A DNA stretch of 28,536 nt from an uncultured Fibrobacterales bacterium (GTDB lineage: Bacteria > Fibrobacterota > Fibrobacteria > Fibrobacterales > CAWVXU01), in NCBI GenBank assembly GCA_963934255.1, contig CAWVXU010000030.1:1-28536 (forward strand), written 5' to 3'. Numbering within the stretch: the stretch's first letter is position 1; each line of letters starts with the position of its first letter. A program made the translations under genes and the position numbers. Positions 1 to 28,536 of the stretch are shown one piece after another. The notes beneath the pieces were generated by a model. The model saw nothing but the letters and a program-made list of their open reading frames with translations, made no database searches and was not told the DNA's origin.

Positions 1-462
1 GATTGAAATGGAGTGTCATGAGGATTATACTCTACTTGGTATCTATTGATATTTAATTTGGATTGAGAATGTAAATGGTTTATTTCTGTTGAATATTCTT
101 ATAAAAGAGTATTTTGAACAAGACCGTTTGCAAGTGAAGTTGCACCCATATCATTGAGATGAATATCGATCAAGTGCCGCTTGCCCCCAGTGATCTGCAT
201 ACTCGTTATTAATGTTAAAAGAAAGTGAGACAGATGGGCTAGCCGTTTTAAACTCAATAGAAATACCAGCTTGAGCTTCTGCATTAGCGGCTGACCAATA
301 CCCACTAATAGATTGAGTTATGTAGCTCTGCTTGAGGCGATAAAGCTCAGCTCTTAATGACGAAATATTGCTTTCTATGCTACCTGTGTAGCGAAAATAA
401 ATATCATCTGGAAAAATGAAACCTGTTGAAAAGAGTAATGAAACAGAGGTAAGTGTCGACAT
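1..462 (-). pseudogene. Probable SGNH/GDSL hydrolase pseudogene (N-terminal accessory domain joined out of frame to the catalytic-domain C-terminus; runs off the window edge)
   Basis: 151..462 has AQAGISIEFKTASPSVSLSF, resembling the AG-x-x-x-x-F-x-T-x-S segment of SGNH N-terminal domains. Another frame from about 167 reads DIHLNDMGATSLANGL, resembling SGNH block V. After an in-frame TAA at 99-101 that frame stays open to the window edge. No GDS motif is present. Confidence 0.5.
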
Positions 463-501
463 TAAAAAAATGAATTGACTACCTCATGACTGAATTGATG
501 T

Positions 502-867
502 CTACTCTTTTGGGCCGTCATATTGACATGCAGATGTACAGGTCTCAGCGACCTTAACACAGGAAAGCATCGGAAGACTTGGCTTGAGTTGGTCCCATAT
601 CCAGATGGCTATGTTTTCTGAAGTCGGATTTTCAAGACCGACAACATCTTCATTGAGGAAATGGTGGTCAAGTTGATTGTATAATGGCTTAAAGGCAGCA
701 CTTACGTCTGTGAAGTCCATCACCCAACCTAATTTGTCATCAACAGGTCCTTCAATGACAAGTTCGACCCCGAAGCTATGGCCATGAATACGACGACATT
801 TATGGTCATCGGGAACATGAGGTAAAAAATGCGCTGCTTCGAATTGGAAAGTTTTAATTATTTTCAT
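502..867 (-). CDS. queD: 6-carboxy-5,6,7,8-tetrahydropterin synthase
   Basis: Motifs [37 protein letters not shown] and ETCTS; typical 121 aa length; start overlaps the stop of the upstream gene (ATGA). Confidence 0.95.
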
Positions 868-1619
868 GGAGTAAATTTAATTGAAAGTCCCTGATTTTCA
901 AGCTCAAGTTGAGCTGGATTTTGTCCACTCTCCTCAAAAAATACCAAAGTATGCCGCATGAGGGCAGCAATGAGTGATTGATCGATCTGCATAGAGTGAG
1001 TATTCATGTTTTGAGACTTAAGATTGAGCTCAGTAGAATCCAAGTTTTGGTTGATAAAAAGGTCAAAATCTAGAGATTTCACCTCACCTGGGAGGCGTAA
1101 TTTACGCCAAGCTTCCTCATCGAGAAAACAAAGTAAGCCGTAGAAATGTTTCTGTAATATGGTCCCTAAACCTTTACCTTTTAACTCTACGCGCATCACT
1201 CCAGATTGATCAAAAATCTCAAGGACTGAAGGTAGTCTTACTTTGAAACTCAGTTTACCCCAATCCTTGAACCATTTTTGAGCGAGGCCATTGTATTGAG
1301 AGTTTCTTAGTTTTTGAGTCAGTCCGACTTTGGGGTTGAGTTGATGAGAATCTGCCCAAAGCTTTAAATTTTTGGTGTGAGTGCACTGGCCTGACTTACT
1401 AAACTCAAGACAAGAGCAATGTCCGTTTTTGGGATGTGTCAGTTCAACCCAGAGGGTGTGGTTTTTTTTGTCTTCAAAACTAGCATGTAAGCTGTCTCGA
1501 AAAAAAGTCCAATTATAAAACTCAAACTCAGATTTGGCTTCTACAGGTGTGCTGCCAAACAAATCAGGATGTGGTTCTGATTCATCAAATGCAAAAAGGT
1601 TTAATTGGTCGTCAGTCAT
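864..1619 (-). CDS. SWIM zinc-finger-containing hypothetical protein
   Basis: [14 protein letters not shown] fits the CxC-xn-CxH SWIM pattern; overlaps both neighbouring genes. Confidence 0.65.
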
Positions 1620-2982
1620 TATCTCGATATAGGGTTACTTTATTTCTGCCGGTGCTTTTACTTTGGTAAAGCGCTTCATCTGAAAATCTAATTAAATCTG
1701 GTCCAGATATGCCTTGTTGGCGAGAATGAGAAACCCCGATAGATAAAGTAATTCTGATTCTATGTTCATCACATCGAATGATTGTGGCTTCCATTTTAGC
1801 TCGAATGCGTTCGGCAACGAGCATGGCAACACTCACTCCCGTCTCAGGTAGAAAGACAAAGAACTCCTCGCCTCCAAAACGAGCCGCTATATCAATGTTT
1901 TGTCTTAAACAGGAGTTTATCACATTGGCCATTTCAATGAGTGCCATATCACCTGAGTGGTGCCCATAAGCGTCATTAACTGATTTGAAAAAGTCAGCAT
2001 CGATAGCGAGAATTGATACATCACTATTATGACGCTTAGCCCGTAGGAGTTCAGCGACTAATTTTGGTTCAAAATAACGTCTAGTATAGAGTCCGGTCAG
2101 GTGATCGGTTACTGATTCTTTGAAAAGTTTTTCTTGGTCCATCACAGCTGCAACATTTGAGCTAAGAATGCATATCAGGTCAAGGTCAGTATCTGTAAAA
2201 GGGAGGCCAGATTGTTTGTTTGTCACATACAGAACACCATAAGCGACTTCATTCATGCGAAGGGGAACGCAAATAATGGAGTGAATATCTTCGTCTGCAC
2301 CGAGCTCTTTATGGTCGGTGATTTCATCAATTTTAAGTGTTTCACCAGATTCGAAAACTCGGCCATGAATCCCTTGACCTGGCTTAATTCCTTCCATGCG
2401 AATCTTACCTTCGTTAATAAGTTGATCGACTGCTGGATTAGCCATACCATGAACAATTTGGAGCTTAAGTTCTTCGAGTTCCTCATCATAGGTCATTATG
2501 TGACCTTTGGCTGCTCCGACCATTTCCATGGAATCCTTTAGAATTTTAGAGAGAAGCTCTTTAATCTTGTGTTGTTTAGCGAGGTGTTCGCCAATTGTTC
2601 TGATCTTTTTAATTTGCTCTTGAAAGTGAATGATTTTGTCTTCAAATTCAGATTTACGTTTTTGGGTAAACCATATTTTTACTAGAAAATTTAACGCATA
2701 GAGGTCTGTTCCTTTCAACAGATCCCGTTTTTCAACATAGAGGACAAGGACTTTTTTGGAATCAGGAACAATATAGAGCCACCCATCCTCAATACCCGGG
2801 CGACTAAAAACTTGATATTCAGCAGAAGCTTTATCAATGGGCATTGCTTTAATAAAAGGGGTTTCTTCTCTAAGCAGTATCGTACTATCACTCAACAAGT
2901 CACTGACAAGCTTTCGATCTCGGTTGATGCTATAAAGTGAGAATGAATGCAAATCAAAATTGGATATGAACAACTTTCTCAA
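1612..2982 (-). CDS. GAF sensor diguanylate cyclase (start uncertain)
   Basis: GAF segment (GQGIHGRVFESGE, SIICVPL, GVLYVTNK, FTDTD) followed by TDHLTGLYTRR, DADFFKSVNDAYGH and ARFGGEEF. The I-site is non-canonical (RQNID). The frame is open upstream of the TTG to 3099. Confidence 0.92.
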   Translation of the reverse strand: MRKLFISNFDLHSFSLYSINRDRKLVSDLLSDSTILLREETPFIKAMPIDKASAEYQVFSRPGIEDGWLYIVPDSKKVLVLYVEKRDLLKGTDLYALNFLVKIWFTQKRKSEFEDKIIHFQEQIKKIRTIGEHLAKQHKIKELLSKILKDSMEMVGAAKGHIMTYDEELEELKLQIVHGMANPAVDQLINEGKIRMEGIKPGQGIHGRVFESGETLKIDEITDHKELGADEDIHSIICVPLRMNEVAYGVLYVTNKQSGLPFTDTDLDLICILSSNVAAVMDQEKLFKESVTDHLTGLYTRRYFEPKLVAELLRAKRHNSDVSILAIDADFFKSVNDAYGHHSGDMALIEMANVINSCLRQNIDIAARFGGEEFFVFLPETGVSVAMLVAERIRAKMEATIIRCDEHRIRITLSIGVSHSRQQGISGPDLIRFSDEALYQSKSTGRNKVTLYRDND

Positions 2983-3106
2983 TACAGCAGACGGAGGAGT
3001 CTCACTTTTGAGCTGTTCTAATTCATCTAAGAGTGAAATCCCTATTTTCCAAATGTTAGATGGTTTGATGTGCGTTGACGGTTTTATAAAAAAGACCTTT
3101 CATACC

Positions 3107-3135
3107 TTGCCTAGGTCAATATTATACATTAAGAT
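3107..3135 (+). promoter_or_regulatory. Putative sigma70 promoter for pilD
   Basis: TTGCCT (3107-3112), 17-nt spacer, TAAGAT (3130-3135). Confidence 0.5.
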
Positions 3136-3169
3136 TACCACAGAATCCAACTTTTAGGTGAACCTATTC

Positions 3170-3994
3170 ATGTATAGCTCAATTTATGACTCTTTCGCAA
3201 TTCTTCCCTTTGGTTTTTGGGTTATTGTCTTCGGGGTTGTGGGTGCCTGTTTGGGGAGCTTTTTCAATGTTGTGATATGGAGGATGCCTCGTGGTGAGTC
3301 AGTCATGCACCCGCCTTCAAAATGTCCCAAATGTGATAGTGGGATTGCCTGGTATGATAATGTACCTGTATTTGGCTGGTTGTGGTTGTGTGGCAAATGC
3401 CGAAATTGCAAGAACCCTATCTCTTCCGAATACCCGATTGTAGAGTCTGTGACCGGTCTTTTGGGCTTACTTGCCCTATTTATGGTCCAAAGTTGGTTTG
3501 TGGATCCTCTTTGGGGTGACTATATTGCTGCATTTATCTTGATGATGGTCTTGGTGCCTGTAGTTGTGATTGATTTGCGACATTATCTTATACCTGATAT
3601 GATTGTTTTACCTGCCGCAGTGGTTATTTGGGCAATTTCACCGTTTAGAAGTCAAATGGGGATTGTTGATTCTTTTATTGGTGGATTTGGCATTGCATTG
3701 GGTCTTTGGGGGTTTGCAGCGATAATGTCCTTTGCGCTTAAAAAACAGGCGATGGGGTTTGGAGATGTTAAATACATGCTTTTTGCTGGCAGCTTACTTG
3801 GTTTTAGAAATGCAGTTTTGACCATTGTTATCGGTTCATTTACGGGTCTGATAATCATTCCATTATTAAAAGCCTTTAATCAACGAGAGTTGAGTAGCAA
3901 ATTTCCGTTTGGGCCGATGCTTGGTTTTGGAACTTTTGTTGCTCTATTTTGGGGTGATAAAATTTGGGCACTTTACTTTGGATTGTTTTTTTAA
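3170..3994 (+). CDS. pilD: Prepilin peptidase / N-methyltransferase (A24 family)
   Basis: GSFFNVVIWRMP, PPSKCPKC, GKCRNC, and the catalytic aspartates in IDLRHYLIPD and MGFGDVK, plus PFGP. SD-like AGGTG at 3156-3160 favours ATG 3170 over GTG 3158. Confidence 0.93.
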   Translation: MYSSIYDSFAILPFGFWVIVFGVVGACLGSFFNVVIWRMPRGESVMHPPSKCPKCDSGIAWYDNVPVFGWLWLCGKCRNCKNPISSEYPIVESVTGLLGLLALFMVQSWFVDPLWGDYIAAFILMMVLVPVVVIDLRHYLIPDMIVLPAAVVIWAISPFRSQMGIVDSFIGGFGIALGLWGFAAIMSFALKKQAMGFGDVKYMLFAGSLLGFRNAVLTIVIGSFTGLIIIPLLKAFNQRELSSKFPFGPMLGFGTFVALFWGDKIWALYFGLFF

Positions 3995-4085
3995 AGGGCC
4001 TTAATCTTGCGCAGACTCTTAATAAGCGACGCATTTTAAATTTGAAAGCAATCACATTAGATGCAGCCTATCGAAAAATTATAAT

Positions 4086-4121
4086 AAAAAAGCGAGCCGC
4101 TAAGATGAGGCTCGCTTTTTT
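4086..4121. terminator. Bidirectional intrinsic terminator between pilD and the SPFH operon
   Basis: AAAAAAGCGAGCC, 10-nt loop, GGCTCGCTTTTTT, lying between convergent genes. Confidence 0.85.
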
Positions 4122-4168
4122 AGTCAAAATTGAAATCTCAGCTTATCACTGAAAATAATTTTCATCCA

Positions 4169-5092
4169 TTAGACTTCAGATTGAATATTTACGCCTTTGA
4201 GTACATCTTCAAATTTAGTGAGATCAAGTCCAATAATGATTTCTTTATCTTTATGAGCAAGTTTACTGAGATTAGCAATATGCTGTTGTGACAAGCGCAT
4301 GTTGATTGCTTCCAAACCATGTTTAGAGCTAACAGCAGAGCCAAGTTTTCTGATAGAGCCAGCTGTTGCAGCTGCAATGGCTAAAATTTCAGCAGATTTC
4401 CCCTCGGCTTCGTTGATTCTTTTGGTTCGTTCGCCTTCAGACAAATTAATCATCTGAGCCATGACGCCTTCGGAGTCATTAATTTGAGCTTGTCTTTGCC
4501 CTTCAGCAGTAGAAATCATCGCACGACGATCGCGTTCTGCCGTCATTTGTTTTTCCATAGCAAACCTTACTGAGTCTGGAGGAACAATGTTCTTGACTTC
4601 ATAGCGATGTACTCGTATACCCCAATTTTCTGCAACTTCTTCAAGTACACCGACCACACGAGCAGAAATGAGTTCACGTTCTTCAAAGGTTTTATCTAAT
4701 GAAATCGTCCCGATAACAGCACGAGTAGTGGTTTGTGCTAGTTGAATTGCAGCATAACGATAATTTGTGATTCCATAGCTCGCATGTCTAGGGTCAACTA
4801 CGCTTATATAGATGACTCCATCGACTTCAACTTTAACATTATCGGAAGTAAAACATTCTTGTGGGTCAACAGGAATGGCTTCTTCTTTGAGGTCGAGAGA
4901 GTAGGCAACTCGATCAATGAATGGAAGCAAGATATGAAACCCAGCGCCGAGTGTTGATGAATAATTCCCAAGGCGCTCAACGATGAGTGCTGTTTGGGTG
5001 GGGACCATTCGAATAGATCGAATGAAATTGAATAAAATATAAAGTGCAAAAAGTCCGAACATGACTTTGGCGATATTGTTTAATGCGTCCAT
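4169..5092 (-). CDS. SPFH/band-7 (QmcA/paraslipin-like) protein, copy 2
   Basis: N-terminal TM; IVERLG, PFIDRV, QLAQTT, MEKQMTAER and AEG repeats. Confidence 0.92.
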   Translation of the reverse strand: MDALNNIAKVMFGLFALYILFNFIRSIRMVPTQTALIVERLGNYSSTLGAGFHILLPFIDRVAYSLDLKEEAIPVDPQECFTSDNVKVEVDGVIYISVVDPRHASYGITNYRYAAIQLAQTTTRAVIGTISLDKTFEERELISARVVGVLEEVAENWGIRVHRYEVKNIVPPDSVRFAMEKQMTAERDRRAMISTAEGQRQAQINDSEGVMAQMINLSEGERTKRINEAEGKSAEILAIAAATAGSIRKLGSAVSSKHGLEAINMRLSQQHIANLSKLAHKDKEIIIGLDLTKFEDVLKGVNIQSEV

Positions 5093-6009
5093 TATCTTAC
5101 TCCTCCACTTGTGGCAGCGGTGCCAGCAATAAGTTTTACAATTCCTTTGATATCAGCAAGATCACCAGGAAGTACTGAAACATCAGCAATATCTAGGATA
5201 TTTCCGTATTCGTTGATGAATTGTTCTAAAAGCTGAGTTTTAACAGCCAGAGCGCCACCTGGCTCATTAATTGCATCGGAGATTTCTTGAATCCCTTGAG
5301 CAGTTGCAGTGGCTACTAAAGTGATGGCTTCGGCTTTACCATTGGCTTCATTAATTCGTTTTTGTTTTTCACCTTCTGAGATATTGATTGCATGCATTCT
5401 ATCACCTTCAGAGACTTTGATACGAGCTTCTCTTTCACCGGATGAAATAGTGACTTCTGCCCTTTTGGAACGCTCAGCTTCCATTTGTTTTTCCATCGTG
5501 TCCATGACAGTTCTTGAAGGCGAGATATTTTTAAGTTCATATCGTAGCACTTTAATGCCCCAAGAGCTTGAAGCTTTATCAATTTCGCGGACGATTTTTT
5601 CATTAAGGGTTTCTCGCTCAGAAAATGTTTGGTCAAGAGTGATTTTGCCTAACTCAGATCTCATGGTTGTTTGAGCCAAATTTACAGCCGCGGCCTTGTA
5701 GTTACTAATACCATAACTTGCTTTATGAGCATCGATGACCTTGATATAAACAAGTCCATCAACTTCAACTTGAATGTTGTCACTAGTAATACAAGCTTGG
5801 CTAGGAACATCCAAAACACGCTCTCTCATCTCGCGAACATAAGCAGCGTTATCAATGAACGGAATCATGAAATGAAATCCTGGCTTAAGAGTTTCGACAT
5901 ACTTGCCGAGACGCTCTTTAATAATCTCTTCTCTCATTGTGACAATGATAAAGGTTTTCTTTATGAAAATGATCAAAAAGATCATGATAATGGCAAAGAC
6001 AAACCACAT
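5092..6009 (-). CDS. SPFH/band-7 (QmcA/paraslipin-like) protein, copy 1
   Basis: N-terminal TM; ERLGKY, PGFHFMIPFID, NLAQTTMRSELGK, WGIKVLRYE, MEKQMEAER. SD AAGGAG upstream. Confidence 0.93.
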   Translation of the reverse strand: MWFVFAIIMIFLIIFIKKTFIIVTMREEIIKERLGKYVETLKPGFHFMIPFIDNAAYVREMRERVLDVPSQACITSDNIQVEVDGLVYIKVIDAHKASYGISNYKAAAVNLAQTTMRSELGKITLDQTFSERETLNEKIVREIDKASSSWGIKVLRYELKNISPSRTVMDTMEKQMEAERSKRAEVTISSGEREARIKVSEGDRMHAINISEGEKQKRINEANGKAEAITLVATATAQGIQEISDAINEPGGALAVKTQLLEQFINEYGNILDIADVSVLPGDLADIKGIVKLIAGTAATSGGVR

Positions 6010-6043
6010 AATAACTCCTTATTTGTTGGTTTAAATACTTGGT

Positions 6044-6499
6044 TTAAATGTTTTTATCACTTAGTTTTTTCACAACCCAAGTGATGTTGTGACGATCAAT
6101 AATTTCAACGATATCTCCCTTTTTAAAAGAGGATGTATCTTGAGTTGTGGCGATCCAGTTAGCCCCAGAATAAAATATTTCTCCAGTTTGTTCTTTAAAG
6201 TCTGTGACTACTTTGACATGAGTCCCAAAGGCATCAGAGTCTTCATCAAAGTGACCCTTAATTAGATCCCTTGAAAAAAATGAACGAATCACGAAAATCC
6301 CAATAAAACTTGTCAAAATGGACAATATTGTCCACCATACAAAGACATCGTATAAGCTAGTTATCCATTGAAATTGATAAGCGAGTCCTACTGATATTGA
6401 GCTGAGGCCAACACAAAAAGATATGCCACCTGGGGTGATTAGCTCTAATAGGATAAGTATGGTGCCAATAATAAATAGCGTAATGGATAGTGCTTCCAA
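6044..6499 (-). CDS. NfeD-like membrane protein (short form)
   Basis: Three hydrophobic helices (LILLELITPG) followed by an OB-fold-like tail (GEIFYSGANWIA...KKGDIVEI); directly upstream of the SPFH genes. TTG at 6499 chosen because AAGGGG precedes it. Confidence 0.85.
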   Translation of the reverse strand: MEALSITLFIIGTILILLELITPGGISFCVGLSSISVGLAYQFQWITSLYDVFVWWTILSILTSFIGIFVIRSFFSRDLIKGHFDEDSDAFGTHVKVVTDFKEQTGEIFYSGANWIATTQDTSSFKKGDIVEIIDRHNITWVVKKLSDKNI

Positions 6500-6573
6500 A
6501 GTATGCCCCTTTGTGACTGAAAAACTAGTTAAATCCCTGATTATTCGCGACTTTCTCAATTCAAAGAGTTGAC

Positions 6574-6602
6574 TTCACTTTAAGCCTTCAATTTGCTAGT
6601 TT
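6574..6602 (+). promoter_or_regulatory. Putative extended -10 sigma70 promoter for the ferredoxin-GGR pair
   Basis: TTCACT (6574-6579), 17-nt spacer containing TG at 6594-6595, TAGTTT (6597-6602); ATG follows at 6609. Confidence 0.4.
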
Positions 6603-6608
6603 TGTGAC

Positions 6609-6869
6609 ATGCAAAATATTGAAATCTCTCGCAGTACCCTACGAAGCTCTGACTCTCCGGTAAACCCTACCAAGAGACGTCCTAAAAATAAAGAACTTTT
6701 ACTTGATCGCGATAAGTGCATTAGTTGTGCTGGTTGTGTTGGGATGTGTCCTGACCTTGCATTAGATATGTTTGGCACAGACCTTCAGATCTTTCAAGAA
6801 GAATGTACTTATTGCACTATATGCGTACGTATTTGTCCTGTAGGAGCATTGTCTATTGAAAAGCAATAA
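6609..6869 (+). CDS. 2[4Fe-4S] ferredoxin
   Basis: Two CxxCxxCxxxCP motifs: CISCAGCVGMCP and CTYCTICVRICP. Confidence 0.92.
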   Translation: MQNIEISRSTLRSSDSPVNPTKRRPKNKELLLDRDKCISCAGCVGMCPDLALDMFGTDLQIFQEECTYCTICVRICPVGALSIEKQ

Positions 6870-8025
6870 TTACGATGTAGTCATAATAGGCGCGGGCCCT
6901 GCTGGATCTGTTACAGCTAGACATCTAGCTCTAAAAGGTTATTCAGTTTTACTTATTGAAAAACGTCCTCAAATTGGAGTACCTGTCAGATGTGGTGAAG
7001 CAACAGGTCGTAGGTCAAGACTCGCTGATTTTGGTCCAATTAATGAAGATGCAATCGAAACTGATATTCACGGTGTGGTCCTGTATGCCCAAGGTGGAGT
7101 TTCAATTAAAGCCGACATCAATGATGTTGGGCTGATGGTGGATCGCACTAAGTTTGACCCTTGGTATGCTGAACTTGCAGAGCAAGCTGGAGTGGAAGTC
7201 ATATGTTCAGCTCGAGCAACTGATATTCGAGCACCTCACAATAATGAACGTGTAGTGTGTATTGAGTATCAAAAAGAAGTTTTTGAAATCAGCGCGCGCA
7301 TGGTAGTGGGCTCTGATGGCGTCGAAGCTTTAACTGGTCGTTGGACTGGACTCAAGACTCGCCATTTACCCCCAAAGACTTGCACAGGAATTGAACTCAA
7401 GCTCGATGTAATGGATGAAAACCCTAATCATTTGACCTTTTGGCAGGGCCACGATTACATTAACGATGGTTACATCTGGTCTTTCCCAAAAGTCAAATCA
7501 GGGACGACGAACTTTGGTGCAGGTTTTATTACACCTAAGCTTGGATCAATTAATGTTTATGAAGCTGCTGATGAATGGCGTGAAAAACTTTACCCTGGTT
7601 CTAAAGTTCTAGGAGTCACAGGTGGAGCAATCCCTGTATCTGGATGTCTAGAAGAATCTGTGGCTGACCATTTTTTATTAGTAGGTGACTCGGCACATCA
7701 TACGAATCCACTCACAGGTGGTGGTATCGCAAGTGGTATGGCTGGTGGACTTGTTGCTGCTGAACATATTGATCGCGCATTTAAAGCGGGAGACTTTTCA
7801 AAACAGTTTTTGAATTCTTATGAAAAAGGAATCTTAAGTGCCTTTGGGGATATCCATCATCGTCAGATGAGGATGCGTGACTATATTCTGGATAAAGGTG
7901 CGGATGACCAAGCCAAGTTTTTCAAAATGGTCAAAGACTTTGTTGATCATGGGAAAATTAACGCTTTTGTAAAGCAGCCATTTTATGCTGTGAAGACTGC
8001 TTGGGATTTAAACAAACTGAAATAA
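6856..8025 (+). CDS. Geranylgeranyl reductase family flavoprotein, archaeal DGGR-like
   Basis: GAGPAG FAD motif, EKRPQIGVPVRCGE, RTKFD, GYIWSFPK, LLVGDSA, NPLTGGGI. SD AGGAG at 6842-6846 before the TTG; overlaps the ferredoxin gene. Confidence 0.88.
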   Translation: MKSNNYDVVIIGAGPAGSVTARHLALKGYSVLLIEKRPQIGVPVRCGEATGRRSRLADFGPINEDAIETDIHGVVLYAQGGVSIKADINDVGLMVDRTKFDPWYAELAEQAGVEVICSARATDIRAPHNNERVVCIEYQKEVFEISARMVVGSDGVEALTGRWTGLKTRHLPPKTCTGIELKLDVMDENPNHLTFWQGHDYINDGYIWSFPKVKSGTTNFGAGFITPKLGSINVYEAADEWREKLYPGSKVLGVTGGAIPVSGCLEESVADHFLLVGDSAHHTNPLTGGGIASGMAGGLVAAEHIDRAFKAGDFSKQFLNSYEKGILSAFGDIHHRQMRMRDYILDKGADDQAKFFKMVKDFVDHGKINAFVKQPFYAVKTAWDLNKLK

Positions 8026-8130
8026 ATTGAAAAAGTTTCATTTTTTTAAATGAAAGGCACATGCTTTAAATAATGTCTTGTTTCATTTCCAATAGAAATC
8101 TATAGATATTAACAATTGTTGAAGAAGTCT

Positions 8131-8898
8131 TTAGCGAGCGATAAGCTTGGGCTTCATCTTCAAATGATCACAGCTACAAAGGTGAAGTGTCAAGTCAGAT
8201 GAATTGTCAGAAGTAAATGGTTTAAAATCAAGGTCTTGTTTCAATTGATGTAAGTGTCCAAAAACCCCTGTTTTGAGTCCTTCAACTTGGCTCACCATTT
8301 CAAGAGCACGGGTAGGGGTATACTTGGAAGTTGTTGGTGGATAATGAAACAAAACGATTTTATTGGTGTCTTTTGATTTAAGTGAATCAATGGAACGTTG
8401 TAATTTGAGAAGTTCGCTATTATATTTTTTATCCGAATCATCCCCTTCAACGACTTTATACATATCCGGAACTTCCCCGTCCTCAGTGGTCCAGTCAATG
8501 ATGTCGTTGCAATGATACTCTGAAGTATCCCAAAGCCTTGCACCAAAAAACTCCCAGTTTCCTATTTGAACAGAATCGCCATCTATAAAATGAAGGGTTT
8601 TGAGTCCAGCGTTTCTCAGTTGCGAGGTTTTTTTCCACCACAAGTCATGATTGCCTTTAAGTAAGATCTTTTTACCTGGGAGTGAGTTTAACCATTTAAG
8701 GTCAACAAGTGCGTCCTCCCAATGTACAGCCCAAGATATATCACCTGGGATTAAAATGATGTCCTTTTCGCTGACTAAATTTTGCCAATGACTTCCAATG
8801 CGTCTTTGATGACCGGTCCACATAGGTCCGAATTGGTCCATAGATTTATCAGGTAAAGCGCCGTGTAAGTGCGGATCTGAGAGACAATAAATAGTCAT
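8131..8898 (-). CDS. Calcineurin-like metallophosphoesterase
   Basis: SDPH, PGDISWA, KGNHD, HYPP and FGHLH motifs. Confidence 0.9.
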   Translation of the reverse strand: MTIYCLSDPHLHGALPDKSMDQFGPMWTGHQRRIGSHWQNLVSEKDIILIPGDISWAVHWEDALVDLKWLNSLPGKKILLKGNHDLWWKKTSQLRNAGLKTLHFIDGDSVQIGNWEFFGARLWDTSEYHCNDIIDWTTEDGEVPDMYKVVEGDDSDKKYNSELLKLQRSIDSLKSKDTNKIVLFHYPPTTSKYTPTRALEMVSQVEGLKTGVFGHLHQLKQDLDFKPFTSDNSSDLTLHLCSCDHLKMKPKLIAR

Positions 8899-9842
8899 TA
8901 TTTTGGTTTTCTTTGAGCGCGTGGATGAGCTTGGGTGAAATTTTTCATGAGCATATCTTTACTAACATGAGTGTATACTTGGGTTGACTTAAGCGAACTA
9001 TGCCCTAAAAGCCCTTTGACAGTAAGGAGCTCTGCACCATTTTCTAACATGTGTGTGGCAAAACTATGTCTTAACATGTGGGGTGAGGCCTTGCCTTCCC
9101 ATCCTAGGCTTTGCAAAAGATTTTGGATATCGAGTTGGATGCCACGCCTTGAGAGCGGTTGATTTCTTTGATTTAAAAATGGCGACGAAGTTGGGTGTGC
9201 GGCTTTAATTTTAAATTGAGTTGAGCCGATATCACTATGACCATTTTCATAAGCTAATTTTTTCAGACAATCAATAGAGGCTTGAGTTAAAATCACAAGC
9301 CTATCTTTGTTACCTTTACCTGTAACTCTTAAGGTTTTGGCGTCTAGGTTGAAATCGACCCAAGTTGAATTATGGAGCTCAGCGAGTCTGATACCTGTAG
9401 CATAAAAGAGTTCAAGTAATGCCCAGCGTCTAAGTTCCACCCCGTTGATATCTTCAACAATAATTTTATGATTGAGAATTCTTTGATCTAGGAATTGAAC
9501 TAATTTCTGTTCTTTTTTGGGTTGAGATAGAAGTTTAAGTGGGTGATGACTCATCTTTGAGCTATAAAGTATGTATTTGGCTAAGCTACTTAAACAGCTC
9601 ATGACTTGAGAGCTAGAAGCGGCTTGATAGTGTTTTTCTTCTTTGAGGAAATACAAATATTCACCAATAGAGTCTTCAGTCCATGCAGGGCATGGGTTTA
9701 AATCAAACGGATTGGATGAATTTTGTTCGAACCACCAATCAGTCCATTTCTGCAATATATCCTGATATTTACTCAATGTGAGTGGACTTGAGCTTTTTTG
9801 ATGCTTCAAATAGGCTAAGAAGTCGAATATCCAGGGATGCAT
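8898..9842 (-). CDS. xerC: Tyrosine recombinase, XerC-like
   Basis: Catalytic set present: YATGIRLAEL, VTGKGNKDR, SPHMLRHSFATH, LLGHSSL, TQVYTH; C-terminal AHPRA typical of chromosomal XerC/D. Confidence 0.85.
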   Translation of the reverse strand: MHPWIFDFLAYLKHQKSSSPLTLSKYQDILQKWTDWWFEQNSSNPFDLNPCPAWTEDSIGEYLYFLKEEKHYQAASSSQVMSCLSSLAKYILYSSKMSHHPLKLLSQPKKEQKLVQFLDQRILNHKIIVEDINGVELRRWALLELFYATGIRLAELHNSTWVDFNLDAKTLRVTGKGNKDRLVILTQASIDCLKKLAYENGHSDIGSTQFKIKAAHPTSSPFLNQRNQPLSRRGIQLDIQNLLQSLGWEGKASPHMLRHSFATHMLENGAELLTVKGLLGHSSLKSTQVYTHVSKDMLMKNFTQAHPRAQRKPK

Positions 9843-9871
9843 ACTTTATCTCACTTAAAATTTGTAAATTT

Positions 9872-9886
9872 AGTGCAAGTTGCACT
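9872..9886. promoter_or_regulatory. Palindrome (candidate operator) between divergent xerC and porV-like genes
   Basis: AGTGCAA-G-TTGCACT, a perfect 7-bp inverted repeat. Confidence 0.4.
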
Positions 9887-9925
9887 CAGTTTTTCAATTA
9901 GAATATTCTTAAATATAATTTGCCT

Positions 9926-10954
9926 ATGAAACTTTCTCCTACACTTTCTTCGCTTTCTATTTTATGGGTCCTGACTATAGGTTTTGTTAGTTTTTCATAC
10001 AGCCTAGAAGAGGTGAGCGGAGCCAACGCCACTTTAGAAACAATGCCCTCAGCTCAAAATGCAGGACTTGGAGCAATTCGTTCTAGTGCGGAACATTATT
10101 TAGGTGACGGTGGTTTTGATCCGACGTCTATTCTCTCAATTCAAGGACATCAGATCGAACTGGCTCATTCAGAAGAATTCGGTGGTGGAAGTTACGACTG
10201 GATTGCTTGGGGCGGATTTGTAGATAGCACCCATCAATCAGTGCTGAGTCTTCAGTTTTCAAGATACTATTTAGGTGATATCAAAATCACTGAAGAAGGC
10301 CCAATCTACGAAGGTACAGATATTCCACGTCAAGATATATCAGATTATGTGCTCACGGGGGTTTGGGCGACTAAATACCGCTTTTTGGAATACGGTATGA
10401 ATTTCCACACTTTATACCGTCAACATACTCAAGAAGGAGTGGGTTTCAGACTTGATGGTGCTATTTCCTCAAATTGGCTTTCCAACTATCGAACCGCTCT
10501 CATATTCCAAGGTTTTAGTAGCTCAGCCACCAAATGGGAGTCTGATCAACTTGAATATAGCCCGTTGGAAATCTTTATGACCCAAAAATGGAGTCAACAT
10601 TTGCCTTTTTTCTATGGCAGACTGAGTTTTTTATGGCAATCTGCTGGCTTTATACACAAAAGACCTAATCGACTCTTAAGCGAAGGCCGCGATGGTTTGA
10701 ATCAAAATTTTGGAGATTGGCTCGGTGGTTCACACTTGGGGACTGAATTTCATCTAGATAACGGTGTGATTGTCAGATCTGGTTTACAAAACGCTGATGA
10801 ATTTAAAACTTGGACTGCTGGGGTGGGGGTGAAATTGTTAAGTCGTTTTCAGGCTGATTATGGCATGCAATCGCATTCAGAACTCGGTAGGATTCACAGA
10901 GTGTCCTTATCTTATTTTATTGAGCCGCGAGTTGATAAACTTAAATTCAAATAA
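9926..10954 (+). CDS. PorV/PorQ (UPF0164)-like outer-membrane beta-barrel protein
   Basis: Signal peptide; PSAQNAGLG resembles the a-r-x-x-g-m-G motif; amphipathic strands; C-terminal DYGMQSHSELGRIHRVSLSY. TATAAT at 9914-9919 precedes ATG 9926. Confidence 0.65.
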   Translation: MKLSPTLSSLSILWVLTIGFVSFSYSLEEVSGANATLETMPSAQNAGLGAIRSSAEHYLGDGGFDPTSILSIQGHQIELAHSEEFGGGSYDWIAWGGFVDSTHQSVLSLQFSRYYLGDIKITEEGPIYEGTDIPRQDISDYVLTGVWATKYRFLEYGMNFHTLYRQHTQEGVGFRLDGAISSNWLSNYRTALIFQGFSSSATKWESDQLEYSPLEIFMTQKWSQHLPFFYGRLSFLWQSAGFIHKRPNRLLSEGRDGLNQNFGDWLGGSHLGTEFHLDNGVIVRSGLQNADEFKTWTAGVGVKLLSRFQADYGMQSHSELGRIHRVSLSYFIEPRVDKLKFK

Positions 10955-11010
10955 GTTCAAATAGCCCCTAAAATTGTTAGATTTCAATGAGCAATCTCAA
11001 AGGGCGAACA

Positions 11011-11757
11011 ATGTCAGATATACCATTAAAAAATTATCGTGAAGTCGGTTCATTTGATTTGTTGAGCCCTCCTCTAACGCCGCTTAATTTGGTGGACGGC
11101 CAATTACTCAATGTTCAATTAAGTGAATTGATTGAATCTGGTGCTCATCATATTGTTTTGGATTGTTCAGGGTTAGAGTATCTATACTCAGATACGCTTA
11201 CTGTACTAGGGCACGCTCACGAAGTTTTATTACTAAACGAGGGTACTTTGGGTGTGATGACGGCCAATGATAGTATTGCGAGTTCCATTCGCAGTTCACA
11301 CTTGGCTTCTATTTTGACAATCTACCCAGTGGAAACCGACTTAATTCAAGCTTCAATGAAAATGATGGCTGGAGCCATGCCTGAAGTTGCAGCTGATGGC
11401 CATGAAGACGACCACACTTTAGAAGTTTTTGAGGAAGTCTTTGGTGACGGTTTTGAAAATGTAGAAATGTCTGAAGGTCACATTGAAAAACCTGCTGAAG
11501 AGCCTGTTGAGACCCAAGAATCTACTGAGTTAAATGAAGTTGGAAATAGTGAAAAAAACACTGCAGCTATTCAAATACTTCAAGTGGAAGAAGAATATTT
11601 AGAAAGTTCTTCGGAAGTTTCTAAACAGATGAATGATAGTGATTCAAATACTTATGTGAGGCAACCTAAAAAACTATCATTCTTCCCATGGTTGTTAATT
11701 CTATTCATTATTCTGATTGGACTTTCCTATATGGCTTATAACCGAGGTATGGTTTAA
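11011..11757 (+). CDS. STAS-domain protein with acidic linker and C-terminal TM anchor
   Basis: HIVLDCSGLEYLYSDTLTVL resembles the STAS motif; Glu-rich middle; hydrophobic tail FFPWLLILFIILIGLSY. Start could also be 10987. Confidence 0.65.
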   Translation: MSDIPLKNYREVGSFDLLSPPLTPLNLVDGQLLNVQLSELIESGAHHIVLDCSGLEYLYSDTLTVLGHAHEVLLLNEGTLGVMTANDSIASSIRSSHLASILTIYPVETDLIQASMKMMAGAMPEVAADGHEDDHTLEVFEEVFGDGFENVEMSEGHIEKPAEEPVETQESTELNEVGNSEKNTAAIQILQVEEEYLESSSEVSKQMNDSDSNTYVRQPKKLSFFPWLLILFIILIGLSYMAYNRGMV

Positions 11758-11762
11758 AAATT

Positions 11763-12803
11763 ATGGCCCGTCGAAGTCAATATCAACCCAAAAAACCATC
11801 AAAATCTACACGCAGTCAACATGGGCGCAGTAGTCACGGATCTTCTGATAAGTCAGGGATAAAGATTGGCCGTTGGGTTCTTTTGATTTTAGTGCTCTTA
11901 GGTGTGTTTAAATATTTTGGCGGAAATTTCAACACGGGAGGAATTGACAGTGGTTCTTCTTATGTTCAGGTTGCAAAATCTTCTTTGGAAATAGATTTAT
12001 CTTCAAAAAATGACACACAACCCAATCAAAAGCAAGAAGAATTCAAAGGTGGATTAGAAAAGCAAATCACACCAGACCTCTGGCGACAAAAGAGAGTGCA
12101 ATTAGGGCAAGGCTTTGTCGTAGATAAATACTTTATACCAAATCAAAAAAAGCAGTGGGAATTGATTTTCCAAAAGAATGATTCATCAGTCTTTTTTAAT
12201 GACACCTTGAGTGATTTCTTAGGTGAAGTATGGGCATTAAGTAAACCAGGTCAAAAGGTCGTTTTGAAGCTATTAAAAAACTCAAAAGGTAAGATTCAAG
12301 CTTTTGATTGGAAATCAGGTAATTATAATGGTACTTGGTATGAACAAGACTCAACCTGGTTAAATAAACGCGGGTGTATTCGAGGTAAGATTTGTCCATT
12401 TGAACCACTTGTAGATTCTAGAGTTCAAATAGCCAAAGGACTTTATAAAAAAGAGTTGTGGCGGTCAGACTCTACGATGGAAGTGAAATCTCCGATAGAA
12501 GGCTTTTTAACCAAATATGATAATATACCCAAAAAAGGAAGATTATTGCAAATTGAAAATGACGCGGGTGAAAAGGTGATCATACTGGGGTTGGGTAATG
12601 TTGCTGCGGGTCTGCATGAGGGCTCTAAAATACACGCTGGTATGAATCTAGGGACGCTTTTACATCAAAAGAAAACCCTTGAAATAGAGTACTTCAGCCA
12701 AGGGATAGCTAAATATTTAAGTAAAATACTGTCTCAGAGGATCTCAAAAAAAGAAATTGAAAAACGTCAAAAGAAATTAAGTGATCTATTAAGCCGCGGA
12801 TGA
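11763..12803 (+). CDS. Membrane-anchored protein with degenerate M23/LytM domain
   Basis: Basic N-tail and one TM; C-terminal VKSPIEG...GRLLQIEN...LHEGSKIHAGMNLG...TLEIEY follows the M23 pattern but lacks HxxxD and HxH. Confidence 0.6.
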   Translation: MARRSQYQPKKPSKSTRSQHGRSSHGSSDKSGIKIGRWVLLILVLLGVFKYFGGNFNTGGIDSGSSYVQVAKSSLEIDLSSKNDTQPNQKQEEFKGGLEKQITPDLWRQKRVQLGQGFVVDKYFIPNQKKQWELIFQKNDSSVFFNDTLSDFLGEVWALSKPGQKVVLKLLKNSKGKIQAFDWKSGNYNGTWYEQDSTWLNKRGCIRGKICPFEPLVDSRVQIAKGLYKKELWRSDSTMEVKSPIEGFLTKYDNIPKKGRLLQIENDAGEKVIILGLGNVAAGLHEGSKIHAGMNLGTLLHQKKTLEIEYFSQGIAKYLSKILSQRISKKEIEKRQKKLSDLLSRG

Positions 12804-13978
12804 AAATATTTATGAACAAAATCATGAAAACTAAACTGAATGTCATGTTGAAATTTTTGATTTTAAGTGTCACTTCACTTGTAGTTTCTTGCAGTGAGCC
12901 TGATACTTTAACTGATTTTGATTTTGACACTGATGAGTTAAATGGATACTATTTAGGTGCTGTCCTAGATTCTAATAGATTGATTCATTCAAGACAGTTT
13001 GATCTTAATATTGAACTTCAAAATTTATCCTATTTCTCAGATTGTTTGCTCAATAATTTGGAATTTCAAGAATTTAATCTGTCATCAACAAGCGATGTTT
13101 TTTCTGCTTGGATTCACTTAGATTTAGAGGGCGACTTAAATTCAAATTGCCCTATTCAAAAAAGTGTAAACTCTAAAACATTTGTATTATCAGCTTCTGA
13201 ATTACCTAGCCAAGATAGTTTAATCATTTGGGGCTTAAATGGCTATACCGAGGATAAAGAAGGCAGATTCACAGGCCCCCGTGATAGCGTGGCAGTTGAC
13301 ACAATTCTCCTGTTGAATGGAGATTATAATTCCTCAAATTATTTGTTTGCCATTGACTCACAATCTTTGCCAGTGAATGTGTACAATAGGCGCGGTGTGA
13401 TTCGAGCTTTACTTAAAGACTCTTCAGCTGTGTTTGAATTTGAATCCTACACCTCCCAATGCCCGGCTTCGAAGCAAAATAGGAAATGTGAAGTGGAAAT
13501 TGACACGTTGGACTTTTTGAGATATTCTATTAGGGACTCAATTAAGGATAGTGTTTCTGTAAAAATCAAAGCTGATACCTTACAAAGAGTTTTCAAAAAA
13601 AAATGTCAAGATGGAGCGAATTATTGCAATGACCTTGAGACTTGGAAGTTAAATTTTTCAAAGAGCGATTCACTAGTTGAACTCAATCAATATCAAACAA
13701 TATTCATTGAAAAATTACCTCCATGTGAATCGTTGAATTTAATTCAATCCCATAGTACCGAGAATTATCCCAAATCAGAAAGCAAACTAGGGCCTTCTCG
13801 TAATTATTCATTTGAAAGAGAACTATTTGTGAAAGATTCAAATTTAGAGAATTGTAAAAGTACAGAGCACTACTATGGATATAGCTACGAACAAGACTCT
13901 GTTTTTATCGAACAAGATTCCCTTAAGGTTCTTTGGGGGCTTCTACAAGACTTAAAAAGATTATCAGATGCTCCTTAA
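12800..13978 (+). CDS. Hypothetical lipoprotein
   Basis: Lipobox-like LVVSC after a hydrophobic stretch; several further Cys; overlaps both neighbours. Real start may be a later ATG. Confidence 0.65.
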   Translation: MKIFMNKIMKTKLNVMLKFLILSVTSLVVSCSEPDTLTDFDFDTDELNGYYLGAVLDSNRLIHSRQFDLNIELQNLSYFSDCLLNNLEFQEFNLSSTSDVFSAWIHLDLEGDLNSNCPIQKSVNSKTFVLSASELPSQDSLIIWGLNGYTEDKEGRFTGPRDSVAVDTILLLNGDYNSSNYLFAIDSQSLPVNVYNRRGVIRALLKDSSAVFEFESYTSQCPASKQNRKCEVEIDTLDFLRYSIRDSIKDSVSVKIKADTLQRVFKKKCQDGANYCNDLETWKLNFSKSDSLVELNQYQTIFIEKLPPCESLNLIQSHSTENYPKSESKLGPSRNYSFERELFVKDSNLENCKSTEHYYGYSYEQDSVFIEQDSLKVLWGLLQDLKRLSDAP

Positions 13979-15203
13979 GTTAGGTTGGTATTGGACTCCT
14001 CAGACAAATTGGAATCATGGTGCTTGGTTTGAAATCATTGATGGCAAGTTACACTCTAAAAGTGCGACAGAGTCTCTCAAGCTCATCGATGATCCCTTGT
14101 CTAAGGCATCATCATTTTGGGATTTAAGCGATTCTATTGTGCTGCCTGGTTTTATCAATTCACATTGCCATTTAGAACTTTCTTCTCTACAAAATAAAAT
14201 TGAACCGACAAAAAGTTTTAGTCAGTGGGTATCAAAGCTTCAAGCACTTGTGATTAATTGGAGTGATACTGATTGGGAGCAGTCATATTTATTCGGGCTA
14301 GAAGAGTCGTTGAAAAGCGGAACTACAAGAATACTGGATGTCGCCAATAGAGATTGGTCAGTATTTATGGAGTCCTACCAAGGAGTTCAAGTTCGTTTGC
14401 AAAAAGAAATCCTTGGGCTTAATCCGAATGATTTGAAAAAAATTCAATCAGTCAATAGTGACTTTTTAGAGCAGGCAAAGATTAGCGGTGATGAACTTAT
14501 TCCACATGCTCCATTTTCTTGTTCATCAGAATTGATTTCTTGGATAGTGGCACAAGCTGATTGGTTAAATCTGCACCTGAGTGAATCTCGAGAGGAAGCA
14601 GCATTTTTTAACTCAAACTCGGGACCTTTATGGGATTTTGTCGAGCGAATTTATCCTGACATTCAAGTGAATTCAAAAACCCCCTATAGTCACGTGTTTA
14701 AGAATGTCCTAACACCTGAAACTATACCGAATCGAGTTCTTATCACTCATGGTAATACACTGACTTCCAACGAGATAGATGATTGCATTAAGCAGGGTTA
14801 TTATTTGAGTCATTGTCCTGGGTCGAGGGCTTATTTTGAACATCCCCAACAAGCGTGGGCTCAGTATATTGAGTCGGGTTTAAAAGTTTGTATTGGAACA
14901 GACTCTTTAGCTTCAACAAGTAGTTTAAGTTTGTGGGATGAGTTGACTCGTTTGACCTTAGAGTTTCCAAGTTTAAGTGAACCTCAGGTCTTAGCTATGG
15001 TAACAAAGCACCCGGCTGAAATTATGAACTTGCCTGATGAAGGTTGCATTCGAGATGGAGCTCAAGCGAATTTTCAAATCCTTGAATCATGGGTTGAGTA
15101 CTCCTCGGTTCATACAAATTCTCAAACTCCTAATTTATCAACAATTAATTACAAGCCAACGATACAAAGCGTAGTGATTCAGGGGGTCAAATATGAACAA
15201 TAA
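13968..15203 (+). CDS. Metal-dependent amidohydrolase (nucleoside deaminase class; aminodeoxyfutalosine/MTA deaminase-like)
   Basis: PGFINSHCHLELS, PHAPFS, HLSESREE, HCPGS and IGTDSLAS. Confidence 0.85.
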   Translation: MLLKLGWYWTPQTNWNHGAWFEIIDGKLHSKSATESLKLIDDPLSKASSFWDLSDSIVLPGFINSHCHLELSSLQNKIEPTKSFSQWVSKLQALVINWSDTDWEQSYLFGLEESLKSGTTRILDVANRDWSVFMESYQGVQVRLQKEILGLNPNDLKKIQSVNSDFLEQAKISGDELIPHAPFSCSSELISWIVAQADWLNLHLSESREEAAFFNSNSGPLWDFVERIYPDIQVNSKTPYSHVFKNVLTPETIPNRVLITHGNTLTSNEIDDCIKQGYYLSHCPGSRAYFEHPQQAWAQYIESGLKVCIGTDSLASTSSLSLWDELTRLTLEFPSLSEPQVLAMVTKHPAEIMNLPDEGCIRDGAQANFQILESWVEYSSVHTNSQTPNLSTINYKPTIQSVVIQGVKYEQ

Positions 15204-16461
15204 GTCAATGTGGAGCTGGTGCTTCTACGATTTTGCAAATTCTGCTTTTATTACATCTGTGGCGACTTTCATTTATCCGATTTATTTCAAGACTGTTCTT
15301 GTTCCTGAAAAAGGAATTGAGCTAATGGGTCTTAGCATAGAGGGTAAAACTTTATTCCCTTTACTGATTGCAATATCTTTAAGCTTTGTCTTTATACTTT
15401 CGCCTTGGCTTGGCGCCAAGGCTGATTTGAGCTCCAATAGGAAGAGTTATTTGAGCTTCTTTTGTTTATTAGGTGGCATCTCTACGATGAGTTTGGTTCT
15501 CACGACCCAAGGGGATCTATTATTTGGGAGCTTGCTTTTTATGGGGGGCATGATAGGCTTTTCATTTGGAAATGTTTTTTATAATAGTTTGATTAAAGAA
15601 GTCGCCTCCAATGAAGATATTGCTAAGGTATCCGGGCGCGGATGGGCTGTGGGTTATGCTGGTGGATTTCTTGCACTTGTGATCCATATGGTAATTATTC
15701 AAATGCATGACAAATTTGGTATTGATAAAGAGGTGGCAACCAGAATAGCAATGGCATCAACAGGGCTTTGGTGGATTCTGTTTGCTATACCTCTGATGCT
15801 AAATGTCAAAGAAAAATCTTCCAAGATTCAAATGAATACAGATGTTGAGCATCAAGTTAAGAGCCCGATAAAGGGAATGATTCATGCATTTGTAACTATA
15901 CGGTCAGTACCTTATTTAGGTGTTTTCTTAATGGCATTCTTCATGTATAATGATGCCGTTCAGACAACAATTTCTCAGGCGACAAATTTGGCTAATGAGC
16001 TTCTTGGTATGGGTATGACTGAGGTCTTAACTGCCGGAATGATGATTCAATTTGTAGCTATTTTTGGTTCACTGCTTTTCTTATTCTTAGAGAAAAAAAT
16101 AGGAACAAAGAAAGCTGTTTTTATTGCTCTGATTAATTGGTGCTTTATTTTAGTATGGGCTTCTATCATGCAGAATAAGACTGAATTTTATATTCTATGT
16201 GCGTGGGTTGGATTGGTTCTGGGTGTGACTCAATCAGGTAGTCGAACTTTGTTCGCTCAACAGATTCCACAGGAACATAGTGCACAGCTTTTTAGTTTCT
16301 ATACTGTAGCTGATAGGGCTAGTGCTGTAGTTGGACCAGTGCTGTTTGCAATTGGAACCATGATCCTACCGATTAGATACAGCATATTACCCATGCTCAT
16401 TATGCTTATCATTGGTACAATATGGTTAAAAAAAATTCCTATGAAAACTGAAATTAATTAG
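15193..16461 (+). CDS. MFS transporter, UMF1/ATG22-like
   Basis: WSWCFYDFANSAF, NVFYNS, VSGRGWAVGYAGG, YNDAVQT, QSGSRT; about 12 TM helices. Confidence 0.9.
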   Translation: MNNKSMWSWCFYDFANSAFITSVATFIYPIYFKTVLVPEKGIELMGLSIEGKTLFPLLIAISLSFVFILSPWLGAKADLSSNRKSYLSFFCLLGGISTMSLVLTTQGDLLFGSLLFMGGMIGFSFGNVFYNSLIKEVASNEDIAKVSGRGWAVGYAGGFLALVIHMVIIQMHDKFGIDKEVATRIAMASTGLWWILFAIPLMLNVKEKSSKIQMNTDVEHQVKSPIKGMIHAFVTIRSVPYLGVFLMAFFMYNDAVQTTISQATNLANELLGMGMTEVLTAGMMIQFVAIFGSLLFLFLEKKIGTKKAVFIALINWCFILVWASIMQNKTEFYILCAWVGLVLGVTQSGSRTLFAQQIPQEHSAQLFSFYTVADRASAVVGPVLFAIGTMILPIRYSILPMLIMLIIGTIWLKKIPMKTEIN

Positions 16462-17153
16462 AATATGCTTGCGTAGATTTCCCGTGTCGAAATTCTGATT
16501 TCTTCGCAAATTTTTGGTAAATTTTCAATAGGGATATTCAAACTATTCCAGCAGCCATAATTTATTTGAGGAACAAATGGGTCTCCAGCGGAACCTAAGT
16601 TAATTGACTTGGCTATGCTATTGGCAATATGGACTGCTTGCCTAAACTCTCGATTAAAATATTGATTTTCAATGATTTCACCAATGTCATGAAGCAGGCC
16701 ACAAATAAAAGCATCTTTAAGCTCCAAATTTACGGGCGAATTTGATTACTTAATTAAAACTCGCGCTCCAACACCAACTGCAAGGAAATGTTCCCAAAAT
16801 TGTTTGTAATTAAACTCAGCTTCGATAACATTATCACTGAGCTTGAGTATACTCAAGCCTAAGATTAAATGTGAAAGTTGATTAAACCCAAGAATACGAA
16901 CTGCGGCAGGGATTTGACTAATCTCGGTATTAAAGCCAAAAGCTGATGAATTGACTGCTTTTAATATTTTCATTGTCACTGCAGGGTCATTTTGGATAAT
17001 TTCAGCAACTTTTTCAAAAGAACAATCTTCTCTAGAAAGTAGTGCTCGTAATTGATTATAGACAGAGGGTAGGGGAGGTAGCTCCAAAGTCTCCACATGA
17101 AAATTTAATTTCTCTGCAGCGAGTTGTACTTTTGATTCAAAACTACCACTCAT
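16458..17153 (-). pseudogene. HDOD-domain protein pseudogene
   Basis: LPPLP, DPAVTMKILKAVNSSAFG and GLLHDIG are present. The two ORFs are in the same frame, separated by one TAA at 16746-16748. The E...G..H...G...W.LP...HH segment typical of HDOD domains is missing. Confidence 0.85.
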
Positions 17154-17338
17154 TCGTGAGTCTCTCTTTGGTGCTTTAATTTGACACTAAAGCTATTAGC
17201 TTCTTGACTAATGGCCATGAGACTCTCCCGAAATGGGTCTTCTCTCGTGCACAAATTAAAGATGAGTTTCATACGAAGGTCTACTTCTTGGCGTTGCTCC
17301 TGAGTCAAACTAATATAGTGCGAACTTGAATCAGCCAT
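17150..17338 (-). CDS. Small hypothetical protein coupled to the HDOD gene
   Basis: 62 aa; AAGGT upstream of ATG; ATGA overlap with the HDOD start. Confidence 0.45.
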   Translation of the reverse strand: MADSSSHYISLTQEQRQEVDLRMKLIFNLCTREDPFRESLMAISQEANSFSVKLKHQRETHE

Positions 17339-17411
17339 ACTAAATACCTTTTTGATTTAAATTTCAGCACTTTTAGGGTGTTTTAATCGAGGCTATTTTT
17401 AACTTTATAGA

Positions 17412-18428
17412 ATGAAATTAAACATTCCTATGATTATGACAATGGGCGACATCAATGGTGTTGGTCCAGAGATTATTGTTAAACTACTCTCAAACGGCTC
17501 TCAAAGTCTCCCTCTAAAGCAATTCCCGGTTGTTTTTGGCTTGATGATGGCTCTTAAAAAAGCTTCAATTGAACTTGATTTACCTGTAAATCTTCAATTA
17601 ATTAAATCTCTAGAAGAATGGTCTTCTTATCCTGATAAAATTTGTGTATTTGAAGCAGGAGTCAGTGATTTTGAGTTAAATCCAGGCAAGATTGACCCGA
17701 TTTCAGGATCCGCTTCTCTAAAGTGGGTTCACGATGCGGTTCTTTGTCTCAAATCAGGACAAGCTCTGGGTATGGTTACTGCTCCAGTTTCTAAAGAAGC
17801 TATCGAGCCGAACTCTCCAGGGTTTCAAGGTCACACGGAATATATTGGTGAAATGTGTCATGATCCTGAACCTGTTTTGGCTTTGGTTCATGAGGATTGG
17901 ATTGTGGCTCATGTCTCAACCCATGTTTCTCTTCGAGTGGCTTGTGACCGCGTGCAAAAACCAAGAATTAAAAAAACAGTCAGACTATTAGATAAGCTTT
18001 TGGGCAAATTAAAACCAGGATGTGCTCGTAAAATTGGTGTTGCTGGTCTAAATCCTCACGCGGGGGAAAATGGTCTTTTTGGTCAAGAAGAAATTGAAGT
18101 GATACGCCCTGTGATCGAAGAGTTAAACGCTCAAAATATGAATATAGTGGGGCCTATCCCTGCTGATGTTGTGTTCCCACAGCTTCGGGCTCGCATGTAC
18201 GATGGTGTTGTGGCGATGTATCATGACCAAGGCCATGTTGTAACAAAGACAATTGCTTTTGATCTGGGTCAAGCTAAAAGCCTTCGAGGCGTTAATATCA
18301 CTTTAGGTCTTGATGTTATTCGCACATCTGTGGATCATGGGACGGGCTTTGATGTGGCTTGGACTGGGGTGGCTAGTTGTGAAAGCTTGAACGATGCGTT
18401 AATTTTAGCCCACCGAGTTGCTCAGTGA
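17412..18428 (+). CDS. pdxA: 4-hydroxythreonine-4-phosphate / 4-phospho-sugar-acid dehydrogenase (PdxA family)
   Basis: TMGDINGVGPEI, TAPVSK, GHTEY, GLNPHAGE, MYHDQG, RTSVDHGTGFD. Confidence 0.9.
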   Translation: MKLNIPMIMTMGDINGVGPEIIVKLLSNGSQSLPLKQFPVVFGLMMALKKASIELDLPVNLQLIKSLEEWSSYPDKICVFEAGVSDFELNPGKIDPISGSASLKWVHDAVLCLKSGQALGMVTAPVSKEAIEPNSPGFQGHTEYIGEMCHDPEPVLALVHEDWIVAHVSTHVSLRVACDRVQKPRIKKTVRLLDKLLGKLKPGCARKIGVAGLNPHAGENGLFGQEEIEVIRPVIEELNAQNMNIVGPIPADVVFPQLRARMYDGVVAMYHDQGHVVTKTIAFDLGQAKSLRGVNITLGLDVIRTSVDHGTGFDVAWTGVASCESLNDALILAHRVAQ

Positions 18429-19618
18429 AATCTGAAAATGTCTATGAAGAAATTTTAAATCACTGGGTTTCGAGTGAAGACCGTGTTTTAGATTATCAAG
18501 TTGCTTCATTAGACGATCCGATATTTGATAAATACCCCCATTTTGGTCAATTCCAAAACTGGCTCGAAAAAGGTTATCAGGGAACGATGAAGTTTCTTGA
18601 AAATCACTTAGATGTTCGTAATAATATTCGCCATCTAGAGAGTGGTGCACAAAGTGTGGTTGTGATTCTATTTGCATACCCAGTGGCTCTCAAGGGTGCT
18701 AATGATAATGGTGACAACGAAAACTCGCGTGTAAATATTTCATCTTATGCTAGATCAAAAGATTATCATCATGAGATGCGAGAAGCATTTTTACGATTGA
18801 GAGAAATTTGCTTAACAAGAATTGATGAACTAAATATTCCTAAAACTCCGAGTCAAAATTTAAATCAAAATTCTGATGAAAAATCTAATCCAGTGGAGGA
18901 TTTTCTATTTAGAAGCTTCAGTGATTCGGCTCCCGTATTTGAACGTGATTTAGCCACACTACTTGGCCTGGGCTGGTTAGGGAAAAATGCTTGTTTAATT
19001 AATAAACAATTTGGCTCAGGATTTTTTATTGGGGGATTTGTTTCAAACATTCCTTTTAATGAATATTTACTTCAGGACAAACCAGAATTCACAAATATAG
19101 AGTTACAAAGACCATGGGATATGGCGCAAGATTTTTGCGGCGGCTGTACTCAGTGCATTGATGCGTGTCCAACTTCTGCCATAGAATCACCCGGTGTTAT
19201 TAAAGCAAATCAATGTATTTCGTATTGGACGATTGAACATCAAGGCAAGCTTAATTCTACTCAGCGAAAGCAATCAGGAGATTGGGCCTTTGGTTGTGAT
19301 ATTTGTCAATCAGTCTGCCCTTGGAATCATAAATCAATTCAAAAACCGACTCAATTACAAGAAACTACGTCCAGTGAATCTAATTGGCCACAAAACCTTG
19401 AGTCTTGGCTTGGGCTTTTAAGAAAAGGCGGAGGCTTCAAATCGCAAATGAAAGAGACTCCTCTATACAGAGCGGGTCGCCGTAAATTATTGCGTAATAT
19501 GTTTGGAGTCGCTAGTTATCAGGGTCGTCTTGATCTATTAGACTTGTTAAAAGAGATTCGATTAGAAGAAGAGGGTGATTGGTCCTTAGAATTAGATGAA
19601 ATCATCAGCGAATTCTGA
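18425..19618 (+). CDS. queG: tRNA epoxyqueuosine reductase
   Basis: YARSKDYH, DSAPVFER, GLGWLGKN, CGGCTQCIDACPT, CISYWTIE, FGCDICQSVCPWN. Confidence 0.93.
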   Translation: MKSENVYEEILNHWVSSEDRVLDYQVASLDDPIFDKYPHFGQFQNWLEKGYQGTMKFLENHLDVRNNIRHLESGAQSVVVILFAYPVALKGANDNGDNENSRVNISSYARSKDYHHEMREAFLRLREICLTRIDELNIPKTPSQNLNQNSDEKSNPVEDFLFRSFSDSAPVFERDLATLLGLGWLGKNACLINKQFGSGFFIGGFVSNIPFNEYLLQDKPEFTNIELQRPWDMAQDFCGGCTQCIDACPTSAIESPGVIKANQCISYWTIEHQGKLNSTQRKQSGDWAFGCDICQSVCPWNHKSIQKPTQLQETTSSESNWPQNLESWLGLLRKGGGFKSQMKETPLYRAGRRKLLRNMFGVASYQGRLDLLDLLKEIRLEEEGDWSLELDEIISEF

Positions 19619-19710
19619 GAAGAGTAAGACAAATTTAATGGTATGAATTTATCGCCATAAACTTAACGTTTAATAAAGCTCTCTATTGAGTTGTTGTCTT
19701 CTGTATTAAC

Positions 19711-19743
19711 AAAAAAAGCACACCTCAATAGAGATGTGCTTTT
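19711..19743 (-). terminator. Intrinsic terminator, best on the minus strand and possibly bidirectional
   Basis: Minus strand reads AAAAGCACATCTC-TATT-GAGGTGTGCTTTTTTT; lies between convergent queG and the lipoprotein gene. Confidence 0.8.
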
Positions 19744-19789
19744 GAATTCAAATATTTATTTAAAGAAAAGCATCATATGATGTGAATCC

Positions 19790-20788
19790 TTAGAATGACA
19801 AGTATTTTTTGCCAGCACCATCAGGGTTTTTTACCAAAAGATGAGAGATTTTGAAGCTTGAATTGAATTTGAATGAGACTCTGGTCGAACAATCTTTTTC
19901 AGTATCAAAGCGAACACAACCTTTAGAAATTTTGGCAGTATTTGCGATTTCAGAACCATCTTGGCCTATAAGAGTAAAATGTTTTTTAGAAAGCTTAGTT
20001 GAATTACCTGAAGTATTCCAGAGTTGAACTGCACCCCTTAGAGATTTTTTGCTGTGACTGACTTCACCTTTGCGAAAAGCAATAACATATTGGTTAACAT
20101 CAATGCCAGGGGCTGGAGAGACACCATTTACATCTGGACCCCAGATTAGAAAGTTATTTAGGTTTTTCTTGCGAATTTTAACAAGTGCTTCTTTAATAGT
20201 GGCATCTGTTGGTAGGAGAACTTCTCCAGCAAGAAGGTAATACTCAGTTACCACAGGGTCGTCACTTCCATTTGCACGGCCTAGAGTAAGCTTAGAATAT
20301 GCAGCTTCTGCATCAGCTAGTGCTTTGTTGGCTTCTATAGTCTTGATAGATTGTTTCTTAGCAAACTCAACAGCAGAGCGAAGAAATTTTAACCCGGAAG
20401 TTTCCTGTTGGTAGTCATCCATGCCAAGCTTTTCATTACCGGCTTTAATCACAACCTCAACATACTCGCCCACAACCTCTTGTTTTTTGGCGCGATTGAG
20501 ATATTTAGGAATTTCTTCAAAATAAGTCAAAACAATGCCTTGAGTTACATCAGTTTTTGCTGCTTTTGCAAAAGAACGGATCAAAGTAAGAGAGTAGTTG
20601 TCGTAAAATTCGTCTGAAATTGCTCCAGAATCTATTCTAAGTTGTTTTTGGTACAACATCATTGCGTTTTTAAGTTGCCCTTTTTTGAGCTGTTCGTCGC
20701 CCATGCCTTCTCTTTTGGGCTTACAAGCTATCATAATTAGTGATACAGCGAGTAGACCTGGAAGTAAAATTGCTTTCAATTTCATCAT
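19790..20788 (-). CDS. Hypothetical lipoprotein
   Basis: Signal with LIMIAC lipobox; helical-looking N-half and beta-rich C-half with a Cys pair; GAGG upstream. Confidence 0.7.
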   Translation of the reverse strand: MMKLKAILLPGLLAVSLIMIACKPKREGMGDEQLKKGQLKNAMMLYQKQLRIDSGAISDEFYDNYSLTLIRSFAKAAKTDVTQGIVLTYFEEIPKYLNRAKKQEVVGEYVEVVIKAGNEKLGMDDYQQETSGLKFLRSAVEFAKKQSIKTIEANKALADAEAAYSKLTLGRANGSDDPVVTEYYLLAGEVLLPTDATIKEALVKIRKKNLNNFLIWGPDVNGVSPAPGIDVNQYVIAFRKGEVSHSKKSLRGAVQLWNTSGNSTKLSKKHFTLIGQDGSEIANTAKISKGCVRFDTEKDCSTRVSFKFNSSFKISHLLVKNPDGAGKKYLSF

Positions 20789-20835
20789 TGCCTCTGTCTT
20801 TTAAAAATTTATTTACGAAAGATAATATATTCAAT

Positions 20836-20864
20836 TTGAGATTTTTGAATAACTTTTTTACTTT
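20836..20864 (+). promoter_or_regulatory. Putative sigma70 promoter for the tRNA
   Basis: TTGAGA (20836-20841), 17-nt spacer, TACTTT (20859-20864), 11 nt before the tRNA. Confidence 0.5.
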
Positions 20865-20875
20865 TGTATCAAATG

Positions 20876-20949
20876 GGGCTTATAGCTCAGTTGGTTAGAG
20901 CAGTGGACTCATAATCCATTTGTCCCAGGTTCAAGTCCTGGTTGGCCCA
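20876..20949 (+). tRNA. tRNA with CAT anticodon, probably tRNA-Ile2 (lysidine); CCA not encoded
   Basis: Cloverleaf: acceptor GGGCTTA/TTGGCCC, D arm GCTC/GAGC, anticodon arm GTGGA-CTCATAA-TCCAT, T arm CCAGG-TTCAAGT-CCTGG. G1-C72 and absence of three G-C anticodon-stem pairs exclude fMet. Confidence 0.93.
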
Positions 20950-20952
20950 TTT

Positions 20953-20987
20953 AAAAAGGCTACCTCTTATTGAGGTAGCCTTTTTTT
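20953..20987 (+). terminator. Intrinsic terminator after the tRNA (can act bidirectionally)
   Basis: AAAAAGGCTACCTC-TTATT-GAGGTAGCCTTTTTTT. Confidence 0.9.
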
Positions 20988-20993
20988 GTTTGA

Positions 20994-21039
20994 TTTTTCC
21001 CAGTATAAATCTAAGCTTTTTCCTAGTATAAATCTAAGC
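20994..21039. repeat. 23-bp tandem duplication
   Basis: TTTTTCCCAGTATAAATCTAAGC (20994-21016) then TTTTTCCTAGTATAAATCTAAGC (21017-21039); one mismatch. Confidence 0.9.
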
Positions 21040-21136
21040 TAACTCAGCTTTACCCCATGTTAAATAGCGTTTGTTTCTCAAATCCACAAATTATCTGGAA
21101 TTTTTATAAAATAGAATTTTGACTAAATCTGCTAAA

Positions 21137-21559
21137 TTAATTGAAGTTATAAACTGCTAGTATGATGATAACCAGGCTGAGAAGAAATGAAATTTTGCCA
21201 AGTTTCTGTAATTTATTCAAAGCTTCAATATTCTGAGTTCTAACAACTTTTTTACCTAAGCGAGTCAAATAAATGACCAAAGCAAAGAGAATCACCACTA
21301 AAGTCAGCTTGGCGTGAAGCAATGGCATCTTAGCCATCGCAGCAAAATAACGATGAAGCATTCCAAGTCCTGTTATAATCAACAGACCAAACCCGATATG
21401 GCTCATTTTGCCTAGAGCGGGAATAATTTTTGAATGAACTTTTAATCTATCTTCGTCGCTGTCTTTTCTAGTGGCTAGTCCGATGAATAAATAAGCAAAA
21501 CTGACGCCTACGGCCATAGCTATCCCAATAAAGTGCAGGCTTAAAAATATCTCTCTCAT
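21137..21559 (-). CDS. Four-TM membrane protein (CopD/DUF2269-like)
   Basis: LHFIGIAMAVG, GFGLLIITG and HAKLTLV patterns; SD GGAG; divergent from the cox operon. Confidence 0.7.
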   Translation of the reverse strand: MREIFLSLHFIGIAMAVGVSFAYLFIGLATRKDSDEDRLKVHSKIIPALGKMSHIGFGLLIITGLGMLHRYFAAMAKMPLLHAKLTLVVILFALVIYLTRLGKKVVRTQNIEALNKLQKLGKISFLLSLVIIILAVYNFN

Positions 21560-21827
21560 AATTGCTCCATTTCGATGAATTCTTGATGGTTTGAATATAA
21601 TTTCTAAGCAAATAATAAGTGGGGTAAAGACAAGTTTAAAGGGTAAAAATCTTAATTTGGTATGTCATATGGACAAATCGTTGTTTATTTTGAGTAAATG
21701 ATGAAAAAAAGGTGAACAAATGGCAAAAAAAGACCGATTTCCTTTGATATTTTGAGTGTTTTCTCCTAAATTTCAAGGGGAATGGGAGACTTTAAGTCGC
21801 AATTCCATCAATGATTGGAGAATGTCC

Positions 21828-22781
21828 GTGAATTTTATGCCCGAAAATATTAGTACTTTCGGCCAGCAAATCGATGATTTGACTGTGTTGATCACCATAT
21901 TTGGTGTGATATGCTTGACCCTGGCTGAAGGCACATTGTTCATTTTTGCAATAATATACCGCAAGAAAGAAGGTGGAAAGGCTGCCTATATCCCTGGTAA
22001 AGCTTTTGCTCAGCTTAAATGGGTTCTTATGCCATTATTTCTGATTATCATATTGGACGAATGGGTCTCTATTGAAAATGCAGACCCTTGGCAAGAGATC
22101 AAAGTTGACCGACCTACTGAAGGTATTCAGATTGGGATTACAGCTCAACAATTTAATTGGGTTTTCCATTACCCAGGCAAAGATCAAATTTTGTGGAATG
22201 AGAATGACACTAAGAACCCAGATGTGCTTGTTATTCCTATCAACACAAACATACTATTTGACTTACAAGCAAGAGACGTGCTGCACTCTTTTTGGGTTCC
22301 TTCACTTCGCTTGAAACAAGACGCAATTCCAGGCCGAATTATCAAGGGATGGTTCAATGCAACCAAAGTAGGCGAGTATGATATTGCCTGTGCTGAGATT
22401 TGCGGAACAGGACATAGTCAAATGTCTGCAACTCTTAAGGTTGTTTCAAAAGCTGATTACGCAATTTTCCTAGAAGAGTCTTCTAAGAAAAAAGTAACTG
22501 GTGAAGACATTGTGAAGATGAAAGGCTGTACTGGCTGTCACAATGCAGTTGGACCCGCAAAAGTCGGACCGACTTGGGCTGGTATTAATGGCGCTAAAAA
22601 AATAATTATTCGCGATGGTAATGAAGTGGAAATCATATCTGATGAAAACTACATTCGCGAATCAATTCTAAAACCTAATGCCGCAAAGTCTGTTGGATAT
22701 GAAAATGCTGTAATGCCTGCTCAAAATCTAACTGACAAAGAACTTGATTTAATCGTCGATTACTTAAAATCGCTGAAATAA
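21828..22781 (+). CDS. coxB: Cytochrome c oxidase subunit II with fused cytochrome c (caa3 type)
   Basis: Two TMs; CuA ligands DVLHSF and CAEICGTGHSQM; heme c motif CTGCH with distal MP. GGAG at 21817-21820 favours GTG 21828 as start. Confidence 0.93.
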   Translation: MNFMPENISTFGQQIDDLTVLITIFGVICLTLAEGTLFIFAIIYRKKEGGKAAYIPGKAFAQLKWVLMPLFLIIILDEWVSIENADPWQEIKVDRPTEGIQIGITAQQFNWVFHYPGKDQILWNENDTKNPDVLVIPINTNILFDLQARDVLHSFWVPSLRLKQDAIPGRIIKGWFNATKVGEYDIACAEICGTGHSQMSATLKVVSKADYAIFLEESSKKKVTGEDIVKMKGCTGCHNAVGPAKVGPTWAGINGAKKIIIRDGNEVEIISDENYIRESILKPNAAKSVGYENAVMPAQNLTDKELDLIVDYLKSLK

Positions 22782-22793
22782 GGGGAAATTGAA

Positions 22794-24482
22794 ATGTCAC
22801 ACAATCAAAGCTTTGTGAGCAAGTACTTATTCTCGATGGATCACAAGACTATTGGGGTTCAGTACCTACTTGTTGGTTTGTTCATGTCTCTTATAGGAGG
22901 CGGACTGGCGTTTGCATTCCGGATGCAACTCGCGTTTCCAGGTGTCGATTTGCCACTTCTTGGTGAAGTAACGGCAGATAAGTACAATATTTATATCACT
23001 ATGCATGGCACGATTATGATTTTCTTCGTAGCTATGCCGATACTGTTAGCTGCTTTCGGTAACTTATTGATTCCACTGATGGTCGGCGCTGATGATATGG
23101 CTTTCCCAGTTCTTAACATGCTGTCTATTTGGACATTTGTTGCTTCTAGTATCATTCTTATTGTTTCTTTCTTTGTGCCTGGTGGTGCTTTTGCTGGAGG
23201 GTGGACAGCTTATCCACCACTCTCTGCTAATGCCTATCCTGAACAAATTGACTTCTTTGGAACGATGGGTGGCCACTTATGGCTCATTGCCATTGCAGTT
23301 GAATTTGTTGCATTCTTAATGGGTGGTATTAACTTTATCGTCACCACTTATAACATGCGTGTTAAAGGTCTTGATTGGTATAGACTTCCTGTGACAGTTT
23401 GGATGCTTTTAATTGCCTCACTTGTCTTTATGTTCTCTGTAGGACCGCTTATTGCAGGAGCATTTATGCTTTTATTTGATCGTACTATCGGGACTGGATT
23501 CTTTAACCCAGCTGCTGGTGGTGACCCGATCTTATTCCAACATTTGTTTTGGTTTTTCGGTCATCCAGAGGTTTATGTTGTGTTACTTCCTTCACTAGGG
23601 TTTATCGCTGAGGCTCTGACTACATTCTCCCGTAAGCCGCTATTTGCTTATAAAGCGATTGTGAAGTTCACCATATTTGCTGGTCTTCTTTCCTTTGTTG
23701 TTTGGGCTCATCACCAGTTCATCGCAGGGATTGATCCTCGCATGGCAAAATTCTTCTCCTTTACGACCATTGTTATTTCGATACCATTTGCATTTATCAT
23801 TTTTTCAATGATCGCTACCCTCTTTAAAGGTCAGATAAGTTTCAAGACACCTATGCTTTTTGCACTTGGTTTCTTAACAACTTTCCTTATCGGTGGTGTC
23901 ACGGGTATTTATCTAGGTGCTTCAACATTTGATATATATGCTCATGACACTTACTTTGTGATTGCTCACTTTCATTACGCTATGTTCCCACCGGTTATTT
24001 TTGGTGGTCTGGTAGCTATCTACTATTGGTATCCTAAGTTTACTGGTCGTATGATGAACGAGAAACTAGGAATAATTCACTTTATTGGAACATTCATCGG
24101 TTTTAATGGTGTGTTCTTCCCACTTTTCTTCTTGGGTATGGCCGGTCAACATCGCCGTATATTCAACTTCGAGAATTGGGAATCGCTTTCGACTCCGGGT
24201 CTGCAAAATATCCGTATTTTTGCGACAGTTTCTTTGATTGTTATGATTGTTTCCCAACTCCCTTTCGCTTGGAACTTTATACGTTCATTGAAAACGGGCA
24301 AGGTTGCTGGGAAAAATCCTTGGAATGCAAATTCGCTTGAGTGGACTGTACCATCACCTCCACCTCATGGAAACTTTGCTAAAATACCAACAGTTTATCG
24401 GGGGCCATACGAGTATTCAAATCCTGAAAATCCCGATCAAGATTACTGGCCTCAAGATGTCCCAGGAAAGGGAGATAAATAA
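22794..24482 (+). CDS. coxA: Heme-copper oxygen reductase subunit I, A1-like motif, atypical proton channels
   Basis: MHG, WTAYPPL, FGHPEVY, WAHH, HDTYFVIAHFHY and the RR pair are all present. Confidence 0.97.
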   Translation: MSHNQSFVSKYLFSMDHKTIGVQYLLVGLFMSLIGGGLAFAFRMQLAFPGVDLPLLGEVTADKYNIYITMHGTIMIFFVAMPILLAAFGNLLIPLMVGADDMAFPVLNMLSIWTFVASSIILIVSFFVPGGAFAGGWTAYPPLSANAYPEQIDFFGTMGGHLWLIAIAVEFVAFLMGGINFIVTTYNMRVKGLDWYRLPVTVWMLLIASLVFMFSVGPLIAGAFMLLFDRTIGTGFFNPAAGGDPILFQHLFWFFGHPEVYVVLLPSLGFIAEALTTFSRKPLFAYKAIVKFTIFAGLLSFVVWAHHQFIAGIDPRMAKFFSFTTIVISIPFAFIIFSMIATLFKGQISFKTPMLFALGFLTTFLIGGVTGIYLGASTFDIYAHDTYFVIAHFHYAMFPPVIFGGLVAIYYWYPKFTGRMMNEKLGIIHFIGTFIGFNGVFFPLFFLGMAGQHRRIFNFENWESLSTPGLQNIRIFATVSLIVMIVSQLPFAWNFIRSLKTGKVAGKNPWNANSLEWTVPSPPPHGNFAKIPTVYRGPYEYSNPENPDQDYWPQDVPGKGDK

Positions 24483-25063
24483 TGTCAAATGAACACGATT
24501 TAGGTCCTATCCCAAGAGAAATGGGTGGAATGCCATTGGGCCGCAGTGCTATGTGGTGGGTCATCGCTTCTGAGGTTGTCATTTTTGGCGCCCTAGTAGC
24601 CTGTTTCTTGCTTTACAAGTGGCGTCACCCCGAATGGAGTGAAATGGCGGCGATGACTTCAAGTACCCTTGGAGCTGTCAACACCACGATTCTTTTGACA
24701 TCGTCTTTCTTCGTAGTCATGGCCCATGACTACGCAACTCGTGGTGATCGTAAAAACGTAGCACTATTTATGGGTCTGACTATCCTATGTGGATTTGGTT
24801 TCCTCACAGTCAAATCAATAGAATATGCAACTGAAATTTCTCATGGTTTTACAATGTCTTCACATTTGTTTTGGTCATTTTATTTTTGTTTGACTGGTCT
24901 TCACGGACTTCACGTTATTGCAGGGATGATCGCTTTAGCTTGGGTAACTTTTGCTGCTGAGCGAGGTCAACAAATGCACCGTATTGAACTTGCTGGCTTG
25001 TACTGGCACTTTGTTGACTTAGTGTGGATCTTCTTGTTCCCTCTACTTTACATTGCGAAATAA
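24482..25063 (+). CDS. coxC: Cytochrome c oxidase subunit III (short form), copy 1
   Basis: IASEVVIFG, NTTILLTSS, LTGLHGLHV, GLYWHFVDLVW. Confidence 0.92.
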   Translation: MSNEHDLGPIPREMGGMPLGRSAMWWVIASEVVIFGALVACFLLYKWRHPEWSEMAAMTSSTLGAVNTTILLTSSFFVVMAHDYATRGDRKNVALFMGLTILCGFGFLTVKSIEYATEISHGFTMSSHLFWSFYFCLTGLHGLHVIAGMIALAWVTFAAERGQQMHRIELAGLYWHFVDLVWIFLFPLLYIAK

Positions 25064-25074
25064 GGAATTAATAT

Positions 25075-25491
25075 ATGTCAGATACCGAAAGACCAATTAA
25101 AAAAGTACCAAACTATCATGGGCACCCCCCGTACTTCTATATATTTGTTACGCTCATCGGGTTAATGATTGCCACAATCATACTTGGGTTTTGGGAACAC
25201 AACACATACGTGATATATGCGGTTTATGCCATTGCTGTTTTTAAAGCTTACCTTGTGATGTTCAAATTTATGCACCTATCTTGGGAGCCTAAGATGGTCT
25301 TTATTTGGATTGCAGGTGCTGTTTTTTCATTAGGTATTTTTATCGCAGGAACAGCGGTGGATTTTTTATCTCCGCGTGAACCAGTCAAAATCCTATGGAT
25401 GCAAGCTAATACACCATCAGGTTCTGAGCTGATTAGCCATCCTAAAGGTTGGGATGTTCCGCCTTCTAAAGAAAAAAAAGCCGATCACTAA
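25075..25491 (+). CDS. Cytochrome c oxidase subunit IV family protein
   Basis: Three TMs; KAYLVMFKFMHLSWE matches the KA..V...FMHL..E motif. Confidence 0.85.
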   Translation: MSDTERPIKKVPNYHGHPPYFYIFVTLIGLMIATIILGFWEHNTYVIYAVYAIAVFKAYLVMFKFMHLSWEPKMVFIWIAGAVFSLGIFIAGTAVDFLSPREPVKILWMQANTPSGSELISHPKGWDVPPSKEKKADH

Positions 25492-25538
25492 GATAGTCTA
25501 CCTATTTATTAAAACTTCTTTGAGGTTGTAATAAAATT

Positions 25539-25568
25539 AAAGTATTGCCTTGTCAAAGGCGGTACTTT
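25539..25568 (+). terminator. Intra-cluster hairpin (weak terminator or mRNA stabiliser)
   Basis: AAAGTATTGCCTT-GTCA-AAGGCGGTACTTT, 13-bp stem with two G-U pairs on the + strand; short U tail. Confidence 0.55.
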
Positions 25569-25639
25569 CTGAAACTATTAGTGGGCTTTATTGATAAGTT
25601 ATTTCATTAAATCAAGCAAACCTTTCTAAATTTAAAACC

Positions 25640-26212
25640 ATGAGAACTCCAAAAAACAGATTACAAAATGCCCAAATGGGAATGTTTTTCATCCTAGCCA
25701 CCGAGCTTATGATGTTTTTGGCATTAGTTTCAGCGTATATCGTCATTCGCGCAAATGTTCCAGACTGGCCACCTATTGGTCAACCAAGATTACCTGCTGG
25801 TGAAACAGCACTAAATACACTTGCACTCCTACTAAGTGGGTGGACGTTTTATAAAGCAATCAAAATTTCCAAAGGAGTCAAAGACACCTTTGAAACTGAT
25901 TTTACTGAAATTCAAAACTCAGTGGTTAAGTGGATTTGGATTAGTTTTGCTTTAGGCCTATTCTTTGTGGCATTTCAGGGCTATGAGTGGGTGAAGTTGG
26001 TCTCCTATGGTCTGACGATGGGTTCAGGTGTTTATGCAGGCTTCTTTTATACTATTATAGGCTGCCATGCTATTCATACTCTAGCTGGGCTAGTTTTATT
26101 GTTGATTCTCGGTTTGAAGCCGAGTTATATTAAGCTCCATACCATCAAGTGGTATTGGTATTTTGTGGTAGGATTATGGCCTCTCTTATACGTTTCTGTT
26201 TATTTAGTTTAA
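25640..26212 (+). CDS. Cytochrome c oxidase subunit III family protein, copy 2
   Basis: GMFFILATELMMF, NTLALLLSG, FQGYEW, FFYTIIGCHAIH, YWYFVVGLW. Confidence 0.88.
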   Translation: MRTPKNRLQNAQMGMFFILATELMMFLALVSAYIVIRANVPDWPPIGQPRLPAGETALNTLALLLSGWTFYKAIKISKGVKDTFETDFTEIQNSVVKWIWISFALGLFFVAFQGYEWVKLVSYGLTMGSGVYAGFFYTIIGCHAIHTLAGLVLLLILGLKPSYIKLHTIKWYWYFVVGLWPLLYVSVYLV

Positions 26213-26442
26213 TTTTAGCTTCTCAAGCTATGGCATGTTCGGTTTGTTTTGGTGGACAAAGCGAGCAGGTTCAAGATGCTTATATCTATATCACGATCTT
26301 ATTAAGTGTGGTACCTTTAATTGCTATTACGGTGTTCATTTTTTGGTGGCGCAAAAGAGCAAAAAAATTACAGCTATTGGAATCTCAAAACAATCAAAAC
26401 AATCAAAATAATTCAAATGATTCGGAGATAAAAGATGCCTGA
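26176..26442 (+). CDS. Small exported CxxC membrane protein of the cox cluster
   Basis: Signal-like N-terminus ending AMA, then CSVCFG, one TM and a basic stop-transfer (WWRKRAKK). AGGA precedes ATG 26176. Confidence 0.7.
   Translation: MASLIRFCLFSLILASQAMACSVCFGGQSEQVQDAYIYITILLSVVPLIAITVFIFWWRKRAKKLQLLESQNNQNNQNNSNDSEIKDA
26386..26412 (+). repeat. In-frame 9-bp tandem repeat (QNN x3)
   Basis: CAAAACAAT CAAAACAAT CAAAATAAT. Confidence 0.8.
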
Positions 26443-26833
26443 AATTGTCACTGGGCTTAATGCTCTTATCGTTGCTGTCTTATTACCTGCTCTATGGGCA
26501 GCTCGTATCGGTAAAATAGACCTTCATAAAAAACTCATTACTGTGGCTCTTGTGGCTTCAACTATATTGTTAGGGCTTTGGTTTTATGAGAAATACATTA
26601 ATGGCTCAACTGTCTATAAAAGTTTAAGTAATTCTCGTGGTGCCAAGATATTTTTAGCGACCCACATCTTCTCAAGTGTCGTTGAATTGCCATTAATAGT
26701 ATGGGCTGTGATTCTGGGTATTAAGGGTAAAATCGCCAAGCATCGTAAGATAGCTCGCATCACTGCATGTATTTGGCTTTATACCTCAATAACGGGCATA
26801 ATGCTTTATTTTATGACTGACTATTCAATCTGA
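26435..26833 (+). CDS. DUF420 / CtaM-like oxidase assembly membrane protein
   Basis: LNA, HKKL, FLATHI, HRKIAR and WLYTSITG motifs; cox cluster context. Confidence 0.85.
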   Translation: MPEIVTGLNALIVAVLLPALWAARIGKIDLHKKLITVALVASTILLGLWFYEKYINGSTVYKSLSNSRGAKIFLATHIFSSVVELPLIVWAVILGIKGKIAKHRKIARITACIWLYTSITGIMLYFMTDYSI

Positions 26834-26834
26834 T

Positions 26835-27305
26835 ATGAATGATTTGAATTACGAGAACGTTCCTGAAAAATTGGAGCGTACTTTCAAGGTATTAGCTGGA
26901 GTCCAATTACTTATGGGTACCGGAGTATTAATTGTGGTTCAAGCTTTCCAAGTCGAACAAGCAGATTTAGGGGCAGCAATTCTTAAAATAGGAATTGCCC
27001 TAGCTCCGATTGTAGCCGCTACGAGTGCTGTTCTTAGCCGTATCGGATATAAAATACTGCTTCGTAAATATTTCAATCAAGTGCATAAAAAGACAATACC
27101 TCCATCTAGCTTTAAGTCCAAATTTGAGAAGTTATATATCGCTCGTTTGGTCTTGCTTGAAGTTGCCACAATCTTCAGTCTAGTCTTGTGCCTATTGAGT
27201 GGTGACCAAAACCTACTAGCTATTTCATGCTTTTCATTTTCTGTATTTATTTTGACAAAACCAACTTTGGTGAGGCTAAATCAAGAGCTTCAATCTAACG
27301 CCTAA
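26835..27305 (+). CDS. Hypothetical membrane protein (about 4 TM)
   Basis: 156-aa hydrophobic ORF starting 1 nt after the DUF420 stop. Confidence 0.65.
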   Translation: MNDLNYENVPEKLERTFKVLAGVQLLMGTGVLIVVQAFQVEQADLGAAILKIGIALAPIVAATSAVLSRIGYKILLRKYFNQVHKKTIPPSSFKSKFEKLYIARLVLLEVATIFSLVLCLLSGDQNLLAISCFSFSVFILTKPTLVRLNQELQSNA

Positions 27306-28380
27306 ATTGTTGAATTAAATTTACGGAACACAACAGAAGTACACAGCCCCAAACTTGATGGGCCAGCGCTGTATGCATTTGAGTATGAGTTAATACGGTC
27401 AAAATCCCTAAAATAAATTGTCCAGAGACGGCTATCGCAAGATAATTGAGAGCTGTTTGGTGATGACGGTAATGATTCAGGTCCCCCGCACTAGCTATGT
27501 GAAGTGCGTTTAAAGCTTTTTTACCAAAATACCATAATCCAAGAATACCGAAAAACAGCACCCATGCAAACGTTCGATGGATAAAGTGGACGGTAGTAAT
27601 ATCAAAGACTAGACTTCTTAGGAACGTAGGCGTCCCAAACATGTGAGGTGGAATCAAATAACCGAACATTTTCGGGAAATCAGTAAATACATAGCCTGCT
27701 TTAAGTCCCGCATTGAGGCCCCCATAAGCAATTTGAAAAAGAAGAAGTGCGGGTAAAATGACGCTTGAATTTACAAGCCAAGTAGGAATTGATTTATTAA
27801 ACCCTTTTTGTTTGGCTGGCCAAAGTTCAGTCATTGCAATCCAAACTAGGTAGGATACTAAAATAAAAGCAGTACATAAATGCGTAGTGAGTCTAAGGTG
27901 AGAAACATGGGGAATTTTAACCAATCCACTTTTTACCATATACCAACCGATAAACCCTTGAGTTGCTCCTAAGGCAAAGGCAAGAAGAAGTTTTAAGTTA
28001 AGTTTACTTTTGAATTTGATAGTCTTTCTGATCATAAAATAAAACCAAGGCAATGCAAAACACATACCAATAAGCCGACCAAGCATTCGGTGTAAGTATT
28101 CCCACCAAAAGATTTCTTTAAATTGTTCAACGGTCATGTCATAATTGATCAGCTGATACTCTGGAAATTTCTTATATGCCTCAAAAACTTCAAGCCAAGC
28201 GGATTGACTCAGAGGGGGTAGATTCCCAATCAAACTCCAGTCAACCATTGAAAGTCCGGCACCCGAAAGCCTAGTAGCCCCACCCAAGACAACCATAATC
28301 ATTATTAAGAAGGAAACTGCTCCAAGCCAAATGACCACGGGCGTGTTTGGTTTTTTTGTAACATTCTCCATAATGACCAC
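27295..28380 (-). CDS. ctaA: Heme A synthase (COX15-like, type 2)
   Basis: GGATRLSGAGLS, EYLHRMLGR, GWYMVKSGL, RLTTHL, HFIHR, AHQ. Start may be ATG at 28371. Confidence 0.93.
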   Translation of the reverse strand: MVIMENVTKKPNTPVVIWLGAVSFLIMIMVVLGGATRLSGAGLSMVDWSLIGNLPPLSQSAWLEVFEAYKKFPEYQLINYDMTVEQFKEIFWWEYLHRMLGRLIGMCFALPWFYFMIRKTIKFKSKLNLKLLLAFALGATQGFIGWYMVKSGLVKIPHVSHLRLTTHLCTAFILVSYLVWIAMTELWPAKQKGFNKSIPTWLVNSSVILPALLLFQIAYGGLNAGLKAGYVFTDFPKMFGYLIPPHMFGTPTFLRSLVFDITTVHFIHRTFAWVLFFGILGLWYFGKKALNALHIASAGDLNHYRHHQTALNYLAIAVSGQFILGILTVLTHTQMHTALAHQVWGCVLLLCSVNLIQQFRR

Positions 28381-28536
28381 CCTTTAATGATTAAAGTGAA
28401 TCTCGTTTACGTCATAAATTTACAAAATAAAAGGGCTAAGCTTGAAAATTATGAATGATAAGTTAGATAATAATTAACCACTAAAAAAGCCAAGGATGAA
28501 CAATCCTTATCTATAAGACTAGCCTTTTCAAATCAC

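Follow-up and report, generated by a model that had tools for sequence, protein, structure and literature searches.

A naturally K-channel-less clade of A-family cytochrome oxidases with an invariant glutamate at the top of the D channel

Why the reductive phase of A-family oxidases should depend on a K channel of its own is a long-standing question that has been studied almost only through inactive mutants. The window analysed here (the whole 28,536-nucleotide stretch of DNA, contig CAWVXU010000030.1 of an uncultured Fibrobacterales bacterium) raises the question for a natural enzyme. Its subunit I gene, coxA (22794..24482, + strand; 562 aa), encodes an A1-type GHPEVY active site with six histidine ligands, and the K channel is absent. 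An initial annotation had placed I335, F332 and A272 at the positions of K362, T359 and S299 of R. sphaeroides and had suggested either a distinct oxidase subfamily that delivers protons by another route or an enzyme with altered chemistry or pumping stoichiometry. The codons concerned are GCT at 23607 (A272), TTT at 23787 (F332) and ATC at 23796 (I335), and the translation of 23562-23810, within the 562-aa frame, is HPEVY...ISIPFAFIIFSM.

The three placements are borne out by gap-free alignments to solved structures. A gap-free HMMER alignment to mycobacterial CtaD puts I335 on the lysine and F332 on the threonine of helix VIII, and HMMER likewise aligns A272 with the helix VI serine. R. sphaeroides numbering was taken from the 6pw0 alignment, bridged via locus L037, and throughout helices IV-IX the query number equals the R. 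sphaeroides number minus 27 (I335=K362, F332=T359, A272=S299, Y261=Y288, E259=E286). The active site had been described as undamaged, and the sequence agrees: the ligands H71, H257, H306, H307, H392 and H394 and the cross-link tyrosine Y261 of GHPEVY are present, E259, the arginine pair and the Mg-site residues H384 and D385 are all retained, and the six histidines and the tyrosine are kept in 146 of 146 sequences of our first clade set. Helix VIII of the query (residues 322-343) has no Lys, Arg, His, Asp or Glu, and the query residue at L390 (R. sphaeroides numbering) is not ionisable either. In the AlphaFold2 model of subunit I (pLDDT 86, pTM 0.90; low confidence at 372-391), helix I begins at residue 17, helix VIII is one unbroken helix (315-342), and the fold matches A-family subunit I structures with TM scores of 0.83-0.87. 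Geometric statements on the channels rest on alignment and the cited papers.

The K pathway is described as running through a subunit II Glu, a helix VI Ser, the Lys, the Thr and the Tyr (PMC8361435), and the query has lost the first four of these five. The loss goes beyond the residues first noticed, in that it reaches subunit II and helix VII and is accompanied by a remodelled D channel. Subunit II is encoded by coxB (21756..22781, +; translation may in fact begin at a later ATG) and has a CuA site and a C-terminal cytochrome c domain of the caa3 type (TIGR02866 CoxB above the cut-off, PF00116 and PF00034, CuA and CxxCH motifs); its best PDB match is T. thermus caa3 2yev_B. The K-entry glutamate of this subunit, E101, is Q86 here (22011-22013), and only 3 of 25 clade sequences keep it, whereas 58 of 59 other COX2 rows do. 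In subunit I, A272 stands at S299 (23607..23609, +), where 9 of the 264 listed clade sequences have Ser. F292 (23667..23669, +) stands at A319, a residue of the helix VII wall that serves as a marker of K-channel width (PMC10341450), and forms a bulky plug where most of the clade has T, S or A. The segment F332-A-F-I335 (23787..23798, +) takes the place of T359 and K362, F334 being Glu in a derived subclade. On the alignment, the canonical K pore is closed by hydrophobic residues in both core subunits, so that protons would have to arrive by another route, and the idea of a distinct subfamily with such a route thereby gains support.

The unusual residues themselves are all that would suggest an assembly error or a decaying gene, and we give this explanation practically no weight. 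A cluster representative at 99% identity (P0001; 18 member sequences, 4 contigs) has seven residue differences, none at 272, 332 or 335, and the 264 listed homologues share the pattern; since the loss is common to all of these, it is not an artefact of assembly. An independent contig carrying 14 differences runs across 23525-24002 and, with 40 of 147 differences listed, bears neither for nor against the three codons. Among the listed differences, 30 of 38 strain differences in three genes are synonymous, including all seven in coxA. The operon is intact. Values of dN/dS lie between 0.045 and 0.23 in six of eight pairs, the other two being saturated at synonymous sites. The clade is under purifying selection and the gene is not decaying.

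The clade comprises 264 sequences with more than 47% identity to the query among the matches listed, with locus and protein near-duplicates kept. It is monophyletic with a support of 100 in a tree of 110 selected rows (quick IQ-TREE, SH-aLRT support only, midpoint root), and the substitutions first seen in the query are common within it. The sister group (support 90) retains the lysine, which makes the K loss derived. None of the 264 listed members has K362 (M in 89, I in 72, V in 23, L in 23, others in the rest, with one His) and none has T359 (F in 167, I in 81); D132, N139, E286 and Y288 are present in every one of them. Named members come from Fibrobacterota, Bdellovibrionota, Myxococcota, Gemmatimonadota, Verrucomicrobiota, Spirochaetota, Bacteroidota, Actinomycetota and SAR324. 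They include the isolates Pelagicoccus sp. SDUM812002 and Puniceicoccaceae K14, and marine SAR324 and Opitutae genomes carry the enzyme. NCBI often names these proteins 'cbb3-type', and oxygen affinity and energy yield may therefore be mis-assigned in genome surveys. With its hundreds of K-less sequences from nature and a single invariant candidate for compensation, S197E, the clade is a natural test of why A-family oxidases normally need two channels.

That candidate lies in the D channel. The query keeps D132 (D101 of its own subunit I), N121, N139, S142, N207 and E286 (R. sphaeroides numbering) and the lower part of the channel is invariant; in the upper part, S197 is E170, S200 is A173 and S201 is F174, and the last two changes could narrow it. 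E170 (23301..23303, +; bovine A153) is a new glutamate of helix IV at the channel's upper end. Glu occupies this position in all 264 listed clade sequences, and an acid occupies it in none of 133 K-retaining sequences. S197 is among the residues that define or line the D channel (PMC10341450), and bovine residue 153 is described as a buried helix IV residue that separates the D channel from a polar water cavity and lies 10 A away from E242 (PMC7341133). Besides E197, the features common to nearly the whole clade are a Ser at A356 and a subunit II TM2 Asp (24 of 25). The Ser, S329 in the query (23778..23780, +), sits one turn above the lost T359 and is found in 264 of 264 listed members versus 1 of 133 K-retaining sequences. 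Gln replaces M335 in 249 of the 264. Helix X is also remodelled beyond the heme a ligand (23979-23993, +, residues 396-400): S425 is F, I or V, and 227 of the 264 listed members have Pro at position 426. Changes at 423-425 have been tied to D-pathway proton transfer (PMC4550891).

The reading that we favour, with a little less than even confidence, is a caa3-type O2 reductase in which all substrate protons come through the D channel, E170 aids the reductive phase and fewer protons are pumped. On this view an intact caa3-type cytochrome c oxidase, descended from K-retaining A1 ancestors and with its K channel closed in both core subunits, would be supplied by alternative complex III and would reduce O2 to water as a terminal oxidase. 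In the O-E-R steps, the two protons that usually travel via K362 to Y288 would come up the D channel, E170 (S197) would act as a second protonatable site beside E259 (E286) and enable delivery in the reductive phase, and the serine at A356 would replace the T359 hydrogen bond near the cross-linked tyrosine. As a single channel with one carboxylate more than usual would carry all protons, fewer than 1 H+/e- are probably pumped, and an altered pumping stoichiometry of the query, one of the initial suggestions, is plausible on its sequence. We put forward only tentatively that this is a naturally evolved D-only A-family oxidase in which the S197 carboxylate replaces the need for a K channel, a helix IV acid having been found independently in other K-less lineages. 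If true, such an enzyme would mirror the K-only B and C families, and the main respiratory enzyme of some marine bacteria would have a proton stoichiometry unlike that implied by its 'A-family' annotation.

A different possibility is that the K route has been rebuilt, with protons entering from the side of helices VIII/IX and subunit II and passing to Y261 via E58, D101 and S329/T324/T325; derived members would have added E361, E390 and a subunit II His, and pumping could stay normal. The intramembrane acids of subunit II in the query are E58 (TM1, 21927) and D101 (TM2, 22056), and their counterparts in the clade are frequent (of 25 sequences, 24 have the TM2 Asp and 16 the TM1 Glu), as is a TM2 His (17 of 25). 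E390 occurs in 167 and E361 in 80 of the 264 listed members, and the serine present in all of them is at A356, which borders the K channel (PMC10341450). Against this, 85 of the 264 listed members, the query included, have neither glutamate, so the K-side glutamates cannot be a general fix, and E361/E390 was rejected as a clade-wide substitute for the lysine. Furthermore, F292, F332, F334, I335 and A272 surround the pore in the query, and the subunit II Asp would lie in the periplasmic half, judging from its helix position. We regard a rebuilt K route as doubtful.

Equally to be weighed is the uptake of some chemical protons from the periplasm, through a cavity above E170 or from subunit II D101 over T325/S329 to Y261. 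The result would be an O2 reductase in which coupling is lost in part or altogether, with little energy gained but fast, gradient-insensitive turnover. The clade has specific polar residues on the periplasmic side (Q335 in 249 of 264 listed members, subunit II D101), and engineered S197D, which by a second-hand account lost pumping and took protons from the periplasmic side (PMC7341133), would fit as well. The support that S197D lends is limited by its second-hand source; moreover, the cytoplasmic entrance and the asparagines of the D channel are invariant, and full uncoupling would presumably be costly for the three genomes in which this is the sole oxidase detected (G000, the host genome, and G046 and G047). 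We therefore consider periplasmic uptake unlikely. Two further changes on that side are a Gln after the CuB His pair (HHQF; 23709-23720, +) and a His/Gln in place of the Pro preceding the arginine pair (24150-24158, +). The HHQF motif we take to resemble ba3.

Returning to the D-only reading, the clade amounts to a natural double change of two R. sphaeroides mutants, with K362M in 89 of the 264 listed members and S197E in all. Engineered K362M blocks proton delivery in the reductive phase (PMC10341450) and engineered S197D is uncoupled according to the second-hand account (PMC7341133), whereas the natural combination is maintained by purifying selection. The query is an especially clean case, since it has no K-side glutamates and its oxidase is apparently the only one of its genome.

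Acids in the D channel also recur outside the clade. Ten D-channel positions were scored in the 176 of 181 rows that have intact active sites (FastTree), and an extra acid was found in 1 of the 133 rows that retain the lysine and in 18 of the 43 K-less ones, the rows not being independent of each other. Three further K-less branches carry one: E197 in P0262, D197 in P0203 and E207 in a group of 19 rows. This recurrence is suggestive of convergence, short of proof, and since 25 of the 43 other K-less rows have no extra acid at the ten scored positions, the lysine can evidently be lost without one. We also noted a separate K-less lineage (P0194, P0168, P0254, L095 and relatives) of long or fused proteins, mostly K362Q, which have N207E and, close to position 198, another Glu; L095 lies in the same Pelagicoccus genome as the clade locus L011. 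Two other K-less proteins, P0148 and P0248, have Trp at E286, and P0158/P0161 have Asp there.

How does the enzyme relate to known oxidases? Compared with canonical A1 aa3/caa3 enzymes (R. sphaeroides 1M56/6PW0, P. denitrificans 1AR1/7ATE, T. thermus 2YEV, mycobacterial CtaD 6ADQ), subunit I has 36-40% identity and shares the fold (TM 0.83-0.87), the six histidines, GHPEVY with E286 and Y288, the lower D channel, the Mg site, the arginine pair, a CuA subunit II and subunit III. It differs in that K362, T359, S299 and subunit II E101 are gone, in S197E, S200A, S201F, A356S, M335Q and P480H, and in having two short subunit III genes. Because the K channel of A1 enzymes is missing, we file it as an A1-derived variant and not as a canonical A1 member. 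Its sister group in the tree (support 90) resembles subtype a-III, for which a COX3 doublet (PMC6431628) and a K channel ('yes' in Tables S1/S3 of PMC8239418) are recorded; the Methylobacterium/Microvirga/Piscinibacter K-retaining rows were taken as a-III from their residue fingerprint. Two COX3 genes likewise follow coxA in the clade (doublet in 25 of 26 loci). In contrast to the query, the a-III rows keep K362, and the query operon has coxD between its two coxC genes.

K-less A-family enzymes are, as a class, already in print, and our observation is not unprecedented. Many such lineages, A1 included, were catalogued from sequence by Degli Esposti in 2021 (PMC8239418); Oligoflexia/Bacteriovorax, Elusimicrobia, bacterium HR19 and Methylacidiphilum are among the K-less A1 lineages. 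Like the query, these have the A1 motif, a hydrophobic residue for the Lys and often a lost subunit II Glu. Rows with Bacteriovorax-like (L049) and Elusimicrobia-like (P0125) fingerprints have Ser at T359, no E197 and a place outside the clade, and where the Oligoflexia K-less fingerprint has S291, F354, S351, N357 and D292, the query has A, I, F, S and E. At locus L049 itself, a Planctomycetota genome has two oxidase operons that are divergent and lie back to back; one retains the lysine, while the other is K-less, bears the Bacteriovorax-like fingerprint and has an Asp in TM2 of subunit II. HR19 may belong to the clade, since the clade member P0057 matches 8 of 10 positions of the COX1 fingerprint given for its row in the 'KC channel' A1 subclade (best other K-less row, 6 of 10); HR19 was not among the named matches listed in a homologue search from P0057. 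The clade may thus already have one catalogued member. The '2TM' oxidases of acidophilic iron oxidisers (Acidithiobacillus) and Thioclava, in which K354 is Ile or similar, are K-less too and resemble the query in the loss of COX2 E78 and the retention of the D channel (bioRxiv 2020.03.01.968255), but they keep T351 and have extra N-terminal helices (PMC8239418), whereas the query has lost T359 and its helix I starts at residue 17.

Whether the family had already been characterised was left open by the initial annotation. In the literature searched, which largely excluded subscription journals so that a prior description is possible, we found no biochemistry on the clade or on an S197E lineage; the K-less state as such had been catalogued. 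What our analysis adds is threefold: S197E is invariant in the clade, it recurs in K-less branches elsewhere, and one member lacks K-side acids in subunit I and is seemingly the sole oxidase of its genome.

The initial suggestion of altered chemistry fared less well. A mainly different activity, such as NO reduction, peroxide reduction or O2 scavenging, would do without a K-dependent reductive phase. The clade enzyme is usually not the sole oxidase of its genome: further PF00115 matches are present in 23 of 26 other clade genomes, as might suit an additional HCO with another role. K362M enzymes still turn over with H2O2. They stall in the reductive phase (PMC10341450), which would also fit. 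However, the three CuB histidines and the cross-link tyrosine with no FeB Glu are the O2-reductase pattern, and NO reductases of the HCO type are described as having no cross-link Tyr and Glu or otherwise altered metal ligands (PMC11214002); with Y261 and three CuB His present, the query does not have the pattern of any of the c/q/e/b/s/g/nNOR types. B-family (ba3) membership is excluded by the retained D-channel residues and by the match strengths (E ~1e-9 for ba3 chains vs 1e-128 for the A family). A heme A synthase gene, ctaA/cox15 (27295..28380, -; PF02628 E 1e-81, NF045570 below the cut-off), is adjacent and convergent with the operon. Given the intact O2-reductase active site and this genome context, altered chemistry is improbable. 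From the active-site pattern and the status of sole detected oxidase in G000, G046 and G047, the enzyme very probably reduces O2.

The host genome (2.67 Mb, 92% complete) has a single PF00115 match, this coxA. Cytochrome bd, NirS, NirK, NosZ and the cytochrome b of bc1 were not found in it, although at 92% completeness absence is unprovable; the lack of a detected NirS, NirK, NosZ or other oxidase likewise speaks against a mainly different chemistry. Genes for alternative complex III (multiheme c, 4Fe-4S, NrfD, ActD-cytochrome c) are clustered on contig C69, and a ctaB-like gene, matching below the cut-off, is on C25. The gene before the latter may be SCO-like, to judge from its CxxxC motif, and has no family in Pfam or NCBIfam. 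Two genes with weak family matches, G000:C55:14992-16488 with five CxxCH motifs and G000:C33:20483-21346 with two, are possible periplasmic electron carriers. Clade genomes G046 and G047 each have one HCO match and no bd match. Just upstream of the clade operon of locus L002, on the same contig, is a weak and partial match to cytochrome bd subunit I (G042:C134:711-1424).

Sequencing runs that contain this DNA are marine (four runs from four studies compared). In related genomes the enzyme is scattered: one same-family and two same-order genomes with a match have a K-retaining A2-type enzyme instead, and among 151 same-class genomes 40 have a match, 6 of them at 60% identity or more. A patchy distribution of this kind would be expected from lateral transfer.

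The operon runs coxB, coxA, coxC1, coxD, coxC2, a CxxC protein, DUF420 and one ORF with no assigned family. Downstream of coxA are coxC1 (24482..25063, +; PF00510) for a short subunit III, coxD (25075..25491, +; PF03626, TIGR02229 above the cut-off) for subunit IV, and coxC2 (25640..26212, +; PF00510), a second short subunit III gene that follows coxA in 25 of 26 clade loci. Directly after coxC2 comes a gene for a small single-TM membrane protein (26149..26442, +) with an A-C-x-x-C-F/G motif behind a signal-like segment. The Pfam and Atlas searches gave no family for it; 17 of 25 clade loci have a clear homologue and one more has a doubtful match, and it is a candidate copper chaperone or extra subunit. 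The DUF420 membrane protein gene (26435..26833, +; PF04238) follows. Signals in promoter and terminator scans were at chance level. Contigs from the RNA libraries of two studies overlap portions of coxB, coxA and coxC1; this does not prove that the genes are transcribed. Elsewhere in the window, several ORFs of 156-392 aa have no Pfam match above the cut-off (9920-13978, +; 19790-20788, -; 26835-27305, +), and 4169-6559 (-) holds two tandem SPFH/band 7 genes and an NfeD gene, an ordinary arrangement.
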